The notes under the pieces: generated by a model
What the model was told of the DNA's origin: nothing
What the model saw: the letters and a program-made list of their open reading frames with translations, nothing else
Databases searched by the model: none
DNA from: Crocinitomicaceae bacterium
Lineage (GTDB): Bacteria; Patescibacteriota; Minisyncoccia; Phycocordibacterales; UBA1006
DNA: 64,000 nucleotides
NCBI GenBank assembly: GCA_047637555.1
Contig: JBLIKX010000001.1
Span: 8,294 to 72,293 of the forward strand
Reading direction: 5' to 3'
Shown here: in pieces, positions 1-64,000 of the stretch
Layout: each line of letters starts with the position of its first letter
Numbering within the stretch: the stretch's first letter is position 1
Program-made: the position numbers and the translations under genes

Positions 1-72
1 AGATAATACATAATTTAGGGTCATGGAGACATGACTTAGTATAAGTATACCGTATTTTGTTATACTGGATCT

Positions 73-507
73 ATGATTAAGGATTTACTCGAAAAGAAAA
101 AGAAGATAATACTATTTGATGGTGAATGTAATTTGTGCGATTGGTCAGTTAAAGTTCTCCTAAAGAATGATCCAAAAGATATTTTTCACTTTGCTTCATT
201 ACAATCTGAGTTGGGAAAAAAAATTCAAGAACAATATGGAATTGATTCTTCAAAATTACATTCGATTATTTTGATTGATGATTATACAAATCACAAAACA
301 AAAACCTCTGCTATTTTCTCTATAACAGGTTCAATGGGAGCTGCATGGTCATTATTTAATATTTTTTGGATTGTTCCAAAATTTATTCGTGATGCTGTAT
401 ATATGTTTATTGCAAAAAACCGATATACATGGTTCGGGAAGCAAAATACCTGCATGATAATAACTGATGATATACGTCATAAATTTTTAGATCAGCATGA
501 GTACTAA
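73..507 (+). CDS. DCC-family thiol-disulfide oxidoreductase (DUF393-like)
   Basis: N-terminal 'ILFDGECNLCD' CxxC motif and overall length match DUF393/DCC1-like proteins. Confidence 0.55.
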   Translation: MIKDLLEKKKKIILFDGECNLCDWSVKVLLKNDPKDIFHFASLQSELGKKIQEQYGIDSSKLHSIILIDDYTNHKTKTSAIFSITGSMGAAWSLFNIFWIVPKFIRDAVYMFIAKNRYTWFGKQNTCMIITDDIRHKFLDQHEY

Positions 508-919
508 AACATTACCAATGGACCTCGGTGGTAATAATCAACCAAAGGAAGAATTTCAAAATTATGAAAAAATTATTAATGATCGTAGATCTGTTTATTC
601 AGTAAGTATTATTAAAGTTCATGACAAAAAGGGTATTAAGGCTTTTCTTAAAAGAACAAAAAAGATAAAAAACCATGACAAAGCAACACATCATTCTTGG
701 GCCGTACGTATTTCTAATAATGGTGTTATTTATGAATCTAAAAATGATGGAGGTGAGACAGGAGCAGGACAGGTAATCCTACGAATCCTCCAGAAGAAAC
801 ATATGATAGACACAATTGTTTGTGTGACGCGTTGGTATGGAGGTATTAAACTAGAAGCTGACAGGTTCAGGCACGTTCAGGACGCAACCTTCTATGCTTT
901 AAATCAAGTAATACGTTAA
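497..919 (+). CDS. yigZ: IMPACT/YigZ family protein (UPF0029)
   Basis: 'NDGGETGAGQVIL' matches the D-G-E-x-x-G-x-A-G IMPACT signature. Start overlaps the upstream stop. Confidence 0.55.
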   Translation: MSTKTLPMDLGGNNQPKEEFQNYEKIINDRRSVYSVSIIKVHDKKGIKAFLKRTKKIKNHDKATHHSWAVRISNNGVIYESKNDGGETGAGQVILRILQKKHMIDTIVCVTRWYGGIKLEADRFRHVQDATFYALNQVIR

Positions 920-972
920 CCACAAAGACCATCTCTACTCTTTGTGGTATGGTTTTGGTATAATAAAATTAT

Positions 973-1437
973 ATGAATACTATTATTCACTTGGCGGCAG
1001 ATCATGCGGGTTTTGAAATGAAAGAATTTCTTAAATCAGCTCTAGAAGAACTTGGCTATGATATAAAAGATCATGGGACTTTTTCATATGATCCTGATGA
1101 TGATTTTACTGATTTTATCCCTTTGGCCTCCAATGCTGTATCTCAAAACCCAGAAGATCGTGCCATTATATTTGGGGGTTCAGGAGAGGGCGAAGCCATG
1201 ATGGCAAATAGATTTCCACACGTAAGAGCTACGGCTTATTATCATTTTGACCCTGAGATAATCAAAGTTTCGCGTGAACATAATAATGCAAATATTTTAT
1301 CTATTGGAGCTCGATTTCTTTCAAACGAAGAGGTCTTAGAGTCAGTGTTATTTTGGTTAGAGATACCATTTCCAAATGAAGACAAATATGCCAGAAGAAT
1401 TGAAAACATGGAACTTTCTTCATTTAATGAAGAATAG
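973..1437 (+). CDS. rpiB: ribose-5-phosphate isomerase B
   Basis: 'IHLAADHAGFEMKEFL' N-terminus and 'GGSGEGEAMMANR' core are typical of RpiB/LacAB. Confidence 0.8.
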   Translation: MNTIIHLAADHAGFEMKEFLKSALEELGYDIKDHGTFSYDPDDDFTDFIPLASNAVSQNPEDRAIIFGGSGEGEAMMANRFPHVRATAYYHFDPEIIKVSREHNNANILSIGARFLSNEEVLESVLFWLEIPFPNEDKYARRIENMELSSFNEE

Positions 1438-1450
1438 TATTGTATAAGAC

Positions 1451-1945
1451 ATGACATACATTCGAATCTATAAAAGTTTTCAAAAATTTATTGATAAAGA
1501 TGAACATTTTTCTGAAGATCAACAGCAGGAAATATTAAAAAGTTTTGAAGACCCTCGACACAAAAAAATATTTAGACTGAGTGTTATTTTGCTTGTTTGG
1601 AGTACTATTGCAATAACTATTGATTCAACATTTATAGGAGGCGGAGTTATCGCAAGCATTATCAATGGGGCTAATTGGAGATTTTTTATACCTACTGCGA
1701 TTTTTTCTATTGTTAACTTTATTATAAAATTTATTTTTGTGAAGTTCTATTTAAGAGATAGTATTACGAATACTCAGGCTGCCTATTGCGGAATCCCGTA
1801 TGCTGGATCAGCACTTATTCTTGGATTCTTACTACGAGTTGATCCTCTTTTCTTGAAAGGTATTAAACATTATAGGGCTTATATGCTTAAACGTGGATTT
1901 AAATATATCTGTGTAAAATTTAATATAAAACAAAAAGCCTCTTAG
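1451..1945 (+). CDS. hypothetical multi-pass membrane protein
   Basis: Several hydrophobic segments; no recognisable motif. Confidence 0.4.
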   Translation: MTYIRIYKSFQKFIDKDEHFSEDQQQEILKSFEDPRHKKIFRLSVILLVWSTIAITIDSTFIGGGVIASIINGANWRFFIPTAIFSIVNFIIKFIFVKFYLRDSITNTQAAYCGIPYAGSALILGFLLRVDPLFLKGIKHYRAYMLKRGFKYICVKFNIKQKAS

Positions 1946-1957
1946 GCTTTTTGTTTT
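1932..1957. terminator. bidirectional rho-independent terminator
   Basis: AAGCCT-CTT-AGGCTT hairpin flanked by an A-run and a T-run, between convergent genes (1451..1945 + and bcp -). Confidence 0.6.
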
Positions 1958-2406
1958 TCCTTAATAAATTCAAGAACTTCTTTTGGGTGACTTATTGGCT
2001 TTACCTTATTCCAATGTTTTACTACTATTCCTTTTTCATTTATCAAGAATGACTCTCGAGAAATACCCTTGTATTTTTTACCAAACATACTTTTATCTTG
2101 CCAAACCCCATATTCTTGAATCATTGTAGTTTCTGTATCTGAAAGAAGAATAATATCTAGACTGTGTTTGTCGCAAAATTTTTGGTGACTTGCTACGCTA
2201 TCTTTCGAAACACCTAATACAATAGCATTGGCTTTTTCAAATTCTTTTTTTAATTCTTGAAAACCTAATGTTTCAGTGGTGCATCCTGGAGTCATATCTT
2301 TTGGGTAAAAATATATAATAATATTTTTACCAATAAATTCTTCTAAAGTTCTAAATTTTCCTGTTTGGTCAGGTAGTGAAAAGTGTGGTGCTTTTTGTTG
2401 TTCCAT
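1942..2406 (-). CDS. bcp: thiol peroxidase, Bcp-type peroxiredoxin
   Basis: 'FYPKDMTPGCTTE' peroxidatic-Cys motif. Confidence 0.85.
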   Translation of the reverse strand: MEQQKAPHFSLPDQTGKFRTLEEFIGKNIIIYFYPKDMTPGCTTETLGFQELKKEFEKANAIVLGVSKDSVASHQKFCDKHSLDIILLSDTETTMIQEYGVWQDKSMFGKKYKGISRESFLINEKGIVVKHWNKVKPISHPKEVLEFIKEKQKA

Positions 2407-2422
2407 ATGTCTTTAGTATAAC

Positions 2423-3145
2423 ATGTATGGGTTTCTAGGTTATAATAAGCCTATGAATCCATATATTATCCCAGCAATAATGCCGCAACGTTTTGAAGAT
2501 ATTGAAGAATCAGCTGGACTTGTTAAAAATCACGTAACTACTATTCAATTAGATCTCATGGATGGTAAATACGTATCTGAAAAAACTTGGCCGTTTTTCT
2601 ACACTACTGACTATGATGTTACAGCCTTAAAAGCTCAAGACAGCTCTCTTCCATATTGGGAGGATGTAAATTATGAGCTTGATCTCATGGCTGAACGACC
2701 CGAAGAAAATCTCGATACTTGGTTAGGGCTTGGTGCTTCTCGTGTTATATTCCATTATAAATCAATACATGATTGGGATAAGATACGTGCTATTGATCCT
2801 GTTATTCGTGATTTCACACAGATTGGTTGCGCTGTAACGATTCATGATAATTTAGATGACGTAGAAAACTTAATAAGTGAAAATATTTTTGATTTTGTGC
2901 AAGTCATGGGTATCTCTCGCGTTGGATATATGGGGGAACCATTTGAAGAAGAGTCATTAACTCTTATTGAAAAGCTTCATAAAAAATATCCAGAACTGAC
3001 CATTACCGTTGATGGTGGAGTATCTCGAGAAACCATCTCTGACTTATATGATGCAGGAGCAATTCGTTTTGTCTCTGGCTCGAGTGTTTTTGGGGGAGGA
3101 ATGGCAAGCGAGAACGTTGAGGATCTTACTGATTTTATAGCCTAA
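2423..3145 (+). CDS. ribulose-phosphate 3-epimerase-like TIM-barrel protein
   Basis: 'LDLMDGKYV' (compare H-x-D-V-M-DG-x-FV), 'VDGGVS...GSSVFG' C-terminal phosphate-binding motif. Confidence 0.6.
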   Translation: MYGFLGYNKPMNPYIIPAIMPQRFEDIEESAGLVKNHVTTIQLDLMDGKYVSEKTWPFFYTTDYDVTALKAQDSSLPYWEDVNYELDLMAERPEENLDTWLGLGASRVIFHYKSIHDWDKIRAIDPVIRDFTQIGCAVTIHDNLDDVENLISENIFDFVQVMGISRVGYMGEPFEEESLTLIEKLHKKYPELTITVDGGVSRETISDLYDAGAIRFVSGSSVFGGGMASENVEDLTDFIA

Positions 3146-3202
3146 TTTTTATAGCTATTTTTATTGGAAATGATAATCTAATGTTAAACTAAAAAATTAA
3201 TT

Positions 3203-3433
3203 TTGAAAAAAACAAAAGACAGTTTGTTAATTATTGGAATTAATATCCTCACAACGCTTATCACTATATCGTTAACGCTATATAACGTAAATTGGAATCT
3301 CATTGATTCGTTTTGGTTGTTTATTCATGGTATGGTGCAGGGTTTCCTAATAAATTTTCGTACTTTTTCTTTTTTTCTTTTCTTTTCTTATTTATTGCAT
3401 GGATTATTAAAATTCTTATTCTCTATTTTTTAA
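3203..3433 (+). CDS. possible small membrane protein (TTG start)
   Basis: Hydrophobic 76-aa ORF in a T-rich convergent spacer. No RBS, so it could be spurious. Confidence 0.2.
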   Translation: MKKTKDSLLIIGINILTTLITISLTLYNVNWNLIDSFWLFIHGMVQGFLINFRTFSFFLFFSYLLHGLLKFLFSIF

Positions 3434-3547
3434 GTAACGAAGAAAAAAAATTTCTACGTAAAAAACATTCAATCCTAGGGGGAATACCTTTTTTTGGATT
3501 TGGATACGGAATTCATTTAAAAATCAAACAAAATAACATTAAGTCTA

Positions 3548-4672
3548 TTACTTAAAGTAGGTAATAGATTTTTTTATTATAAAAATTATTTTCGATGAAA
3601 AGATTTTTTTAATTTTTTGTAATAAGGATTTTTTAGTGAATATTTTTCTCGCACCTAATGATTTTGAAAATCTTTTTTTACTATTACCCTTTATCTTGTA
3701 ATATATTTCTAATTTTTCTGGAGGCATATTGATGACCTCTTTGCATGAAGTTGAACAAGTCATTTCCATTTTTTGTTTGCAATGCATACACTGAAGAAAT
3801 AAAAGATTACAGGCATAATTGACGCAGTTTACATGCCGATCACATTTATTTTTACATTGATTACAGTGAGATATTATTATATCTCCAATTTTTTCTGGGT
3901 CTCTTTTATCAAATACGTAATTAGAGCCAAGGAATCTATTCTCTAGTCCCTCGCGCTCTACTTGGTGTTTATAATCAATAATGCCACCATGTAATTGATT
4001 AGTATCCTTAAACCCTTTATCTTTTAGATAGGCAGATGCTTTTTCACAACGTATACCCCCAGTGCAATACAGTAATATTTTTTTGTTCTCGCTCCCTGAT
4101 AACTCCGCAGCAACCACAGGTAATCCCTCACGGAAAGTATCTATTTGCGGAGTGATTGCTCCATCAAAATAACCAATTTCAGATTCATAATGATTGCGCA
4201 TATCAACCACAATTGAATTATTATCTTTCATAGCCTTGTTGAATTCTCCCGCAGTGAGATGATTACCCACATTTTCAATATCGTAATTACCCAAGGTCAA
4301 ACCGTCAGCCACAATTTTTTTTCTTATTCTTACTGAGAGGCGATGAAAAGAGGTGTTATGGTGAACTCCGATTTTAAGAGGTACATTGTTAAATTCAGAG
4401 ATAGTATAAAGTTCAGATTTAAATTGATCCCAGTTATGTTCAGGAACCGACATTTGAGCATTGATTCCCTCAGATGCAATATAAATTCTACCAAGACAAT
4501 CTAGTCGTTCCCAGGTGGAGAAAAGTCTCTCGTGCATTTCTCTCGTATTATTGATTACAATATATTTATATAATGAAACAGTGATTCGATTAAATGTTTC
4601 ACTTTTAAGTTTGAGAATTGCTTCTTCTTTGGATAAGCCATAAGGTATTTGTTTTTTACCAATTCGTTGCAT
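3548..4672 (-). CDS. trhO: rhodanese-domain tRNA uridine(34) hydroxylase TrhO (UPF0176/YceA)
   Basis: 'YIASEGINAQ' signature, rhodanese active-site 'CTGGIRCE', Cys-rich C-terminal region, Lys-rich tail. Confidence 0.7.
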   Translation of the reverse strand: MQRIGKKQIPYGLSKEEAILKLKSETFNRITVSLYKYIVINNTREMHERLFSTWERLDCLGRIYIASEGINAQMSVPEHNWDQFKSELYTISEFNNVPLKIGVHHNTSFHRLSVRIRKKIVADGLTLGNYDIENVGNHLTAGEFNKAMKDNNSIVVDMRNHYESEIGYFDGAITPQIDTFREGLPVVAAELSGSENKKILLYCTGGIRCEKASAYLKDKGFKDTNQLHGGIIDYKHQVEREGLENRFLGSNYVFDKRDPEKIGDIIISHCNQCKNKCDRHVNCVNYACNLLFLQCMHCKQKMEMTCSTSCKEVINMPPEKLEIYYKIKGNSKKRFSKSLGARKIFTKKSLLQKIKKIFSSKIIFIIKKSITYFK

Positions 4673-4953
4673 ATATTTATTCTAACCAAAGGTAAAAATT
4701 TTTCAATAAAAAACTGCACCCTTAACAAGGTATGGATCACTCTTATAGACCTCACAAATCATTTCAAGAACTAATACTTGAAACAAAATTCTTAGTATAG
4801 TTTAGGATACCCAGCAATAACTTTTTAGCGTGAACTCTCTCCAGCACAACTTTTTTAGTACAACAGAGACATATTGACCTCAACCGAGGGTCCTGTATTC
4901 AAATATAAACTCTAGAGTGCAATGTTTTTTTTATCACTAGATGTCAATGATCT

Positions 4954-5853
4954 GTGATTGCATACATCAACGTTTTTGTAATCTGCTATAATATAACTAT
5001 GACAGATGAACGAATTAAAGAATTAGAATTAAAAGCAAATGATATTCGCATATCTATTATTGATATGTTAGAAGACGCAGGAAGTGGGCACACGGCTGGT
5101 CCACTAGGGATGGCTGACATGTTTGCAGTATTGTATTTCGAAATCATGCGACATGATCCAGAGAATGTTCATTGGGATGAACGAGACTGGCTCTTTCTCT
5201 CAAATGGACACACTGTTCCTGTACGATATGCAGCAATGGCCCATTCTGGATATTTTCCTCTAGAAGAATTAAAGACGCTACGGAAATTTGGATCAAGGTT
5301 ACAAGGCCACCCAGAACGTCATGCCTTACCGGGAATTGAACATACTGCAGGGCCGTTAGGAACTGGTTTAGGTCAGGCAGCAGGAGTTGCAACTGGACTA
5401 CTATTAGATGGAAAGAAAAATCATGTTTATTGCATTACCGGTGACGGGGAGCTGGATTGCGGAAATATCTGGGAATCAGCTATGTTTGCGGCTCATAATG
5501 GACTATCAAATCTAACGGCTATTGTTGATCGAAATAATATCCAAATTAATGGCGCAACAGAAAACGTCATGAAGTTAGAAGATCTTGCTGATAAATGGAA
5601 GTCATTTGGATGGCATGTAATTGAGATTGATGGGCATAATATCCAACAATTTGTAGACGCGATAAACCAAGCAAAAGCAATTCAAAATAAACCAACCTGT
5701 ATTATTGCTCATACTATTCCAGGAAAAGGAATCAAAGAAATTGAAAACGAGTTTCAATGGCACGGTAAACCACCAACAGCGGAAGAGGAAAAACGTTTCT
5801 TAAAAGAATTGAGGACATTAAGAGGTAAAATTGAGGCGACTCATTCTGAGTAA
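4954..5853 (+). CDS. tkt: transketolase, N-terminal (TPP-binding) subunit
   Basis: 'GSGHTAGPLGMAD' and 'GDGELDCGNIWESAMFAAHNGLSNLTAIVDRNNIQINGAT' transketolase N-terminal motifs. The likely real start is the ATG at 4999 (MTDERIKEL). Confidence 0.85.
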   Translation: MIAYINVFVICYNITMTDERIKELELKANDIRISIIDMLEDAGSGHTAGPLGMADMFAVLYFEIMRHDPENVHWDERDWLFLSNGHTVPVRYAAMAHSGYFPLEELKTLRKFGSRLQGHPERHALPGIEHTAGPLGTGLGQAAGVATGLLLDGKKNHVYCITGDGELDCGNIWESAMFAAHNGLSNLTAIVDRNNIQINGATENVMKLEDLADKWKSFGWHVIEIDGHNIQQFVDAINQAKAIQNKPTCIIAHTIPGKGIKEIENEFQWHGKPPTAEEEKRFLKELRTLRGKIEATHSE

Positions 5854-5855
5854 TT

Positions 5856-6332
5856 ATGGAAAACTACAAACCTAACTCGAGTAATTATAATGAATCTCCC
5901 TTAGAAGTTAACAATAGAAAATTCACTCTTGAACATGAAGTAGCTTCCAATCAACATTTAATTGAAAACAAGTCTGATGTGTTAAAAACATTAAATAATA
6001 AAATATCTAATTTACGAATGGCACTTGTTGGTGCACGAGAGCGAGAGTTTGAAAAAAAATCTAAATTAAAAAATATTAAAGAAATTGAAAAGGCAATAAT
6101 TGAGCTCAGAATAGATAAGGCCGAAGCGAAATTAAAGAATCTAGAATTTGATGAAGTATTAATTTCCCAATTACAAGCTGAAAAGCTAACCGATGAACAG
6201 CTACTTCATACAGATCAGATGATTTTAGAAAACACGCCTGAAGATATAATTGAATTAGATAAAGAAAGATCACTCCTTGAAGAAAGTATAATAGCTACTA
6301 AATTAATTGAATCAAAGTATCAACAAAACTAA
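5856..6332 (+). CDS. hypothetical coiled-coil protein inserted between the transketolase halves
   Basis: Charged, heptad-rich 158-aa ORF. It starts 3 nt after the tkt-N stop and overlaps the tkt-C start. Confidence 0.45.
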   Translation: MENYKPNSSNYNESPLEVNNRKFTLEHEVASNQHLIENKSDVLKTLNNKISNLRMALVGAREREFEKKSKLKNIKEIEKAIIELRIDKAEAKLKNLEFDEVLISQLQAEKLTDEQLLHTDQMILENTPEDIIELDKERSLLEESIIATKLIESKYQQN

Positions 6333-6333
6333 T

Positions 6334-7320
6334 ATGATTAACACAGAATTAAAATTACATACTGATGTATTTAATACAGAGGAATTACCACATGCAGCAA
6401 CACGTGATGGTTTTGGGAAAGGTCTTGTCGAAGCAGGGGAGAGGGATGATCGAGTAATGGCATTATGCGCAGATCTCGCTGAGTCTACTCGAGCACATTG
6501 GTTCAAAGAAAAGTTTCCAGAGCGGTATGTCGAGGTAGGTGTAGCAGAGCAAAATCTAATGGCAGTTGCATCAGGACTAGCTAATTATGGAAAAATTCCT
6601 TTTGCTATGTCTTATGCTGCATTCTCTCCAGGTAGAAATTGGGAACAAATTAGGTCAACCGTTGCATTGAATGATGTACCAGTAAACATTGTAGGAGCTC
6701 ATGCTGGAGTGTCTGTTGGTCCAGATGGAGCAACACATCAGGCACTAGAGGATATTGCCACTATGCGCGTATTACCAAATATGATTGTTATAGTTCCATC
6801 CGATAGTGAAGAGGCACGAAAGGCAACACTAGCTATAGCTGCAAATAACAAACCTTCATATATTCGTTTGGCACGAGCAAAAACACCTGTTTATACGACA
6901 ACTGAAACATCTTTTGAAGTTGGAGTACCGCAGGTCGTATATCAATCTCGAAATCCAAAAATAGGAATAATTGCCTGTGGTTCATTGGTATATCAATCAA
7001 TACTTGCAGCAGAAGAGTTGAAAAAGGAAGGAATCGAAGTTTCTGTTATGAATCTCTCTACTATCAAACCTATGAATGAAAAAATGGTGACTGATTTCGC
7101 TAAAAATGTTGATCATATCGTAACCGCTGAAGAACACCAAATACATGGAGGAATGGGGTCTGCTGTTGCAGAAGTTTTGTCTCAGTATCACCCGACAAAG
7201 ATGTCGTTTATTGGTATGCACGATCGTTATGGTGAGTCAGGGACTCCTGACGAATTATTAGAGAATTTTGGATTTACTAAATCTGGAATCATTAATCACA
7301 TCAAGGAACAATTAACGTAA
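6334..7320 (+). CDS. tkt: transketolase, C-terminal (pyrimidine-binding plus C-terminal domain) subunit
   Basis: 'GVAEQNLMAVASGLA...GKIPF...SYAAF' and 'GPDGATHQALEDIA' motifs. The track ORF begins at 6307; the ATG at 6334 (MINTELKL) is the likely start. Confidence 0.85.
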   Translation: MINTELKLHTDVFNTEELPHAATRDGFGKGLVEAGERDDRVMALCADLAESTRAHWFKEKFPERYVEVGVAEQNLMAVASGLANYGKIPFAMSYAAFSPGRNWEQIRSTVALNDVPVNIVGAHAGVSVGPDGATHQALEDIATMRVLPNMIVIVPSDSEEARKATLAIAANNKPSYIRLARAKTPVYTTTETSFEVGVPQVVYQSRNPKIGIIACGSLVYQSILAAEELKKEGIEVSVMNLSTIKPMNEKMVTDFAKNVDHIVTAEEHQIHGGMGSAVAEVLSQYHPTKMSFIGMHDRYGESGTPDELLENFGFTKSGIINHIKEQLT

Positions 7321-7378
7321 TTAAAAATAGATCATAAGATTTGTTTTTAATTTATTATTTTGAGTGTAAAATAATAAT

Positions 7379-7549
7379 ATGATAAAAAATAGTGCGTATC
7401 TTTTTATATTTCTCCTTTTTTGTATGATGGCTTTTATGTGGTTTACTATTGATCAAAAAGATGTTCCCGAAAAAAGTCCTCAATTTAACGAAGAACGTGA
7501 TCAAACAGAAATAGTAGAAAATATTTTTAAAGAGGAGCTAGGAACATAA
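7379..7549 (+). CDS. possible 56-aa small membrane protein
   Basis: ATG-initiated ORF with one TM-like segment in an intergenic gap, below the track's length cut-off. Confidence 0.25.
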   Translation: MIKNSAYLFIFLLFCMMAFMWFTIDQKDVPEKSPQFNEERDQTEIVENIFKEELGT

Positions 7550-7565
7550 AATCCATCAGAATTTA

Positions 7566-7907
7566 TCATTCTGATGGATTATTTTCTTTTGAAATCATTT
7601 TAAGTTTCTCTAAATTCACTGGAGATATTATTTGAAGAGTCGCTTCAATGTTTGAACTTGCTTTAGACTTTTGTTCTTCAAGAGATAATTTCTTCTGATT
7701 GTTTTCATTAGTTTCAGGAAGCTCTCGGAGTTGCTTCTCAAGATCATTTATTGTTTCAGACAAATTTAAAATAAGATCTATATGGATGCTTTCACGGTTG
7801 TTATATTTTTCCTCCATATTAGAAGCATGTTCATTAGCAAATGCTTCTTTTTCATCGTTACTGAGGTGGTTATTTTTTGGCGTTTCAAGGTTAGGTTCGA
7901 AGTTCAT
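7566..7907 (-). CDS. hypothetical acidic coiled-coil protein
   Basis: Only an ORF with charged, repetitive composition. Confidence 0.35.
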   Translation of the reverse strand: MNFEPNLETPKNNHLSNDEKEAFANEHASNMEEKYNNRESIHIDLILNLSETINDLEKQLRELPETNENNQKKLSLEEQKSKASSNIEATLQIISPVNLEKLKMISKENNPSE

Positions 7908-8162
7908 ATTTTTATTATACCAAATAAATGTTTAAAATCTAGAATCTATCCAGCATGTCTTAAATTAATATGTTCTAACTATTGTTTTAATTTTTAATAC
8001 TATTATATATATTCTTAGATTTCCATAGCGCTCCTTCTTTTTGTAAGTATTCTTTTTTTAAGATATTCTATTTTTGCTAAATTATTTCAACAGTGTCTAT
8101 GAAGTGACTATCTTTACTTATTTTTAAATTATTAAATAAACTTTCCATGTTATTTTTATATC

Positions 8163-8191
8163 AAAAAATACCAGAAATTCTGGTATTTTTT
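8163..8191. terminator. rho-independent terminator after the PfkB kinase gene
   Basis: AAAAAATACCAGAA/TTCTGGTATTTTTT palindrome immediately 3' of the minus-strand gene ending at 8202. Confidence 0.6.
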
Positions 8192-8201
8192 AAGTGATAT
8201 T

Positions 8202-9206
8202 CTAGATTTTTTCTGGTTTATAATCTTCTGGTGCATTAGCAAGATATTCTTCAAGTTGCTCTTGTGTGAGTAATCCTTCTTGAGCTCCAATATATTGAAC
8301 AACGTTCATAGAGTTAATTGGCGCCCATGATAATGCTTCAGCAACTGTTTTTCCATGTCCCAGAGCAATAGTAAATGCTGATGAAAATGAATCCCCAGCA
8401 CCTGTTCGTTCTACTGGTGGTTTTGGGTCTGGGTAAATTCGATGGAACCAATACTCATCATTATATGAATCGTAGGCATAGGCTCCATCAGGTCCATCAG
8501 TAATACATACAATTTTTGGACCAAGTTCATGCATTTGTTTCATAAGATTTTTTATATCATCTGAGTCTATTTTAAGAATCTTTTGAGCTTCTTCTACGTT
8601 ACAGAAAAACACCTCAGTCGCTGAGTAAATATCTGAAAGTTTTTCTTTACCGAGAGAAATTTGGAATGTTCCTGGTTGAAACGCCATTTTGATATTATTT
8701 TCTTTTATCCAAGTTGCAATATCTGCGTGATATTGCATCGAATCTTCTCCAACAGAAGAGAAATAGACCCACTTAGGAATGAGATCTTCTGTTTGCTTGG
8801 CAAGATCGTAGTTATAGTTCTCATGTTTAATAAGAATTGTTCGCTCTGCTTGAAAAGATAGAACATAATGATAATTAGTATTTTTACCATCTTCTACTGT
8901 TACATAATCAGTGATTACTCCATTTTCTTTTAGCGCTTCAATACATTCTTTACCGAATTGATCATTTCCTACATGTGTCATTGTCGTTGAGGTCAAACCT
9001 AATCGTGCCGCAGATACTGCTGCGTTTGGACCATTACCAACTGCCTTCACTACCTTTACGCTGTCATACGGAATTTTGTCCCCAAATCGCATTTCAAGCA
9101 TCTCAGTTCCGTTATGTTCCTCTACCTCAGCATCTTGTAATTTAATAAATGCATCAATTACGATGTCACCGATTGCTAAGAAATCGATATTTTTTTCTTT
9201 ATTCAT
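8202..9206 (-). CDS. PfkB-family carbohydrate kinase (ribokinase/fructokinase-like)
   Basis: N-terminal 'LAIGDIVIDAF' and C-terminal 'GAGDSFSSAF' PfkB signatures. Confidence 0.75.
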   Translation of the reverse strand: MNKEKNIDFLAIGDIVIDAFIKLQDAEVEEHNGTEMLEMRFGDKIPYDSVKVVKAVGNGPNAAVSAARLGLTSTTMTHVGNDQFGKECIEALKENGVITDYVTVEDGKNTNYHYVLSFQAERTILIKHENYNYDLAKQTEDLIPKWVYFSSVGEDSMQYHADIATWIKENNIKMAFQPGTFQISLGKEKLSDIYSATEVFFCNVEEAQKILKIDSDDIKNLMKQMHELGPKIVCITDGPDGAYAYDSYNDEYWFHRIYPDPKPPVERTGAGDSFSSAFTIALGHGKTVAEALSWAPINSMNVVQYIGAQEGLLTQEQLEEYLANAPEDYKPEKI

Positions 9207-9253
9207 GATCAGATTATATCATATCTTTATCTGCGTGATATAATAACTCTTAT

Positions 9254-10135
9254 ATGAAAACATTAAAAGAATATTTATACGATGCTCAAAAGAACAACAG
9301 AGCTATTGCCCATTTTAACGTTGCAAATTCAGATATGCTGATGTCTATCTTTGCTGCTGCACAAAAAGTATCTCAAGATACAGATGAGAAGATCCCTGTA
9401 GTAATTGGGGTTTCAGAAGGAGAGCGTGATTCATTTGGAGTGACGCAAATTGTTGACTATGTAACGAGCTTACGTAACGAACATGATTATCCAATTTTTT
9501 TAAATGCTGATCACACATATTCTGTAGAACGAACCTGTGAAGCTATTGACGCTGGTTTTGATATGGTTATTTATGATGGGGCGAAAATTTCTCATCAAGA
9601 AAACCTTGAAAATACGAAAGCAGTCGTTGCTTATCGTAATAAGGTAAATCCTGAATGTTTAGTAGAGGCTGAGTTTGGTTTTATTGGTGGGGGTTCAAAT
9701 ATTAAAGATGAAATTCCAGAAGGTGTTTCAGAAGCGACCATGACAAAACCAGAAGAAGCAAAAGATTTTGTTGATGCTTCGGGGGTAGAGGTACTAGCTC
9801 CTTCAGTAGGAAACTTACACGGAATGGTAAAATCTGGTAATCCTGCATTAAATGCTGAACGTGTATCTGCCATCTGGGAAGCAACAAAAACTCCTCTTGT
9901 ATTGCACGGAGGTTCAGGGTCAAGTGATGAAGATTTTATAAAAGTTATAAACGCAGGAATTTCACTGATCCACATTAGTACTGAACTACGAATTGCATAT
10001 CGAAAAGGTATAGAAGAAGCATTTGCTTCTGATGCAGAAGTTCTGGCTCCATATAAATATTTCAAACAAGCACAAACAAATGTTATGTTGATAGCTGAAG
10101 AACGAATACGTTTGTTTTGGGGTTTAATAGTATAG
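9254..10135 (+). CDS. fba: class II fructose/tagatose-bisphosphate aldolase
   Basis: 'AIAHFNV', 'FLNADHTYS', 'LHGGSGS' class II aldolase motifs. Confidence 0.75.
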   Translation: MKTLKEYLYDAQKNNRAIAHFNVANSDMLMSIFAAAQKVSQDTDEKIPVVIGVSEGERDSFGVTQIVDYVTSLRNEHDYPIFLNADHTYSVERTCEAIDAGFDMVIYDGAKISHQENLENTKAVVAYRNKVNPECLVEAEFGFIGGGSNIKDEIPEGVSEATMTKPEEAKDFVDASGVEVLAPSVGNLHGMVKSGNPALNAERVSAIWEATKTPLVLHGGSGSSDEDFIKVINAGISLIHISTELRIAYRKGIEEAFASDAEVLAPYKYFKQAQTNVMLIAEERIRLFWGLIV

Positions 10136-10270
10136 TTTGACAAAATGTTATTACGTTACATAACTGTGGATAACTCGTTGACCATATGATTGCTTGCTTG
10201 TAAGGTATTGGAAGTTCTCATTTGAGAGCTTTTTTAGTTACGGAGTTTCGCGGAGCACATATCGCATTTT

Positions 10271-10891
10271 ATGACACAATATATATTACCTAAAAAAGTT
10301 ATTACTAATATATTCATCAAGAATGTATACAAAACACTTATTATTATCTATTCGTTCTACCTCACCTTTTCACCACAGGTTTTTGCCTTAAGCGCTGACG
10401 CACCTCTTGGTGGAGAGTCATTTTCACAAATCGTGTTTAATGATACTGCTGCCCTAGAACGACAATCACAAAAACTTCAAGATCAATTAGATACTGAGCG
10501 TATCGAAAAAATACGAAAGTATTATGCACGATACGACTTACCATTACAGTATGAAGCAGAACATTTTGTTACGGCTGCTAATGAGTATGGTATTGATTGG
10601 CGTCTTGTTGCTGCTATTGGATTTATTGAATCTACCGGTGGTAAATTTGCCTGTTCAACAGCGGATTACTCTGCTTTTGGTTGGGGGTCATGTAAAATTG
10701 ACTTTGAATCTTATGCAGATTCAATCGATGTGATCTCACTAAATCTGGGTGGACATAATCCAAATACCGATCAATGGTATGCTGGAAAAGATGTCAAAGG
10801 AATTCTGAATATGTATAATCCAAATCATATTCGAGCAAATTATGATGGAATGGTTATGAAACAAATGGAAATGATTTCATCAACAATCTAA
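10271..10891 (+). CDS. secreted or anchored protein with a possible lysozyme-like/transglycosylase domain
   Basis: N-terminal TM/signal segment. 'AIGFIESTGGKFACSTADYSAFGWG' resembles the E-S...A-x-S...G SLT pattern, but this is weak. Confidence 0.3.
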   Translation: MTQYILPKKVITNIFIKNVYKTLIIIYSFYLTFSPQVFALSADAPLGGESFSQIVFNDTAALERQSQKLQDQLDTERIEKIRKYYARYDLPLQYEAEHFVTAANEYGIDWRLVAAIGFIESTGGKFACSTADYSAFGWGSCKIDFESYADSIDVISLNLGGHNPNTDQWYAGKDVKGILNMYNPNHIRANYDGMVMKQMEMISSTI

Positions 10892-10904
10892 ATATTTTGT
10901 AAAT

Positions 10905-10936
10905 AAAAAAACCAAGATAATTACCTTGGTTTTTTA
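10905..10936. terminator. bidirectional rho-independent terminator
   Basis: ACCAAG-loop-CTTGGT hairpin between an A-run and a T-run, between convergent genes. Confidence 0.55.
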
Positions 10937-10975
10937 TATATTATTTTAGGGTTAAGGGGACATAGAATCTACAGA

Positions 10976-11464
10976 TCATAAACAAGAATCTAATTTTTCC
11001 ATAGCTATTGCCAAAACATAATCAGAGGGTTCTGAACCAACGATATCTTCGTAAATCTCTGTACTTCCAGCACAGCGAACCAGAATATTAACATTCTGCA
11101 TTGCCGCATCATTGAATGATTTTTTTTGAGATAGATCATTTAGCATTTCTGGAAAATTTTCCGATATTATATCCTTAATCTTCCTTGGGACATTGGGATT
11201 AATTGTATCTTCTATAATACTAAATTCACGTTTAATAACATTTCCGTCTTTATAATCCTCATCCTTAAATTGGATATCAAAGTAGGTTTTGTGCTTTTTA
11301 TTAAACTCTAACTCTTTGTCTTTATAGTTTTGAATATCTTGATTTGAGAGGAAATAAGCATTATCTAAATCAAGTTCTTTTATAAAAGACTGCTTAAATG
11401 TTTTTGATATATTTTCCATTTTCTTAGTTTTTACTATTATAAATAATAATAAATATTTAGTCAA
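10976..11464 (-). CDS. hypothetical protein
   Basis: ORF only. Likely starts at the internal Met (MENISK). Confidence 0.35.
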   Translation of the reverse strand: MTKYLLLFIIVKTKKMENISKTFKQSFIKELDLDNAYFLSNQDIQNYKDKELEFNKKHKTYFDIQFKDEDYKDGNVIKREFSIIEDTINPNVPRKIKDIISENFPEMLNDLSQKKSFNDAAMQNVNILVRCAGSTEIYEDIVGSEPSDYVLAIAMEKLDSCL

Positions 11465-12241
11465 ATGATATGCCTATGGTATTCTAGGCAAAGTATGAAT
11501 AAACCAAAGGCAAAAAACTACTTTGAACCAGATATTCTTTTGGTGCATAAACCAGTTGGAATAAGTTCTTTTGATGTGATTCGTCGCTTACGTGTAATTT
11601 TAGGTATTCGAAAAATTGGACATGCGGGAACACTCGACCCATTGGCACATGGCTTGATGATTGTTGGTATTGGAACGGGTACCAAAAAATTAACTGATTA
11701 TTTAAAACAAGACAAGACATATATTGCAGAGATTCTTGTGGGTAAATCAACTACAACAGGAGATTTAGAAGGTGAAATCGTTAAGGAAGTTTATGTTGAA
11801 AAGACTGATATGAATTCGTCTAATATTGAGATGGAGTTAATACACATGAAAGGCTCTCACACGCTCCAGGTACCCCTATATTCAGCCATTAAGGTTCAAG
11901 GTAAGGCTTTGTATGCTTATGCTAGAGCAGGTCAAAAACCACCCTATATTCCAGAAAAAGAAATGAACATCAAGAGTATTCAATATATGGACGATTACCG
12001 TTCTGGTAAATATCATATTATCCAGGTGCGCTTAAATGTTAGCTCGGGCTCATATATTAGAACTCTTGGTGAAGAATTCGGTCGTAGAGTTGGTTACCCT
12101 GCAACATTAAAGGGTTTGTATCGTATATCTATTGGAGAACATTTAGATAAAAACGCTTATCATTTTCCTTCTAGGAAAAAGCCCTACCACGGAATTGTTC
12201 GTGCTATAATTGAATTGTTATTCGGTAAAAAATCAAAATAA
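11465..12241 (+). CDS. truB: tRNA pseudouridine(55) synthase
   Basis: 'GHAGTLDPLAHGLMIVGIG' catalytic-Asp motif. Likely start at MNKPK (about 11495). Confidence 0.85.
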   Translation: MICLWYSRQSMNKPKAKNYFEPDILLVHKPVGISSFDVIRRLRVILGIRKIGHAGTLDPLAHGLMIVGIGTGTKKLTDYLKQDKTYIAEILVGKSTTTGDLEGEIVKEVYVEKTDMNSSNIEMELIHMKGSHTLQVPLYSAIKVQGKALYAYARAGQKPPYIPEKEMNIKSIQYMDDYRSGKYHIIQVRLNVSSGSYIRTLGEEFGRRVGYPATLKGLYRISIGEHLDKNAYHFPSRKKPYHGIVRAIIELLFGKKSK

Positions 12242-12245
12242 AAGT

Positions 12246-12599
12246 ATGAATATTTATTTTCAAACAACAAACATTAAAGTTACTCAAGATGAGAAAAATT
12301 TTATGGCCAATCGTATGTATGTTTTGAATAAATTCTTTTCATGGGATACCAGTACTTATATTGAGATTGAACGTACACGAAAAAGTTATAATGGACATGA
12401 TCTTTATTACGTTTCAATTAAAATCGATGATCCTGAGTATCAATATTTTGCAGAGGAATATCGTGAAAATGTACGCAGTGCGTTTGATCATGCGTATGGA
12501 GATGCATTTAGACTGGTTCGTTCTCACCGAAGTAAATCACGAAATCTAGTAAGGCGAGCTGGGTTAAAAATTAAACGATTATTTAAACGACAAATATAG
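12246..12599 (+). CDS. hpf: ribosome hibernation-promoting factor / RaiA family
   Basis: 'MNIYFQTTNIKVTQDEKNFMANRM' N-terminus and overall beta-alpha-beta-beta-beta-alpha length match HPF/YfiA. The track ORF starts upstream at 12210. Confidence 0.55.
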   Translation: MNIYFQTTNIKVTQDEKNFMANRMYVLNKFFSWDTSTYIEIERTRKSYNGHDLYYVSIKIDDPEYQYFAEEYRENVRSAFDHAYGDAFRLVRSHRSKSRNLVRRAGLKIKRLFKRQI

Positions 12600-12601
12600 A
12601 C

Positions 12602-13324
12602 ATGAAAAAAAATATTAAAATTATATTGGGTGTTATTATACTGACTACGATTGTTTTTATTGCATACAAGTTCACACCCGGGCAAATTGAAACTGATATC
12701 GACATGCTTGTTGACGTTCCTAGTCAATCAGCTACTCTAAATACATTAGCCGATAATACTGGCGCTCCGACATCAGAAACAAATGAAAGTAATTCTGATC
12801 AATCGAAAGAAGCATCAGAAGAAAACCAAGAAAATACTATGAAAGCAACATTTAACACAAGCAAGGGATCATTTGAAATTGAATTATTTAATGACTTAGC
12901 CCCAAAAACAGTAGAAAATTTTGTGAAACTGGCAGAATCAAATTTCTATGATGAGGTAAAGTTCCACCGAGTTATCAAGAATTTTATGATTCAAGCTGGA
13001 GACCCATTGTCAAAAGATGATGATATGTCAGATCGATGGGGAACAGGTGGTCCGGGGTATAGTTTTGAGGATGAAATTCACGGAGAGAACTTCAATATCC
13101 GAGGAACAATATCAATGGCAAATGCTGGTCCAGACACGAATGGATCACAGTTCTTTATTAATACAAACCCAGATGATAATAGTTTCCTTGACGGTAAACA
13201 TACCGTTTTTGGAAAAATAATTTCAGGAATGGACGTTGTAGATTCTATCGAGAATGTAGAAAAATTCCCCAATGACCGTCCTGTTGAGGCAGTGATTATT
13301 ACTTCAATAACTATCAACAAATAA
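12602..13324 (+). CDS. ppiB: membrane-anchored cyclophilin-type peptidyl-prolyl isomerase
   Basis: 'FHRVIKNFMIQAGD', 'GTISMANAGPDTNGSQFFIN' cyclophilin motifs after an N-terminal TM and an acidic linker. Confidence 0.85.
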   Translation: MKKNIKIILGVIILTTIVFIAYKFTPGQIETDIDMLVDVPSQSATLNTLADNTGAPTSETNESNSDQSKEASEENQENTMKATFNTSKGSFEIELFNDLAPKTVENFVKLAESNFYDEVKFHRVIKNFMIQAGDPLSKDDDMSDRWGTGGPGYSFEDEIHGENFNIRGTISMANAGPDTNGSQFFINTNPDDNSFLDGKHTVFGKIISGMDVVDSIENVEKFPNDRPVEAVIITSITINK

Positions 13325-13470
13325 TATGGAAACAAAAGATTTTAGTGGAGGTGATTTCAAGGATTTAGAAAACGAGACTTCAAAAACAGCAGAAGATATT
13401 GCTAGAGAATTGCAAAATGAAATTGAAGCTCTTGGTACAAAAAACCCTAACGAAGATAATTCAGTAGAAT

Positions 13471-13495
13471 AAAAAACGCGATAGCGTTTTTTATT
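13471..13495. terminator. bidirectional rho-independent terminator
   Basis: AACGC-GATA-GCGTT hairpin plus a T-run. The minus-strand gene ends at 13500. Confidence 0.5.
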
Positions 13496-13499
13496 ATTT

Positions 13500-13967
13500 T
13501 TACCCTTTCTTTTTCACAAACTCTGTTTTAATTGCTAGGGTAGATTTACCTATTCGACAATCAATATATGCTGGATCTCCTGTTAATTTAATTTTTTCTA
13601 GTGCGGTACCTTGTTTAAGATTCAGAGAAGAACCTTTTACATCAAGGTCACGCGTAAGGAGAACAGTATCACCATCATCAAGGATTTTTCCATTACTACA
13701 TTTTGTAATACCTTCTTCTCCTGGAGGATTACTCATGAGGTTTTCTAATTCTTGTTTTGTTGGGTTGCTGTAGTTTTCATCGTAAATAACGAGTGTTGGC
13801 GTAATACGTTTTCCATTATTAATTTCCATTACTTTTTGGGTGTATTCTTGTCCATGATCCTTATCATCAATTGCATATAAAGTGTAGGAGAAATCTCTTT
13901 CTTTTAATTGTGCAATTACTCGGTTGGTATCCTTACACCACTCTGCTCCATAGATTTCAATATTCAT
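13500..13967 (-). CDS. glutaredoxin/NrdH-like protein (monothiol 'CKDT') with a roughly 70-aa C-terminal extension
   Basis: 'IYGAEWCKDTNRV' thioredoxin-fold start and 'TPTLVI' cis-Pro region. The C-terminal beta-rich domain is unassigned. Confidence 0.5.
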   Translation of the reverse strand: MNIEIYGAEWCKDTNRVIAQLKERDFSYTLYAIDDKDHGQEYTQKVMEINNGKRITPTLVIYDENYSNPTKQELENLMSNPPGEEGITKCSNGKILDDGDTVLLTRDLDVKGSSLNLKQGTALEKIKLTGDPAYIDCRIGKSTLAIKTEFVKKKG

Positions 13968-14027
13968 AATTTTAGTATATCCAATTGCCCATAAAAAAAC
14001 ACTCGATAATGAGTATTTTTTTATGTG

Positions 14028-14330
14028 CTATTGGCAATCTGTATTACAAACACCAGTAATATTGTTAATGGTTACTTCTTTGTTAAGGTTTAAAAGAGTA
14101 CTCAATTCTTTGACGCTAGGGTTGGTAAATTGTTCATCATCAATAATAAATGTTGGTATGCTACGTTTACCATTATTGAGATCTATAACAATCTGAGAAT
14201 ATTCTTTTCCCATTTTTTCATCTTCAATATCAAGATAGGTATACTCCGTGTTGTTTTCCGCTAATATTTTTTTAGATCGAACACAGTCTCCACACCAATC
14301 TGCACCATACATAATAATTTCTTTGTTCAT
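14028..14330 (-). CDS. glutaredoxin/NrdH-like redoxin (CGDC)
   Basis: 'MYGADWCGDCVRSKKIL' and 'IPTFII' thioredoxin-fold motifs. Paralog of the adjacent gene. Confidence 0.6.
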   Translation of the reverse strand: MNKEIIMYGADWCGDCVRSKKILAENNTEYTYLDIEDEKMGKEYSQIVIDLNNGKRSIPTFIIDDEQFTNPSVKELSTLLNLNKEVTINNITGVCNTDCQ

Positions 14331-14355
14331 ACTTTTATCATAGCAAAATATTTAA

Positions 14356-14913
14356 CTAGCGCGAAGATTTTTTCATGTACTTTTTGTTGTAGATGGGTTG
14401 CCTATCAAATAATTGAATATGATTATGGTGATAAAATCGTTCATATCCAACCATTGTAGATATCAAGAAAAATACACTTGATAGTATTCCTACTGGCGTG
14501 AATACTACAATGTTATGAATAACCCATAATATCATCGCAATAATCAAATAGATTCGCATGTTACGATCTCTATCGCTAAAGGCGGCAAGGGTTCCCATAA
14601 CTCCAGCAATCACAGGTAAGGCGCTAATAATACCAGCATGATTAAACCAACCGGCAATAATAATAATTACAATGAAAAATATTTTAACCCATTTTTTATG
14701 AGTAAATATACTTGTTAACCAACGACTTCCTGTAACAAAAGTTATAACACCTGCCTGAGGTATTCCAAGTAAGAGAAAATGAGTACCTCGAAACAACGAT
14801 GATATAAAAAACATAACTCGCATAACGACAGGATTTTTAATTTGTGCTGAGGTTACGGAAATTCCCAGAGCAATACCAGCAAAGATTTGTGACCAAATAA
14901 ATAGTGTTAACAT
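14356..14913 (-). CDS. multi-pass inner-membrane protein (YgjV-like?)
   Basis: Five to six hydrophobic helices; family assignment is tentative. Confidence 0.35.
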   Translation of the reverse strand: MLTLFIWSQIFAGIALGISVTSAQIKNPVVMRVMFFISSLFRGTHFLLLGIPQAGVITFVTGSRWLTSIFTHKKWVKIFFIVIIIIAGWFNHAGIISALPVIAGVMGTLAAFSDRDRNMRIYLIIAMILWVIHNIVVFTPVGILSSVFFLISTMVGYERFYHHNHIQLFDRQPIYNKKYMKKSSR

Positions 14914-14914
14914 A

Positions 14915-15745
14915 TTATTTTCGGTTTAAGTAATCTTGATAATCCATTTCATTTTTTCCTTCTGGAATAATACGCTTAATGGTGAAGGAATTATTGGAAT
15001 ATTCAGCGTCAGTAATTTTCAAACGAACTTTGTTATCAAAAATAAAAGTACCAGGCCATCCATAATAGGCCCTATATTTTCGATCACGAGTGTGATTATT
15101 ATCATGGGTAATATCTCCATCTGCTTTTACAATTTTTCCACAGTATGTTGCTAGGGAATGGTCTTGTTCTATTGGTGTACAATTTCCTAAAATATATTCA
15201 GGTAAAATTTCCGCAAGAACTTTTCCTCCATCATGAGCTAGCATATGAAATAAATCAGGTTTTAAAAGATCTGACTCTAAAGGGAATTGTGACTGAGTAA
15301 TGATAGGACCTTCGTCCATTTTCAAAGTCATTTGCATGATCGTCGAACCAGTTTCATCATCACCATTAAGGATTGCTGACTCGATAGGTGAGGCACCACG
15401 ATATTTAGGGAGTAGTGATGTATGCACATTGAGCACTCCAAGCCTTGGGATGTTGAGTAGTTTTTGAGAAACAATATATCCATACGAGGCAACAATATAT
15501 AAATCATCATCCCTTTTTTCTAATTGTTCTATAATATATTTTGGTTTCTCTGGTTGCCAACATTCAATTCCGTGCTCGTCAGCCCATACCTTAACAGGTG
15601 GGGCTGTCATAATATGTTTCCGTCCAACAGATCGGTCGGGTGCTGTGATTATCAATGAAGGCATATAACCCACACTTTTTAATTCCTCGAGAACTATTAC
15701 TGAAAATTCAGGTGTTCCAAAATAAACAAATTGAGTATCTTTCAT
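14915..15745 (-). CDS. fmt: methionyl-tRNA formyltransferase
   Basis: 'VYFGTPEFSV' N-terminus and 'HTSLLPKYRGASPI' formyltransferase motif. Confidence 0.85.
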   Translation of the reverse strand: MKDTQFVYFGTPEFSVIVLEELKSVGYMPSLIITAPDRSVGRKHIMTAPPVKVWADEHGIECWQPEKPKYIIEQLEKRDDDLYIVASYGYIVSQKLLNIPRLGVLNVHTSLLPKYRGASPIESAILNGDDETGSTIMQMTLKMDEGPIITQSQFPLESDLLKPDLFHMLAHDGGKVLAEILPEYILGNCTPIEQDHSLATYCGKIVKADGDITHDNNHTRDRKYRAYYGWPGTFIFDNKVRLKITDAEYSNNSFTIKRIIPEGKNEMDYQDYLNRK

Positions 15746-15762
15746 GTGTACAGTATAGGTAA

Positions 15763-16213
15763 AAAAATAATTTCGTCATCTTACAAAAAACTGATATAAA
15801 AAATAAAGGATTTACCTTAATTAAACTACTCATTATTATTGTAATTATAGGTGTATTGGCAACTATCATAATTGGTTCGTCTGGTGATGTTTGTAATGAA
15901 GCTCTTGATTCAAAGGCAAAGACAAGACCCTCACAGACCCAAATTCAGGCTGAGCTATAATCATTTGATACAGGTTCCTATACAGAGCTTTATGATACAG
16001 ATACTCTTAGCTTTATGGTATTTCAAACTTTAGATAATGTTTGGGGCACACAAGATATTTCAAATACTAATGTCAGTGCAGGCGAGGACAATTTATAGTT
16101 CTCTGTATCACGAAGCCCTTCTAGTAAATAATACTACAGCAACACAGGAGTCAGCATTGCTTGCTGGACATGCTCATCCTGTTAACAACGATGATAAAAA
16201 TTGTAATTAAAAA
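15763..16213 (+). pseudogene. decayed type IV pilin-like gene (no start codon, multiple in-frame stops)
   Basis: Frame 1 reads '..KGFTLIKLLIIIVIIGVLATIIIG...ALDSKAKTRPSQTQIQAEL*SFDTGSYTELYDT..', the class-III prepilin N-terminus plus the conserved 'RD.KR..D..QIQ.ALE.Y..D.G.YP' region. It is interrupted by TAA at 15958, TAG at 16096, and further stops, and there is no ATG/GTG/TTG upstream before a TAA at 15760. Confidence 0.55.
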
Positions 16214-16228
16214 CACCTCTAGGTGTTT

Positions 16229-16747
16229 TTAATTTTCATTCAAGACATCATCAATCTCATCTTGGGTCATATCTCGTAATTTACGTGCCTTGTCTACAAA
16301 TAATATTCCATGTAAATGATCTGTTTCATGTTGAAAAATATGAGCTAATAGTTCGTCTGCCGATTCGGTAAATTTATTTCCATATTCATCATAGGCCTCA
16401 ATAGTAGCTTCTTTAGACCGTTCTACATCACCAACTTTCCAACGACAGGATAGACATCCTTCGCGCATCCACTTTTTTTTCTCAGATGTTTCAATGATTA
16501 CAGGGTTAATATATACCAAATGTTCTCCTTGTGGCTCTTCAAATATAAAAGGGGCAACGGTGAAAATTTGATATGATTCACCAATTTGTGGAGCCGCAAT
16601 AGCCACGCCGTCACTCTGAGTGGTGAGTGATTCATGTAAATCTGAAATAATAGATTGAATTTTTTCTGAGGTAATTTTTGTTGGATCGACATACTCAGCT
16701 TTTTGCCGAAGGACCTTTTTCCCCATCTGAATAATATCTCGTTTCAT
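16229..16747 (-). CDS. def: peptide deformylase
   Basis: 'GVAIAAPQIG', 'EGCLSC', 'HETDHLHG' PDF motifs. Start taken at MKRDIIQMGKK; the track ORF extends to 16783, into the repeat. Confidence 0.85.
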   Translation of the reverse strand: MKRDIIQMGKKVLRQKAEYVDPTKITSEKIQSIISDLHESLTTQSDGVAIAAPQIGESYQIFTVAPFIFEEPQGEHLVYINPVIIETSEKKKWMREGCLSCRWKVGDVERSKEATIEAYDEYGNKFTESADELLAHIFQHETDHLHGILFVDKARKLRDMTQDEIDDVLNEN

Positions 16748-16767
16748 ATCTCTTAGAGTAAAATTAA

Positions 16768-16946
16768 ATGAAGAAAAGAGCAATAGCGACTATTATGAAT
16801 TTATGCTGTGCGAAATGAAGAAAAGAGCAATAGCGACTATTATGAATTTATGCTGTGCGAAATGAAGAAAAGAGCAATAGCGACTATTATGAATTTATGC
16901 TGTGCGAAATGAAGAAAAGAGCAATAGCGACTATTATGAATTTATG
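16768..16946. repeat. 47-bp tandem repeat, 3 perfect plus 1 partial copies
   Basis: The unit 'atgaagaaaagagcaatagcgactattatgaatttatgctgtgcgaa' starts at 16768, 16815, 16862 and 16909. On the plus strand each unit is an ORF 'MKKRAIATIMNLCCAK' whose TGA overlaps the next ATG (ATGA). Confidence 0.9.
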
Positions 16947-16973
16947 CAAAATAAAAAACACTTTAAGCTAGGT

Positions 16974-18269
16974 TTAAAGTGTTTTTAGATAATCAGAAAG
17001 TTCAGAGATCTTAATAATTTTTTGTTTCCGTGTGCTCATGTCACGAACAATTACGGTTCCATCCATCGCTTCTTTCTGACCAAAAATTAATGTATACGGA
17101 ATACCTAATGTCTCTGCGGTTCCTAATTGTGCCCCAAGAGTATTCTTTGATAAAGAATGCTTGATTGGATAGTGCTTTTTACGCATTATTTCAATAATAT
17201 CAAAAGCTTTGGCTTTGGCTTCATATCCTAGTTGAATAAAGAAGAATTTTGCTTTTTTCCTTATTTTGGGATTATAGGTTCCTTCTTTTGAAATTTCAAG
17301 AATACGGTCTACTCCAAGTCCAAGCCCTACAGCAGGCACATCTTTGTTGTGTCCCATTGATTTTGCCAGTCCATCATATCGTCCGCCTCCCCCTAGTGCA
17401 ATTGATTGATTGCCATCTTTATCTAATGTGACATATTCAAACACAGTGTGCGTGTAGTAATCTAACCCACGAACCAGAGCATGGTCTATTTCATAGGGAA
17501 TACCTGCAGCCTCTAGGTATTCAAGTACTGACTTAAAATGTTTTTTACTGACGATATTTAAATTATCAATAATAGTTGGAGCTTGCTCGTTAATTTTTTT
17601 AGTATCAGGCTCTTTTGAGTCAAGAACACGGAGTGGATTTGTGTCGAGTCGAGCGAGGTCTTTTTCACTGAGGTATTTTTTATTTTTTCTATAAAAAGCC
17701 TTAAGTATTTTAAGATATTCTTTACGAACCTCAGGATCACCCAAGGTATTTATTTTTACAATAATCTCAGCACCAGATTCTTTTATTATTTGATATCCTG
17801 TTTGTATGGTTATGGCATCTAGTACGGCTCTCTCTGAACCAATGATTTCAAGTCCAAACTGATAAAACTGTCGGTAACGCCCTTTTTGAGGTCTTTCATG
17901 TCTAAAGAATGGACCACCATAGTATAAAAATACTGGTTGTGGTTGGTTACCCATTCCATGTTCAATGTATGATCGCATAATACCTGCTGTGCCTTCTGGT
18001 CGCATTACAAGTTTACTTCCACCTTTAGTTTTCAAGCTATACATTTCTTTCTCTACTATGTCGGTATTATCTCCAACACCTTTAACAAAAATTTCTTCAT
18101 GCTCCAGGATTGGCAGTTCAGTCCCAGAAAATCCATAGTATTCAGCAATCTCTTGTGCTTTTTCATAAAAACCTTGTTTTTGATAGAAGGTATCACCTGA
18201 AAGATCTCGCATACCTTTTGGTGCTTGAAGAAGATCTTTTTTGTTTTTTGTTTTTTTGTTTGGAGTCAT
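16974..18269 (-). CDS. hisS: histidyl-tRNA synthetase
   Basis: 'PKGMRD', 'GGGRYDGL' class II HisRS motifs, plus a C-terminal anticodon-binding domain. Confidence 0.85.
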   Translation of the reverse strand: MTPNKKTKNKKDLLQAPKGMRDLSGDTFYQKQGFYEKAQEIAEYYGFSGTELPILEHEEIFVKGVGDNTDIVEKEMYSLKTKGGSKLVMRPEGTAGIMRSYIEHGMGNQPQPVFLYYGGPFFRHERPQKGRYRQFYQFGLEIIGSERAVLDAITIQTGYQIIKESGAEIIVKINTLGDPEVRKEYLKILKAFYRKNKKYLSEKDLARLDTNPLRVLDSKEPDTKKINEQAPTIIDNLNIVSKKHFKSVLEYLEAAGIPYEIDHALVRGLDYYTHTVFEYVTLDKDGNQSIALGGGGRYDGLAKSMGHNKDVPAVGLGLGVDRILEISKEGTYNPKIRKKAKFFFIQLGYEAKAKAFDIIEIMRKKHYPIKHSLSKNTLGAQLGTAETLGIPYTLIFGQKEAMDGTVIVRDMSTRKQKIIKISELSDYLKTL

Positions 18270-18323
18270 TGTTTTTTAATACTTAAGCGAGTAGAGGTTT
18301 TGAAATTTCTAATGGAAAAATAG

Positions 18324-18908
18324 CTATAGCTTAATTTCTAATTCTGAAGGTTTAACTTCCCCTGTTCTATAACTTATTTCAGTCAAGGGAAAGAGTCGTA
18401 AAAACGTTTTCCCGACAATTAAGTTTCTATCTAATACACCCCATGATCGTGAATCTGAGCTTTTTTGACGATTATCTCCTAGTACAAAATATTCATCCTT
18501 TTCAAGTTCCCAACTACCATAACTTGAAAAATCCCCATTAAGATAGTTCTCTTTTAGTTGGATTACACTATCATCAGCTTGGGTTATTGTTATTTTACTA
18601 CCATTAATGGCTATATTTTCTCCTGGCAAACCAATTACTCGTTTTATAAGAAATCGTGTATGTTCGGTTGGATAGCGAAACACCACAACATCACCCCGCT
18701 CAGGTTCTGTTGTTCTATAGGAAATTTCATCAATAATGAGATAGTCTCCATTTTCTAAGGTAGGGAACATCGACTCACCATTTACAATAAATGGTTGAGC
18801 AATAAATACGCGGATAGGAATGACCACCGCAAGGACAATAAGAATAAATCTAATGAGCTCTAATATTTCGGATTTAAGTGATTTTTTAGGAGTAGATTCT
18901 GAATTCAT
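18324..18908 (-). CDS. lepB: signal peptidase I
   Basis: 'GESMFPTL' (Ser), 'KRVIGLPGE' (Lys), 'GDNRQKSSDSRSWG' boxes. Confidence 0.85.
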   Translation of the reverse strand: MNSESTPKKSLKSEILELIRFILIVLAVVIPIRVFIAQPFIVNGESMFPTLENGDYLIIDEISYRTTEPERGDVVVFRYPTEHTRFLIKRVIGLPGENIAINGSKITITQADDSVIQLKENYLNGDFSSYGSWELEKDEYFVLGDNRQKSSDSRSWGVLDRNLIVGKTFLRLFPLTEISYRTGEVKPSELEIKL

Positions 18909-18924
18909 GATACAATTCTAGCAT

Positions 18925-19410
18925 ATGAGTATGTTTCTCCAAAGGTATTCTGTTTCACAGAAAATTGTTAAACCTCTTATAGCACTTGTAATTATAGCAT
19001 TTGTTATTATTTTTTTTCAGTATTTATCCATAAAGAATAATCAATTTGTTAATCGTAATGATTTATTGGTAATGATAGGTGGCGAGGTACTTGAAACTCA
19101 GATATCAGACCGTCCCGATGAAAGGCGTGTTGGCTTATCAAACCATACATCACTAGGAAAAAATGAAGCAATGCTTTTTGTTTTTGATACACCTGGACCT
19201 CATTCCTTTTGGATGAAAAATATGGATTTTCCAATTGACATTATTTGGTTAGATTCTAACAAAGAGATTATATATATAGAGGAAGATGTCAGCCCAGAGA
19301 CTTATCCAAAAAGTTTCTTTCCAAATAAGAATGCCACATATGTCCTTGAGGTTGTTTCAGGATTTAGCAAAAAAAATAATATACAAATTGGAAATAAATT
19401 ATCATGGTAA
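18925..19410 (+). CDS. DUF192 (COG1430) domain protein with N-terminal membrane anchor
   Basis: 'MLFVFD...FWMKNMDFPIDIIWLD' is the DUF192 core. Confidence 0.6.
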   Translation: MSMFLQRYSVSQKIVKPLIALVIIAFVIIFFQYLSIKNNQFVNRNDLLVMIGGEVLETQISDRPDERRVGLSNHTSLGKNEAMLFVFDTPGPHSFWMKNMDFPIDIIWLDSNKEIIYIEEDVSPETYPKSFFPNKNATYVLEVVSGFSKKNNIQIGNKLSW

Positions 19411-19945
19411 ATTTAGAACAAAAATTAAAAAAAGTACGAGATAGCTTATTCCTATTTTTTAATAATTACTGTTTTTTCACCTATGCTATTTGTGTTTATT
19501 CAAGAAAGAATTAAGTTGACTGAGATTTTTTAGAATATGAATGAGGTCAAGAGCGCAGATAATTAATAAAGAAGAGTATTAATTAATACATTAAATGCTG
19601 AATATTTACTCCCAGTAGTCTTAATTATCTTAGTTGCTTAAGACATACAAATTTGTGCTTATTGCTGACGATTATCATATTAACATTAGGTATATGATTG
19701 AAATTGCAATTATATGAATTATTCTTGAGCTACTCCTTAACTATCCGTCTACCTTAGACTTGTGCAAATTATTCTTGTGATACTTGGTCTTTGGTTAGCT
19801 ATTATTTATCATATTTTTATCCATTTATGATAAATGAACCACTCTGTTTGGTTATTACCTAATGTGCTTGAAAATTAAGCTAATGTGGTAAATTAAATGT
19901 AGTTGCCGACCATGTTTAAACTTAAACAGGTCTGTGGTTATTATC

Positions 19946-19988
19946 GCCATCATAGCTCAGTTGGTAGAGCGCCACCATGGTAAGGATA
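19946..19988 (+). pseudogene. truncated tRNA-Thr(GGU)-like 5' half (acceptor, D-arm, anticodon loop only)
   Basis: 'GCCATCA-TA-GCTC-AGTTGGTA-GAGC-G-CCACC-ATGGTAA' gives a canonical acceptor strand, D-arm and an anticodon loop reading GGT. The 3' anticodon-stem strand ('GGATA') does not pair, and no T-arm or 3' acceptor follows. Confidence 0.5.
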
Positions 19989-20005
19989 CGAGGCTGAGTG
20001 AGTAC

Positions 20006-20036
20006 AAAAAAACCACAGCAATAAGCTGTGGTTTTT
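20006..20036. terminator. rho-independent terminator (serves minus-strand rnpB; bidirectional)
   Basis: CCACAGC-AATAA-GCTGTGG hairpin with a 7-A run 5' and a 5-T run 3'. Confidence 0.65.
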
Positions 20037-20040
20037 ATAT

Positions 20041-20364
20041 GTTTATGTCGATAAGCCGGATCCTGTCTAGGGTAATCATTTATCTTGATTATATGTCACC
20101 ATATAATTCCTTGCGGCACTCTGAATAAATTCAGTACGACTTTGCATGTGGGTAAGGGTTTAGCCGTTTCACTATCTATGTCACCATAGAAATTCATCTA
20201 CTAGAGATGCCATCATCTTTCGAATTAGGCGTCACTGCTCGCACCTCGCGTATTACTACGGACAGGGGTTACCTGCTACCATTTTTGAACTCCGAAGAGT
20301 AAAACATGTCCGGACTTTCCTCACTTTCTGGTAAACCAGATTCGCGCGATTACCTAACATAAAC
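20041..20364 (-). ncRNA. rnpB: RNase P RNA (bacterial type)
   Basis: On the minus strand: P1 is GUUUAUGU (5') pairing with ACAUAAAC (3'). P3 is the hairpin CUGGUUUACCAG. The P4 5' strand is 'AGUGAGGAAAGUCCGGAC' (consensus GGAAAGUCCGG). CR-II-like is 'GUGAAACGG'. CR-III / P4 3' strand is 'GACAGGAUCCGGCUUAUCG' (consensus ACAGAAnCCGGCUUAUCG). Total about 324 nt. Confidence 0.8.
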
Positions 20365-20445
20365 ATTAGTAGTGTACGGTATGTTATTAAAAATACAAAT
20401 AAAAAAAGCAGATATACTGCTTTTCTTTTTCTAAAAGAAAAAATT

Positions 20446-20568
20446 ATTTTTCCTCTTCTTTTTTTGTAAGTTGAGTTAAATCAAATACCTCACAGTTATA
20501 GCTTTCTCCTGGTTCAGAACAATCGGTCTGGATTGACACTGACATTTCATCTATGGGTGTTTTCTTCA
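20446..20568 (-). CDS. possible 40-aa small protein (MKKTPIDEMSVSIQTDCSEPGESYNCEVFDLTQLTKKEEEK)
   Basis: ATG ORF immediately upstream of rnpB, followed by the hairpin AGCAG-ATAT-ACTGCT and a T-run (20407..20430, read on the minus strand). Confidence 0.25.
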
Positions 20569-20643
20569 TGATACTAAGTTTTTTCTAGTATAGCTAAAAT
20601 ACACTATTCTTGGCAAGTCCTTTTATGTGGATATACTGGATAT

Positions 20644-21336
20644 ATGAACTTCCACATAATAACTATTTTCCCAAACCTTTTTGACTCCTATCTAGGAGAT
20701 TCGATGATGAAAAAAGCCATTGATGCAAAAAAAATAAATATTCAATTCTATAACCCACGAGATTACACTCAGAATAAACATAACAAGGTAGACGACATTC
20801 CTTATGGTGGAGGTCCAGGCATGATCATGACGGTTGATCCTATTATGCGTGCATGGAATTCTGCTCGATATAAAAGGAGCGATAGTAAATTTATACGTCT
20901 CTTAAAAACAGGAAGAATTAATGGGGTAAAGAAATATAAAACCGTAATTTTGTCTCCAGGAGGAATAGAATTTACAACTAACTATGCAAAGGAAGCCGTT
21001 AACAATTACACCGATATCATTTTTATTTGTGGTCGTTATGAAGGAATTGATGCACGTGTTGCTCAGATTATTGGAGTTGAGGCAGAGGATGTTTCTATTG
21101 GTAATTATGTATTAACTGGGGGGGAATTACCTACGATGGTCATGATTGATTCAATTTCACGCCAAATAGACGGAGTTTTAGGAAATACTAATTCACGAGA
21201 GGAAGAGCGTATTTCGTCACACGAAATGTATACACGCCCAGCTGAGTATAAACATAATAAAAAAACCTATTCAGTACCAGATGTTCTTACGAAAGGGAAC
21301 CACAAGTTAATAAATGAATGGAGAAAAAACCACTAA
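20644..21336 (+). CDS. trmD: tRNA (guanine37-N1)-methyltransferase
   Basis: 'IITIFPNLF', 'DDIPYGGGPGM', 'CGRYEGIDARV', 'SIGNYVLTGGELP' TrmD/SPOUT motifs. Confidence 0.8.
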   Translation: MNFHIITIFPNLFDSYLGDSMMKKAIDAKKINIQFYNPRDYTQNKHNKVDDIPYGGGPGMIMTVDPIMRAWNSARYKRSDSKFIRLLKTGRINGVKKYKTVILSPGGIEFTTNYAKEAVNNYTDIIFICGRYEGIDARVAQIIGVEAEDVSIGNYVLTGGELPTMVMIDSISRQIDGVLGNTNSREEERISSHEMYTRPAEYKHNKKTYSVPDVLTKGNHKLINEWRKNH

Positions 21337-21398
21337 TGAGATATTGCTTTTTGATTTATTTTTAGTAAATGGTATAGTTAAAAAAAATCTTATAAGAT

Positions 21399-21938
21399 AT
21401 GAACTATAGAAAAAAAGAACAGATTCTAATTCCTAGAGATAGACATTCTTCTGATATGAGCACTATTTTTATTTCAGATCATGATTTATTCCCAACTCAG
21501 CTCAAGGTTATTGAAAAGATGCACGGACATGATAAGAGGCAGATAGAAAACATAACGAGCACTCACTTACCTAATCGCTATGTTTCATTTCAAGATTGGA
21601 TAGAAGTTGTCATGAATTATGTACATGACCCTAGTGTTTCTGGTATTTATATTGTAATACATCGAGAATGGAAGACTAGATTCATCAAAGAATATATAGA
21701 ACCTGGAAAGGTTAATGGGGCTTTGATTGGTTGGTTTACGGGGTTTGGTGAAAAAGAATATCTTAGTCATGTAAAACAAAAAATGACTTATATATGGCAT
21801 GGTTGCGTTCTTGATTTTGATATCGAGAAAAATTTTGGAAGGACCCCTGTTATTAAGAAACATCGCAAGAAAAAAGATTCTATTTCTGAACTTAAAATAA
21901 CAAGGCCGAATAAAACACAACAAAGAAGAAAAAAATAG
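21399..21938 (+). CDS. hypothetical protein with a basic C-terminal tail
   Basis: ORF only, in an AT-rich stretch. Confidence 0.35.
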   Translation: MNYRKKEQILIPRDRHSSDMSTIFISDHDLFPTQLKVIEKMHGHDKRQIENITSTHLPNRYVSFQDWIEVVMNYVHDPSVSGIYIVIHREWKTRFIKEYIEPGKVNGALIGWFTGFGEKEYLSHVKQKMTYIWHGCVLDFDIEKNFGRTPVIKKHRKKKDSISELKITRPNKTQQRRKK

Positions 21939-22041
21939 TAAAAACCCCCATATATTTTAAGTATATGGGTTTTTATATTTGACATTTCAAAAATTGAATT
22001 TATAATTGATTTAAAATAAATAATAATTTAATAAAAAAAAT

Positions 22042-23208
22042 ATGAAAAAAAAATGTGATTTTGGATCAAAAGCTTTTAATATTGCTGCATATTTACTTAT
22101 TAATAAGATTAAAAATATTACTTTTGATGGTGCTGCTGGCACAGGAAAAACTACTTTTGCTCGCAGGTTAAAAGAATTTTGCGAGATAAAAGGGATAAAT
22201 GTTGCACTCACAGCTGTAACTGGAACTGCTGCAAATAATATTGGTGGTGTAACTATCTCTAGTTTTTGCCAGTTGAGAACTTACAATTTAGAAGACCATG
22301 AGATTATTGAGCGTAATCAATTAGTTACTGCATTGTTGCGGCTAGTAAAAATACTTGTTATTGATGAAGTTAGTATGCTAACTGATGAGCAATTAAGACA
22401 AATAAACATTGCATGTCAGGCGGCAAAAGGAAACAAAAAACCTTTTGGTGGTATTTCTGTATTGCTAATGGGCGATCTTTGCCAACTTGAGCCTATAGAG
22501 ATCAACGATGATGAAATTATTGCTATCGATTCTGTCTTGGAAACAAAAGAGTATTTAAAAAAACTAAATTTTACTCAAATTCGTTTAAAAAAAAATTATA
22601 GACAGACAGATGAAAGAAGTCTTTATTTTTTAAATTCTTTAAGAAATATGATTGTTAATAAATCCATTAATAAAACAAAGATTAATGAGTTGTTTAATTT
22701 TCTCAAAAAAAATACTTCTCATGGAATACATCTTTATTCAAACATTAAAGATGTACCCTTAGAAGAGTTTAACCCAAGTCATTATTATTATTCAAAAGGT
22801 AATGCTCCTTATACGGCACTTCCTATAATGTATGGTTATAATTATCTAATAACAAAAAATACTGATAATTATTTTAATGGTCAGCATATTGTTCTAAGCG
22901 AAGATAACGAAGAAGAATTTCTTTATCAAGACTTTTTATATAAAAAAGAGTCAGGTTTTGATAATAATGGTACAGCATGCTTGCACACTGTTTTTGATAG
23001 GGTTATTGCAGAATATTTAGCATTGATTCCTTTGAGTGATATGACAACACGTCGCGTTCAAGGATCTACCTTTGATTCAGGATGCATTGCATCTGAATTT
23101 TTTGCTGAAGATAATAAGGTACTTCAAGTATCTTTAATTGGTTGGCTGAAAACATTATATACAGCACTTGGTAGATTTAGAGATCTATCTAATGTTTCGT
23201 TGTGTTAA
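22042..23208 (+). CDS. Pif1/RecD-like SF1B DNA helicase (compact, 388 aa)
   Basis: Walker A 'DGAAGTGKTT', 'TAVTGTAANNIGGVTISSF' (Pif1 motif Ia/II region), 'LVIDEVSML' (DEAD-like), 'LLMGDLCQLEPI', C-terminal 'RRVQGSTFD' (motif V/VI-like). Confidence 0.6.
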   Translation: MKKKCDFGSKAFNIAAYLLINKIKNITFDGAAGTGKTTFARRLKEFCEIKGINVALTAVTGTAANNIGGVTISSFCQLRTYNLEDHEIIERNQLVTALLRLVKILVIDEVSMLTDEQLRQINIACQAAKGNKKPFGGISVLLMGDLCQLEPIEINDDEIIAIDSVLETKEYLKKLNFTQIRLKKNYRQTDERSLYFLNSLRNMIVNKSINKTKINELFNFLKKNTSHGIHLYSNIKDVPLEEFNPSHYYYSKGNAPYTALPIMYGYNYLITKNTDNYFNGQHIVLSEDNEEEFLYQDFLYKKESGFDNNGTACLHTVFDRVIAEYLALIPLSDMTTRRVQGSTFDSGCIASEFFAEDNKVLQVSLIGWLKTLYTALGRFRDLSNVSLC

Positions 23209-23219
23209 CTAAATAATTC

Positions 23220-23258
23220 AGACCTAAAGCAAACATTTGCTTTAGGTCTTTTATTTGG
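23220..23258 (+). terminator. strong rho-independent terminator after the helicase gene
   Basis: Perfect 14-bp stem AGACCTAAAGCAAA / TTTGCTTTAGGTCT with a 2-nt loop, followed by TTTATTT. Confidence 0.7.
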
Positions 23259-23601
23259 TATAATAAAATTAAAGTCAATATTAACCCAAGGGCTGTGTAA
23301 AAAAAATTGTTTTTTATTTAAAACAATCTGCACACATAATGTTTAATTTTAAAACAAAAAATCTTCATTTAAACTAGCAAAGAAACGTAAAAAGTCATAA
23401 TATTATTTTAATTGATAAATTATAAATAATTTATGCCAAAATCTGATTGAGTTCAGCTACAATAATTTTTAGAATACGGTTATGAAAAAAATGGTTTATA
23501 AGGAGGTGTGGGTTTTATGAAAAAGTCCACATCTAACTAGATAAAAAGCGTAATTTAAAATATATAATTAAGAGCAATACCCTTCTATTGCTCTTTAAAT
23601 T

Positions 23602-23629
23602 TTGACAATTGTAAAAAAATTCGTAATAT
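23602..23629 (+). promoter_or_regulatory. sigma70-like promoter upstream of rpoB
   Basis: TTGACA (23602-23607), 16-nt spacer, TAATAT (23624-23629), about 137 nt upstream of the rpoB ATG. Confidence 0.4.
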
Positions 23630-23735
23630 GCTTAGTACCTAATATCTGATTGAGTTCCTGTTGCATTAGGGTTGCTGTACAACATTATTATATGTTTATC
23701 TCCTTACTAACCCTTAAAAAAGTATAAAACTAAAA

Positions 23736-23755
23736 CACCAAAGTCTTCTTTGGTG
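23736..23755 (+). promoter_or_regulatory. perfect 8-bp hairpin abutting the rpoB start codon
   Basis: CACCAAAG-tctt-CTTTGGTG ends 11 nt before the ATG at 23767, with no SD between them. Confidence 0.35.
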
Positions 23756-23766
23756 CATTTACCGTT

Positions 23767-26700
23767 ATGAATACACGAGAAAAAAAATATTTTTCAAAAT
23801 ATAAAGATCCATTGATTGAAATGCCAAACCTGGTTGAAAATCAAATTGAATCGTTTGAAAAATTTATGAACGGAGGCCTTCAAGAGTCAATTATGGAGTT
23901 CTCTCCAGTTATGGATTACTCAGAAAAGAAATTTGAATTAAATTTCTTGGAATTTTCAGTTGAAAATCCAGAATTTGACGAATACTATGCTCGAGAGAAT
24001 AAAAAAACCTATGAAGCCCGATTAAAGGCCAAGGTCTCTCTTTATAATAAAACACTGGATTCCACGAAAGAAGAAGAAATTTTCTTAACTGAAATTCCAT
24101 TCATGACACCTCATGGTACCTTTATTATTAATGGTATTGAGCGAGTTATTGTGCCTCAGTTAGCACGATCATATGGAGTATTCTTTACCATGGATGACCA
24201 TATTAAGGGTCCATTCTTTGGAGCTAAACTTATTCCTGCACGAGGGGCGTGGATTGAATTTGAATCTAACAAGGATGGAGCCATTTATGTTCGAATCGAT
24301 AAAAAACGTAAGTTTGCTGCAACAGCACTATTGCGTGTTTTTGGATTGGAAACAACCGAAGAAATACTTGAAGCTTTCAAACATGATGAAGTAGCGTACA
24401 AACAAGTTGAAGCAACCCTAGCAAAAGATACCTCATTAGATAAACAAGAAGCTTACGCTGATGTATATCGACGGATTAGAGACGGAGAAGTAGCATCACC
24501 CGATGCACTTGTTGAATATTTTGAAGCTATTTTTGGAGATACCTTATATGATATGTCAGAAGTAGGCCGATATCATTTCAATAAACGATTTGACAAAGAA
24601 CTTCCAAAGAAAGGAGTTTACGAGCAAACACTTCAAGTTGAAGATCTAGTTATTATAATGACAAAGATCGCTCATATGAACATTGACCCAACATCAAAGG
24701 CTGATGATATTGATCATCTTGGTTCAAGGCGTGTACGATTCGTAGGAGAATTGTTGGAGCAAAAGGTAAGACAAGCTCTTTCTCAAATGAAACGAAATAT
24801 TAGAGATAGAATGTCGACTGTTGATAATGATACGACAGGATCAATGACCTTGATTAACCAACGTCCATTCCAAGCTCGAATGAAAGAGTTTTTTGCGACA
24901 TCTCAATTGTCACAATATATGGATCAGGAAAACGCACTATCAGAAATTTCTCACTTGCGGACACTCTCTGCTCTTGGACCTGGAGGTCTTACGCGAGAGC
25001 GTGCTGGATTTGAGGTACGGGATGTTCACCCGTCTCATTATGGACGTGTATGTCCAATCCACACTCCAGAGGGACAAAATATTGGATTGATTCTGCGTAT
25101 GAGTGTTTATGCTCGAATTAATAATTTCGGAATGATCGAAGCTCCGTATGCGAAAGTTATTAAAGGAAAGGTTACAGGGGAAATTGAATATCTTAACGCA
25201 ATGGATGAGGAGAAATATAATATTGCCCATGCATCAAACCCATATGAAAAAAATGGTAAATTCACTAATGAAATTGTAGAGGCTCGTATTAAAACACGAC
25301 CAGGTATTTGTACGCGAGAAGATGTTGATTATATTGACGTTGCGACAAACGCAGCATTTTCAGTTGCAACATCATTGATTCCATTTTTGGAGGCTGATGA
25401 TGCAAATCGATCTCTTATGGGGTCAAACATGATGAAGCAAGCCGTACCATTGGTAGTTCCACAAGCTCCACTTGTTGGAACAGGTATGGAAGGAAAAGCG
25501 GCACTGGATACTGGTCGCGTGGTTATTTCACGTTCAAACGGAACAGTCGTTGAGTCAGATGGTAAGCATATTGTCGTTAAGGATTCAAAAGGAAATCTTG
25601 AAACATATAATTTAATTAACTTTATTCGAACGAATTCAAACTCATTCTTCCATCAACGGTCAATAGTTTCATCAGGTCAAAAAGTTAAAAAAGATGAAGT
25701 ACTCGCTGATACTTCCACAACAGAAGGAGGACAATTAGCTATTGGTCAAAATGTCCTTGTGGCATTTATGTGTTGGAATGGGCAAAACTTTGAGGATGCA
25801 ATCATTCTTTCAGAAAAACTTGTTAAGAACTCAATTTTTACTTCAATTCGAATTGATGAATACGAATGTGTTGTTCGTGATACAAAACTAGGAGAAGAAC
25901 AAACTACAACCGACATTCCAAACGTAGGAGAAGGAAAGCTTGGAAATCTTGATGAAGATGGAATTATCCGTGTTGGAGCATACGTAGGAGAAAACGATAT
26001 CCTCGTTGGTAAGGTTACACCAAAGGGTGAAACTGAACTTACACCAGAAGAAAAACTTTTACGATCAATTTTTGGAGAAAAATCACGAGATGTAAAAGAC
26101 ACATCCCTTCGCCTAGGATACGGAAAAAAAGGACGAATTATTGGGGTAAAAATATTCTCACGAGATGCAGGGCATAAACTTGAATCAGGAGTATTAAAGA
26201 AGGTTTATATTGAAATTGCACAACTACGAAATATCAAGGTTGGAGATAAACTTGCTGGACGTCACGGAAACAAAGGGGTTATTTCTATTGTTCTTCCAGA
26301 GGAAGATATGCCATACATGGCTGACGGAACACCTATTGATGTTATTTTGACGCCACTTGGAATTCCTTCACGTATGAACTTGGGACAAATTCTTGAAATG
26401 CATCTAGGGCTGGCAGCGGATGCTCTAGGTTACCAAGCAATTGTTCCTTCGTTTGCCGGAGCAACTGCTGATGAAATTGCAGAGGAACTTGAAAAGGCTG
26501 GATTCTCTGGTACAGGTAAGGTAACGCTCTTTGATGGTCGAACAGGAGAAAAGTTTGATCAAGATATTGCGGTTGGGTATATGTATATCTTGAAACTGCA
26601 CCACATGATCGATGACAAAATGCACGCGCGTTCAATCGGACCATACTCACTAATCACCCAACAACCTCTTGGTGGTAAGGCTCAATCTGGTGGACAACGA

Positions 26701-27006
26701 TTTGGAGAAATGGAGGTTTGGGCTCTTGAAGGATACGGAGCAGCGCATACCTTGCGTGAAATGTTAACCATTAAATCAGATGATGTCGTTGGTCGATCAG
26801 CTGCCTTTGATTCTATTATTAAAGGTCAAAAGATTACTCAACAGAATACACCTGCTTCATTTGAAGTGTTGGTAAATTATCTGAGAGGATTATGTCTTGA
26901 TGTTAATCTTGATATTATTCGAGAAAACAACCTTATTAGTATTGATGAAGATGCTGTTGTGGAAGTAGAAGCAACAGAGGTAATCTCAGAATCAGATAAC
27001 GCATAA
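23767..27006 (+). CDS. rpoB: DNA-directed RNA polymerase subunit beta
   Basis: 1079 aa. Conserved beta blocks are present throughout, e.g. 'GRYHFNKRFD', 'NIGLILRMS', 'GDKLAGRHGNKGVIS', 'GGQRFGEMEVWALEGYGAA'. Confidence 0.95.
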   Translation: MNTREKKYFSKYKDPLIEMPNLVENQIESFEKFMNGGLQESIMEFSPVMDYSEKKFELNFLEFSVENPEFDEYYARENKKTYEARLKAKVSLYNKTLDSTKEEEIFLTEIPFMTPHGTFIINGIERVIVPQLARSYGVFFTMDDHIKGPFFGAKLIPARGAWIEFESNKDGAIYVRIDKKRKFAATALLRVFGLETTEEILEAFKHDEVAYKQVEATLAKDTSLDKQEAYADVYRRIRDGEVASPDALVEYFEAIFGDTLYDMSEVGRYHFNKRFDKELPKKGVYEQTLQVEDLVIIMTKIAHMNIDPTSKADDIDHLGSRRVRFVGELLEQKVRQALSQMKRNIRDRMSTVDNDTTGSMTLINQRPFQARMKEFFATSQLSQYMDQENALSEISHLRTLSALGPGGLTRERAGFEVRDVHPSHYGRVCPIHTPEGQNIGLILRMSVYARINNFGMIEAPYAKVIKGKVTGEIEYLNAMDEEKYNIAHASNPYEKNGKFTNEIVEARIKTRPGICTREDVDYIDVATNAAFSVATSLIPFLEADDANRSLMGSNMMKQAVPLVVPQAPLVGTGMEGKAALDTGRVVISRSNGTVVESDGKHIVVKDSKGNLETYNLINFIRTNSNSFFHQRSIVSSGQKVKKDEVLADTSTTEGGQLAIGQNVLVAFMCWNGQNFEDAIILSEKLVKNSIFTSIRIDEYECVVRDTKLGEEQTTTDIPNVGEGKLGNLDEDGIIRVGAYVGENDILVGKVTPKGETELTPEEKLLRSIFGEKSRDVKDTSLRLGYGKKGRIIGVKIFSRDAGHKLESGVLKKVYIEIAQLRNIKVGDKLAGRHGNKGVISIVLPEEDMPYMADGTPIDVILTPLGIPSRMNLGQILEMHLGLAADALGYQAIVPSFAGATADEIAEELEKAGFSGTGKVTLFDGRTGEKFDQDIAVGYMYILKLHHMIDDKMHARSIGPYSLITQQPLGGKAQSGGQRFGEMEVWALEGYGAAHTLREMLTIKSDDVVGRSAAFDSIIKGQKITQQNTPASFEVLVNYLRGLCLDVNLDIIRENNLISIDEDAVVEVEATEVISESDNA

Positions 27007-27011
27007 TTATT

Positions 27012-30000
27012 ATGAATACAACAGATACTATGAAAAAGATTCAACAAGAAAAACAGGTTTCAATCCGCTTGGCTTCACCGGAAAAAATTCGGTCATGGTC
27101 TCATGGTGAGGTAGCCAAGCCAGAAACAATTAACTATAGAACAGGTCGTTCTGAAAGGAATGGACTCTTTGATGAGAGAATTTTTGGTCCAGAAAAAGAT
27201 TACGAATGTTACTGTGGAAAATACAAAGGTATTCGTTATCGTGATATTGTATGTGAAAAATGTGGAGTTGAGGTAACACGAGCTATTGTCCGTCGTTCGC
27301 GAATGGGACACATTGGTTTGGCTTCACCCGTTGCCCATATTTGGTTCTTACGAGGGATACCATCACGAATGGGATTGGTACTTAACATACCTGTTTCAAA
27401 ACTAGAAAAAGTTATTTATTTTGCAAGTTACATCATTACTGATGTACACCAGGATGTAAAAGAAAATGTATTGAAGGAGTTGCAGCGAGAATACAAGGCA
27501 AAGCAAAAAACTCTTGAATCAGATGAAGACAAAGAGAAGTTGAAAGGTCTTTTTGATAAAACAAAAAAACAGATTCAAGATATTGTTCTTTATAGTGTTA
27601 TTTCTGAAGATGAATATAACATCTATTCACTAAAATTTGGTTCAATTTTTGAAGCAGGTATTGGTGCAGAAGCAATTTTTTACATCTTCAAGACACTTGA
27701 TCTAGATGTGATTGAGGTAGAGCTTGGAGCTGCAGTAAACGCTACAAAGTCAGTTGCTGTTCGAACAAAAATCGAAAAGCGACTTTCACTTTTACGGTCA
27801 CTTAATCGAGAAAATATCCGTCCAGAATGGATGTTCCTTGAAGTGATCCCAGTTATTCCTCCGGCTTTGCGACCTATGGTTGCTCTTGAAGGAGGACGAT
27901 ATGCAACATCTGATGTTAATGATCTATATCGACGTGTAATCAACCGAAATAATCGTTTGAAGAAACTCATGAAAATTGGAGCACCAGATGTAATTTTAAG
28001 AAACGAAAAACGTATTCTTCAAGAAGCATGTGATTCGCTTATTGATAATACTATTCGTAAGCATTCAGGAACGGTTGCCAAATCTTCATCACAAAAACGA
28101 AATCTTAAATCTCTTTCAGACCAGCTAAAGGGTAAGCAAGGTTTGTTCCGACAAAATCTTCTTGGTAAACGTGTAGATTATTCTGGGCGTTCTGTTATTG
28201 TTGTTGGTCCAAAACTAGGAATCGACCAATGTGGTATTCCTAAAAACATGGCACTTGAACTTTTCCGACCATTTGTTATTTCAAAGATTATTGATCGTGA
28301 AATGGCGTTTAATGTACGTGGAGCAGGAAAATTACTTGAATCACCAACAGACGAAATTTGGGATATTCTTGAAAATATTATTGATGGTAAATATGTTCTT
28401 TTAAACCGTGCCCCAACATTACACCGACTTTCAATCCGAGCATTCAAGCCAATTCTTATTGAAGGAAAAGCTATTCAGCTGCACCCACTTTCGGTTAACG
28501 GATTTAATGCGGACTTTGATGGAGATCAAATGGCCGTACATGTACCGCTTTCAGAAGAAGCACAATACGAAGCTAAAGAGCTTATGGCTGCAAGCAAAAA
28601 TTTATTGCGACCAGCATCAGGTGAACCAACGGTTGCTCCATCACAGGATATGGTTTTAGGAGTGTACTGGATGACCAAAGCCATTGAAGGAGCTTTAGGA
28701 GAAGGAAAGATTTTTTCATCACCAAACGAAGCTATTACTTGTTATGATTTTGACAAGGTAGATTTCCGAGCAAAAATTTACGTACTTCCAACAGATTCAT
28801 CACGATATGATGAATTCGAAGGAAAGCCATTTGAAACAACCGTAGGGCGACTATTATTTAATAGTATTATGCCTAGTGACTTTGGTTATTTGAATCAAGA
28901 CATTAAGAAGAAAGATATTTCAAAAATTATTGCACGATTAATTGAAAAATATGGTATTGCTGCAACAGCTCCTGTTGTTGATAAAATTAAAGACTTTGGA
29001 TTCAAATATGTAACCTTCTCTGGTTCAACATTTGGTTATTCAGATGCAATTATTCCAAAGGAAAAGCACGCTATTATTGACACTGGGCGAAAGGCGGCTT
29101 TAGAGATTCAAGGTCAATATGATGAAGGTCTTATCTCTGAACCAGAACGATATCGAAAAACTATCGAATTATGGGAAGGGGTTAAGGTTGAAGTTGAAAA
29201 GGTTATTGGAGAAAATCTTCATAAATCTGAATCAATTTACGACATGGTTACTTCTGGAGCTCGTGGTTCAACATCAAACATGTTGCAAATGGGTGGTATG
29301 AAGGGTGTTATTGTTAACGCATCAGGACGTGCGATTGATTTCCCAATTTTAAGTTCATATAAAGAAGGGCTTACACCTATTGAGTACTTTATTACAACTC
29401 ATGGATCGCGTAAGGGTCTTACTGATACGGCTCTAAAAACAGCTTCTGCTGGATACCTAACACGTCGACTTCATGATGTTGCTCAAGATGTTGTAGTAAC
29501 AGAAGAAGACTGTAAAACAAAGAAGCATATTATTGCGACTGATATTAATTATGATGGAATTATTAAACCGCTCTTGGAAAATATTCTTGGACGTGTTACA
29601 TCTTCAAAAATTGTCGATGCAAAAGGAGAGACAGTTCTCAAGAAGAACCATCTTATTACTCGTAATGATGCAGAGACAGTTGTTGCCGCTGGTATTACTG
29701 AGGTTGCAGTACGAACACCAATCAAATGTGATTCACTTCATGGTGTCTGCCAAAAATGTTACGGGCTTGATCTTGGGCGAAATGCTTTGGTTAAGGTTGG
29801 AGAAGCAGTAGGAACTATTGCTTCTCAATCAATTGGTGAGCCAGGAACACAACTAACACTTCGAACTTTCCACGCGGGAGGGGTTACAGGGTTAGATATT
29901 ACGACGGGTCTACCTCGTATTGAAGAGTTGTTTGAGAAACGTTCAAACATTAAATCACCAGCACTTATCTCTAAAACAGGAGGTCTTGTTGTTGATGTAA

Positions 30001-30707
30001 GAGAAAAGGAAGGTGTTAAGATTATTGAAGTATTATCTGATACTGAAATTACCGTTGGGGCAAATAAAACAAGAACGATTGAATATGCTCTTGATAAAAG
30101 ACGTACTCCTGTTGTAAAGAAAAATGACCGTGTAGAGGTTGGAGATCTGGTTACAGATGGTTCTGCAAGTATCGATGATTTATTTGATATTGCAGGTACT
30201 TCTCGTGCACAAGAGTATGTAATTTCTGAGGTAGCAAAAGTTTATGAATTAAACTCTGCACCAGTTTCAAAAAAACACATTGAAATTATTGCACGATTGA
30301 TGTTCTCTCGACGTAAAATTACTTCACCAGGAGATACAAAATTCTCAACAGGAGATGTTGTTGAATACATTGAACTTACTCAAGAGAATAACCTTGTAGA
30401 AGCTGAAGGAAAACTAGGAGCAAAAGCGGTAACCGTTGTAAAAGGTATCTCAGAGGTAGCTCTTTCAACTAAATCATGGTTATCATCTGCATCATTCCAA
30501 CATACCACTCGTATTTTGGTATCAGCAGCAGCAGGTGGAGAAATTGATGAATTGAGAGGTCTAAAAGAAAACGTTATTGTTGGAAATCTTATCCCAGCAG
30601 GAACTGGATTCAGAAATGATTTTATCTCGTTTGATAAAATGCCAGGACGAGTTCGAGCAGGAGAAATTAAATCTCTTGAGGCTGAACTTGGAGATAATAT
30701 TTCATAA
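27012..30707 (+). CDS. rpoC: DNA-directed RNA polymerase subunit beta'
   Basis: 1231 aa. Zn-ribbon '[20 protein letters not shown]', catalytic '[12 protein letters not shown]', trigger-loop and bridge-helix regions. Confidence 0.95.
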
Positions 30708-30720
30708 TTAAATCATTACC

Positions 30721-32463
30721 ATGAAAAACACCGACATCATTAAAGATAAATTGAATATCGTAGATGTGGTGGGATCATATGTAAAGCTTGAAAAGGCAGG
30801 AAAGACATACAAAGGAAAATCACCCTTTACTAATGAAAAAACCCCATCATTCTTTGTTTCACCAGAGAAGGGTTTTTTCTATTGTTTTTCAAGTGGTAAG
30901 GGTGGTGATATTTTTACTTTTGTCCAAGAAATTGAGCGCATCGAATTCCATGATGCACTTAAGTTACTTGCCGAAAAAGCAGGTATAAAGTTAGAATCAA
31001 ACGCTATTTCATTAGAAAAACATAATGAAACAACTATCCGATTCAAGGTTTTGGATGATATTACAAAATGGTATGAAATTAACTTGAGGAAAAACACTGA
31101 AGTAGTCGAGCATCTTTTAAAAAGAGGTCTTACCAAGGAAACAATCATTAAGTTTCGGCTTGGTTTTTCATTAGATGCATGGCGTGAATGTTATGAATAT
31201 CTTCATTCCCGAAAATATCGAGACCAAGACATCGAATCTGTCGGATTGATTATTAAAAAAGAAGGAAGTGGGTATTATGATCGATTTAGATCACGAATTA
31301 TGTTTCCTCTTATGGATGGGCGTGGACGAGTTGTTGGTTTTTCCGGACGTATATTTACTGATGATCCAGATACTCAGGGTGCCAAATACATCAATAGCCC
31401 AGAAGGTCCCTTGTTTGATAAATCAGAGGTTCTCTACGGCTATCACACAGCTAAGACATCAATGAGTAAGGAAGATGCATGTATTCTCGTAGAAGGACAG
31501 TTTGATGTAGTTATGGCTCAGCAGGCTGGATATATTCACACGGTAGCCATATCAGGAACAGGACTAACTGATCATCATATAAATATGATCAAACGTTTTA
31601 CTGATAACATCTTCCTGGCGCTTGATAGTGATAAGGCCGGAGTCAAAGCTACACGTCGAAGTGTTCTTGCCGCTTATCGGCACGGCATGCAGGTAAAAAT
31701 TATTATGATGCTTGATGGCATGGATCCAGCTGATACTATTGTTCATAGTAAAGAACAGTGGGATCTCTGTGTTCATGACTCAAAAGATTATATAGATTAT
31801 CGACTGGAATTATTCAATCGAGTAGATCACACCTTCGAAGAAAAAAAGAAACTTGTAGATACTGACCTTTTTACCTTTGTATATCTGATGAAAAGCTCAA
31901 TGGTCCAAGATAGGGTGTTGCAAAAATTAGCATTATTTTTAGGAGTAAGCATAGAGGCTGTACGAAATGATTTCACAAGTTTTAAACCTGATCAAGATGA
32001 TATTATTAAATCTGATAATCATTTTGTTTATACAAAGAATGTATCTCCGATATCTGAACGAGATATCAAAAGGGAAGTAGCGCTTATCACTCATTTTACA
32101 AAAGACCAAGACTACGAAATTGAACTTGAGATTCAGGCTCAAATTGAAGCTTTGTATAGCGAACTCTACGATGAAGAATTAAAGACTACCATCGCAGAGT
32201 TACCCGAAACTGAAAAAAACATGCAGTTGTTTATCTTACAAGATAAATACAAAGATACATCAGAAAAATCATTTGGATCTATGTTATTAACTATGTTGGC
32301 AGAAGAGAAAATACGTAGACTGGATAATCGCTCGGCACAGTTGCTTGAAGAAACTCGCCAGACAGAATCAAAAGCAGACGGAGAAAAACTGGCTGAATTA
32401 ACGGTTGAGCTTCAAAAAATACTTTTATTAAAAAAAGATTTAAAAAATCTTATTCAAAAATAA
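30721..32463 (+). CDS. dnaG: DNA primase
   Basis: N-terminal ZBD-like region, RNAP domain, Toprim 'EGQFDVVMAQQAG' ... 'LALDSDKAG'. The Zn-ligand positions are largely substituted (see findings). Confidence 0.85.
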   Translation: MKNTDIIKDKLNIVDVVGSYVKLEKAGKTYKGKSPFTNEKTPSFFVSPEKGFFYCFSSGKGGDIFTFVQEIERIEFHDALKLLAEKAGIKLESNAISLEKHNETTIRFKVLDDITKWYEINLRKNTEVVEHLLKRGLTKETIIKFRLGFSLDAWRECYEYLHSRKYRDQDIESVGLIIKKEGSGYYDRFRSRIMFPLMDGRGRVVGFSGRIFTDDPDTQGAKYINSPEGPLFDKSEVLYGYHTAKTSMSKEDACILVEGQFDVVMAQQAGYIHTVAISGTGLTDHHINMIKRFTDNIFLALDSDKAGVKATRRSVLAAYRHGMQVKIIMMLDGMDPADTIVHSKEQWDLCVHDSKDYIDYRLELFNRVDHTFEEKKKLVDTDLFTFVYLMKSSMVQDRVLQKLALFLGVSIEAVRNDFTSFKPDQDDIIKSDNHFVYTKNVSPISERDIKREVALITHFTKDQDYEIELEIQAQIEALYSELYDEELKTTIAELPETEKNMQLFILQDKYKDTSEKSFGSMLLTMLAEEKIRRLDNRSAQLLEETRQTESKADGEKLAELTVELQKILLLKKDLKNLIQK

Positions 32464-32598
32464 TTAAACACAGAAATAGTCGCAAGTTGTATCTACTGTT
32501 GTTCATTTATTCCTATAATTTTGTTTTATTTTTCTTGATGTTTCGAAAGAAATTTATAGAGCAAGTTATTTATTTACTAATCAAATTTAAAAACCATC

Positions 32599-33768
32599 AT
32601 GGCACCAAAAAAAATTACAAAAAAAATTACAAAAAAAAAGGTGGATCCTGTGCAAACTCATATTCAAGAGCAACGAGAAATTGAAGCTCGAGATAAAAAA
32701 GCAAAGGCCTTGGTTGAAAAAGGTAAAAAACGTCGTTTTTTAACTTATGCAGAAATCTTAAAGCAATTTCCAGATATTGAAGAGGATGTTATGTTTCTTG
32801 ATGAATTGTATGGGATGCTTGGTGATGCCGAGGTTGAAATTGTTGAAGGTGGAACCAGTTCTGGTGGTGGAGGAATGTTGGACATGACTGACGAGGAATT
32901 ACTGGAAAAAGATTTTGCGACTAAAAAACAACCAGAAACCAAAGATTCTATTCAAATGTATCTTCGTGAAATTGGTAAATATCCACTTATTAAGGCTGCA
33001 GAAGAAGTGTCTCTAGCAAAACGAATCGAATCTGGTGACGATGAAGCAAAAAACCTTCTTGCAAAGGCAAACCTACGTTTGGTAGTCTCGTTAGCTAAAA
33101 AATATGTTGGACGATCTCCAGATCTAACCCTGCTTGATTTAATTCAAGAAGGAAACATCGGATTATTTAAAGCTGTTGAAAAATTTGATTGGACTCGAGG
33201 ATACAAATTCTCAACATATGCAACATGGTGGATTCGTCAATCAATCACGCGGGCACTTGCTGATCAATCTCGAACGATTCGTATACCAGTTCATATGGTT
33301 GAAACAATTTCTAAATACAAACAGGTCTTCAAGCGAATGAGTCAGGGACTAGGTCGTGAGCCATTGCCCGAAGAAATTGCTTTAGAGATGGGTCTTGATG
33401 TTGAAAAGATTCATATGATTGGAAAGATTAACCAAACGACAATGTCACTCGAAGAACCTATTGGTTCAGATGGAGAAGAGAAATCTACGAGAGGTGAATT
33501 TATTGCAGACGAATCAATTCCCTCTCCTGATCGAGATTCTTCAAAAACTATTTTGAAAGATCAACTCCAAGAAATTTTAGATGAGTTAACTGAAAAAGAA
33601 CGAACGATTATTGAATTACGATATGGTCTTGTTGATGGTATCTCTCATACTCTGGAAGAGGTTGGTCGTAAGTTTGATGTTACGCGTGAACGTATACGTC
33701 AGATTGAGGCAAAAGTTCATGAAAAGATTAGGGTTAATGATAAGATTAAGAAGCTTCAAGATTACTAA
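32599..33768 (+). CDS. rpoD: RNA polymerase primary sigma factor (sigma-70)
   Basis: Regions 1.2 to 4 are present: '[16 protein letters not shown]', '[40 protein letters not shown]', '[23 protein letters not shown]'. Lys-rich N-terminus. Confidence 0.9.
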
Positions 33769-33772
33769 ATTT

Positions 33773-33803
33773 AAAAACGAGTAAATTCATCTCGTTTTTT
33801 TAT
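33773..33803 (+). terminator. rho-independent terminator after rpoD
   Basis: AAACGAG-loop-CTCGTTT hairpin followed by a T7 run. Confidence 0.6.
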
Positions 33804-34017
33804 TTTGTAAAATTAGTTTATTATATCAATCCTCCTTTTAGGAAACAGAAAACATACCCAATACTCTTTATTTTTTTCTAACTTTTTTGAGAGAGATATC
33901 CAGAATCTAATGATTTCTTTAAATTTATAATTTCCTTATATATACCCAGCTCTGTACTCTTAGCTATCTATAAATCTTGGGTGGAAAAAAAAATACAAAA
34001 AATTCAACATGATTTCA

Positions 34018-34040
34018 TGTAGTTGTAGTTGTAGTTGTAG
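34018..34040. repeat. hexanucleotide microsatellite (TGTAGT/GTAGTT) x about 4
   Basis: 'tgtagttgtagttgtagttgtag' in the rpoD-downstream spacer. Confidence 0.8.
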
Positions 34041-34259
34041 ATTTTGATTTTGATCCTATTAATTCATATGCTTGGTTTATTATAAAATTAACTATGAACA
34101 CGATGTATAAACCTCCAGAGAGGGAAAATCAAATGTCATACATTCCCCTATATAAATAAAGGAAAGAAAAATAGTATATAAAGATTTTTCTTTACTATAA
34201 TAAAACAATAATGGCTCCTATATTTTTTATTATAAAATAATGACCTGAGTCTCGTCTTA

Positions 34260-34709
34260 ATGTATAATAGTGCGTATATGTATTGGAGTGAACTAAAGAA
34301 AAAAACATGGATTGATTGGATTAAAATTATTGTAGCAGTTGATATTGCGGGTGTTGGTATAGGGCTTGTGCTTGGATTTGATATGCATGTGTTTGCTCAC
34401 TTTTTTGGATTTTTATCGCGAATTATATTTGGTATTTTATATGTGTTTGTAGCAGTCCTTATTTTTAAAAGAATCTTCCCGCAAGATCTTGCAAGAGAAG
34501 AACACGTTGAAGCGGAAAAAATGAATGAAGAAATTATTGAAACAACAAATGCTGTTAAAAAAAGTCTAAAAAAAATAGCAAAAAAAATAGCTAAATTCAC
34601 TGATCAAGCACATGCTAAAATTGATAGTGCTTTGGACAAGGTTGAAGATTTTTTTGGCAGACGCAAAAAAGAAGCAGGTGAAGAGATTAAAAAAATGATG
34701 AAGGACTAA
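34260..34709 (+). CDS. membrane protein with charged C-terminal coiled segment
   Basis: Two hydrophobic helices followed by a Lys/Glu-rich tail. Confidence 0.4.
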   Translation: MYNSAYMYWSELKKKTWIDWIKIIVAVDIAGVGIGLVLGFDMHVFAHFFGFLSRIIFGILYVFVAVLIFKRIFPQDLAREEHVEAEKMNEEIIETTNAVKKSLKKIAKKIAKFTDQAHAKIDSALDKVEDFFGRRKKEAGEEIKKMMKD

Positions 34710-34762
34710 CGTCGTTTTTTTTATTTGAATAAAAAATTAGCTCAGGTAGGATAGTAATAGTT

Positions 34763-36007
34763 ATGGATATAATATACTACCTATTTCTCTTTGTGGCTTT
34801 GTATTTCCAAATTTTCTTTCTTATGAGTTACTTAGAAAATTTTGATTTTTTTAACCTCAAGAAAAAAAATAATTACCCTGCTCTACCTCAAGATGGTTTA
34901 CCCTTGGTGAGTATTGTCGTGGCGTGTTGGAACGAAGACACAACAATTGATTCAACCGTGAAATCAATATTTAATTCTGAATATCCACGAGATAGAATTC
35001 AATTACTATTAGTAAATGATGGTTCAGATGACGCTACCTGGGAGGTCATGCAACAGTATAAAAATGACCCAAAAATTACTCTTATAAATAAAAAAAACGG
35101 TGGAAAATTTACCGCTATTAATTTCGCGCTTGAGCACGTAAAAGGTGACTTAATTGCAACTGTTGATGCTGACACTTTTTTACAACCGACAGCATTGCCT
35201 TTTATGGTTGAACGATTTCTTGGTGATTCTAAATTAGATGCACTAGGAGCAACTATTGTTTTACACAAACCTCATAGTCTTACGCAAATTGCTCAAAGTA
35301 TTGAATATCAGTTATTTGCGTTTACAAAGCTTATTTTGGCTAAAATGCATGGAGCCTTGGTTGTTCCTGGAGCCTTTTCTATGTATCGACCTCGCGTTTT
35401 TAATGAAATTGGTTTATTTAAAGAGGCGCATAAACTAGAAGACCTCGAGTTAACATTTCGTATGCATGAATCCAGAATGAAGGTTGGACAGTCTCGTGAC
35501 GCTATTGCGTATACGAACGCACCAGAGACCGTAGGAGCACTTTTCAGACAACGCATCCGGTGGGGATATGGTTTTATAAAAAACTCTTATGATTACCGCC
35601 ATTTGATTTATAATAAAGACCAAGGTCATTTTGGATTCTTTACCTTACCTATGAGTATTTTTAGTTATCTTTCTATTATTATTTTTTTTATATTATCTTG
35701 GTTTGTTGTTGTTCGAGCTATTATTCAATCTGTGATTCAAGCAAGTCTTGTTGGCTGGTCTACCTTGTTTCAATGGAATGGCTTTGAATTGAACACTCTC
35801 AGTGCTCAAGCGAGTGTATTTATTACGTTAATCTTATACGTTGTTGTTATATTTATGATTTTTTCTGGAAAAAATCTGGTTAATGATCGGTCAAAAAATC
35901 CATTTCCTATTTTAATATTTTTTGTGCTTTATGGTATTATTGTTCCGTTTTGGGTTATCAAATCAATTTATAATAGTGTTTTTGACAAGAAAGTGATTTG
36001 GCGATAG
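34763..36007 (+). CDS. membrane-integrated processive family-2 glycosyltransferase (PgaC/IcaA/cellulose-synthase-like)
   Basis: 'SIVVACWNE' ... 'VNDGSDDAT' (DxD), 'VDADT', 'QRIRWGYG' (QxxRW), flanked by N- and C-terminal TM helices. Confidence 0.7.
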   Translation: MDIIYYLFLFVALYFQIFFLMSYLENFDFFNLKKKNNYPALPQDGLPLVSIVVACWNEDTTIDSTVKSIFNSEYPRDRIQLLLVNDGSDDATWEVMQQYKNDPKITLINKKNGGKFTAINFALEHVKGDLIATVDADTFLQPTALPFMVERFLGDSKLDALGATIVLHKPHSLTQIAQSIEYQLFAFTKLILAKMHGALVVPGAFSMYRPRVFNEIGLFKEAHKLEDLELTFRMHESRMKVGQSRDAIAYTNAPETVGALFRQRIRWGYGFIKNSYDYRHLIYNKDQGHFGFFTLPMSIFSYLSIIIFFILSWFVVVRAIIQSVIQASLVGWSTLFQWNGFELNTLSAQASVFITLILYVVVIFMIFSGKNLVNDRSKNPFPILIFFVLYGIIVPFWVIKSIYNSVFDKKVIWR

Positions 36008-36190
36008 TCTGTTGTTGTTTTAGTAATCTTTCTTATATATCCAGAGCGTTCAAAACTAAATTTACTAAAATAAACGGTCAATAGTTACTATTATTTTTTG
36101 TATATCTTTCATTCTAAAATAATACCTCAGAGTATTTTTCTATCGTAATCTCCTTCTTCTCTTCGTTTATTGAAGTATATGTGATAGATT

Positions 36191-37072
36191 TTGATTATGA
36201 AAAAATATATTATTACCTTTTTAATTACCTCAACTATATTTCTCTCTGCCTTTTTTATTAGCGATAGAGTTAATGTTAGTCGTATTGAACAACTCGATAA
36301 TGTACAAGAAAAAATATCACTAAATATATTAACTACAGAAACACGTTTTGCACTTCTTGAGGAGTCTTCATGTGAAAATATCTTTGAAGGCAGTCAACTA
36401 GAGGTTGGAATAACAAAGGATTTAAATCAATTAGTAACGCGTATTAAATTCCTAGAAAGTGAACTAGGAGGGAATAATCAAGATGTGCAAATTTTAAAAC
36501 AACGTTATACCTTGCTACAAATCAAAGATTTTCTTTTGGTGAGAAAATTAAGTCAAAAATGTGAGTATACCATTCCAACCGTACTTTATTTCTATACGTC
36601 AGATTGCTTTGATTGCCGAAGACAATCGATTATTTTAGATCAAATTAGATCTGAATATAACCAAGTGCGTGTATACTGGATGGATTCTTCTCTTGATGAG
36701 CCTACAACAAATACTCTGGAACGTTTATATAATATTGAAACTTATCCAACGATGGTACTTGGCGATGAGAACTATTCAGGATTTATTTCTTATGATAATT
36801 TTTCAAGGAAATTATTGCTTTGGTCTAAGGATAATAATATTAATCTTCTATCAGAAGAAGATCTTATTCGGATAGGGCGTGGTCGTCAATATATTCTTTC
36901 TTTGGATAGATATTCACAACTACAAAGTAAAAATATTTCATTTGGTAAGGAGATCAATAATATATATGAATATTTCGTGACAACTATGAATGGAGAGGAA
37001 CCAGAATTAGTTCAACTTGAATATACAGATGGGGAATTTCTAGTAAAAATAGTTCCAAATAAAAACACTTAA
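36191..37072 (+). CDS. membrane-anchored extracytoplasmic thioredoxin-like protein with N-terminal coiled-coil region
   Basis: N-terminal TM. 'VLYFYTSDCFDCRRQ' (beta-strand plus CxxC) and 'ETYPTMVLGD' (cis-Pro loop) define a thioredoxin fold. Confidence 0.5.
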   Translation: MIMKKYIITFLITSTIFLSAFFISDRVNVSRIEQLDNVQEKISLNILTTETRFALLEESSCENIFEGSQLEVGITKDLNQLVTRIKFLESELGGNNQDVQILKQRYTLLQIKDFLLVRKLSQKCEYTIPTVLYFYTSDCFDCRRQSIILDQIRSEYNQVRVYWMDSSLDEPTTNTLERLYNIETYPTMVLGDENYSGFISYDNFSRKLLLWSKDNNINLLSEEDLIRIGRGRQYILSLDRYSQLQSKNISFGKEINNIYEYFVTTMNGEEPELVQLEYTDGEFLVKIVPNKNT

Positions 37073-37087
37073 TCAGTGTTTTTTTAT
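37062..37087. terminator. rho-independent terminator (bidirectional; abuts the tRNA-Thr 3' end)
   Basis: AACACT-TAATC-AGTGTT hairpin plus a T-run. Confidence 0.55.
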
Positions 37088-37093
37088 TTTATG

Positions 37094-37166
37094 AGCCACC
37101 TATCAGATTCGAACTGATGACCTATTGTTTACAAAACAATTGCTCTACCAACTGAGCTAAGGTGGC
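37094..37166 (-). tRNA. tRNA-Thr (anticodon UGU)
   Basis: The reverse complement folds as a canonical 73-nt cloverleaf. Acceptor GCCACCT/AGGTGGC has 7 Watson-Crick pairs. D-arm is GCTC-AGTTGGTA-GAGC. Anticodon stem is ATTGT/ACAAT with loop TTTGTAA. T-arm is ATCAG-TTCGAAT-CTGAT. Discriminator is T. No encoded CCA. Confidence 0.85.
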
Positions 37167-37188
37167 ATATAAACCTAATTAATTAAGT

Positions 37189-37533
37189 TTATAATGTTGG
37201 CTTTTCTTTTATTTTAGTAATAAAAGAAGAGGGTTTTTCTTTGTAAGTATCAGAATGAAGTTTCATTCTGATAAAATATTTTAATTTATTAACAGGTAAC
37301 TGACTATAATCAAGAGCTTTTTTAAGGCTTATATGAGTAAGTGCAGAGACATATTTTTTTAAATTAATTGATTTTGTTTGAGCATTAGAAAGTCGTTTCT
37401 CAAATCGAACACTATCGATATTACACGATCTCTTAATAATCTGCAATAGATTACTCTTTGTCTTTTTGTGTTCCAGAAAAAGAAGTACTCCAGTTCCCGA
37501 AACAGCAATCCCTAAGAGATATACAAATATCAT
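37189..37533 (-). CDS. hypothetical protein with N-terminal TM
   Basis: ORF only. Confidence 0.35.
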   Translation of the reverse strand: MIFVYLLGIAVSGTGVLLFLEHKKTKSNLLQIIKRSCNIDSVRFEKRLSNAQTKSINLKKYVSALTHISLKKALDYSQLPVNKLKYFIRMKLHSDTYKEKPSSFITKIKEKPTL

Positions 37534-37541
37534 GCGATTGA

Positions 37542-37994
37542 TTATACCGCAAATCGAGAGAATTCTGAAACTTCAATTCGCTCTCCTATCTTTAGAGTTG
37601 CTTCTTCAACAAGCTTAGCAATCGTAATTTCTGGATTTTTTATGAATGGTTGTTCTAAAAGTTCCTCAATATTTTCTGTTCCCATTGCAGCAATATGCAT
37701 ACCAACATTATGAGCAAGAGAAATAAAATCCTCATTCCGTGCTACATAGTCAGTTTCACATCCTAATTTTACAAGAACACCAATAGTGTTATTTGGATGG
37801 ATATACGCGCTTACGATTCCAGCAGCTAATTCTCGGTCAGCTTTTTTGGCTGCATTTTTAGCTGAGATTTCTCGTAATAATTCTTTCGCCTTAGTTATGT
37901 CCCCAGCGGCTTCTGTTAATGCTTCTTTACATTTACCAATAGAAACTCCTGTTTCTTCCCGAAGAGTTTTAATTTGTTCTACAGAAATATCCAT
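37542..37994 (-). CDS. tsf: elongation factor Ts (short form)
   Basis: 'MDISVEQIKTLREETGVSIGKCKEAL' matches the EF-Ts UBA-like N-terminus. Start moved to MDIS to remove the overlap with rpsB; the track ORF extends to 38015. Confidence 0.7.
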   Translation of the reverse strand: MDISVEQIKTLREETGVSIGKCKEALTEAAGDITKAKELLREISAKNAAKKADRELAAGIVSAYIHPNNTIGVLVKLGCETDYVARNEDFISLAHNVGMHIAAMGTENIEELLEQPFIKNPEITIAKLVEEATLKIGERIEVSEFSRFAV

Positions 37995-37995
37995 A

Positions 37996-38673
37996 TTATT
38001 TAAGTCCATCAGCAATCTTTTGTGTAAAGAAGTTGATTGATGAAACGTTAGTATCGTTTGCTACGATTGGGTGAGTAATAACCGATACATCACAGTCTGT
38101 GTTTGCAATAGCAATAACTGGAATATTCATTTGCCGTGCTTCTGTGACAGCGATCTCTTCTTTCTTTGGGTCAATAACAAAAAGTGCAGCAGGCGCTCGC
38201 TTGAGAGCCTTGATTCCTCCGAACTTCTTTTCAAGTCGTTCCATTTCTCGACCCAACATAAGTTTTTCTTTTTTGTTGGCTGCGATTAATTCTCCTTTTT
38301 CTGTTTGATCTTCCAGTTTAACTAATCGATCTACACGTTTTTTAATTTCACTCGCGTTAGTAAGAGTTCCTCCTAACCATCGTTCAGTTACAAAAGGCAT
38401 ATCAATAAGTTCAGCAGCAGCTCTCATAATTTGTCGCGCTTCCGCCTTTGTTCCAACAAATAATACTTGTTTATCTGCTTTCTTTAATTCCAATAAGAAC
38501 TCTAGTGCAGAAGCCAATTGAACTGATGTTTTTTCTAGATCAATGATATCTTTCTTTTGACGTGAGTCAAAAATGAACTCACGTGCTGATGGGTGACGTC
38601 GAGATTTTGAGTATCCAACATGTGCTCCAGCTTCGAACATTTCGTTCACAAGAGCTTCGTTTACTTTTGCCAT
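37996..38673 (-). CDS. rpsB: 30S ribosomal protein S2
   Basis: 'MFEAGAHVGYSKSRRHP', 'VLFVGTKAEA', 'ERWLGGTLTN' S2 signatures. Classic rpsB-tsf order. Confidence 0.9.
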   Translation of the reverse strand: MAKVNEALVNEMFEAGAHVGYSKSRRHPSAREFIFDSRQKKDIIDLEKTSVQLASALEFLLELKKADKQVLFVGTKAEARQIMRAAAELIDMPFVTERWLGGTLTNASEIKKRVDRLVKLEDQTEKGELIAANKKEKLMLGREMERLEKKFGGIKALKRAPAALFVIDPKKEEIAVTEARQMNIPVIAIANTDCDVSVITHPIVANDTNVSSINFFTQKIADGLK

Positions 38674-39221
38674 AATTTAAATTTTTTAGAAAATCTTGCA
38701 CAATAGTTTTTAATAATAATTTCTATCGTTTGTTCTCACGTTCGACGGTGAGGGGAGAAGACTAACTACAACATCTGACAGATCATTCCCACAAGTTTTT
38801 ACCCAACCTATATTACTTATTATTGTTATTTTTACAAGATAAAAGTTATTATAAATAGCTGCTCTTTCTATTTTAAATATTCTCCCTTAATATTATCTAC
38901 TTCTAAGATATATAGGCACTCCAGAGTCTATAGCATTTGAGTAAGCCCTCTTTTCCATGTAAAACTGAGAAGAAAGTTGAGTACTATTTTTTTCACAATA
39001 CCAAGAATAGTATGGATATATTCTATTTTAGTATCAAGAATTGAAACATTTTCATATTACGCTTTTTTCTTTTCATACTTTTCATTCACTAGATTGTCTT
39101 TTTTTTATATTTCTCATTTTTTGCAACCCCTTAACTATATTAAATCATAAAATACATAATTTTATATTTTTTAATGTGAAGATATTGAAATATCTTATAG
39201 TTCGCGTATTATGGAATCTAT

Positions 39222-40475
39222 ATGAAACAGTCACAGTTATTCACAAAAACGCGGAAAGAAGCACCATCAGATGAAGTATCAAAAAACGCACAACTTTTAA
39301 TTAGAGCAGGTTACATTAATAAAGAATTAGCTGGAGTGTATGACCTGTTACCTCTCGGAATGAAGGTAGTTGAAAACATCAAAGAAATCATACGGCAAGA
39401 AATGAACGCAATAAACGGGCAAGAATTCATTATGTCTTCTCTTCAATCAAAAGAGGTTTGGGCAGCAACAAACCGATGGGATGAAGATATTGTAGATGTA
39501 TGGTTTAAATCGGACTTGCATGCAGGAGGTCAGGTCGGATTTGGTTGGTCTCACGAAGAACCAATTGTGAATATGATGAAAAATCACGTGTCATCATACA
39601 AAGACCTTCCAATTTATGTATACCAGTTCCAAAATAAATTCCGGAATGAATTACGTGCCAAATCAGGAATGATGCGTGGAAGAGAGTTTATTATGAAAGA
39701 TATGTATTCGTTCTCAGTTGACGAAGCTCAACATGAGGATTTTTATCAAAAAACTATTGATGCTTACAAACGTTGTTACGACCGATTAGGTCTTGGTAAC
39801 GATACTTTTGTAACTTTTGCAGCAGGAGGTGCTTTTACTGAATTTAGTCATGAATTCCAAACTATTTGTGAGACAGGTGAAGATGAGATTTATATAAATA
39901 GAGAAAAAGGTATTGCTATTAATCATGAAGTTTACAGCGATGCTACTCTAAAAAAACTAGGTGTATCTGCGGATGATCTTGAGAAAGTAAAAACTGCAGA
40001 AACAGGTAATATTTTTAATTTTGGAACTCAAAAATGTGAAGAAATGGACTTGTATATAAATAATGATCAAGGTAAACGAATTCCAATTCATCTCGGTTCG
40101 TATGGTATTGGTGTTACTCGTGTTATGGGAGTTATCGTTGAGAATATGTCTGATGAGAATGGTATTATTTGGCCAGAAGAAATTGCTCCGTTTACCATTC
40201 ACCTTGTAACTTTTGGTAAAAACGAAAATATTATCAGGGAAGCTGAGAATTTATATCATGATCTCAAAAAAGCTGGTATTGAAGTACTATTTGATGATCG
40301 AGATGCTGGACCAGGACAGAAACTGAATGATGCAGATCTTATGGGGATGCCATATCGTATTGTATACTCAGAAAAATCTTTTGAAAAAGGTGGCGTAGAA
40401 ATTACTAAACGTGAATCAGGTGATACTGAATATATTGATCCCGCACGAGTAATTGCTTATTTCACTGAAGGTTAA
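39222..40475 (+). CDS. proS: prolyl-tRNA synthetase (compact, no INS editing domain)
   Basis: 'SQLFTKTRKEAPSDE...SHQLLIRAGYI', class II motif 2 'FRNELRAKSGMMRGREFIMKDMYSF', C-terminal anticodon-binding domain. Confidence 0.8.
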   Translation: MKQSQLFTKTRKEAPSDEVSKNAQLLIRAGYINKELAGVYDLLPLGMKVVENIKEIIRQEMNAINGQEFIMSSLQSKEVWAATNRWDEDIVDVWFKSDLHAGGQVGFGWSHEEPIVNMMKNHVSSYKDLPIYVYQFQNKFRNELRAKSGMMRGREFIMKDMYSFSVDEAQHEDFYQKTIDAYKRCYDRLGLGNDTFVTFAAGGAFTEFSHEFQTICETGEDEIYINREKGIAINHEVYSDATLKKLGVSADDLEKVKTAETGNIFNFGTQKCEEMDLYINNDQGKRIPIHLGSYGIGVTRVMGVIVENMSDENGIIWPEEIAPFTIHLVTFGKNENIIREAENLYHDLKKAGIEVLFDDRDAGPGQKLNDADLMGMPYRIVYSEKSFEKGGVEITKRESGDTEYIDPARVIAYFTEG

Positions 40476-40483
40476 AAAATACT

Positions 40484-41539
40484 ATGAATAGTTTTTTACA
40501 AAAAATTTATAATAAATTCTCAAATGATATTGGAATTGATTTAGGTACAGCAAATACACTTGTTCATGTAAAAGGACAGGGTGTTTTAATCAACGAACCA
40601 TCGGTTGTTGCCATGAATACAAAAACAAATCGAGTAGTCGCTGTCGGGAATGACGCTCGAGAAATGCTAGGGAGAAATCCAGGGCACATTGACGTTATTC
40701 GACCACTAGTAGATGGTGTAATTTCAGATTTTGATGTTACCGAAGAAATGCTTTCATATTTAATTCGAAAGGCAGAATCTAAATCAAAGAAGTTTTTTAG
40801 ACCACGCGTTATTGTTGGGGTACCATCAGGAATAACCAACGTGGAACACCGTGCCGTTTATGATGCTTCTCACAATGCTGGAGCCAGAGAAGTTTATATT
40901 ATTGAAGAACCAATGGCTGCGGCTGTTGGGTTGGGACTACCGGTTCTCGAACCTGTAGGTTCAATGGTTATTGATATTGGCGGAGGTACCACCGATATTG
41001 CGGTTATATCTCTAGCTGGAGTGGTTCAGTCCAAAAATATTAAAATTGCTGGAGATAAGCTAAATCAAGATATCATTACCTATCTTCGTGATGAGTTTAA
41101 AATTCTTGTAGGAGAAAAAACAGCAGAAGAAATTAAAATCAAAATTGGTGCAATCAGTGATCACGAACAACTTGAATCAGAAATCAGAGGGAGAGATATT
41201 ATTACTGGTTTACCTCGGCAAATTTTGGTAAACAATTATGATATTCGCGAGGCAATTAATCACTCTATTTTAATCATTGTTGAGGGGGTAAAAGAGGTAC
41301 TTGAAAAAACACCACCAGAAATTGTTTCTGATGTTATGCAGCGAGGTATTTATCTTGTTGGAGGTGGAGCTATGATTGGTGGATTAGATGAACTTTTAAG
41401 GCGTGAATTAGAAATACCTGTTTACGTAGGAGAAGATCCTTTGTATGCAGTCGTAGTTGGAACGGGATTAGTGCTTGATCGGATCGACGATTATAAAGAA
41501 GTCCTAATTCACGAAGATGATGAGTTACCGTTACGATAA
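40484..41539 (+). CDS. mreB: rod-shape-determining actin homolog
   Basis: 'DIGIDLGTANTLVHVKGQGVLINEPSVVA', 'VIDIGGGTTDIAVISLAG'. Confidence 0.9.
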   Translation: MNSFLQKIYNKFSNDIGIDLGTANTLVHVKGQGVLINEPSVVAMNTKTNRVVAVGNDAREMLGRNPGHIDVIRPLVDGVISDFDVTEEMLSYLIRKAESKSKKFFRPRVIVGVPSGITNVEHRAVYDASHNAGAREVYIIEEPMAAAVGLGLPVLEPVGSMVIDIGGGTTDIAVISLAGVVQSKNIKIAGDKLNQDIITYLRDEFKILVGEKTAEEIKIKIGAISDHEQLESEIRGRDIITGLPRQILVNNYDIREAINHSILIIVEGVKEVLEKTPPEIVSDVMQRGIYLVGGGAMIGGLDELLRRELEIPVYVGEDPLYAVVVGTGLVLDRIDDYKEVLIHEDDELPLR

Positions 41540-42305
41540 GCAAAGACAGGTACGAAAACGTTGGTATATTTTTGGTACCATTTTTTTACTAATTGCCTTA
41601 TTTACACCAATATATTCTTGGTTTTTTGACATGCTTGAAAAACCGTTTGAGAAAAATTGGTCAGACCGAATTGCGTTAGAGGTTGAATCAAAAAATATTT
41701 TTCAATCATTCTATAACAAACAACGTATTATTGATGAAAATCAAACGCTAAAAGAAGATGTTAGACGATTAGAAATAGATAATCTACGTACTCGTTATTT
41801 ATCAGAGGAATTGGAGAAAAATTTATTATTACAAGAATTAACTAATATAGTACCTGCACATGTTGTACGTCGTGATATTTATGGCTCATCTGATATTTTT
41901 TTGATCAACCAAGGTGACGATACTGGATTGGCTGTTGGTGATAAGGTACTAAATTACAATAAAGTACTAATAGGGTATATTTCAGAGTTATATGATACAA
42001 GCTCAGAAGTAACATTATTTTCTCACGTGGATGAAACGCGAAATGGGATTCTATTTCCACATGATATTACGCTAAATGTTGAAGGGCATGGAAATGGTAC
42101 CTTTAAAATAAATGCTCCACGTGAGATTAATATAGTTGAGAATGATATATTTTATGATTTAGAAAATCCTGGTTTTATTATTGGAATTGTAAGAGAGGTA
42201 GTGTTTGACGCTCGAGACCCATTTAAACAAGTATACCTATCGTACCCTATGAGCCTTAATGAAATAAATTTAGTTGGAATTAAAAAAAGCACCCAAATCA
42301 ATTAG
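41517..42305 (+). CDS. mreC: rod-shape-determining protein MreC
   Basis: Directly downstream of mreB and overlapping it. N-terminal TM, coiled coil, then beta-domain 'GLAVGDKVLNYNKVLIGYISEL'. Confidence 0.6.
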   Translation: MMSYRYDKQRQVRKRWYIFGTIFLLIALFTPIYSWFFDMLEKPFEKNWSDRIALEVESKNIFQSFYNKQRIIDENQTLKEDVRRLEIDNLRTRYLSEELEKNLLLQELTNIVPAHVVRRDIYGSSDIFLINQGDDTGLAVGDKVLNYNKVLIGYISELYDTSSEVTLFSHVDETRNGILFPHDITLNVEGHGNGTFKINAPREINIVENDIFYDLENPGFIIGIVREVVFDARDPFKQVYLSYPMSLNEINLVGIKKSTQIN

Positions 42306-42416
42306 TATTGAATGGGTGTTTTATATTCGTATAGGCATAAAATCACTATTTTTTACATTGTCTTTTTAGTAATTTAAATAATTCTTCCTTTTTAATTACT
42401 CTTGGGTATACTTTGA

Positions 42417-43637
<1,221 letters not shown>

Positions 43638-43649
43638 TCTGTTGGTTTT

Positions 43650-43928
43650 TTATCCTTCAATAACTGAAACAACTTTTTTTATCTTAACGCTCCCGTTAAA
43701 ATGTTTTTTTCGAGTATGACTGAATTTTACAGTTCCTTCTTTTAAGGCGAACAATGTATGATCTTTTCCGATTCCTACATTAACTCCTGCCATGGTTTTT
43801 GTACCACGTTGTCGAACAATAATTGATCCAACTTGTGCTGATTGTCCGTCAGCTAGTTTCAATCCTAAATACTTTGGATTTGAATCTCGGAGGTTTTTTG
43901 CCGAACCACCGGCTTTCCTATGTGCCAT
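43650..43928 (-). CDS. rpmA: 50S ribosomal protein L27
   Basis: '[24 protein letters not shown]...[11 protein letters not shown]' is essentially the L27 consensus. Confidence 0.9.
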
Positions 43929-43999
43929 ATATAATTACGAGTTCTTATAAACAAGAACCTTGTGTAGTATACTTAGTGTTAATAATAGAAAGCAGGATA

Positions 44000-44398
44000 A
44001 TGGGTCCTAACAATCAGAGTAACATGCGGATTATAAACAAAGTAAACAAAAAAATCAAGGACCTGGTACATCATAAATGGTTTGATGAGGTTTTGTGGGT
44101 TACCCTTATTATGTTTGTGGGACTTGGTATGTTTTCCTTTGGGGTAGTGTACCAACGCCATGCATATCTAGAGCGTAATCCTCTACTCATCGAATATTCT
44201 GATGAAGCAATTGCTTTATGGGAAACCTATCAAAATATTAAAACAGAGAACCAAGAATTCTTTGGCTCAAAGAATGGATCGATAGTCTATCCTGTTGGAT
44301 GTACAAAAGGAAATCGTATTAAAGAAGAGAATATAGTATTTTTTGGAAGTTTAAATGATGCAACTGAAAGAGGATATAAAAAAGTAGAAGGGTGTTAA
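44000..44398 (+). CDS. membrane-anchored protein with Ada-like metal-binding C-terminal domain
   Basis: TM segment, then 'YPVGCTKGNRIKEENIVFFGSLNDATERGYKKVEGC', resembling the Ada_Zn_binding 'Y...C...RI.pENl.fF.s..eA...GYrpC' pattern. The track ORF starts at 43823, overlapping rpmA; the ATG at 44000 is preferred. Confidence 0.4.
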   Translation: MGPNNQSNMRIINKVNKKIKDLVHHKWFDEVLWVTLIMFVGLGMFSFGVVYQRHAYLERNPLLIEYSDEAIALWETYQNIKTENQEFFGSKNGSIVYPVGCTKGNRIKEENIVFFGSLNDATERGYKKVEGC

Positions 44399-44405
44399 TT
44401 AGGTA

Positions 44406-44687
44406 TTATAAAAAACGAAACTGCTCACCTAAATTTTCTTTTAAAATATTCATGATCACTTCTGGCGAGACGTCATCATATATCCTAAACTGCTGTTTAT
44501 ACATTTTCCCAGTTACTGTTAGTAAATGACATCCAGATTCTGAGCTGTGTTTAACTGTAGTTCTATGGTCTCGTCTACCTTTAATAGAAATGATAATTCC
44601 ATAGCTGGTATTAATAATCCTATGTTTTTTAAGAAGTTTATTGATAATTCTGACTGAGTTTATTGCGGTTGTTTTGGAGCCTCTCAT
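44406..44687 (-). CDS. small basic protein (weak L21-like motif?)
   Basis: 93 aa. 'ISIKGRRDHRTTVKH...TVTG' loosely resembles the L21 'KFRRRKHYRKQQGH...VKITG' segment. Positioned upstream of rpmA on the same strand, but separated from it by an opposite-strand gene. Confidence 0.25.
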   Translation of the reverse strand: MRGSKTTAINSVRIINKLLKKHRIINTSYGIIISIKGRRDHRTTVKHSSESGCHLLTVTGKMYKQQFRIYDDVSPEVIMNILKENLGEQFRFL

Positions 44688-45135
44688 AATTATTGTTTTA
44701 GGAATTTTCTCTGGTTATCCAGAAAAATTTATTGAAATAAATGAGCGCTAGTGAATATTATTTACGGTATACTCTTGGTTATAGAACTGTACCTCGAGTG
44801 TATTTCGATTTTTACAGTCACTTTCGCTTTCTTAAAAATTATGCAATTCATAATAGTCGCTGAACTCCTTTATTCATCTAACTATAGCACGTTGACACAT
44901 TTTATGACTTTGTTAATGTGGTCGGAGATTAAAAGTAGTCACTAATTAAATAATTCAAAAATCATTTTTAAATGCACTTAAATTCAGTACGACCATCAAG
45001 CATTTTTCCAAGAGTTAACTATTTTAATAAACCTCGAAAAAAGTAAATATTTCTTCATAAAACAACAATACTTCTATTTTTTTTTGAGGTATTTTTTATT
45101 TCCTTATCATGCTAAATCTGCCATTATTTACAAAT

Positions 45136-45650
45136 ATGAATACATCAAAAGAAGTTACTCTTATCGAATTTTTATTTGTTATCTCAATTATTGGATTATT
45201 ATCCACCATTATTGTAGGCAGCTTGTGCGATGATCGAGCTTGAGATATTAAACAACTTGGAAGTATTAGAACAATTCAAATGGCATTAGAAATTTATAAT
45301 TTAGATAATGGTTTTTATCCCCCACATGCTGTTTAACTTGCGTTCAACCTAATTCATCTAAGGGTGCTTAGGTATAAAGTCCATATACTTCTTGGGAAAA
45401 TCTAAGTTTTGGACTAGGAATCACATTAGTTGTTGATATTATAAATTATGAAGGTTTGAGTACCACAATTGGAGATAGACTATATAATTATGATTATTTC
45501 AAATCTGTTCCTAGTTACCCAAAAGGTTCAGGATATTTTATTAAAGTTAAACTAAAATCAGATTTTTCCTGCAACTACTTTAGATCCTGAGGTTAAACCT
45601 TGTGATACGGGTACTAAATATTATTAGGGTTCTGGTATTACCATATGAGC
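45136..45650 (+). pseudogene. decayed type IV pilin-like gene
   Basis: The ATG at 45136 starts 'MNTSKEVTLIEFLFVISIIGLLSTIIVGSLCDDRA*DIKQLGSIRTIQMALEIYNLDNGFYPPHAV*', i.e. prepilin leader, hydrophobic helix and the conserved RD.K...IR.IQ.ALE.Y..DNG.YP block, broken by in-frame TGA and TAA. Downstream there are frameshifts and stops in all frames. Confidence 0.6.
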
Positions 45651-45713
45651 ATCTCCTCTTTTACAAGTTCTCGTAGGGCTTTTTTGTTTTAATAAATTCG
45701 CTATAGTGTTTGT

Positions 45714-47744
45714 ATGTCACAAAAGTTTAATCTTCAATCAGAATATTCACCTGCAGGTGATCAGCCAAAGGCCATAGAGACTCTCGTTAGTGGACTTAAA
45801 AAAGGTCAGGAAAAACAAACACTCCTAGGAATAACCGGTTCAGGTAAAACTTTTACGATGGCAAATGTGATCCAGCAAGTCCAACAGCCAACTTTGGTTA
45901 TTGCCCACAACAAGACACTTGCTGCTCAATTAGCACAGGAATTTCAAGAATTTTTTCCAGAGAATGCCGTTCATTATTTTGTTTCCTATTATGATTACTA
46001 TCAGCCTGAGGCCTATGTTACAGCGAGTGATACATACATCGAAAAAGACGCACAAATTAATGATGAAATTAATCGCCTTCGTCATGCAACAACTCAATCC
46101 TTGTTACTACGTAATGATGTAATTATTGTGGCATCTGTTTCGTGTATTTATGGTTTAGGTTCACCGAAAGAGTATTTTGACAAAAACTTTTTAATTACGG
46201 TTGGTGAGAAATTATCTAAAATAGATATTATGCGGCGACTCGTTGAAATTCAATTTGATAGAACAACGGCCGATCTTACTCCTGGAGCATTTCGTTCGAT
46301 AGGAAACACTATTGATATTATGCCAACGTCGTCTGAAAAGATTATGTACAGTATTGATATCACAGGAGGGGTGGTAGATCAAATTCAAGTCATTAATCCT
46401 GTTTCAGGAGTTATCCTAGAAGAAATTGATCATATTGTTATTTTTCCAGCAAAACATTTTATGACTGATGGTGACAAGAAAGAGACTGCCATGAAACTTA
46501 TTAAGGAAGAATTAAATAAATCTCTAGCAGAATTTCAAAAGGAAAATAAATATTTAGAATATGACCGTTTAAAGCGTCGGACAGAATATGATTTGGCAAT
46601 GATTCGTGAGGTTGGTTATTGTTCAGGTATTGAAAACTATTCGAGACACCTTTCTGGTAAGAAAGAAGGAGAGGCTCCAGACACACTAATCTCATATTTT
46701 CCTCATGATAAAAACGGCAAACCAGAATTCCTAACAATTATAGATGAGTCTCACATGACGATTCCACAAATCCGTGCGATGTATGCAGGCGATCAATCTC
46801 GAAAAGGAAATTTAGTACAACACGGATTCAGACTACCTAGTGCCAAAGACAACCGGCCCTTACAATTTCCTGAATTTGAGAATCGTGTTGGTCAGCAAGT
46901 CTACGTTTCGGCAACACCAGCAGATTATGAACGAGAGGTCTCAGAAACCCTGGTTGAGCAAATTATTCGTCCAACAGGACTCCTAGATCCAATCGTAGAA
47001 CAACACGGTGTAAAGGCTCGAACAGAGGACGATTATCCAGGTCAAATTCAACATTTTATTGCTCAGGCACAAATTGATATTGAAAAAGGCGGACGGGTAC
47101 TCGCAACAACGCTCACCAAAAAAATGGCAGAGGATTTATCAATATACCTCAAGGATAAAGAAATAAAGGCAGAGTATTTACATAGTGATGTAAAGACCAT
47201 GGACCGTATCAAAATTATTACTGAGTTTAGGAAGGGAAGCTTTGATATTTTGATTGGGGTTAATTTATTACGTGAAGGGTTAGATTTACCAGAGGTAACC
47301 TTAATTGGGATTCTTGACGCAGATAAGGCAGGGTTTTTGCGTTCTAAAACATCATTAGTTCAAACAATTGGACGTGCTGCTCGTAATCAGAATGGTCGTG
47401 TTATTGTCTATGCTGATCATATGACAGAAGCTCTTGAATTTGCGGTTTCTGAAACAGCTCGTCGCCGAAAATTGCAACAGATCCATAATAAAAAGAATAA
47501 CATCACTCCAGCGACAATTAAAAAAACTATTCATGATATTACCGAACGTATGCAATCAGAACATGTAAAGACGGTTTTGAGTGAAATGGAAACAGATCTT
47601 TCTGCCTTTAGTGGGAATATTAAAAAATTAATTAAGTATAAAAAGAGGGCAATGAACGATGCTGTGAAGGAGTTAGATTTTGAACGTGCGGCTATTGTAC
47701 GGGATCAGTTGATTGAGTTGGAGGGAAGGCTAGGTGAAGAATAA
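45714..47744 (+). CDS. uvrB: excinuclease ABC subunit B
   Basis: Walker A 'GITGSGKTFTMANVI', beta-hairpin region, helicase motifs, C-terminal UVR domain 'FERAAIVRDQLIELE'. Confidence 0.9.
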   Translation: MSQKFNLQSEYSPAGDQPKAIETLVSGLKKGQEKQTLLGITGSGKTFTMANVIQQVQQPTLVIAHNKTLAAQLAQEFQEFFPENAVHYFVSYYDYYQPEAYVTASDTYIEKDAQINDEINRLRHATTQSLLLRNDVIIVASVSCIYGLGSPKEYFDKNFLITVGEKLSKIDIMRRLVEIQFDRTTADLTPGAFRSIGNTIDIMPTSSEKIMYSIDITGGVVDQIQVINPVSGVILEEIDHIVIFPAKHFMTDGDKKETAMKLIKEELNKSLAEFQKENKYLEYDRLKRRTEYDLAMIREVGYCSGIENYSRHLSGKKEGEAPDTLISYFPHDKNGKPEFLTIIDESHMTIPQIRAMYAGDQSRKGNLVQHGFRLPSAKDNRPLQFPEFENRVGQQVYVSATPADYEREVSETLVEQIIRPTGLLDPIVEQHGVKARTEDDYPGQIQHFIAQAQIDIEKGGRVLATTLTKKMAEDLSIYLKDKEIKAEYLHSDVKTMDRIKIITEFRKGSFDILIGVNLLREGLDLPEVTLIGILDADKAGFLRSKTSLVQTIGRAARNQNGRVIVYADHMTEALEFAVSETARRRKLQQIHNKKNNITPATIKKTIHDITERMQSEHVKTVLSEMETDLSAFSGNIKKLIKYKKRAMNDAVKELDFERAAIVRDQLIELEGRLGEE

Positions 47745-48240
47745 AAAACCAGTTATTAAGGTTTTTTATTTTAAATTCATATGAAATAAAAACATATTCT
47801 TTTTCGATGACACTGTATATTCCTAAAATACTAAAAAATATAATGATTCTTCATAACTACAAGTATCAAGTATTTTATAATTCTTATCTCTATACTAGGA
47901 GCAAAAAAAGTTCTTAGCTCTGGAACATTAAGACTCTTCACTATTAATATAAATGAAATTGTTGTTGTTCTTTGAACATAAATACAAAAAAATTCTAGAG
48001 CAAGAAAAATTTTTCAAACGGTTTTGGAATAAAAAAATCTTGTTTATATCTTTTTTCTTCTCCATACATCTATTTTTTTTATTTTAACTATTTTGAATTA
48101 CTGTAGTAAATGAATAAACGAGTGCAACGATTATAGTATTTTTTTTACTGAATTTTCTAGATCCTTATTGAAAATACCTAGAACATTTTTAGGTAGACTT
48201 TCCATATAAAACTTTCTGACTATAATGAAAGAATACTATT

Positions 48241-50886
48241 ATGGCAAAAGCAGATCAAAATAAAATAAACCAGGAATGGATTACTATTAAGGGTGCGCGA
48301 ACGCATAACTTGAAAGATATCGATGTTCAAATCCCTCGTAATAAAATGACCGTTATTACAGGTCTTTCGGGGTCAGGAAAATCATCGTTGGCATTTGATA
48401 CGATATTTGCGGAAGGACAACGACGATATGTTGAATCACTATCGAGTTATGCGCGTCAATTCTTGAACCAAATGTCGAAACCTGATGTAGATGAAATTAC
48501 AGGTCTCTCCCCAGCGATTTCAATTGATCAAAAAACACGATCAAATAATCCACGTTCAACGATTGCGACTATTACAGAAATCTATGATTATTTGCGTATT
48601 CTCTACGCACGAATAGGACAGCCATTTTCTCCTATTTCTGGTTTACGGATCAAAAAACTTTCAAATCAAGAAATTCTAGATTTTGTTTTTAAGATTGTGG
48701 AAAAAAACAAAGATCCTAAAAAAGCTAAAAAGGTTATGGGAGTGTCGGTTGATGAAATGCAGGTACATATTTTAACACCAGTCATTCGAGGAAGAAAAGG
48801 TGAGCACTATCAATTAATGTATGACATGTTGAACAAGGGATACGCCAAGGCCCGCGTTGATGGATCAATGAAGAGTCTACGCAAACAAATAAAACTGACT
48901 AAAACAAAAAAACATGACATTGACTTTGTTGTGGATAGTTTTGCCGTTCATGAATTTACAGATAACCCGGACGATGTACGATTGCGACTAGGAGAGGCGG
49001 TAGAGAAGGCTATCGACGAGTCAGAAGGGATGATCAAGATCCTTGTTGAAACAGAATCAGGTGAATTAATTGATGAAACATTGATGTCTGCGAAATTAGT
49101 TTGTCCGGAAGATGGGTATGTTTTTCCCGAGATTGAACCACGACTTTTTTCGTTTAACTCACCCTACGGTGCATGTCCTACTTGTAATGGACTAGGAACA
49201 AAGCATATGTTTGGGGAAGATGTTTGCCCTGAATGTATGGGTGCACGATTAAGACCAGAAGCCTTGCAAGTGTTTCTTGGAAAATATGACAAAGATAATA
49301 ATGTTGTTGATCACGAAGACCATCGAAAAAACATCGATGATTTTGTTGATATGAAAATCTCAGAGGCCTATGAATTCATGGCTGAAATTGATCTAACCGA
49401 AAAAGAAGCAAAAATTGCAGCACCGCTATTACGAGAAATTGAAAACCGTCTTGAGTTTCTTATGTCTGTTGGGTTGGAATATCTTTCATTAGGTCGCCGA
49501 GCTCATACGCTCTCTGGTGGAGAGTCTCAGCGTATTCGTTTAGCGTCACAACTAGGTTCTCAACTTGTTGGGGCTCTATATGTACTTGACGAGCCAACGA
49601 TTGGTCTGCATGCACGCGATAATAAACGCCTTATTCAAACCCTTCGTGAGCTGACTGAAAAAGGAAATACTATTATCGTAGTAGAACACGATGAGGAAAC
49701 AATTTTTGCATCTGACTATTTAATAGAGATTGGTCCAGGTGCAGGAAAGCACGGGGGAGAAGTAATTGTTGCTGATGAATTACAAAAATTATTAAAGTCT
49801 CCAGCATCTATTAAGAAATCACTTACCTTGCAATATCTGACCGGTAAGAAAAAGATTGAATTACCAATAAGACGACGCACCAAAGACAAGGGGGGAATTG
49901 CTATCGAAGGTATTGTTCATAATAATTTAAAGAATGTGAATATTGAAATTCCATTAAATAAACTAACCTGTATCACCGGTGTTTCTGGATCTGGAAAATC
50001 ATCATTTATGCATGGGGTTTTGGCTAAAAATATGGAAGCACGTCTATCACGACGGAATAAATCAAATGAGGTTATTCGTGCACACACGGCACATGGATTT
50101 AGTCAGATTTCTCGGGGAATTGTAATTGATCAGTCTCCTATTGGAAGAACACCTCGTAGTAACCCGGCAACGTATACAGGAGCCTTTGATCATATCCGCG
50201 ACCTCTTTGCCGAAACAACCGAAGCGCAAATTCGTGGTTGGAAGGCCGGACGGTTTTCGTTTAATACCAAAGGAGGAAGATGTGAGGCTTGTCAGGGGCG
50301 AGGAACAGTAGCTGTTGAAATGGGATTTCTACCGACTGTTCATGTGACCTGTGATGTCTGTATGGGAAAACGCTACGAAAAAGAAACCTTACAGGTTCAA
50401 TTTAAAGGAAAGAATATTTACCAAGTTTTAGAGATGAATATTGAAGACGCACAAAAATTCTTTGGTGATATTCCAGCAATTAATGATCGTTTGGTTACAA
50501 TGTTACAAACAGGGTTAGGTTATTTAAAATTGGGACAACCAGCTAATACTCTCTCTGGAGGAGAATCACAACGCGTAAAGATCTCTTCTGAATTATACCG
50601 ACCTCAATTAGATAAAACATTGTATCTATTAGATGAGCCAACGGTTGGTCTACATTTTGAAGATGTAAAAAAATTAATTGAAATTATTCAACGATTGGTA
50701 AACAAAGGTAATACTGTTGTGGTAATCGAACATAATATGGATTTGATTAAATGTTCAGATTATATGATTGATTTTGGTCCAAAATCAGGAGACGAAGGAG
50801 GAAAGGTAGTCGCAAAGGGTACCCCAGAAAATATTGTAGATAATAAAAATTCAGTAACCGGAGAATTCTTACGAAAACATTTATAA
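48241..50886 (+). CDS. uvrA: excinuclease ABC subunit A
   Basis: Two ABC modules ('GLSGSGKSSLAFDT', 'GVSGSGKSS'), Zn fingers 'CPTCNGLG' and 'CEACQGRGT', signature 'LSGGESQR' twice. Confidence 0.9.
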   Translation: MAKADQNKINQEWITIKGARTHNLKDIDVQIPRNKMTVITGLSGSGKSSLAFDTIFAEGQRRYVESLSSYARQFLNQMSKPDVDEITGLSPAISIDQKTRSNNPRSTIATITEIYDYLRILYARIGQPFSPISGLRIKKLSNQEILDFVFKIVEKNKDPKKAKKVMGVSVDEMQVHILTPVIRGRKGEHYQLMYDMLNKGYAKARVDGSMKSLRKQIKLTKTKKHDIDFVVDSFAVHEFTDNPDDVRLRLGEAVEKAIDESEGMIKILVETESGELIDETLMSAKLVCPEDGYVFPEIEPRLFSFNSPYGACPTCNGLGTKHMFGEDVCPECMGARLRPEALQVFLGKYDKDNNVVDHEDHRKNIDDFVDMKISEAYEFMAEIDLTEKEAKIAAPLLREIENRLEFLMSVGLEYLSLGRRAHTLSGGESQRIRLASQLGSQLVGALYVLDEPTIGLHARDNKRLIQTLRELTEKGNTIIVVEHDEETIFASDYLIEIGPGAGKHGGEVIVADELQKLLKSPASIKKSLTLQYLTGKKKIELPIRRRTKDKGGIAIEGIVHNNLKNVNIEIPLNKLTCITGVSGSGKSSFMHGVLAKNMEARLSRRNKSNEVIRAHTAHGFSQISRGIVIDQSPIGRTPRSNPATYTGAFDHIRDLFAETTEAQIRGWKAGRFSFNTKGGRCEACQGRGTVAVEMGFLPTVHVTCDVCMGKRYEKETLQVQFKGKNIYQVLEMNIEDAQKFFGDIPAINDRLVTMLQTGLGYLKLGQPANTLSGGESQRVKISSELYRPQLDKTLYLLDEPTVGLHFEDVKKLIEIIQRLVNKGNTVVVIEHNMDLIKCSDYMIDFGPKSGDEGGKVVAKGTPENIVDNKNSVTGEFLRKHL

Positions 50887-50914
50887 AAAAACCACTCAAC
50901 CTTGAGTGGTTTTA
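50885..50914 (+). terminator. rho-independent terminator after uvrA
   Basis: ACCACTCAA-cc-TTGAGTGGT hairpin preceded by an A-run and followed by TTTTAACTT. Confidence 0.6.
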
Positions 50915-51163
50915 ACTTATTGACGATGTTTTTTCCTCTTAAATCACTAAAATTATGATAGGAATAAAGATGAGTGGTTTGTATTTTAGGTTTTAAATAT
51001 TTATTTTTATCTTCTTATTTGAACCTAATTTCAGCTTACTGAGTAGTTCAATAATATTCCTTTTATTTACAATACTCATATAATTCTATTTTGTAAATAC
51101 CCCTTTCAAGGGTCTTGCTAATAATAATACTCTATGTTATCGTGACGGAAGTACAGATAAAAT

Positions 51164-52249
51164 TTGCGAATATATATTATGAAAAAAATACGAAAAATTA
51201 AACTAAACTTTAAACCACAAACCTCTTCAAAAAAACTTTTGAAAGGATTAAAAAATAGAGATCGTTATGTCCTTGAAAGTCGTTTTGGACTTGAAGACAT
51301 CAATAAAAAAACTTTAGAAGCTATTGGTCAAGAATATGATATTACACGAGAACGTGTCCGTCAAATTCAAGACGCTGCCTTAAAAGCCATTCGTAAATCT
51401 GATAATTATGAAGAAGCTCGAGAAGTTTTTGAAGAAATTGAAACAATGATAAACAATTTTGGTGGAGTTGTTTCTGAAGACCATTTTCTTGATCATACAC
51501 ATGAGGATGAATTAATTCAGAATCATATTCATTTTCATCTTGTTATAGGTGATACTTTTAAGAAGCACAAGGAAGATAAAAAATTCCGTGCTCGTTGGTC
51601 AGTAAATGGAGAATTAACTGACAAGGTTCACTCAGCATTAGAAAAACTACACGACCATGTAACTGACGAAGAACTTCTTTCGGAAGAACAAATGGTTCTA
51701 AAATTCCTCGATCGTTTAGATGGTGTTGAGGATGGTTATGTAGATAATGAGATTGCTCAGCAATTTCTTATGCTTTCAAAACTTGTGGCTAAAAATCCAC
51801 TTGGTGATTGGGGATTAACATCTTCACAAAATATTTCAGTTCGAGGTATTCGTGATTATGCCTACCTCATTATGAAAAAAAATGGTTCACCTATGCACTT
51901 TAGAGAAGTGGCTGAATCTATCACTGATACCTTTGATAAAAAAGCTCATCCTGCAACAACTCATAATGAGTTAATCAAAGATGACAGATTTGTTCTTGTT
52001 GGAAGAGGGATGTATGGATTGAAAGAATGGGGTTATCGATCAGGCGTTGTAAAAGATGTCATTCGAGACCTTATTGATGAGCGTGGTCCATTAGCAAAAG
52101 AAGAAATTATTGAATCTGTTCTCAAGGAACGATATCTGAAAGAAAATACTATTTTAGTAAATCTCTCTAATAAGGATTACTTTAAGAAGGACGAAGATGG
52201 AAAGTACGTTCTCGCTGAGGGAGCAAAGAAAAAACTTAAAAATAAGTAA
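51164..52249 (+). CDS. sigma-70 region-4-like HTH plus HARE-HTH-like domain protein
   Basis: N-terminal 'DRYVLESRFGLEDINKKTLEAIGQEYDITRERVRQIQDAALKAIRK' is a textbook sigma region 4.2. C-terminal 'HFREVAESITD...THNELIKDDRFVLVGRGMYGLKEWGY' matches the HARE-HTH hallmark 'RFvrvGRGlYgLreW'. Likely start at MKKIRK (51179). Confidence 0.5.
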   Translation: MRIYIMKKIRKIKLNFKPQTSSKKLLKGLKNRDRYVLESRFGLEDINKKTLEAIGQEYDITRERVRQIQDAALKAIRKSDNYEEAREVFEEIETMINNFGGVVSEDHFLDHTHEDELIQNHIHFHLVIGDTFKKHKEDKKFRARWSVNGELTDKVHSALEKLHDHVTDEELLSEEQMVLKFLDRLDGVEDGYVDNEIAQQFLMLSKLVAKNPLGDWGLTSSQNISVRGIRDYAYLIMKKNGSPMHFREVAESITDTFDKKAHPATTHNELIKDDRFVLVGRGMYGLKEWGYRSGVVKDVIRDLIDERGPLAKEEIIESVLKERYLKENTILVNLSNKDYFKKDEDGKYVLAEGAKKKLKNK

Positions 52250-52309
52250 ACAAAAAAACATACTCTGTATGTTTTTTTGTTTTGTATATTAAAGTGATAC
52301 ACTAATGGT

Positions 52310-53518
52310 ATGAATGTAGTTATATCTGCAATAATTAATACAGCTTTTGTTTGGCTTCCTGTTATCTTAGGGGTTGTTTTTTGGAAAACATATCTTTCTT
52401 ATAAGCAGAAAGCTTTTTTGGGAAATATAACATATACCATGTTGGAAATCAGTATCCCTAGAAATGTCTATAAATCTCCACAAGCAATGGAGATCGTTAT
52501 TGATGTTCTTCATCATCTTGGTGGAGGAGCTATGGGTAAATATAATCGTATATGGGATGGCGCTGTCTTATATCCTTCATCGTTGGAGTTAGTATCTATC
52601 GAAGGAAAAATTTATTTCTTTATTAGATGTTCTGATAAATTAGCACGAACCGTAAAAACCGCTCTTTATTCACAATACCCTCAGGCTGAAATTAATGAAG
52701 TTGATGATTATACACGCTATGTGCCTAATTATAATTATCACCAAGACTCTTGGAGTTTATATGGAGCTGATTATAAACTAGCAAAGGATGATTTTATGCC
52801 AATTAAAACTTATATTGATTATGAGTTAGATAAAAATGTAGGCTCGTTAGATGAAGAACAGAAAATTGACCCTATTGCGCCACTATTAGAATATTTGGGA
52901 ACGATCAGGTCTGGTGAGCAAATATGGATTCAATTCATTGTGCGTGCTGATCAATTTACAACATGGAGATCTGAAGCTAAAAAATTTATTGAGGAAGTAA
53001 TGGGAAGAGGGAAGCCTATTTTGGATGATGAACCATTTACTACTGTTAAATTAACACATGCCGAGCAAGAACAAGTAAAGGCAATTGAAAGAAGTCTGTC
53101 AAAGTCTGCCTTCGAATGTACTGTGCGTGCCCTATATATGGCACGAAAAGAAAATGAAAATAAAGGAGTTAAGGGCTTTTTTAAGGGACCAATTTTTAAA
53201 GCTTTTAATTCTAATTATCTAAATGCATTTCGAAAAAATGAAGATACTACCTATGATTGGATTTGGCAGGATCTCACAGGATCACGCTATCCGATACTTC
53301 AAAGACGGTTTTTCAATGATTATGTTGAGCGTGCTGGTTTAAATGAAGGGTTCTTGAGGTATGTAAATTTCTTATGGTATAAACGTAATAAACCTATGGT
53401 TTTAACCAGTGAGGAATTAGCTACCCTGTTTCATATTCCTGGACGTGTATCTGAAACAACCGCTGTTGAGCGAATTGAAGCTACAAAATCAGAACCACCA
53501 ACAAACCTACCGATGTAA
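52310..53518 (+). CDS. hypothetical membrane-anchored 402-aa protein
   Basis: Single N-terminal TM then a large soluble domain; no motif recognised. Confidence 0.4.
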   Translation: MNVVISAIINTAFVWLPVILGVVFWKTYLSYKQKAFLGNITYTMLEISIPRNVYKSPQAMEIVIDVLHHLGGGAMGKYNRIWDGAVLYPSSLELVSIEGKIYFFIRCSDKLARTVKTALYSQYPQAEINEVDDYTRYVPNYNYHQDSWSLYGADYKLAKDDFMPIKTYIDYELDKNVGSLDEEQKIDPIAPLLEYLGTIRSGEQIWIQFIVRADQFTTWRSEAKKFIEEVMGRGKPILDDEPFTTVKLTHAEQEQVKAIERSLSKSAFECTVRALYMARKENENKGVKGFFKGPIFKAFNSNYLNAFRKNEDTTYDWIWQDLTGSRYPILQRRFFNDYVERAGLNEGFLRYVNFLWYKRNKPMVLTSEELATLFHIPGRVSETTAVERIEATKSEPPTNLPM

Positions 53519-53523
53519 TTACT

Positions 53524-54504
53524 ATGTCTGAATATCTGTATCTGTATAAAAAGCAAAATAATCATTTGAAGAAAAAATTGATATACCTTATTAGTTTTTT
53601 TGTTATTGTGGGACTTCTATTTTTGGTGTTTCTCTATAGTCATATTTTTGGATCACAATCGCTTGAGTTAGAAAAACAAATCACTATTCCTCAAGGGTTT
53701 TCATTAAATAAAACTGCAGAATTATTAGTTTCAGAAGGTGTTCTTAATTCTCGAATAAGTCTTATTTTACTTGATAAACAGCAAGGCATATCAGTAAAAG
53801 CAGGAGATTATTTATTCTCAGGAATACAATACCCACGAGAGATTGCACAACGATTAAATACGGGAGCACATGGAGATGTATATATAAAATTAACGATTCC
53901 CGAAGGTTCTACTTTGATACAGGTAGCTGATATTATTTCCCGCTCCTCATTTGAATTCGATAAAGACGTATTTGAAAAAGAAACAAAAGGTTTGGAAGGA
54001 TATTTATTCCCAGATACCTACAGTTTCTTACCGTCTACTGATACCTCAGAGATTGTACGGGTTCTTACACAAACCTTTAGAAATAAAACAGATTCATTGC
54101 AAGTAGAAATCCAAAAATCTAGTAGATCCCTTAAAGATATTATTATTATGGCCTCTCTCTTAGAGAAAGAAGCTACTGGCAACATTGAAGAACAAAAAAC
54201 AGTTGCTGGCATTCTCTGGAAACGTCTTGATCAGGGTAAATTACTCCAAGTTGATGCACCCTTTAAATATATTTATGGGGAAGTTAAGGCTTCTGACTTG
54301 CGCAAGGACGGTCCTTATAATACTTATACTCGCTTAGGACTGACACCTACACCAATTGGGAATCCTGGTTTAGCCTCAATTCAGGCGGCAATTAACCCTA
54401 CTCAAAGTCCTTATTATTTTTACCTGCATGGTAAAAATGGAAATATTTATTATGGCGTTACCTATAGGGAGCATATTAATAATATTAATCGCTATTTACG
54501 GTAA
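53524..54504 (+). CDS. mltG: endolytic murein transglycosylase MltG (YceG-like)
   Basis: N-terminal TM, 'GYLFPDTYSF' signature, C-terminal 'YYFYLHG'. Confidence 0.75.
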   Translation: MSEYLYLYKKQNNHLKKKLIYLISFFVIVGLLFLVFLYSHIFGSQSLELEKQITIPQGFSLNKTAELLVSEGVLNSRISLILLDKQQGISVKAGDYLFSGIQYPREIAQRLNTGAHGDVYIKLTIPEGSTLIQVADIISRSSFEFDKDVFEKETKGLEGYLFPDTYSFLPSTDTSEIVRVLTQTFRNKTDSLQVEIQKSSRSLKDIIIMASLLEKEATGNIEEQKTVAGILWKRLDQGKLLQVDAPFKYIYGEVKASDLRKDGPYNTYTRLGLTPTPIGNPGLASIQAAINPTQSPYYFYLHGKNGNIYYGVTYREHINNINRYLR

Positions 54505-54529
54505 ATAGTGATTGTGTACAATACAAGGT

Positions 54530-55069
54530 ATGAAGAATAAGAACTTAGCATTTATTGATATTGAGACTACTGGTTTTGACCCTGAGACACAGGAGATTAT
54601 TGAAATTGGTTGTGTCATTATAAAACAAAACGAAGGAGTTCCTGGTGAAATAGTAGAAGAATTTGAATTAAAAATCAAACCTGAAAAATTAGAAAACGCA
54701 GACCCAGAAGCACTTTCAATTAATGGGTATAACGAAGCAGAATGGTTATTTGCATCGAACTTAAAACAGGCTATGAAAGTTTTTGCAGATAAAACCAAAG
54801 AATGCATTTTTGTCGCACACAATGCTGCATTTGATTGGTCGTTTATTGCAAAAGCATTTGTTACAACAGGTGTCAAAAATAAAATGTTCTATGCTAAAAT
54901 CGATACTATTTCATTTGCCTTTGCCAAACTACACAAGGATGCAACTGTTACTCGATATAATTTAGGTTCTCTTTGTGACAGATTTGGTATTACGAATGAT
55001 CGTGCCCATACTGCTCTAGCTGATACGCATGCAACTCTTGAGGTATATAAAAAACTTCTTGAGCTATAA
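54530..55069 (+). CDS. DEDDh 3'-5' exonuclease (DnaQ/epsilon-like, standalone)
   Basis: Exo I 'LAFIDIETTGFDPE', Exo II 'FVAHNAAFDWSF', Exo III 'HTALADTHATLEVY'. The track ORF starts at 54512. Confidence 0.65.
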   Translation: MKNKNLAFIDIETTGFDPETQEIIEIGCVIIKQNEGVPGEIVEEFELKIKPEKLENADPEALSINGYNEAEWLFASNLKQAMKVFADKTKECIFVAHNAAFDWSFIAKAFVTTGVKNKMFYAKIDTISFAFAKLHKDATVTRYNLGSLCDRFGITNDRAHTALADTHATLEVYKKLLEL

Positions 55070-55130
55070 AAAAGACACTGAAAAGTGTTTTTATCTTGGA
55101 TTAGAGATTATGATATAATAAAAGTATATT

Positions 55131-55556
55131 ATGCGATACCGAGTATCATGTGGAGTTATACCAGTACATATAAACACGAATGGAAAGATTCGTTTTTTAC
55201 TAGTGCAAGGGCACGGTGACTATTGGGGTTTTCCAAAAGGGCATAAAGAAGGTAACGAAACCCATCTACAAACAGCAATTCGTGAGCTACAAGAGGAAAC
55301 GCAATTAGTAGCTGATAGTTTTTTTGGTAACACTATTTTTACAGAACGATATCGTATACCTAAAAAACGAGGAAGCGATATTATTAAAAAAGTTATTTAT
55401 TTTATTGGTATTATATCTGATACTCGGGTAGTTAGGCAGACTACAGAACTTAAAAATCACGGCTGGTTTAGCTTTGAAGATGCACAGTCAAAACTTTTAG
55501 AGAATCGGGTTGTGATGCTTTCTGAGTTAATGCATTTGCTAGAAAAAAATACTTGA
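55131..55556 (+). CDS. NUDIX hydrolase
   Basis: Nudix box 'GHKEGNETHLQTAIRELQEETQL' (G-x5-E-x7-REuxEExGu). Confidence 0.7.
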   Translation: MRYRVSCGVIPVHINTNGKIRFLLVQGHGDYWGFPKGHKEGNETHLQTAIRELQEETQLVADSFFGNTIFTERYRIPKKRGSDIIKKVIYFIGIISDTRVVRQTTELKNHGWFSFEDAQSKLLENRVVMLSELMHLLEKNT

Positions 55557-55601
55557 CGTATTTTTTTTAATATGTATTCTTAAGCTAGAAAAAGCCACAC
55601 A

Positions 55602-56453
55602 ATGAAAAAAAATAAAAATGCTAAAAAAGCAAGGCAAGCAAGAATTGCTCGAAAGCAAAGAATAGCAAATATTAATAAGCAGACAAGGCAGGCTAAAAAT
55701 CTTAAGAAACATATTATTCTTTCATACAAAATAGATGAACCTCGTATATTTAAGGTGCTTAAAGAAGAATTTAAAAAAGAATTTACTTCTAATGAATTCC
55801 CAGTAACAGTTACCTCATTAGGGGCGACAGATACTTCTCCTTACCCAAGAATTCAAGTTATATTTCGTTATTTATTATGGAAGCAAGAAGAAGTATTTAC
55901 TTTTTATATTACTGATAGTCCGAGGCTACTAGCATTTGTTGATGCTAATGCTTATGATGTATGGTACCAAATAGGTAAAATTCAAGATTTTCAAGATGAA
56001 AAGAAATTATCAAAAAAAATCCGAGAGATAATTATCTCAAAGAAAAAAGGGAGTAATACTGAATTTAAATTTCTTAAATTTCTGCAATCCGTTATTCCAA
56101 ATTATTTCGAGGTAAAATACGGAAGTAATTTAGATGGGTTAAATATTGATTTTTTTATAGCTAAAAAAGGATGCAAATTCGGCGAAGGTTTTCAAGTTAA
56201 AAGTTCATCTCTTTTTATAGATAGTGAAGGAAAAAAAATAGGTGAAGTAGTAAAAAACTCTTTTCTCCTCATTAAGGATAAAGTTCCTAAACCTATAAAT
56301 GCAGATTATGAATATGCTATTAATGATATCCATACTGTTTATTTAGATAAAAAGACTTTTATTTTACGTGATGGTTTCGGAGACCGCCCCGCAGAACCCA
56401 CTATTTTAGAATTAATTTCTAAACTGGAATCTGAATATTCGAAAACAAACTAA
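55602..56453 (+). CDS. hypothetical protein with highly basic N-terminus
   Basis: 'MKKNKNAKKARQARIARKQRIANINKQTRQAKNLKKH' followed by an unassigned domain. Confidence 0.4.
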   Translation: MKKNKNAKKARQARIARKQRIANINKQTRQAKNLKKHIILSYKIDEPRIFKVLKEEFKKEFTSNEFPVTVTSLGATDTSPYPRIQVIFRYLLWKQEEVFTFYITDSPRLLAFVDANAYDVWYQIGKIQDFQDEKKLSKKIREIIISKKKGSNTEFKFLKFLQSVIPNYFEVKYGSNLDGLNIDFFIAKKGCKFGEGFQVKSSSLFIDSEGKKIGEVVKNSFLLIKDKVPKPINADYEYAINDIHTVYLDKKTFILRDGFGDRPAEPTILELISKLESEYSKTN

Positions 56454-56508
56454 TACATTGCTTTACTTATCAATCTATGAATATAGACTAATAACGTAAA
56501 GTTTTTTT

Positions 56509-57600
56509 ATGCAAAAACAAGAAAATAAAAAAACAATATTCGTAGGGGTTTCTGGTGGGGTAGACTCATCGGTTTCTGCTGCACTCTTAAAAGATCAGGG
56601 ATATTATGTCGTTGGTGTTTTTATGCGCACATGGCAACCAGATTGGATTGAATGTACTTGGACAGACGAACGGCGTGATGCTATGCGAGTTTGTGCTCAT
56701 TTAGATATCCCTTTCGTAGAGCTAGATCTAGAAAAAGAATACAAAGAAGGTGTAGCTGATTATATGATTAGTGAATATCGTTCTGGCAGGACTCCAAACC
56801 CAGATGTTATGTGTAATAGAGAGGTTAAGTTCGGTGGCTTCTTGAAATGGGCACTGGAAAAAGGTGCTGATTATATCGCGACTGGTCATTACGTAGATAG
56901 GCTTGTTGATGCTGTTGGTACTGTTACTATGTTGCGCGGTAATGATGCTCAAAAAGATCAGTCATATTTTCTTTGGACACTCGAACAAGAGCAATTAAGA
57001 CACGTTCGTTTTCCAATAGGAAACATTCCAAAATCTAAAGTCCGAAAATTAGCAAAACAATATAATCTACCAACAGCAACAAAAAAAGACTCACAAGGTA
57101 TTTGCTTTATTGGAGAAATAGATATGAAAGATTTCCTGGGGCATTATATTGATGAGCAACCAGGTGAGGTTGTAAATGTTTTTGGGGACAAAATTGGTAC
57201 ACACAAAGGGTCATTATTTTATACTATTTCAGAACGTCATGGTTTCACTATTAATCCTCAATACAAAGGAACGAATGACAAACCCTATTATGTTATTGCC
57301 AAAGATCTTGAGCTAAATACTATTACGGTTTCTCAGGAACCAAAAAAAAACCAAGGAACTAAGAAAAAAGTATCACTTATTGATATTGTTGATAATAAAA
57401 ATCATCTCAAAAAAGGAATGATACTTCAGGTGCAAATTCGCTATAGAGGTCAGGTAAAGAATATCAAGATTTTAGATATTAATTGCGAACAAAAAACAGC
57501 AGAAATAGAATTTTTTGAATCTGATGCTACTCTTGCAGCAGGGCAGTCAGTAGTTTTCTATAGAGAACAGGAATGCCTTGGAGGAGGTATTCTTGCCTAA
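56509..57600 (+). CDS. mnmA: tRNA-specific 2-thiouridylase
   Basis: PP-loop 'VGVSGGVDSSVSAALL', catalytic Cys region 'NPDVMCNREVKF', 'GICFIGE'. Confidence 0.85.
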   Translation: MQKQENKKTIFVGVSGGVDSSVSAALLKDQGYYVVGVFMRTWQPDWIECTWTDERRDAMRVCAHLDIPFVELDLEKEYKEGVADYMISEYRSGRTPNPDVMCNREVKFGGFLKWALEKGADYIATGHYVDRLVDAVGTVTMLRGNDAQKDQSYFLWTLEQEQLRHVRFPIGNIPKSKVRKLAKQYNLPTATKKDSQGICFIGEIDMKDFLGHYIDEQPGEVVNVFGDKIGTHKGSLFYTISERHGFTINPQYKGTNDKPYYVIAKDLELNTITVSQEPKKNQGTKKKVSLIDIVDNKNHLKKGMILQVQIRYRGQVKNIKILDINCEQKTAEIEFFESDATLAAGQSVVFYREQECLGGGILA

Positions 57601-57957
57601 ATTTAATATATATTGTTTTATTCAACTAATGGGTTTATCTATGATTTCTGATAATTTTTTTTGCTACATGCTACATTAATGAAGTAAGTGCCGCTTATGA
57701 ATCAGGTGAAATTATTGGAGAGCATTATTGAAAATTAGCTATTGCAATTAACAAAAATACAATTTACCAAGTGTTACAAGATCTAAAGAATAAGCTGCAT
57801 TTCTATTTTTATTAATAAGTGCACTTGCTCCTAAAATTGGATTTAGTCATGGAAAATGGTGAAGACGGTTTGCCCTAACACTAGGGTACATACTCGTGCG
57901 GGTCTAGCTTGTCTTTATTTTATGGTGTAGCATTTAATTTTTTTTAGAAAATAATAA

Positions 57958-57985
57958 CCCCCGAGTTTATCGGGGGACTTTTTTA
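57958..57985 (+). promoter_or_regulatory. terminator-like hairpin in the mgtC 5' leader (possible attenuator)
   Basis: CCCCCGA-GTTTA-TCGGGGG followed by ACTTTTTT, 30 nt before the mgtC start and 350 nt after the mnmA stop. Confidence 0.35.
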
Positions 57986-58014
57986 TCTAAAGTGTATCAT
58001 GGTAGTATATAATT

Positions 58015-58494
58015 ATGACAGAATTTGAAATGATATTACGATTGGTACTAGCCTTAGTACTTGGTGCGTTTATTGGCGTAGAGCGAATCCATGCAGGAAA
58101 AAGTGCAGGAATTAGAACTCTCGGATTGGTTGCCTTGGGTTCAGCATTATTTACTATTATCTCGGAAAACGTTGTTGCTGGGTATCCTGGTCTAGACGTT
58201 GATCCATTACGCGTTGGTGCTCAGATAGTAACAGGTATTGGTTTCTTAGGAGCTGGTATGATTATATTTAAGCAAGATCACCTTTCAAACCTTACAACAG
58301 CTGCTGGGGTTTGGGTTGCGGCAGGAATTGGAATGTCGGTTGGTTTTGGTATGTATGGAGTGGGGATTGCGGTAACTATACTTGTTATTATTACCTTTTC
58401 TTTAATGCTTAATTTAGAAATTTACGTTAAACGATTATTTAACAAAAATAACCATTCACAAAAAAATGACCTTACTGAATCTGCTATGAAATAG
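58015..58494 (+). CDS. mgtC: MgtC/SapB family membrane protein
   Basis: 'LRLVLALVLGAFIGVERIHAGKSAGIRT' is the MgtC N-terminal signature. Confidence 0.7.
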   Translation: MTEFEMILRLVLALVLGAFIGVERIHAGKSAGIRTLGLVALGSALFTIISENVVAGYPGLDVDPLRVGAQIVTGIGFLGAGMIIFKQDHLSNLTTAAGVWVAAGIGMSVGFGMYGVGIAVTILVIITFSLMLNLEIYVKRLFNKNNHSQKNDLTESAMK

Positions 58495-58558
58495 TTATTG
58501 ATACAAACCTTGTAGGATTTTTCTTGCTCAAAATGAGTCTTCATCTACAATATACGAG

Positions 58559-59197
58559 ATGAATGTTACTGATGTTTCAAAAAAATACTTATGGATAGAG
58601 CTTATATTACTCTTTGTAATTATTCCTCTTTTACTTGCTCTTCCAGCTTTTATAGAATTAAAAATATTCTCTGTAATAATCGGTTTTGTATATGTACTAT
58701 TCGCTCTCTATGAATATACAAAATTCAAAATTAAAAAACCTCAAAAAAAGCTTATTACATTTTTTTGGAAATCAATTATATTTCGTCTAATTCCAATTAT
58801 AATTTTTGGTCTTATTTTTATAAAATTTATATCACCTGAATCTTTCTTTCGTTTGGTTATTGAGGATACTCGTTTGTGGATAGTAATTATTTTTTTCTAT
58901 AGTCTTGGTTCGGTATTACCTCAAGAGATTATTTACCGAAATTTCTTTTTTCAAAGATACCACTCGTTAATATTGAATCGGAAGTTATTTATTATTATAA
59001 ATGCATTTCTTTTTGCAATAAGTCATTCTTTTCTTAATAGTTGGATTGTTATCGCTGTTACGTTCTTGGGTGGATTAATGTTTGCTTTGACCTATGAAAA
59101 AACTAGATCTACGATATTAGTCACCATAGAGCACTCACTCTATGGTTTAGTATTATTTACAATTGGAATTGGCCCATTACTTGCGTTTCCATCTTAG
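58559..59197 (+). CDS. CPBP-family intramembrane metalloprotease (CAAX protease-like)
   Basis: 'PQEIIYRNFFFQRY' (EExxxR) and 'FAISHSFLN' (FxxxH) motifs within TM helices. Confidence 0.6.
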   Translation: MNVTDVSKKYLWIELILLFVIIPLLLALPAFIELKIFSVIIGFVYVLFALYEYTKFKIKKPQKKLITFFWKSIIFRLIPIIIFGLIFIKFISPESFFRLVIEDTRLWIVIIFFYSLGSVLPQEIIYRNFFFQRYHSLILNRKLFIIINAFLFAISHSFLNSWIVIAVTFLGGLMFALTYEKTRSTILVTIEHSLYGLVLFTIGIGPLLAFPS

Positions 59198-59336
59198 AAA
59201 AAAACTTAACAGAAATCTCGTATTTATTTTTGTTGCAGAAATTAAATAGATAAAAAGAGAAGTGCTACTATTGTGGATCTATGTAATAAATATAAATCGA
59301 CTTTTTTAATTTGTTTTTTGCCTTCTTTCATTTAGA

Positions 59337-61157
59337 ATGATAGATATGACATCACAGGAAATACGAAAACGATTCTTAGCGTTCTTTGAAAAACGCGGAC
59401 ATGCTATCTTGCCTTCAGCATCATTAATTACTACTGATGATCCAAAGGCCACAAATGCAACATTATTCAATACTGCGGGTATGCAACCCTTGATTCCTTT
59501 TTTAATGGGACAAAAACATGATACTGGAAAGCGTCTCGCAAGTTCACAAAAATGTGTGCGAACAGGTGACCTGGAAGAAGTCGGTGATAATACTCACGTG
59601 ACATTCTTTGAGATGCTTGGGAACTGGTCTCTTGGTGATTATTTTAAAAAGGAGGCTATCTCTTGGTCATGGGAATTCCTGACTGATACTGATGAAGGTC
59701 TTGGTCTTGATCCAGAGCGTTTATATGTAACAGTATTTATTGGAAATGATATGGTTCCACGTGATAATGAGGCTGTAGAAATTTGGAAACAGTTTATTCC
59801 TGAAAATCGAATTTATTACCGAGACTCAAAAGACAACTGGTGGACCGCAGGACCTAATTCTCCAGCAGGACCATCAACTGAAATATTTTATGACCTTACC
59901 GGAGAACTTGGTGATCTATCTGATACAGAATTTGAAAAAGCTGATAAAGATCAACAGGTCGTGGAGATTTGGAACGATGTATTTATGGTATATAAACAAG
60001 AAAGAGGTGAGGTAACAGGTAAACTCTCACAGAGAAATGTGGATACGGGTGCAGGGTTGGAGCGTTTAACTGCAGTTACGCAAGGAAAAAATAATATTTT
60101 TGATACTGATTTATTTTTACCACTACTAAATATCATAAAGGAAAATGCAGAAAAATATGAACAAAAGCATGCCCGAATTTTAGCTGATCATATTAAGACA
60201 TCTGTATTTCTCATTAATGATGGTGTTATTATTTCAAATACAGGGCGAGGGTATGTACTACGACGTATATTAAGGCGGGCTTATTCATCACTCGAAGCAA
60301 TGGAATGTTCTGAAAAAATTATTCCAGAACTTATTCATACTGTTGTTAATATGTATAAAGATTTATATTTTAAAAATGTTGATGAAAAGAAGATAGCAAT
60401 TAAAATAAAGGTAGTTGCAACAGAAATGGATAAGGTTATTAATATCATCAAGCGTGGAGTAAAAATATTTAAGAAAATAAAAGAAAATCCACATACCTTG
60501 ATTACAGGAAAATTTTTAATGGATCTAGAGCAAACCCAAGGTCTGCCATTATCTATGTCAAAAAAATTGGCCAAAAAATTCGGTATTGAAATTTCAGATG
60601 ACTCATTAGAGGAATGTAAAAAAATAAGAGTTGAACATCAGGAACTATCTCGAACGGGAGCAGATCAAAAATTTAAAGGAGGTTTATCTCAGGACACACC
60701 AAAAATTAGAGCACTTCATACCGCTACGCACTTGATGCTTGCTGGTCTTCGTAAGGAACTCGGAAATGACGTTCATCAAAAAGGTTCAAATATTACCGAA
60801 GAGAGAACACGTTTTGATTTTACGCATGGAGAAAAAGTTTCTCGAGAGATATTAAATAAGGTGGAATTATATGTAAGGGATGCAATTACTACAAATGCGA
60901 AAATGGGCGTTCAGTTAATGGAAAAGGAAAAGGCAAAGAATTCTGATGTTGTTGGTTCATTTTGGGAAAAATATCCAGATATCGTAAAGGTATGGACTAT
61001 TATAGATAAAGACCAAAATATTTACTCAAAGGAATTGTGCGGAGGACCACATGTGGAAGATCTATCACAGATTGCAGAATTTGGGGTATTTAAAATAAAA
61101 AAAGAGGAATCGTCATCCGCAGGCGTTCGTCGTATCAAAGCCATTCTGGAAAAATAA
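59337..61157 (+). CDS. alaS: alanyl-tRNA synthetase, short form lacking the C-Ala domain
   Basis: 'RKRFLAFFEKRGHAILPSASLI', 'FEMLGNWSLGDYFK', editing-domain 'HTATHLMLAGLRKELGNDVHQKGSNITEERTRFDF', C-terminal 'CGGPHV'. 606 aa against about 870 typical. Confidence 0.85.
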   Translation: MIDMTSQEIRKRFLAFFEKRGHAILPSASLITTDDPKATNATLFNTAGMQPLIPFLMGQKHDTGKRLASSQKCVRTGDLEEVGDNTHVTFFEMLGNWSLGDYFKKEAISWSWEFLTDTDEGLGLDPERLYVTVFIGNDMVPRDNEAVEIWKQFIPENRIYYRDSKDNWWTAGPNSPAGPSTEIFYDLTGELGDLSDTEFEKADKDQQVVEIWNDVFMVYKQERGEVTGKLSQRNVDTGAGLERLTAVTQGKNNIFDTDLFLPLLNIIKENAEKYEQKHARILADHIKTSVFLINDGVIISNTGRGYVLRRILRRAYSSLEAMECSEKIIPELIHTVVNMYKDLYFKNVDEKKIAIKIKVVATEMDKVINIIKRGVKIFKKIKENPHTLITGKFLMDLEQTQGLPLSMSKKLAKKFGIEISDDSLEECKKIRVEHQELSRTGADQKFKGGLSQDTPKIRALHTATHLMLAGLRKELGNDVHQKGSNITEERTRFDFTHGEKVSREILNKVELYVRDAITTNAKMGVQLMEKEKAKNSDVVGSFWEKYPDIVKVWTIIDKDQNIYSKELCGGPHVEDLSQIAEFGVFKIKKEESSSAGVRRIKAILEK

Positions 61158-61199
61158 AACACGTAACGACGTGTTTTATTTTGTGATATAATTAAATAT

Positions 61200-61541
61200 A
61201 TGAAAAAAGCCTTTGAATTAGTCCTTGTATTTATTATTTTTTACGGTGTTTATTCTGCGTTCAATAAAATTACATCAGGTTTCATGCCAGAATTATCAAA
61301 ATTCTGGGTGGTTATTATTAGTCTCCTAGTAGCAGCAGGGTTACTCCTGTTATACTCAGGAATCCTTGTTTCAAGAACAAAACTCAAATTAACTGAAAAA
61401 ATGACTAAAACTGTTGTAGAATTGGAACACAAGATTCACGAAAAAGAAGTTGAGATAGAACATAAAGATTCAGAGTTAAAAAATGCTTTTAAGATCAAGC
61501 ATTCAGTAGAAGAAGAAGCGGAGAAAACCCTGCAAAATTAA
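61200..61541 (+). CDS. small membrane protein with C-terminal coiled-coil
   Basis: Two TM helices then a Glu/Lys-rich helix. Confidence 0.4.
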   Translation: MKKAFELVLVFIIFYGVYSAFNKITSGFMPELSKFWVVIISLLVAAGLLLLYSGILVSRTKLKLTEKMTKTVVELEHKIHEKEVEIEHKDSELKNAFKIKHSVEEEAEKTLQN

Positions 61542-61548
61542 GAGTTAC

Positions 61549-62724
61549 TTGCCCTATAGTGCTATGTCAAAAAAAATTACTACAAAAAAAAATACCATCA
61601 TTTTCGATATAGATAGTTCATCAATTGGAGCTGCATTAGTTCAATATGGTTATACTGTAAACAAAAAAAATATTTCAACTATTGAGCTGTGTTCTGTTCG
61701 TAAGAATATTACTGGTGGCAATAAATATTCATTTGAAGAATTTTTTAAGAGAACAGCGAGAACTTTAGATGAAGTTGCTCAAGAAATTTATCTCCAATCA
61801 CTCGTACCATTAGACGAAATAGTTATTAATGTCGCTGTTCCTTGGTCGAGTTCACAAAAAAGGAACCTAGTGTATTCTTCAAAAAAAGCTTTTCTTTTTA
61901 CTCATGAGTTATCTACAAAACTTATTCACCAGGATTCTGAACTTTCTTTTGATATAAATATCGACTATGCGGGACATGATGTTGAATTAATACAAAGAAA
62001 AAATCTAGAAGTATATGGAAACGGATACCCTATGAGAAATCCAATAGGTAAAGAAGTCTCAGATATTGAGATACATTTTCTTACATCAGTAATGTCTTCA
62101 GGTACTAAAAATATTTTTACTGACATCATTGAAAGAGTATTTCATAGAACTCCGCGATTTATATCGAACACTTTTGTTCAATATCAGGAACTACGTGTAC
62201 TTTTGCCTCATGTTGATAATGCGGTAATCGTTGATATCAGTGGTGAGGTAACTGAAATGATTGTTGTTAAGGAAGATAATCTATTACATATTGGATCTAT
62301 TCCTGTTGGAACGCAGGGCATCATTCGTCATTTATCTGATGAATTACATATATCTCCCGCAAAAGCACGTACTCTTGTAGATTTATACAAAAACACAGGT
62401 CTTGGTGTTGAATCAAAAGAAACTCAAAATGCTATCAAAAAATCATTTAGGTATTGGTTCAGAGAATTTTATACCCTGCTTGATGACTACAGCAAGCAAG
62501 GACTCCTCCCTCATGTTTTGATCGTTAATGCTCATAATGAAGTTAGGTCGTGGTTTGAAGAATTACTCATGGCAGAGGATTCCCTCAGAGAACATATGCA
62601 TACACAGGGACGAATCGAACTTCTTCATATTCCAATACGAAGTTCTGATGCGAATACTACACACGCTTTTTTGGATCCAGCTCTGGGTATTATTGCTGCG
62701 TATATTGAGCAAGAAACAAAATAA
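61549..62724 (+). CDS. actin-like ATPase-fold protein, PilM/FtsA-like (putative pilus assembly)
   Basis: N-terminal 'TIIFDIDSSSIGAALVQ' resembles the PilM/FtsA phosphate-1 motif ('lGlDIGsssIK.v.l'). Second-half 'VDISGEVTEMIVV' resembles the phosphate-2 motif. No strong family match. Confidence 0.35.
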   Translation: MPYSAMSKKITTKKNTIIFDIDSSSIGAALVQYGYTVNKKNISTIELCSVRKNITGGNKYSFEEFFKRTARTLDEVAQEIYLQSLVPLDEIVINVAVPWSSSQKRNLVYSSKKAFLFTHELSTKLIHQDSELSFDINIDYAGHDVELIQRKNLEVYGNGYPMRNPIGKEVSDIEIHFLTSVMSSGTKNIFTDIIERVFHRTPRFISNTFVQYQELRVLLPHVDNAVIVDISGEVTEMIVVKEDNLLHIGSIPVGTQGIIRHLSDELHISPAKARTLVDLYKNTGLGVESKETQNAIKKSFRYWFREFYTLLDDYSKQGLLPHVLIVNAHNEVRSWFEELLMAEDSLREHMHTQGRIELLHIPIRSSDANTTHAFLDPALGIIAAYIEQETK

Positions 62725-62729
62725 AAAGT

Positions 62730-64000
62730 ATGAAAAAATCTGGTCGAAAAAAAAATATAGATGGCATTTCATTGCGAAAAAAAAGAACGAGAGCAACTCG
62801 TTCTTTTCATAAAGCAAAGCCGGCTGTAAAAATACCTCTTAATGTATCTACAAAACCAATTACTCGAAGAAGAGATTTAAATATAAAACTCTTCTCTCGC
62901 AAGGAATTACTAAAAAACACACCTCTATATATTTCAAAAGAAGTACTCCCTAGAAGAAACAGGCAGATAAAGAAAAAAATTATTCACACTATTGACAAGG
63001 TTTTCAATCATAAAATCACTTCTTTATTTATTAAGATAATTATTGTGGTTGCTGCTATTTTCATTTTTTTTAATAATCGAGACAGAACTACAATGACCGT
63101 TCGGCCACATTATCAGTACCTTGAGTTATCAGAGTTAATTAAGGTATATAAAAACCCAAAGGAAGGAGATTTAGGTTTTGATATCATTGCTATAACTGAA
63201 GAGGTAACATCTTCGGTAATAGCAGACGAAGAACGCCCAATGCTGGTTAAATCTTCAGGCGAAATAATTATTTATAATAATTATAGTACAGAACCTCAAC
63301 GATTGATTCCTGAGACGCGCTTCAAAACGGCGGGAGGAAAGATTTTTTTCTTAGGAAAGGAAGAAGTAATTATCCCTGGTAAGGTAGGTGATAACATAGG
63401 TAGTACTACGGCTATTGTATATGCAGAAAAAGCAGGGGAACAATATAATATAGATACTACCGATTTTAGCGTTCCAGGTTTTAAGGAGTCTGGATTGATT
63501 GATAAGTATAATGGAATATATGCAGTCTCTACACAAATGATGGAAGGGGGGTTCATTGGGAGTGAAGCATATGTTTCTGAAAATGAACGTTTAAAGGCAG
63601 AACAAGCATTAAGCATAGATCTTGTTGATCGACTCCGCAGTAGACTTAATAGGGAAAAAACAGAGAATACTTTCTTAGTAGAGGGGAGTGAAAAGTATAG
63701 GTTTAAAGAGTCAGAATACCTTTCAGATGCTCTTGGTTCTGCGGGTGTATTATCCCAACGGGGAACTATTCTCGCTATTGTTGTAGGTAATAAATTCCTA
63801 GGTGAATACATTGCAGATAATTATTTTGAAATAAGTGATACTGAAAGTGTTAAGATGTTACAGTATGATGATGCACGCTTAACACTCAATAATAATACTT
63901 TTGATTTTGAGAATAGTGATATTGCCGAAATTAATGTTTCAGGTTCACTTCTTTATGTATGGAACATTAATAAAGAGTCATTAGCAAATAACATAACAAA
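62730..64000 (+). CDS. bitopic membrane protein, 3'-partial (PilN-like topology); not in the supplied ORF track
   Basis: Hand translation from the ATG at 62730 (frame 0) is open to the window edge. It gives a basic roughly 85-aa N-terminus, one TM ('ITSLFIKIIIVVAAIFIFF'), then an extracytoplasmic domain. It overlaps, and so invalidates, the antisense ORF 63296..63811. Confidence 0.5.
   Translation, partial: MKKSGRKKNIDGISLRKKRTRATRSFHKAKPAVKIPLNVSTKPITRRRDLNIKLFSRKELLKNTPLYISKEVLPRRNRQIKKKIIHTIDKVFNHKITSLFIKIIIVVAAIFIFFNNRDRTTMTVRPHYQYLELSELIKVYKNPKEGDLGFDIIAITEEVTSSVIADEERPMLVKSSGEIIIYNNYSTEPQRLIPETRFKTAGGKIFFLGKEEVIIPGKVGDNIGSTTAIVYAEKAGEQYNIDTTDFSVPGFKESGLIDKYNGIYAVSTQMMEGGFIGSEAYVSENERLKAEQALSIDLVDRLRSRLNREKTENTFLVEGSEKYRFKESEYLSDALGSAGVLSQRGTILAIVVGNKFLGEYIADNYFEISDTESVKMLQYDDARLTLNNNTFDFENSDIAEINVSGSLLYVWNINKESLANNIT

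What the first reader, a model, noticed from the sequence alone, without database searches (positions are those of the whole stretch)
15763..16213. Decayed type IV pilin gene lodged in the def-fmt spacer (antisense to the operon)
The classic def-fmt pair is separated here by 483 bp. That spacer carries, on the opposite strand, an unmistakable prepilin N-terminus (KGFTLIKLLIIIVIIGVLATIIIG) and the conserved pilin alpha-1C block. It has no start codon and at least four in-frame stops. A second, independently decayed pilin (45136..45650) begins with an ATG and an intact leader but hits TGA and TAA within 65 codons. Two separately pseudogenised major-pilin-like genes in 64 kb, in a lineage that otherwise keeps PilM-like machinery (61549 onwards), suggests ongoing pilin turnover or a reservoir of silent pilin cassettes.
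Basis: seen in the sequence. Interest (0 to 1): 0.55.

Follow-up and report, generated by a model that had tools for sequence, protein, structure and literature searches.

The report
Decayed pilin gene between def and fmt
The 483-bp gap between the housekeeping genes def and fmt in this small-genome (Patescibacteria/CPR) bacterium holds the dead remnant of a type IV pilin gene. It is an ordinary pseudogene and part of a visible gain-and-loss churn of pilin genes in this lineage, not a store of silent pilin cassettes.

Summary
The + strand of the gap reads IKNKGFTLIKLLIIIVIIGVLATIIIG..., a prepilin N-terminus without a start codon.

The gap is identical, or differs by 1 nt, in five independent assemblies, so the lesions are not sequencing errors.

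phmmer against 1.84 billion proteins gives 2184 hits (best E 6e-13) to pilins of about 130-180 aa. A family profile aligns through the first stop codon, over model positions 7-107 of 157.

Inferred lesions:
- ATG->ATA at the start
- Glu5->Lys
- TAA at 15958
- both cysteines of the first disulfide lost
- a frameshift near 16090
- an unrecognisable C-terminus

Relatives (fmt 77-80% identical, plus more distant ones) mostly have def and fmt 33-40 bp apart, so this is a lineage-specific insertion. Other relatives carry unrelated cargo at the same junction.

The second relic (45136-45660) is the decayed positional ortholog of an intact 180-aa pilin upstream of uvrB in a relative.

"Pilin turnover" is supported. 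"Silent cassette reservoir" is not: the copies share no nucleotide similarity and the architecture is wrong. The "PilM" call at 61549 is also unsupported.

Low to moderate interest.

The parts
15796..16210 (+). Relic 1, a decayed type IV pilin gene of about 138 codons. Ex-start ATA 15796-15798. Gly(-1) 15808-15810. Lys replacing Glu5 at 15823-15825. Nonsense TAA 15958-15960. Tyr replacing the conserved Cys at 15991-15993. TAG 16096-16098, with a probable frameshift near it. The tail is open in frame 3 from 16034 to 16207, with the presumed original stop TAA at 16208-16210.
   Evidence: Searches give the frames and stops. One search is the phmmer search (best 5.8e-13). Searches give the family HMM match, 77-87 bits over window 15790-16080, model positions 7-107 of 157. 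One search gives the family sequences (MKNKGFTLIELL..., LC......KTC).
15808..15876 (+). Prepilin cleavage/methylation motif and hydrophobic alpha-1N (GFTLIKLLIIIVIIGVLATIIIG).
   Evidence: the only regex match in six frames of the window. N_methyl. TIGR02532.
16205..16234 (.). A/T-flanked hairpin (AAAAACACC-tcta-GGTGTTTTT) that looks like a terminator on both strands. It follows the relic's stop and overlaps the def stop codon (16229-16231). It is absent from relatives with a tight def-fmt junction.
   Evidence: terminator scan. (junction sequences of relatives).
15746..15784 (-). fmt-proximal piece of the gap. It resembles the whole 33-39 nt ancestral def-fmt spacer of relatives (AAGATG..., T-run, then TATACT 6-7 nt before the fmt ATG). 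This suggests that the insertion lies between this piece and the def stop.
   Evidence: alignment with L100, L102, L111. The sequence is short and AT-rich, so the homology is only suggestive.
14915..15745 (-). fmt (methionyl-tRNA formyltransferase), intact.
16229..16747 (-). def (peptide deformylase), intact. Public gene calls use the ATG at 16747 (172 aa). The mechanical ORF starts at the TTG at 16783.
45136..45660 (+). Relic 2, a second decayed pilin gene immediately upstream of uvrB (45714). Gly(-1)->Glu at 45151-45153. TGA at 45241. Frameshifts near 45325 and 45565. Further stops follow.
   Evidence: it aligns to residues 3-179 of the intact L109 pilin in three frame segments, 50-64% aa identity and 67% nt identity over 453 bp.

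Best explanation
Relic 1 is a pseudogene. A gene for a small type IV pilin, of the pilin family that is very abundant in CPR/Patescibacteria, was inserted with its own hairpin terminator into the normally 33-40 bp junction between def and fmt. It points against both genes. It was then inactivated and is now decaying neutrally.

Shown:
- homology to pilins extending beyond the first stop codon
- the absence of a start codon
- the stop codons
- sequence identity across independent assemblies
- a tight def-fmt junction in most relatives and in more distant outgroups
- unrelated cargo at the same junction in other relatives

Inferred from the family consensus:
- the individual lesions: ATG->ATA, Glu5 GAA->AAA, Cys TGT->TAT, a frameshift near 16090, and loss of a recognisable C-terminal third
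- that the element has no present function as a protein

The insertion is tolerated probably because fmt does not depend on read-through from def. A -10-like TATACT lies 6-7 nt before the fmt ATG in the window and in three relatives. This step is inference.

Relic 2 is the same kind of event at another site, and it has an intact ortholog in a relative.
For:: reading frame, missing start codon, stops; the gap is identical in 4 assemblies and differs by 1 nt in a fifth, so the lesions are real; stop codon usage in the window is standard (TAA 42, TAG 13, TGA 4), and the relic uses all three, so recoding does not rescue it; 2184 pilin hits, best 44% identity over residues 2-82, and one hit covers residues 2-99; family HMM 77-87 bits over model positions 7-107, with nothing detectable for positions 108-157 in any frame; family members start MKNKGFTLIELL and carry conserved cysteines where the relic has Tyr and Ser; def-fmt is 33-40 bp apart in L006, L021, L100/101, L102, L104 and L111; other cargo at the junction in L103, L105, L106 and L107; intact pilins in neighbouring junctions of relatives are 36-44% identical to the relic; the relic's GC (34.5%) is still like coding DNA (35.3%) and unlike non-coding DNA (28.2%); long open stretches remain. 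Together these point to fairly recent inactivation; relic 2 has an intact positional ortholog.
Against: No intact ortholog of relic 1 was found at the def-fmt junction in any relative. The nearest non-identical relative is only 80% identical in Fmt. It is therefore not shown that the copy was ever functional at this site; it could have arrived already dead, for example without a promoter. Only about 50 bp separate its ex-start from the fmt ATG. All copies of the gap come from one population (>99.9% identical), so selection on the relic cannot be measured. The C-terminal reconstruction (frame 3 tail) rests on an open frame and a ...KNCN* ending that only loosely recalls the family's ...K(T/S)C* ending. 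The profile was built from hits to the relic itself, so its N-terminal score is partly circular.
Confidence: 0.88

Rival explanations
1. Silent pilin cassette (pilS-like). The relics are promoterless donor copies that are recombined into an expressed pilin locus elsewhere in the genome to vary the pilus.
For: Two non-expressible pilin copies lie within 64 kb. Pilins are multi-copy and fast-evolving in this clade (PMC6744442). Only 64 kb of the genome can be seen, so an expression locus elsewhere cannot be excluded.
Against: The two relics share no nucleotide-level similarity with each other or with any other part of the window. They are only 43-45% identical at the protein level over 60 aa. 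They retain the constant N-terminal segment, while the variable C-terminal part is the most decayed, which is the opposite of pilS. They carry stops, frameshifts and lost cysteines that would be harmful if transferred. Relic 2 is simply the decayed ortholog of an ordinary expressed-type gene in a relative. There is no G4 motif. The relics are dispersed as single copies, not clustered.
Confidence: 0.03
2. A live gene hidden by assembly or sequencing error, by an alternative genetic code, or by programmed recoding.
For: CPR lineages with reassigned stop codons exist (established knowledge: code 25 in Gracilibacteria/Absconditabacteria). Metagenome assemblies can carry indel errors.
Against: The gap is identical in five assemblies from different samples and pipelines. 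TAA, TAG and TGA all occur in the relics. All three also terminate normal genes in the window, which is 84% coding under code 11. Independently of the stops, the start codon, Glu5 and the cysteines are lost.
Confidence: 0.02
3. Exapted relic. The protein is dead, but the DNA is kept because it now supplies regulatory parts: a bidirectional terminator that uncouples def from fmt, and/or promoter elements for fmt.
For: The hairpin terminator 16205-16234 overlaps the def stop codon and is absent from tight-junction relatives. Promoter-like hexamers occur on the minus strand inside the relic at 15862-15835 and 15779-15752. CPR genomes are compact, so a 483-bp dead spacer is unusual (only about 13 gaps longer than 250 bp in 64 kb).
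Against: Promoter-like sites are no more frequent than in shuffled sequence (13 found against 10.2 +/- 2.6 expected). The TATACT box next to fmt is also present in relatives without the insert, so fmt does not need the relic. There are no divergent copies with which to test conservation.
Confidence: 0.07

Closest known systems
Type IV pilins of CPR/Patescibacteria (N_methyl PF07963 / TIGR02532 proteins; 'fam000005' of Meheust et al. 2019, PMC6744442)
   Same: It has the same N-terminal architecture: a short basic leader, G|FTLIxLL, a hydrophobic alpha-1N, and an alpha-1C block of the form S..AR..A.D...K...SQ...QAE. Identity to members of about 130-180 aa is 39-56%. Intact members sit in the same syntenic block in relatives.
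   Different: It has no start codon, Lys in place of the conserved Glu5, a nonsense codon and a frameshift. Both cysteines of the first disulfide are replaced, and the C-terminal third is unrecognisable. It cannot make a pilin.
GspG-type major pseudopilins / ComGC (TIGR01710, NF040999; PDB 5wda, geopilin 7tgg/9egp)
   Same: The alpha-1 helix region matches: restored sequences score 33-46 bits to TIGR01710 over residues 4-70, and PDB hits reach E 2e-5 to 9e-5.
   Different: Scores are far below the equivalog cut-offs (about 80-89 bits). The similarity is confined to the shared pilin N-terminal helix.
Neisseria pilS silent pilin cassettes (established knowledge)
   Same: They are non-expressed, promoterless pilin-related sequences in the chromosome.
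   Different: pilS copies lack the constant 5' part and keep intact variable 3' parts. They share conserved nucleotide blocks with pilE, are clustered, and depend on a G4 element. Here the 5' part is kept and the 3' part is decayed. There is no nucleotide similarity between copies, no clustering and no G4.
def-fmt gene pair (established knowledge: usually adjacent and co-transcribed in bacteria)
   Same: The order is def then fmt on one strand, within the conserved block DUF192-lepB-hisS-def-fmt-ygjV.
   Different: The pair is interrupted by 483 bp that carry an antisense gene remnant and a terminator. In this clade the junction is interrupted repeatedly by different cargo.

Membership tests
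Type IV pilin / class III signal peptide protein (PF07963, TIGR02532) | Short positively charged leader ending in Gly(-1), followed by Phe/Met(+1) | tested here: met
   ...KNK-G|FTL at 15799-15819. Relic 2 fails this feature: it has Glu at -1 and Val at +1.
Type IV pilin / class III signal peptide protein (PF07963, TIGR02532) | Conserved Glu at mature position 5 | tested here: not met
   AAA (Lys) at 15823-15825 where the family has GAA. Relic 2 keeps Glu5.
Type IV pilin / class III signal peptide protein (PF07963, TIGR02532) | Hydrophobic alpha-1N of about 20 residues and profile match above the curated cut-off | tested here: inconclusive
   As the sequence stands, N_methyl scores 19.6 bits against a cut-off of 21.2. 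With M1, E5 and the stop restored, TIGR02532 scores 25.4 against 16.3.
Type IV pilin / class III signal peptide protein (PF07963, TIGR02532) | Homology beyond the N-terminal helix to bona fide pilins | tested here: met
   phmmer alignments reach residues 82-99. The family HMM covers positions 7-107 of 157.
Type IV pilin / class III signal peptide protein (PF07963, TIGR02532) | Intact ORF with a start codon (a functional gene) | tested here: not met
   There is no ATG, GTG or TTG start. TAA is at 15958 and TAG at 16096, with a frameshift. The sequence is the same in 5 assemblies.
Type IV pilin / class III signal peptide protein (PF07963, TIGR02532) | Conserved Cys pairs of the globular domain in this subfamily | tested here: not met
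   The family's 'LC' and 'vCa' positions are Tyr (15991) and Ser in the relic.
pilS-type silent cassette system | Nucleotide-identical tracts shared with an expression locus or with other cassettes | tested here: not met
   blastn-short of both relics against the window found only chance 11-13-mers. The rest of the genome is not available.
pilS-type silent cassette system | Cassettes lack the constant 5' region and keep usable variable 3' regions | tested here: not met
   The relics keep the 5' region, and the 3' region is the most decayed.
pilS-type silent cassette system | G-quadruplex or another recombination-initiating element near the pilin loci | tested here: not met
   No G3+N1-7 x4 motif on either strand of the window.
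PilM (T4P assembly ATPase-like protein), claimed for 61549-62724 | Match to PilM profiles (TIGR01175 / PF11104) | tested here: not met
   TIGR01175 scores 13.3 bits against a cut-off of 133. There is no PF11104 hit. Weak FtsA hits only: 25.8 bits against 31.8, and PDB 1e4f at E 0.15.

The most novel reading that the evidence does not exclude
In this Patescibacteria clade a few intergenic junctions of an otherwise frozen housekeeping block act as recurrent landing sites for accessory genes. The junctions seen are hisS|def, def|fmt, yjdM|ppiase and the region upstream of uvrB. Small pilin genes would behave as mobile, promoter-plus-terminator 'gene cassettes' that are inserted there, swapped and discarded. 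This would be a site-directed flux mechanism for surface-filament genes in genomes that lack classical mobile elements. Relic 1 would be a snapshot of the discard phase.
Probability: 0.15. Interest if true: 0.55.

Novelty: new member of a known kind. Interest (0 to 1): 0.25.

Why it matters
CPR/Patescibacteria have tiny, dense genomes, and pili are thought to be central to their attachment to host cells. Catching pilin genes at three stages documents rapid birth-and-death of these surface genes and gives a rough time series of decay. The stages are intact, a single nonsense mutation, and heavily decayed, all at defined junctions of a conserved housekeeping block.

The data also show that the classical def-fmt pair is not an obligatory operon in this clade. 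For annotation, it is a caution that pilin-like N-termini in intergenic DNA of such genomes may be relics. None of this is unexpected in kind.

Tried and rejected
- Word-indexed homology search with the conceptual translation of relic 1 found nothing. The exhaustive phmmer search was needed.
A plain sequence with X at the stop was accepted.
- I looked for an intact ortholog of relic 1 at the def-fmt junction and found none. The sources were the genome collection, the metagenome collection, and nine contexts of Fmt homologs at 77-80% identity.
- The L103 junction cargo was tested for relation to the relic and is unrelated.
- The C-terminal third of the family profile was searched in all three frames of the gap and was not detectable. 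The frame-3 tail is therefore supported only by its openness.
- Rfam at gathering thresholds finds no RNA family in the gap.
- The promoter scan is at chance level.
- An alternative genetic code was rejected on the basis of stop usage and coding density.
- The hisS-def spacer of the window was tested for a remnant of the pilin that relatives carry there, and none was found.

Full report
WHAT IS THERE

The window is AT-rich (34% GC). It is densely coding under the standard bacterial code: about 84% coding, with stop usage TAA 42, TAG 13, TGA 4. fmt (14915-15745) and def (16229-16783 as a mechanical ORF; public gene calls start at the ATG at 16747) both lie on the minus strand. Pfam identifies them at E 3e-30 and 4e-44. 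They are separated by 15746-16228, which is 483 bp.

The + strand frame that opens at 15763 reads KNNFVILQKTD-I-KNKGFTLIKLLIIIVIIGVLATIIIGSSGDVCNEALDSKAKTRPSQTQIQAEL*. It continues SFDTGSYTELYDTDTLSFMVFQTLDNVWGTQDISNTNVSAGEDNL*. A six-frame regular-expression scan found this prepilin motif only once in the 64 kb.

No ATG, GTG or TTG precedes the motif. In that frame the stops are at 15958 (TAA), 16096 (TAG), 16129, 16183, 16192, 16195 and 16204. Frame 3 is open from 16034 to a TAA at 16208-16210 (chance of this about 0.01). That stop lies directly in front of a hairpin, AAAAACACC-tcta-GGTGTTTTT (16205-16234). The hairpin looks like a terminator on both strands and overlaps the def stop codon.

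The most economical reading is a gene of about 138 codons, 15796-16210. It has lost its start codon, carries one nonsense codon, and has one frameshift near 16090.

IS IT REAL AND MORE THAN CHANCE?

The exact Fmt protein occurs on contigs from five independent assemblies: three JGI metagenomes and two Logan SRA assemblies. The gap is identical in four of them and differs at one base (16002) in the fifth. The lesions are therefore not assembly or sequencing errors. All five do represent one population (>99.9% identity).

Homology evidence:
- As the sequence stands, the translation matches Pfam N_methyl at E 7e-4, just under the curated cut-off.
- With Met1, Glu5 and the stop restored, it passes TIGR02532 (25.4 bits against a cut-off of 16.3) and matches the GspG/GspH/ComGC alpha-1 regions.
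- PDB sequence hits are pilins.
- An exhaustive phmmer search of 1.84 billion representatives gave 2184 hits at E<=1e-3. The best was 5.8e-13, at 44% identity over residues 2-82. Another hit covered residues 2-99, so the alignments run through the TAA at codon 55.
- The hits are pilins of about 130-180 aa that begin MK(N/S)KGFTLIELLVV... They carry conserved cysteines (...LC......C.D......FCVDS.G......K(T/S)C).
- A profile built from them aligns to the relic frame over model positions 7-107 of 157, at 77-87 bits. The last 50 positions are not detectable in any frame. This profile was built from hits to the relic, so its N-terminal score is partly circular.

Compared with the family, the relic differs as follows (inferred from the consensus):
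- ATA where the family has ATG
- AAA (Lys) where it has GAA (Glu5)
- TAT (Tyr, 15991) where it has the first conserved Cys
- Ser where it has the second conserved Cys

Several of these are G->A changes, as expected in a genome drifting towards AT.

The relic's GC (34.5%) is still that of coding DNA (35.3%), not of non-coding DNA (28.2%). Long open stretches also persist. Inactivation is therefore not ancient.

WHERE DID IT COME FROM?

Fmt homologs named by their sources are from Paceibacteria, Minisyncoccia or 'Patescibacteria group'. The nearest non-identical one is 80% identical. More distant genome hits (45-55%) are labelled Saccharibacteria. The organism is therefore a CPR/Patescibacteria bacterium.

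In relatives the block DUF192-lepB-hisS-def-fmt-ygjV-glutaredoxin-yjdM...ppiase-truB is conserved. The state of the def-fmt junction in those relatives is:

| Locus | Fmt identity to window | def-fmt junction |
|---|---|---|
| L100/L101 | 78% | tight, 39 bp |
| L102 | 79% | tight, 33 bp |
| L104 | 77% | tight, 36 bp |
| L111 | 79% | tight, 39 bp |
| L006, L021 | 46-55% | tight, about 40 bp |
| L103 | 80% | a 133-aa ORF on the def strand |
| L106 | 78% | a homolog of the L103 ORF, plus an antisense DUF378 gene |
| L105 | 78% | a 364-aa antisense ORF |
| L107 | 77% | a NUDIX gene |
| L045, L046 | 71-75% | def is not upstream of fmt at all |

None of this cargo is related to the relic. By parsimony the tight junction is ancestral. 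The junction has been invaded repeatedly, and the pilin remnant is specific to the window's lineage.

The 39 nt next to fmt in the window resemble the complete ancestral spacer (AAGATG..., a T-run, then TATACT 6-7 nt before the ATG). This places the insertion between that piece and the def stop. It also suggests, as inference only, that fmt has its own -10 box and a near-leaderless transcript. That would explain why the junction tolerates inserts. The hairpin terminator is absent from the tight junctions, so it probably arrived with the pilin gene.

PILIN FLUX IN THE CLADE

Intact N_methyl pilins that match the same profile (85-125 bits) lie antisense at other junctions of the same block:
- between hisS and def in L103 and L105
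- between yjdM and the ppiase gene in L102 (420 aa), L104 (178 aa) and L107 (164 aa)

They are 31-44% identical to relic 1.

In L107 the hisS|def pilin has one in-frame stop after codon 82. It otherwise aligns at 57% identity along all 171 residues of its L103 counterpart. That is a pilin at the first step of decay, although it rests on a single contig.

A relative whose UvrB is 89% identical (L109) has an intact 180-aa N_methyl pilin in exactly that position and orientation. Relic 2 aligns to residues 3-179 of that pilin in three segments across two frameshifts, at 50-64% aa identity and 67% nt identity over 453 bp. Two other relatives (L108 and L110, 90% and 88%) have no pilin there. It carries about five nonsense codons.

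WHAT IT IS NOT

Not a silent-cassette store. The two relics share 43-45% protein identity over 60 residues but no nucleotide similarity with each other or with anything else in the window. No third pilin-like sequence, intact or not, exists in the 64 kb. The relics retain the constant 5' part and have lost the variable 3' part. No G4 motif is present. The whole genome is not available, so a distant expression locus cannot be formally excluded.

Not a recoded or mis-assembled live gene.

Not shown to be regulatory. Promoter-like hexamers are at chance frequency, and Rfam finds nothing in the gap.

The 'PilM-like' gene at 61549 is a divergent actin-fold protein with weak FtsA-type matches and no PilM signal. 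Ten further large genes tested are housekeeping genes: dnaG, sigma factors, a glycosyltransferase, a class II aminoacyl-tRNA synthetase, yceG, mnmA, a PIF1-like helicase and others. The window therefore shows no pilus machinery.

COMPARISON WITH WHAT IS KNOWN, AND VERDICT

Pilins are one of the protein families most enriched in CPR genomes, alongside a disulfide oxidoreductase thought to fold them (Meheust et al. 2019, PMC6744442). Decay of single members of a large, fast-evolving surface-protein family is expected. Two literature searches found no paper focused on pilin pseudogenes in CPR, but the phenomenon is ordinary in kind.

What is mildly notable is the setting. This is a compact genome in which 483 bp of dead DNA splits the classical def-fmt pair. 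In this clade the junction, and a few others, repeatedly take up and lose small accessory genes.

The 'pseudogene' and 'turnover' parts of the interpretation are supported. The 'cassette reservoir', 'PilM machinery' and 'intact leader' parts are not. I rate it as a new member of a known kind, with interest about 0.25.

Noticed in passing
window 16766-16947: A perfect 47-bp tandem repeat (3.9 copies, 100% matches) fills the hisS-def spacer and starts 19 nt upstream of the def ATG (16747). Assembly L001 has one unit fewer, so this is either a copy-number polymorphism or assembly collapse. Several relatives carry an antisense pilin gene at this same junction. No pilin remnant is detectable here.
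   Followed up: partly
window 20036-20365 (-): A bacterial class A RNase P RNA scores 96.6 bits (E 7e-30), just under Rfam's gathering score of 100, so the default scan missed it. It sits in a 1.2-kb stretch with no ORF (19411-20643). The remaining roughly 600 bp (19411-20035) are unexplained.
   Followed up: partly
L107 1397-1960 (-): In a relative, the pilin between hisS and def has a single in-frame stop after codon 82. It otherwise aligns over all 171 residues (57% identity) with the intact L103 pilin. It is either a freshly pseudogenised pilin or a single-contig error.
   Followed up: partly
def|fmt junction in L103 1901-2352, L105 1744-3000, L106 1919-3000, L107 2523-3000: The def-fmt junction is an insertion hotspot in this clade. 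It holds a 133/140-aa unknown protein (homologous between L103 and L106), a DUF378 gene, a 364-aa unknown antisense ORF, or a NUDIX hydrolase. Other close relatives keep 33-39 bp.
   Followed up: partly
window 15746-15757 (- strand); L100, L102, L111 just upstream of fmt: A -10-like TATACT lies 6-7 nt upstream of the fmt ATG, with no Shine-Dalgarno sequence, and is conserved between the window and three relatives. This suggests that fmt has its own promoter and a leaderless or near-leaderless mRNA.
   Followed up: no
window 45714-47744 (uvrB): The identical UvrB protein is deposited in NCBI under 'MAG: Crocinitomicaceae bacterium' (Bacteroidota) on an 87-kb contig. All close relatives of this and other window genes are Patescibacteria. 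The contig is probably mis-binned in that MAG.
   Followed up: no
window 61549-62724 and 62727-64000: A 391-aa divergent actin-fold protein has its best NCBIfam hit to 'MAG3720 family' (24 bits) and only weak FtsA matches. It is followed by a protein of more than 420 aa (running off the window) with a Lys/Arg-rich N-terminus and one TM segment. Neither could be assigned.
   Followed up: partly

Follow-up and report, generated by a model that had tools for sequence, protein, structure and literature searches.

A perfect 47-bp tandem repeat between hisS and def, probably a young minisatellite private to one population of an uncultured Patescibacterium

A small-genome, Paceibacteria/Nomurabacteria-like Patescibacterium that has not been cultured carries, in a single population, a perfect tandem array of a 47-bp unit in the spacer between hisS and def. 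The reading that we consider likely is that of a real, young, population-specific minisatellite that is either neutral or, at the most, modulates def transcription mildly. The array shows neither structure nor coding signals and most likely serves no dedicated function. Its existence, perfection, and position are established, as is its absence from relatives. We infer the mode of its origin, its neutrality, and the assignment of the adjoining promoter.

Structure and position of the array

TRF reports an array with a period of 47, 3.9 copies, 100% matches, no indels, and a score of 364 (Table 1), and no other array with a period above 21 across the window, by which we mean the whole 64-kb stretch of DNA that was analyzed. 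A pattern search placed three exact full 47-bp units at 16766, 16813, and 16860, where 0 are expected from dinucleotide shuffles, while a mismatch-tolerant search of the 64-kb window returned no further copy of the unit at up to 3 mismatches. TRF and the pattern search together confirm the perfect 47-bp tandem repeat in the hisS-def spacer that a preliminary description of this DNA had reported. The span given there, 16768 to 16946 (3 x 47 + 38), denotes the same array in the phase of its ATG codons, with the ends clipped by 2 nt and 1 nt; the full periodic tract amounts to 3 x 47 + 41 nt.

The array has hisS and def as its neighbors and lies inside their spacer, which is exactly 226 bp long, a length that agrees with the preliminary description, as does the antisense orientation of the array's ORFs to both genes, hisS and def both being on the minus strand. 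Read in the sense of these genes, the array consists of four 41-nt cores and three CGCACA fillers, and the order along the spacer runs from the terminator hairpin through the cores and fillers to a TAnnCTAA box and the def ATG. Within the unit, the sense strand is free of ATG codons and is interrupted by stops in each of the three frames. An example of a junction k-mer of the array is TTCATTTCGCACAGCATAAA.

Table 1. Features of the hisS-def locus and of the partial match upstream of uvrB (window positions).
Feature	Position	Strand	Description
Tandem array	16766..16947	.	Period 47, 182 nt, perfect
41-nt cores, GCATAAATTCATAATAGTCGCTATTGCTCTTTTCTTCATTT	16947-16907, 16900-16860, 16853-16813, 16806-16766	hisS/def sense	Array sequence
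CGCACA fillers between cores	16906-16901, 16859-16854, 16812-16807	hisS/def sense	Array sequence
Antisense mini-ORFs	16768-16818, 16815-16865, 16862-16912	+	16 aa each, MKKRAIATIMNLCCAK, ATGA overlaps
Fourth antisense mini-ORF	16909-16971	+	20-aa variant, MKKRAIATIMNLCKIKNTLS
hisS (histidyl-tRNA synthetase, 431 aa)	16974..18269	-	ORF; Pfam tRNA-synt_His/HGTP_anticodon on identical gene calls
hisS intrinsic terminator	16943..16986	-	13-bp perfect hairpin, 16954-16966 / 16974-16986, 7-nt loop
TTGCTC, candidate -35	16778..16783	-	In def-proximal core, 17 nt upstream of TACTCT
TACTCTAA box, candidate -10 of def	16753..16760	-	5 nt before def ATG, 5 nt past array end
def (peptide deformylase, 172 aa)	16229..16747	-	Pfam PF01327, E = 3e-44, residues 3-158
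17-nt exact match, AATTCATAATAGTCGCT	44845-44861	+	blastn-short; non-coding, upstream of uvrB

Several classes of repeat or structured element were considered and rejected. A CRISPR array is rejected, there being no unique spacers between the repeats; the units abut, as the preliminary description had correctly held. Rfam searches at the gathering threshold and at E≤10 gave nothing credible, the best match to the array region reaching 24 bits against a 60-bit threshold and the CRISPR-DR34 matches to the array reaching 15 bits against a 35-bit threshold (E = 6.6). Folding of the RNA against shuffled sequences gave z scores of -1.2 (sense) and -0.8 (antisense) for the array region and of +0.7 and -0.3 for single units, indicating no structure. 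Iterons or a replication origin are likewise rejected, as the cumulative GC skew rises monotonically along the window with no turn near 16.8 kb.

Flanking genes, the hisS terminator, and the def start

The TAA stop of hisS lies within the hairpin of the gene's own intrinsic terminator, with UUUUUUAUUUU (16953-16943) next in the sense direction, and the first base of the array directly adjoins this stretch. The terminator RNA folds at -10.7 kcal/mol (z = -3.4), a stability equaled by 0 of 200 shuffles, and this hairpin upstream of the array is the only stable one in the region. The same layout of terminator over stop is present in three relatives (L070, L071, and L074).

On the other side of the array, three observations place the true start of def at ATG 16747: the deformylase domain begins at residue 3, the JGI gene calls give an identical 172-aa product, and the Def sequences of relatives align from the Met at this position. 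The preliminary description had the def ORF running into the repeat, which is correct for a mechanically extended ORF that starts at a TTG (16783), namely the TTG of the TTGCTC hexamer, and incorrect for the real gene.

The def-fmt spacer (15746-16228) is also of note, measuring 483 bp with no called gene, as against 36 to 44 bp in L071 and L074; in L070 the corresponding spacer holds a DoxX gene on the opposite strand. A DoxX pseudogene in the def-fmt spacer of the window was considered and rejected, tblastn with the L070 DoxX giving no signal there.

Independent assemblies and copy number

The repeat is real and is no invention of an assembler. Contigs from other metagenomes, found through exact-protein look-ups, match the window at 99.9% identity or more across 1.5 to 7 kb, and independent assemblies of at least nine other samples either carry the array or break at it. 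The source samples are the JGI metagenomes 3300054693, 3300054696, 3300054697, 3300054976, 3300060727, and 3300063179 and the runs SRR28416796, SRR28416802, and SRR28416806. Six other metagenomes yielded JGI contigs with the array, including its filler junctions; identical units are found in the independent contigs L001-L004, L006, L009, and L010; and the filler junction ...CATTT-CGCACA-GCAT..., which needs at least two adjacent copies, is present in contigs of seven independent assemblies. Three Logan contigs (k=31), from three further runs, end exactly k-1 = 30 nt into the array because the 30-mer at this point has two different left neighbors, which means that the underlying reads hold at least two adjacent copies.

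The number of copies is less secure. Assembled arrays hold 2.87 copies (L001/L009, L003, and L004), 3.87 copies (the window, L002, and L010), or at least 4.7 copies (L006), the last contig breaking off within the array once the 127-mer cycle has been run through exactly twice. All of the data are short-read metagenome assemblies in which copy number cannot be separated at k≤127: all 127-mers of a 2.87-copy allele are contained in a 3.87-copy allele, and the 3.87- and 4.87-copy alleles have identical sets of 127-mers. We therefore reject the assembled differences as proof of polymorphism, these states being inseparable in a k=127 de Bruijn graph. The 3.87-copy contigs do need 127-mers at all 47 phases, and the real array in those samples therefore spans at least 174 nt.

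An assembly artefact, in which the assembler would have made a tandem out of single-copy sequence, had been among the options of the preliminary description. The inseparable copy numbers and the way in which L006 stops are what such an artefact would have in its favor, and the filler junctions, the Logan breaks with their two left contexts, and the minimum length of 174 nt all speak against it, so that we hold it to be very improbable. Recovery by several assemblers from several samples, together with the Logan breaks, disposes of the artefact as regards the existence of the repeat; it stays as a caveat for the exact number of copies. More generally, copy numbers from short-read metagenomes should not be trusted for repeats longer than k + period - 1.

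Host, relatives, and origin of the array

We compared the locus with those of relatives identified through HisS, for which 8,000 homologues were retrieved; those of the nearest that carry a name are Patescibacteria. The cluster of HisS sequences at 90% identity comprises this sequence and two 45-aa fragments with no other full-length member, and the array therefore belongs to one population. Three lineages with 80 to 83% HisS identity share the hisS-def-fmt synteny with spacers of 49, 42, and 63 bp; nothing similar to the unit occurs in these spacers, which keep both the terminator over the stop and the TAnnCTAA box. In more distant relatives, the hisS-def spacer measures 2 to 60 bp or contains an inserted gene. 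Since relatives keep terminator and box without the repeat, the array is a recent, lineage-specific expansion. The recent expansion proposed in the preliminary description is thereby borne out, the unit being absent at 80 to 83% HisS identity and all carriers being at least 99.9% identical to the window. The perfect identity of the copies fits either recent expansion or ongoing homogenization.

Searches beyond these loci gave a consistent picture. A single-copy ancestral allele was sought among closer relatives in the protein collection and none was found, and TRF, run on 64 related loci that total 523 kb, returned no perfect non-coding array like this one. An exact 24-mer of the unit had 0 matches in metagenome contigs (241 M records) and in viral contigs; the source samples are evidently missing from the metagenome collection, and this result shows only that the unit is not widespread.

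Two related loci have features of their own. The end of a related Patescibacterial contig (L052:1-394) holds an imperfect tandem repeat with a period of 63/126 bp (6.4 / 3.2 copies, 81 to 87% matches), which is probably coding, its period being a multiple of 3. In a Nomurabacteria MAG that is the nearest species-representative genome, an ORF of ∼180 aa lies on the opposite strand between hisS and def (L011:5279-5902), and def is preceded by a textbook TTGTCA-N16-TATAGT-N6-ATG.

The taxonomic label of the contig deserves comment. HisS, Def, and Fmt of this locus (MFT7327862.1-MFT7327864.1, window 14915-18269) carry the NCBI label 'MAG: ... [Crocinitomicaceae bacterium]' (Bacteroidota). Among HisS homologues, metagenome proteins without a name come nearest, with 75 to 83% identity; the named ones among the best matches (∼55 to 80% identity) are almost all labeled as Patescibacteria, for example as Pacebacteria, Nomurabacteria, or Paceibacterota, and the best species-representative HisS, at 62%, is that of a Nomurabacteria MAG. 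The 'Crocinitomicaceae' label is probably wrong, and the 87-kb contig was probably mis-binned.

The length of the array suggests how it may have arisen. Every observed state measures n x 47 + 41 nt, that is, n.87 copies. A 41-bp piece of the variable sequence that separates the hisS terminator from the def box may have been duplicated in tandem with a CGCACA filler; duplication through this 6-bp filler would yield 1.87 copies of a 47-bp period, and slippage in replication or unequal recombination between identical copies would then have added whole 47-bp units. The n.87 states would follow from such a duplication of 41 bp plus a 6-bp filler and a subsequent gain of whole units; a clean 47-bp duplication gives whole numbers.

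A partial match upstream of uvrB

A blastn-short search with the unit returned nothing similar in the loci of relatives and one partial match in the 64-kb window outside the array, a 17-nt exact match (Table 1) within a gapped similarity to the unit over ∼35 nt (44845..44877, plus strand). Statistically, the match is unusual without being decisive. The length of its exact part is reached by 0 of 1,000 shuffles and by 2 of 596 real 47-mers. Of 148 real 70-mers, 4 (2.7%) attain its gapped score of 37, and an nhmmer search of the masked window with the unit gave nothing significant, this match having E = 1.1. Indels in the stretch at 44845 break the frame of the mini-ORF, and any relation to the unit is therefore at the level of DNA. 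A shared motif, a distant copy, and chance are all conceivable explanations of the match.

The match is the principal reason to ask whether the unit, or AATTCATAATAGTCGCT with the palindrome AATAG-N3-CTATT, is an element or binding motif dispersed genome-wide that was amplified at this locus, be it MITE/REP/MIRU-like or an operator. The shuffle and 47-mer counts, along with the flanking similarity, would favor this. We nonetheless regard it as quite improbable, given that 64 kb holds only one extra match, and that a partial one, with the nhmmer and 70-mer statistics just given; that the palindrome occurs just once more in the window, at 36080; that neither the metagenome nor the viral contigs contain the 24-mer of the unit; and that relatives' loci hold nothing similar.

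The match lies in a stretch of ∼1 kb upstream of uvrB (44688-45713) with no ORF longer than 64 aa, for which Rfam returned no match at E≤1. A 44-aa ORF (45109-45243) has a pilin-like segment, TLIEFLFVISIIGLL, with a Pfam N_methyl match below the cut-off (E = 0.13), and may be a decayed type IV pilin gene.

Start signals in the window

We extracted the upstream regions of 54 long ORFs in the window to characterize the start signals of this genome. A Shine-Dalgarno-like motif precedes 2 of the 54. An extended -10 (tTGnTAtAaT) stands before 18 of them, mostly exactly 6 nt before the ATG, compared with 1.1% of other ATGs. Starts that exemplify this layout without a Shine-Dalgarno motif include those of fmt (15745) and uvrB (45714) and those at 973, 4999, 8202-9206(-), and 42420. 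The pattern implies that leaderless mRNAs are probably widespread in this genome. Loss of the anti-Shine-Dalgarno motif has been reported in part of the Parcubacteria (PMC9297842), in agreement with the Shine-Dalgarno-poor window; our literature search found no paper on leaderless promoters in this group.

Antisense mini-ORFs

The plus strand of the array can be read as a chain of short ORFs, which the preliminary description had taken to be identical 16-aa ORFs in every copy, each stop sharing its A with the next ATG. Three copies do encode MKKRAIATIMNLCCAK with ATGA overlaps, in which the stop and start share TG and not only the A, and the fourth encodes the 20-aa variant (Table 1). A Pfam search of these mini-ORFs gave no match. 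The internal starts score -4.1 on the start-signal matrix, and 58% of background ATGs score as high; the first start, at 16768, scores 3.1 (TAGAGT-N8-ATG), a level reached by 5% of background ATGs.

Were these ORFs functional, a divergent plus-strand transcript would give rise to identical 16-aa peptides through termination and reinitiation at the ATGA overlaps. Four in-register ORFs with such overlaps are what this would call for; the TAGAGT-N8 before the first ATG resembles the leaderless -10-N6-8-ATG of a third of the genome's genes, and in a genome nearly without Shine-Dalgarno sequences the lack of one is no argument against translation. Against these points, an ORF within a repeat unit is copied automatically, and the internal starts are at background level. 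The signal of the first copy lacks both the TGn extension and the preferred N6, and 5% of ∼2,250 background ATGs is unremarkable. No homologue was found in relatives or in the collections searched, Pfam was silent, and the frame-breaking indels of the similar stretch at 44845 place the likeness at the level of DNA rather than protein. We give a coding cassette very little credence, and equally little to its specific form of a leaderless divergent micro-operon, in which TAGAGT (16754-16759, plus strand) would direct transcription starting at or near ATG 16768 and repeated translation of MKKRAIATIMNLCCAK. If this were nevertheless true, slippage would set the dose of a micro-peptide, and antisense transcription would interfere with the overlapping def promoter.

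We judge the mini-ORFs to be by-products of the repeat. The repeated leader-peptide cassette that the preliminary description had offered as an option is not supported, in view of the antisense orientation of the ORFs, a sense unit that is closed and without ATG, starts at background level, the lack of RNA structure, and the absence of the sequence from relatives. A leader-peptide attenuator is rejected on similar grounds, with no ATG-initiated ORF on the sense strand and a z score of -1.2 for folding of the region.

The def promoter and possible effects on expression

The array adjoins and overlaps the presumed promoter of def. The TACTCTAA box is a candidate for the -10 of a leaderless or near-leaderless def promoter: the position of the TAnnCTAA box is invariant in four aligned lineages, and in three relatives it lies 4 to 5 nt before the def ATG. 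In the window, the hexamer and spacing (TACTCT, N7) score -1.8 on the genome's promoter matrix, which is background level, and the match is weaker than those of relatives (TACACT/TAAACT/TATAGT, N6). A clear genome-type leaderless promoter for def is thus upheld only in part, as the box is conserved and yet scores at background. The hexamer TTGCTC recurs in every core, with a -10 partner only in the def-proximal one, and would be a weak candidate for the def -35, read from sequence alone.

We also observed TAnnnT on both strands near the def box (16750-16764), as TACTCT on the minus strand (16760-16755) and TAGAGT on the plus strand (16754-16759), and a likewise symmetrical TAnnCTA at the def box of L070, L071, and L074. 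This two-strand symmetry could reflect a bidirectional -10 or a small operator.

Within the array itself, a scan with the sigma-70 consensus found no site, and a 10-mer matrix for the genome-type extended -10 found none inside the units on either strand (best score, 0.5). A tandem promoter array is rejected for this reason, no unit having a promoter recognizable by the sigma-70 scan or the genome-derived matrix.

Simple-sequence contingency loci in promoters, such as the tracts between the -35 and -10 in Neisseria and Haemophilus, have units of 1 to 9 nt, and changes in the number of these units alter promoter spacing or reading frame. The array resembles such loci in that it is a repeat in a promoter region that slippage could change; unlike them, it has a 47-nt unit, which sits upstream of the -10 and does not affect the proximal -35/-10 spacing at any copy number. 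There is no on/off switch by spacing because the def box lies outside the array and the last unit always provides the same spacing, the TTGCTC-N17-TACTCT arrangement being identical at any copy number. We accordingly reject a phase-variable promoter repeat of the contingency type, copy number leaving the -35/-10 spacing unchanged and the def ATG lying outside the array. Of the slippage-prone minisatellite suggested in the preliminary description, the part that stands is the nature of the array: the intergenic tandem repeat is real, perfect, and lineage-specific, and relatives lack it. Phase-variable expression of def/fmt, which that description added, would be a putative consequence.

The sole plausible effect of the array would be a mild, copy-number-dependent change in def(-fmt) transcription. 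It could come about because the array moves the hisS terminator 94 to 141 bp or more away from def, or because it multiplies -35-like, AT-rich DNA directly upstream of the def core promoter. For fmt, an effect is unlikely since this gene has a strong leaderless-type promoter of its own (score, 7.3) and def has its own terminator-like hairpin (16205-16234).

A stronger form of this idea is that copy number tunes transcription of def, and perhaps of fmt, with slippage creating heritable expression variants, the units acting as UP-like or activating DNA, serving as additional weak promoters, or insulating def from the hisS terminator. We consider this tuning, and equally these means, unlikely. 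The array does end 5 nt from a conserved box, its last unit supplies the sole -35-like hexamer at 17-nt spacing, the def box is weaker than that of relatives, which makes compensation from upstream conceivable, and assembled copy numbers differ among samples. A precedent exists in Mycobacterium tuberculosis, where the length of a MIRU-VNTR repeat between rnc and fpg1 (Rv2924c) correlates positively with fpg1 expression (PMC2734929). That locus is like the array in being a tandem repeat of tens of bp between co-oriented housekeeping genes, directly upstream of the second. It differs in belonging to a dispersed family whose polymorphism and effect on expression were measured, whereas the unit here is essentially private and known solely as sequence. 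Weighing against tuning of def are the lack of any genome-type (tTGnTAtAaT) or sigma-70 promoter in the units on either strand, the constant -35/-10 spacing, assembler behavior that can account for the copy-number differences, and the separate signals of fmt.

Comparison with known tandem repeats

The closest counterparts of the array are bacterial intergenic VNTRs or minisatellites (MLVA loci), which likewise consist of identical units, tens of bp long and arranged head to tail in non-coding spacers, are absent from close relatives, and would be predicted to gain or lose entire units by slippage or unequal recombination. VNTR units of ∼10 to 100 bp in head-to-tail order have their equivalent in a period of 47 with 3.9 copies at 100% identity, and a recent lineage-specific origin in the 42- to 63-bp spacers of relatives that lack the unit. 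The assemblies also disagree by whole units, but the short reads here do not resolve copy number. The array differs in its host, an uncultured Patescibacterium, and we found no description of such VNTR loci in Patescibacteria in the literature.

MIRUs (mycobacterial interspersed repetitive units), which contain short ORFs with 4-nt stop/start overlaps (PMC12548453), offer a second comparison. They are similar to the array in having tandem, intergenic units of 40 to 100 bp, in their case within operons, with ORFs of this kind. The ORFs of MIRUs, however, are co-oriented and coupled with the flanking genes, whereas those of the array are antisense, with stops closing every frame of its sense strand; MIRUs are scattered over many loci and the unit is not, as far as the 64-kb window covers; and the two share no sequence similarity and occur in different phyla. 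A MIRU-type element is rejected because the unit is not dispersed within the 64 kb, its ORFs are antisense, and its sense strand lacks ATG and has stops in all frames.

Implications

The array itself matters little, as one more bacterial minisatellite that is private to one environmental population. If its copy number truly varies, it could serve as a strain marker for this population. The architecture of starts in this genome, without Shine-Dalgarno sequences and apparently leaderless, is arguably more interesting than the array. Set directly upstream of a promoter of this putative leaderless type, the array may offer a natural experiment on how DNA upstream of such a promoter affects the expression of the essential gene def in a Patescibacterium.

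Follow-up and report, generated by a model that had tools for sequence, protein, structure and literature searches.

A type A RNase P RNA gene and a probably non-functional partial copy of tRNA-Thr(GGU) in a fast-changing spacer of an uncultured Patescibacteria-type bacterium

Can a tRNA sequence that stops just past its anticodon loop, and that faces an RNase P RNA gene across a shared terminator, be a working gene of an unfamiliar kind? The question is raised by a locus of an uncultured Patescibacteria-type bacterium, contained in a 64-kb stretch of DNA that was analyzed as a whole and is called the window here. The gene order is a DUF192 gene, a species-specific spacer, and then the convergent RNase P RNA gene (rnpB), a small minus-strand ORF and trmD. 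According to the codon count, half of all Thr codons are ACY, which must be read either by a working tRNA-Thr(GGU) encoded somewhere or through superwobble of the UGU tRNA. We consider it likely that the locus combines an ordinary type A rnpB with a non-functional partial copy of tRNA-Thr(GGU) in a fast-changing junk spacer. The best reading of the tRNA piece is genomic debris and not a new kind of tRNA gene. The elements concerned are as follows.

19411..19834, no strand assigned: species-specific, AT-rich non-coding spacer (26% G+C), which has no counterpart in relatives
19804..19835, no strand assigned: perfect 10-bp hairpin (inverted repeat I8, ATTTATCATA / TATGATAAAT), whose 3' foot is the left indel breakpoint
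19835..19983, plus strand: 149-bp block, present or absent by haplotype comparison, made up of 111 bp of non-tRNA sequence and tRNA positions 1-38
19868..19898, plus strand: promoter-like hexamers read from the sequence, TTGAAA (19868-19873) and TAAATT or TTAAAT (19889-19898), the latter preceded by TG
19908..19932, plus strand: putative leader hairpin GACC-A-TGTTTA / AACT / TAAACA-GGTC, seen in the minimum-energy and centroid folds
19946..19985, plus strand: tRNA-Thr(GGU) fragment, positions 1-40
19984..20007, plus strand: interval that separates the fragment from the terminator, with unusually high variation between haplotypes
20008..20036, both strands: bidirectional intrinsic terminator (stem and T runs), common to rnpB on the minus strand and to plus-strand transcription
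20036..20365, minus strand: rnpB, a bacterial type A RNase P RNA of 330 nt, recognized by its RF00010 match and by pair covariation
20401..20427, no strand assigned: further terminator-like hairpin, lying between the small minus-strand ORF (upstream of the hairpin) and rnpB (downstream of it)

The RNase P RNA of the host is encoded on the minus strand and has the slightly reduced type A form that is usual in Patescibacteria. The RF00010 covariance model matches over its full length (model positions 1-367) with 96.6 bits and an E value of 7.4e-30, which confirms the rnpB placed on this strand by the preliminary description and extends it slightly from 20041..20364. The score lies just below the Rfam gathering score of 100 bits for this family, and a gathering-mode Rfam scan misses the gene. 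In a three-sequence alignment of syntenic orthologues, 26 of the 76 predicted pairs have changed on both sides and are still paired, and P1 has compensatory changes in 7 of its 10 pairs. The P4 strands, GAGGAAAGUCCGG... and ACAG.AUCCGGCUUA, pair together and are aligned at high posterior probability, and their pairs are invariant in all three sequences. The 3' motif ACAGGAUCCGGCUUAUCG, formerly labelled CR-III, is the 3' strand of P4, which is CR-V in the usual nomenclature. Orthologues of rnpB adjoin the small ORF and trmD in L021, L022 and L029-L032, where they score 89-118 bits against RF00010, and a partial match of 37 bits, cut by a contig end, adjoins the DUF192 gene in L020. A scan of a genome collection with TrmD recovered relatives at 35-44% identity only, without synteny.

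As had been proposed, rnpB ends at a strong bidirectional terminator. The terminator consists of a 12-bp stem with five G-C pairs, a 5-nt loop, and T runs on both strands, and it is homologous to one that lies directly 3' of the DUF192 stop codon in L021, L020 and L030.

On the plus strand, tRNA similarity is perfect and then stops. The fragment reads GCCATCA TA GCTC AGTTGGTA GAGC G CCACC ATGGTAA GG and comprises the acceptor 5' strand, the D arm, the 5' strand of the anticodon stem, the anticodon loop, and two nucleotides more. All 40 of its bases match the first 40 of an intact tRNA-Thr(GGU) gene in L012, which represents another Paceibacteria-like organism, and the two sequences diverge afterwards. 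BLAST matches of the fragment to tRNA genes stop at 19985..19987. The final GG is followed by ATAC..., which permits only two of the five anticodon-stem pairs. No tRNA can be formed from the fragment, which lacks the 3' strands of the anticodon stem and acceptor (no TGATGGC is found) as well as the whole T arm. The truncated 5' part first noted on this strand is thus real, with tRNA similarity ending at 19985. Neither ARAGORN nor the Rfam tRNA model makes a call at 19946..19985, and RF00005 has no match over 19300-20800 at E values up to 10. The sole tRNA called in the window by these two methods is tRNA-Thr(UGU), at 37093-37166. Its D arm had been described as nearly identical to that of the fragment; an exact match of 18 nt exists at 37142..37159, but the D arm is generic.

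The fragment breaks off where the anticodon loop ends, near the canonical tRNA intron position and the split site of archaeal tRNAs (PMC3218864), and group I intron-containing tRNA genes have been reported in bacteria of the Candidate Phyla Radiation (CPR), whose tRNAs sometimes carry such introns (PMC8172020). The locus might therefore be a functional but disrupted tRNA-Thr(GGU) gene that is split, permuted or intron-containing, with halves joined at the RNA level, and a permuted or intron-containing gene had been suggested previously. However, no 3' half was found across the 64 kb, either by short-query BLAST with the 3' half of the L012 gene or with a T-arm regular expression and a T-arm/acceptor pattern at three mismatches. 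The only pattern match, at 43498, lies inside the tgt gene and was rejected. No 3' exon, T arm or acceptor complement that would complete the fragment, and no separate 3' half gene for a split tRNA, was found in the window. No group I intron was matched by Rfam around the fragment, no Nanoarchaeum-type leader complementary to the 20 nt 3' of the fragment occurs within the 64-kb window, and nothing tRNA-like that would indicate a permuted arrangement lies upstream in 19411..19945. What comes next on the same strand is the terminator and then antisense rnpB. When ARAGORN was set to allow introns of up to 3 kb at relaxed thresholds, so as to reveal a complete intron-bearing tRNA starting at 19946, it produced nothing but noise, such as a 'tRNA-Ile' at 19946-20154 that draws on antisense rnpB. 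The half is also missing from some strains and from all relatives, as described below, and we regard a disrupted functional gene as extremely improbable. The idea of an intron-containing or permuted tRNA is accordingly dropped.

The tRNA fragment is not ancestral at this site. No tRNA or tRNA fragment is present there in nine related contigs. In L020, L021, L029, L030 and L031-32, the distance from the rnpB 3' end to the upstream gene is 30-170 nt and contains neither; in L022, rnpB is inverted and the gap is similar; and in L033 and L034, in both of which rnpB is unmapped, no tRNA was called. The spacers of these relatives (30-170 nt) are not homologous to that of the window, and the sequence 19411..20006 is specific to the window species. 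DNA homology with the closest relative, L030, begins at 20007, exactly at the terminator. Across close relatives, the convergent spacer between the DUF192 gene and rnpB ranges from approximately 0 to 600 bp. An AT-rich Pif1 islet had been linked to the truncation of the tRNA, but the link is unsupported: this islet is 2 kb off, beyond trmD, and trmD adjoins rnpB in all relatives.

The fragment is also variable within the population. The 149-bp block that carries most of it is present in the window and in nine independent assemblies (L013-L018 and L025-L027) and absent from two (L001 and L019), and the fragment is therefore dispensable, since some strains lack the block. The boundary of the block is ambiguous by 2 nt (AA). 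A chimeric join of part of a tRNA locus to rnpB during assembly might be suspected, given an uncultured source organism and the existence of short-contig variants. However, the nine assemblies with the long haplotype come from different samples and from both the JGI and Logan pipelines and are nearly identical, with 0-1 SNP in 1033 bp, and the short haplotype was found twice independently, which makes the chance of such an artefact close to negligible. Both forms co-occur in sample 3300054697. The samples that contain this organism are JGI 3300054695-7, 3300054976 and 3300063179, and SRR28416765, SRR28416796, SRR28416802, SRR28416806 and SRR28417279.

The two haplotypes differ in more than the block. 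Five differences are packed into the 13 nt at 19994..20006, namely substitutions at 19994, 19996, 20001 and 20004 and a deleted A at 20006, whereas the flanks differ at 1-2 positions per 1 kb. On its right side, the indel ends at 19981-19983, within 2-4 nt of the end of tRNA similarity (19985). This coincidence and the cluster of differences are not fully explained by simple decay. In the short haplotype, two pairs of the hairpin at 19804..19835 are lost, through T19828C and through the junction itself.

These data bear on whether a complete tRNA-Thr(GGU), perhaps the only one of the genome, lost its 3' half in place, with the short haplotype representing a second, larger deletion. The fragment is intact to position 40, promoter-like hexamers and a leader hairpin lie upstream, and tRNA identity extends 2 nt beyond the indel boundary. 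The long form is the major allele (nine assemblies versus two), and the perfect hairpin is degraded in the short form, which also fits such a loss. Against it, none of the nine related contigs has a tRNA at the site, the 22 nt that follow the fragment show no significant residual similarity to a 3' half, and two independent breakpoints 2-4 nt apart would be required. Decapitation in place is possible but unlikely on balance. The proposal that an insertion or deletion lies behind the truncation holds insofar as a 149-bp indel carrying the fragment separates strains, but is less well supported in the form of an ancient gene decapitated where it stands.

An alternative origin for the breakpoints is the footprint of an element with a tyrosine recombinase directed at the anticodon loop of tRNA-Thr(GGU), which would have used this locus as a secondary site and left half of an att sequence. 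The break falls at the anticodon loop, a 7-mer of sequence ATGGTAA (19977-19983), and directly beside the left junction there is a similar one, ATGATAA (19827-19833). However, these repeats are spaced 150 nt apart, against an indel of 149 nt, and recombination between them is not predicted to give the short allele, ACGATAAA. Neighboring genes within about 10 kb contain no integrase or transposase domains and no other mobile-element gene, and nothing similar was found in viral contigs. Also, the retained part is the 5' part of the tRNA, whereas elements that target tRNA genes reportedly duplicate the 3' part. Such a footprint is very unlikely.

The spacer had been described as non-coding, and indeed no ORF of at least 40 amino acids lies wholly inside 19411..19945. 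The spacer at 19411..19834 has no Rfam, phage or plasmid match, and its folding z-score is only -2.0. When the origin of the spacer and of the 149-bp block was sought in phages, plasmids and viral contigs, the tRNA part alone matched anything. A direct repeat reported there, 'aattattcttg', does exist (16 of 18 bases, 50 nt apart), but it is at about the chance level in DNA of 26% G+C; self-matches of 11 nt are plentiful in the window at E values of about 8. A 13-nt repeat, CTGTGGTT(A/T)TTAT, was also rejected as being at about the chance level. Separately, an avoidance of TGA stop codons suspected from a sample of 26 ORFs was discarded, as TGA ends 4 of 58 ORFs.

Because promoter-like hexamers and a terminator accompany the fragment, expression, and hence some function, is possible. 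A promoter scan tool predicts a different and weak site, at 19915-19944. The putative leader hairpin is directly upstream of the fragment, and the region 19900..20040 folds at -45.1 kcal/mol with a z-score of -4.1. Together with the strong terminator, these features might suit a functional small RNA, such as a tRNA-half-like regulator or a decoy of RNase P or of tRNA-binding enzymes. However, the terminator and leader hairpin account for most of the z-score, the element is missing in the short haplotype and in all relatives, and the adjoining stretch is free to vary between haplotypes. We consider a small RNA with such a role very unlikely. More broadly, the 5' piece could be expressed from its own promoter and used, either as part of a trans-assembled tRNA-Thr(GGU) or as a strain-variable tRNA-half small RNA, with its partner or target outside the window. 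This is highly improbable. If true, a trans-assembled tRNA-Thr(GGU) would be the first bacterial split tRNA.

To return to the interpretation that we favor, the plus-strand piece would be a partial copy of a tRNA-Thr(GGU) transcription unit, consisting of upstream sequence and tRNA positions 1-40. It would sit in a non-coding spacer that arose in the window species alone, with the DUF192 gene on one side and the terminator of rnpB on the other. We infer that an illegitimate (microhomology-type) insertion or a partial duplication brought the fragment here from a genuine tRNA-Thr(GGU) locus. As for the short allele, it may represent the state before insertion or, slightly more likely in our judgment, a later deletion, which might have joined the hairpin at 19804-19835 to the palindromic anticodon region. 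At most, the locus would yield a short transcript of approximately 90-135 nt that stops at the shared terminator. What speaks against a dead copy, besides the need to read ACY codons, is that no intact tRNA-Thr(GGU) preceded by these 111 bp came to light: a public metagenome DNA scan, which also missed window-like contigs, returned only L012, from another organism, as an intact source gene. A search for the tRNA-Thr(GGU) locus of the host by way of the gene that neighbors the L012 copy did not identify an orthologue. A likeness of the 111-bp block to the sequence upstream of tRNA-Thr(GGU) in L035 was rejected, because 2004 of 3000 shuffles scored equally.

Both parts of the locus can be compared with known systems. 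The RNase P RNA resembles RF00010 type A RNAs in its P1-P4 core, with both P4 strands, in its P8/P9 hairpins of the GNRA type, and in P18. It departs from the model in a shortened P12 (20 model positions reduced to 4), a reduced P15-P17 region (33 reduced to 12), about 15 additional nucleotides inserted after the 5' strand of P4, and GAGU aligned to the GGGU of L15. These deviations are within the range already described. For RNase P RNAs of CPR bacteria, scores under the Rfam thresholds are reported to be frequent (Lui et al. 2021, PMC8172020), and like those type A RNAs, the lineage of the window straddles the Rfam cut-off at 89-118 bits. Pipelines that apply this cut-off will report some genomes of this lineage as lacking rnpB.

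The tRNA fragment shares with the split tRNAs of Nanoarchaeum equitans and Caldivirga (PMC3218864, PMC2237900) a lone 5' piece that ends past the anticodon loop and has promoter-like sequence upstream. Unlike those split tRNAs, it is found in a bacterium, is dispensable in the population, and has an incomplete anticodon stem, and neither a 3' half nor a complementary leader was found in 64 kb. Group I intron-containing tRNA genes are known in cyanobacteria. As in such genes, the break in the window is at the anticodon loop and tRNA finders miss the sequence, but instead of a matching intron and a 3' exon, the window has a terminator and antisense rnpB. In annotation, the fragment should be taken neither for a tRNA-Thr(GGU) gene nor for a sign of split or intron-bearing tRNAs; it illustrates that half a tRNA in a reduced genome, however flawless it looks, can be debris that varies among strains. 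The segregating 149-bp indel and its linked cluster of substitutions offer a convenient view of illegitimate recombination as it occurs naturally in an uncultured organism. Tracts at the borders of genomic islands are usually the 3' part of a tRNA, whereas the piece in the window is a 5' part with its upstream sequence and is accompanied by no integrase or island. In other respects it resembles truncated bacterial tRNA genes such as those at island borders, being a partial tRNA without a cloverleaf that lies in variable non-coding DNA and is polymorphic among strains.

The most plausible reading of the tRNA piece between the DUF192 gene and rnpB is a partial, dead copy of a tRNA-Thr(GGU) transcription unit, situated in fast-changing junk between convergent genes. 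A 149-bp block (19835..19983) carries this piece, and the surrounding features are as follows.

Features of the locus, in window coordinates
18925..19410, plus strand: DUF192 gene, left border of a gene-free stretch of 1.2 kb
19868-19873 (TTGAAA) and 19889-19898 (TAAATT or TTAAAT), plus strand: promoter-like hexamers, inside the block
19908..19932, plus strand: leader hairpin, inside the block, upstream of the tRNA piece
19946..19985, plus strand: tRNA piece, GCCATCA-TA-GCTC-AGTTGGTA-GAGC-G-CCACC-ATGGTAA-GG
20008..20036, both strands: bidirectional terminator hairpin at the rnpB 3' end, 12-bp stem with T runs on either side
20644..21336, plus strand: trmD, right border of the gene-free stretch
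22042..23208: Pif1-like helicase, beyond trmD

The preliminary description reported the 5' part of a tRNA that ends past the anticodon loop and has no T-arm, and this is real: the piece is identical at 40/40 positions to contig L012 of another organism. L012 was the one contig matched when public metagenome contigs were scanned with the 40-mer, and there the same 40 nt open an intact tRNA-Thr(GGU) gene recognised by ARAGORN. The flanks in L012 are unrelated to the window, and the gene next to the tRNA shares 87% identity with a 'Candidatus Paceibacteria' protein. Paceibacteria-type tRNA-Thr(GGU) genes in four further contigs (L035-L038) match the window less well, with several differences in the 5' half, so the identity with L012 is not trivial. 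Past position 40, the intact gene reads TGGAGGTC...TTCAATT...TGTTGGC, and the window reads ATACGAGGCTGAGTGAGTAC and then the terminator. Similarity between the stretch after the piece and a tRNA 3' half is not significant, and BLAST against phage and plasmid records matched only the tRNA part of the spacer, with matches stopping at 19985-19987. The piece has neither a T arm nor the acceptor 3' strand, and 2/5 pairs of its anticodon stem are possible. It cannot by itself be a tRNA.

An exact look-up of the DUF192 and TrmD proteins yielded contigs of this organism in eleven assemblies. Nine (L013-L018, L025, L026 and L027) have the long form seen in the window, with 0-1 difference from it in 1033 bp of intergenic region, and two (L001 from JGI 3300054697 and L019 from SRR28416806) have a short form without 19835..19983. 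The block comprises 111 bp of non-tRNA sequence and tRNA positions 1-38. The short form also differs at 19828 (T>C), 19994, 19996, 20001, 20004 and 20006, and its flanks show about 2 differences from the window per 1400 bp. The polymorphism for the block is real, and strains can do without the half tRNA. Assembly error is ruled out, because each form occurs in more than one assembly and both occur in sample 3300054697 (L001, short; L027, beginning at 19832, long). The earlier suggestion of truncation by an indel was right in outline, in that a 149-bp indel carrying the piece segregates among strains.

The gene order S26 peptidase, DUF192, rnpB, small ORF, trmD, rpoB is kept in related contigs, and the relatives of TrmD are named Patescibacteria, Pacebacteria or Minisyncoccia. 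In L021 and L020, a homologous terminator and rnpB 3' end directly follow the DUF192 stop, the gap measuring 30 and 37 nt respectively. The closest relative with the gene order, L030 (TrmD 79% identical), has a gap of about 170 nt of unrelated sequence, and its DNA homology (77%) starts exactly at 20007, the terminator start. In L029 and L031/L032 the gene upstream is a different one, and 33-50 nt separate its end from rnpB; L033 and L034, where rnpB was not mapped, are outside this gap comparison. The related contigs (L020-L022, L029-L034) have no tRNA gene and no copy of the D-arm motif of the piece. The entire spacer (19411..20006) is species-specific, because the related contigs have no counterpart at the site. 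It is AT-rich, with 26% G+C, versus 34% for the whole window, is not notably structured (folding z -2.0) and, the tRNA piece apart, matched no known sequence in Rfam or in BLAST of phage and plasmid records.

No relative has a tRNA at this site, so DNA of a tRNA-Thr(GGU) locus must have come into the spacer within this lineage. The present 149-bp difference might be that original insertion, with the short form ancestral; the indel ends on its right within 2-4 nt of where tRNA similarity stops, a coincidence that one event accounts for. We lean slightly towards a later deletion from an ancestral long form. The long form predominates (9 assemblies versus 2), a perfect hairpin is degraded in the short form, tRNA identity continues 2 nt past the indel, and a hairpin or palindrome occurs at each breakpoint. 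Deletion also fits the general preference of bacterial genomes. On the left the break falls at the 3' foot of the perfect 10-bp hairpin (19804..19835), and on the right at the anticodon-loop end, within the palindrome ACCATGGT; junction homology is 2 nt (AA) and no more. Simple recombination between the 7-mers ATGATAA and ATGGTAA was rejected, since the short allele is not the expected product and their spacing is 150 nt, not the 149 bp of the indel.

Left of the terminator, the haplotypes differ by 4 substitutions and a 1-nt deletion in 13 nt (19994..20006), and by about 0.15% in the flanking kilobases. This cluster is linked to the indel and adjoins the junction; our guess is that error-prone repair synthesis during the indel event produced it.

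A short non-functional transcript might possibly run from the hexamers to the terminator. In the intact tRNA-Thr(GGU) genes of L035-L038, as in the piece, promoter-like hexamers are followed by a hairpin that stands about 15-35 nt before the tRNA 5' end (L035 5810..5865; window 19895..19945). These upstream sequences have no significant similarity, and the common layout may be coincidence. A regulatory tRNA-half RNA is improbable: the piece may be expressed, but it is conserved neither among strains nor among species. An integrase footprint at the anticodon loop would fit the break position; however, about 10 kb around the site is free of integrase and other mobile-element genes, the retained tRNA half is the wrong one, and nothing similar occurs in viral contigs.

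The proposed link to a Pif1 islet is unsupported: the helicase lies beyond trmD, and the interval from trmD to rpoB varies on its own among relatives. This slot holds a 179-aa protein without assigned function and the PIF1-like helicase in the window (21399..23208), a PIN/PhoH protein in L022 (5746..7107), small proteins without assigned function in L029 (3719..4132) and L031 (3189..3626), and a pilin-like (N_methyl) gene in L032 (3053..3826), where it precedes a 53-aa fragment duplicated from the end of trmD. Between rnpB and trmD, a 41-aa ORF (20444..20569, minus strand) without a Pfam match has a counterpart at the same position in L030 (2217..2333, 38 aa, 51% identity), with the common motif MKKTPI.EMS...CSEPGE.Y. 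It is probably a real small protein, with no function assigned; in L022, a longer ORF may fill its slot.

The rnpB gene reported on the minus strand has coordinates good to within 5 nt, and it ends, as described, at the bidirectional terminator. An E-value-threshold search with RF00010, the model for bacterial type A RNase P RNA, matches 20036..20365 (minus strand) over the whole model length (96.6 bits, E 7.4e-30). The score is 3.4 bits short of the gathering score of 100 bits, and the all-Rfam search at curated thresholds matched only the tRNA-Thr(UGU) gene (37094..37166). The gene aligns well to the model over P1-P3, both P4 strands, the P8/P9 hairpins and P18, with a shortened P12 and P15-P17 region and about 15 extra nt after the P4 5' strand. 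The 3' motif previously labelled CR-III is the P4 3' strand, which we take to be CR-V, not CR-III. The gene is genuine. In an alignment of three orthologous rnpB sequences, 26/76 predicted pairs still pair after two-sided changes, most of P1 included. At the equivalent position, L022, L021 and L029 score 118, 105.5 and 103.9 bits, L030, L032 and L031 fall below 100 (95.3, 90.6 and 89.2 bits), and L020 has a partial match (37.3 bits) interrupted by the contig end. According to Lui et al. 2021 (PMC8172020), RNase P RNAs of the Candidate Phyla Radiation (CPR) often miss Rfam thresholds and have lost peripheral helices, and the window rnpB is an ordinary member of this known diverged group.

The L15 'GGGU' of RF00010, the CCA-binding motif, aligns to GAGU in the window, which agrees with the loss of this motif reported for most CPR RNase P RNAs (PMC8172020). 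The intact tRNA-Thr(UGU) gene (37093..37166, minus strand) encodes no 3' CCA and ends ...GGTGGCTC. In L022, the genes on either side (DUF192 and trmD) are the same but rnpB (4356..4675, plus strand) points the other way, with terminator-like hairpins on both sides, which implies that a small rnpB cassette flipped in place during the evolution of the group. NCBI labels proteins of the window's organism (P0001, P0079) 'MAG: Crocinitomicaceae bacterium' (Bacteroidota). TrmD, gene order and RNase P RNA all place it with Patescibacteria/Paceibacteria contigs, and 185,579 species genomes yielded no close relative; the public label probably reflects an error in binning or taxonomy.

The preliminary description also raised a permuted or intron-containing tRNA, and neither reading holds in the window. 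ARAGORN called only the tRNA-Thr(UGU) gene, in agreement with Rfam, and gave nothing credible when introns were allowed at default and relaxed settings; Rfam matched no group I intron. The acceptor complement TGATGGC occurs 4 times, never behind a T arm. Searches for a T arm, for the L012 3' half (by BLAST) and for a T arm joined to an acceptor strand, with three mismatches allowed, gave nothing credible in the window beyond the tRNA-Thr(UGU) gene. A single match from these searches, within the tgt gene, is due to chance.

A split tRNA gene with its partner elsewhere in the genome is unlikely, because the piece varies between strains and is dispensable, and because relatives have neither a tRNA gene nor its D-arm motif at the site. 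A partner 3' half, the sole path to a surprising outcome at this locus, is very improbable. A Nanoarchaeum-type split gene requires a complement of the sequence after the fragment, whereas the window contains none for the 20 nt that follow the piece. Everything at the locus belongs to a known kind, either RNase P RNA of CPR type or a fragment of a tRNA gene.
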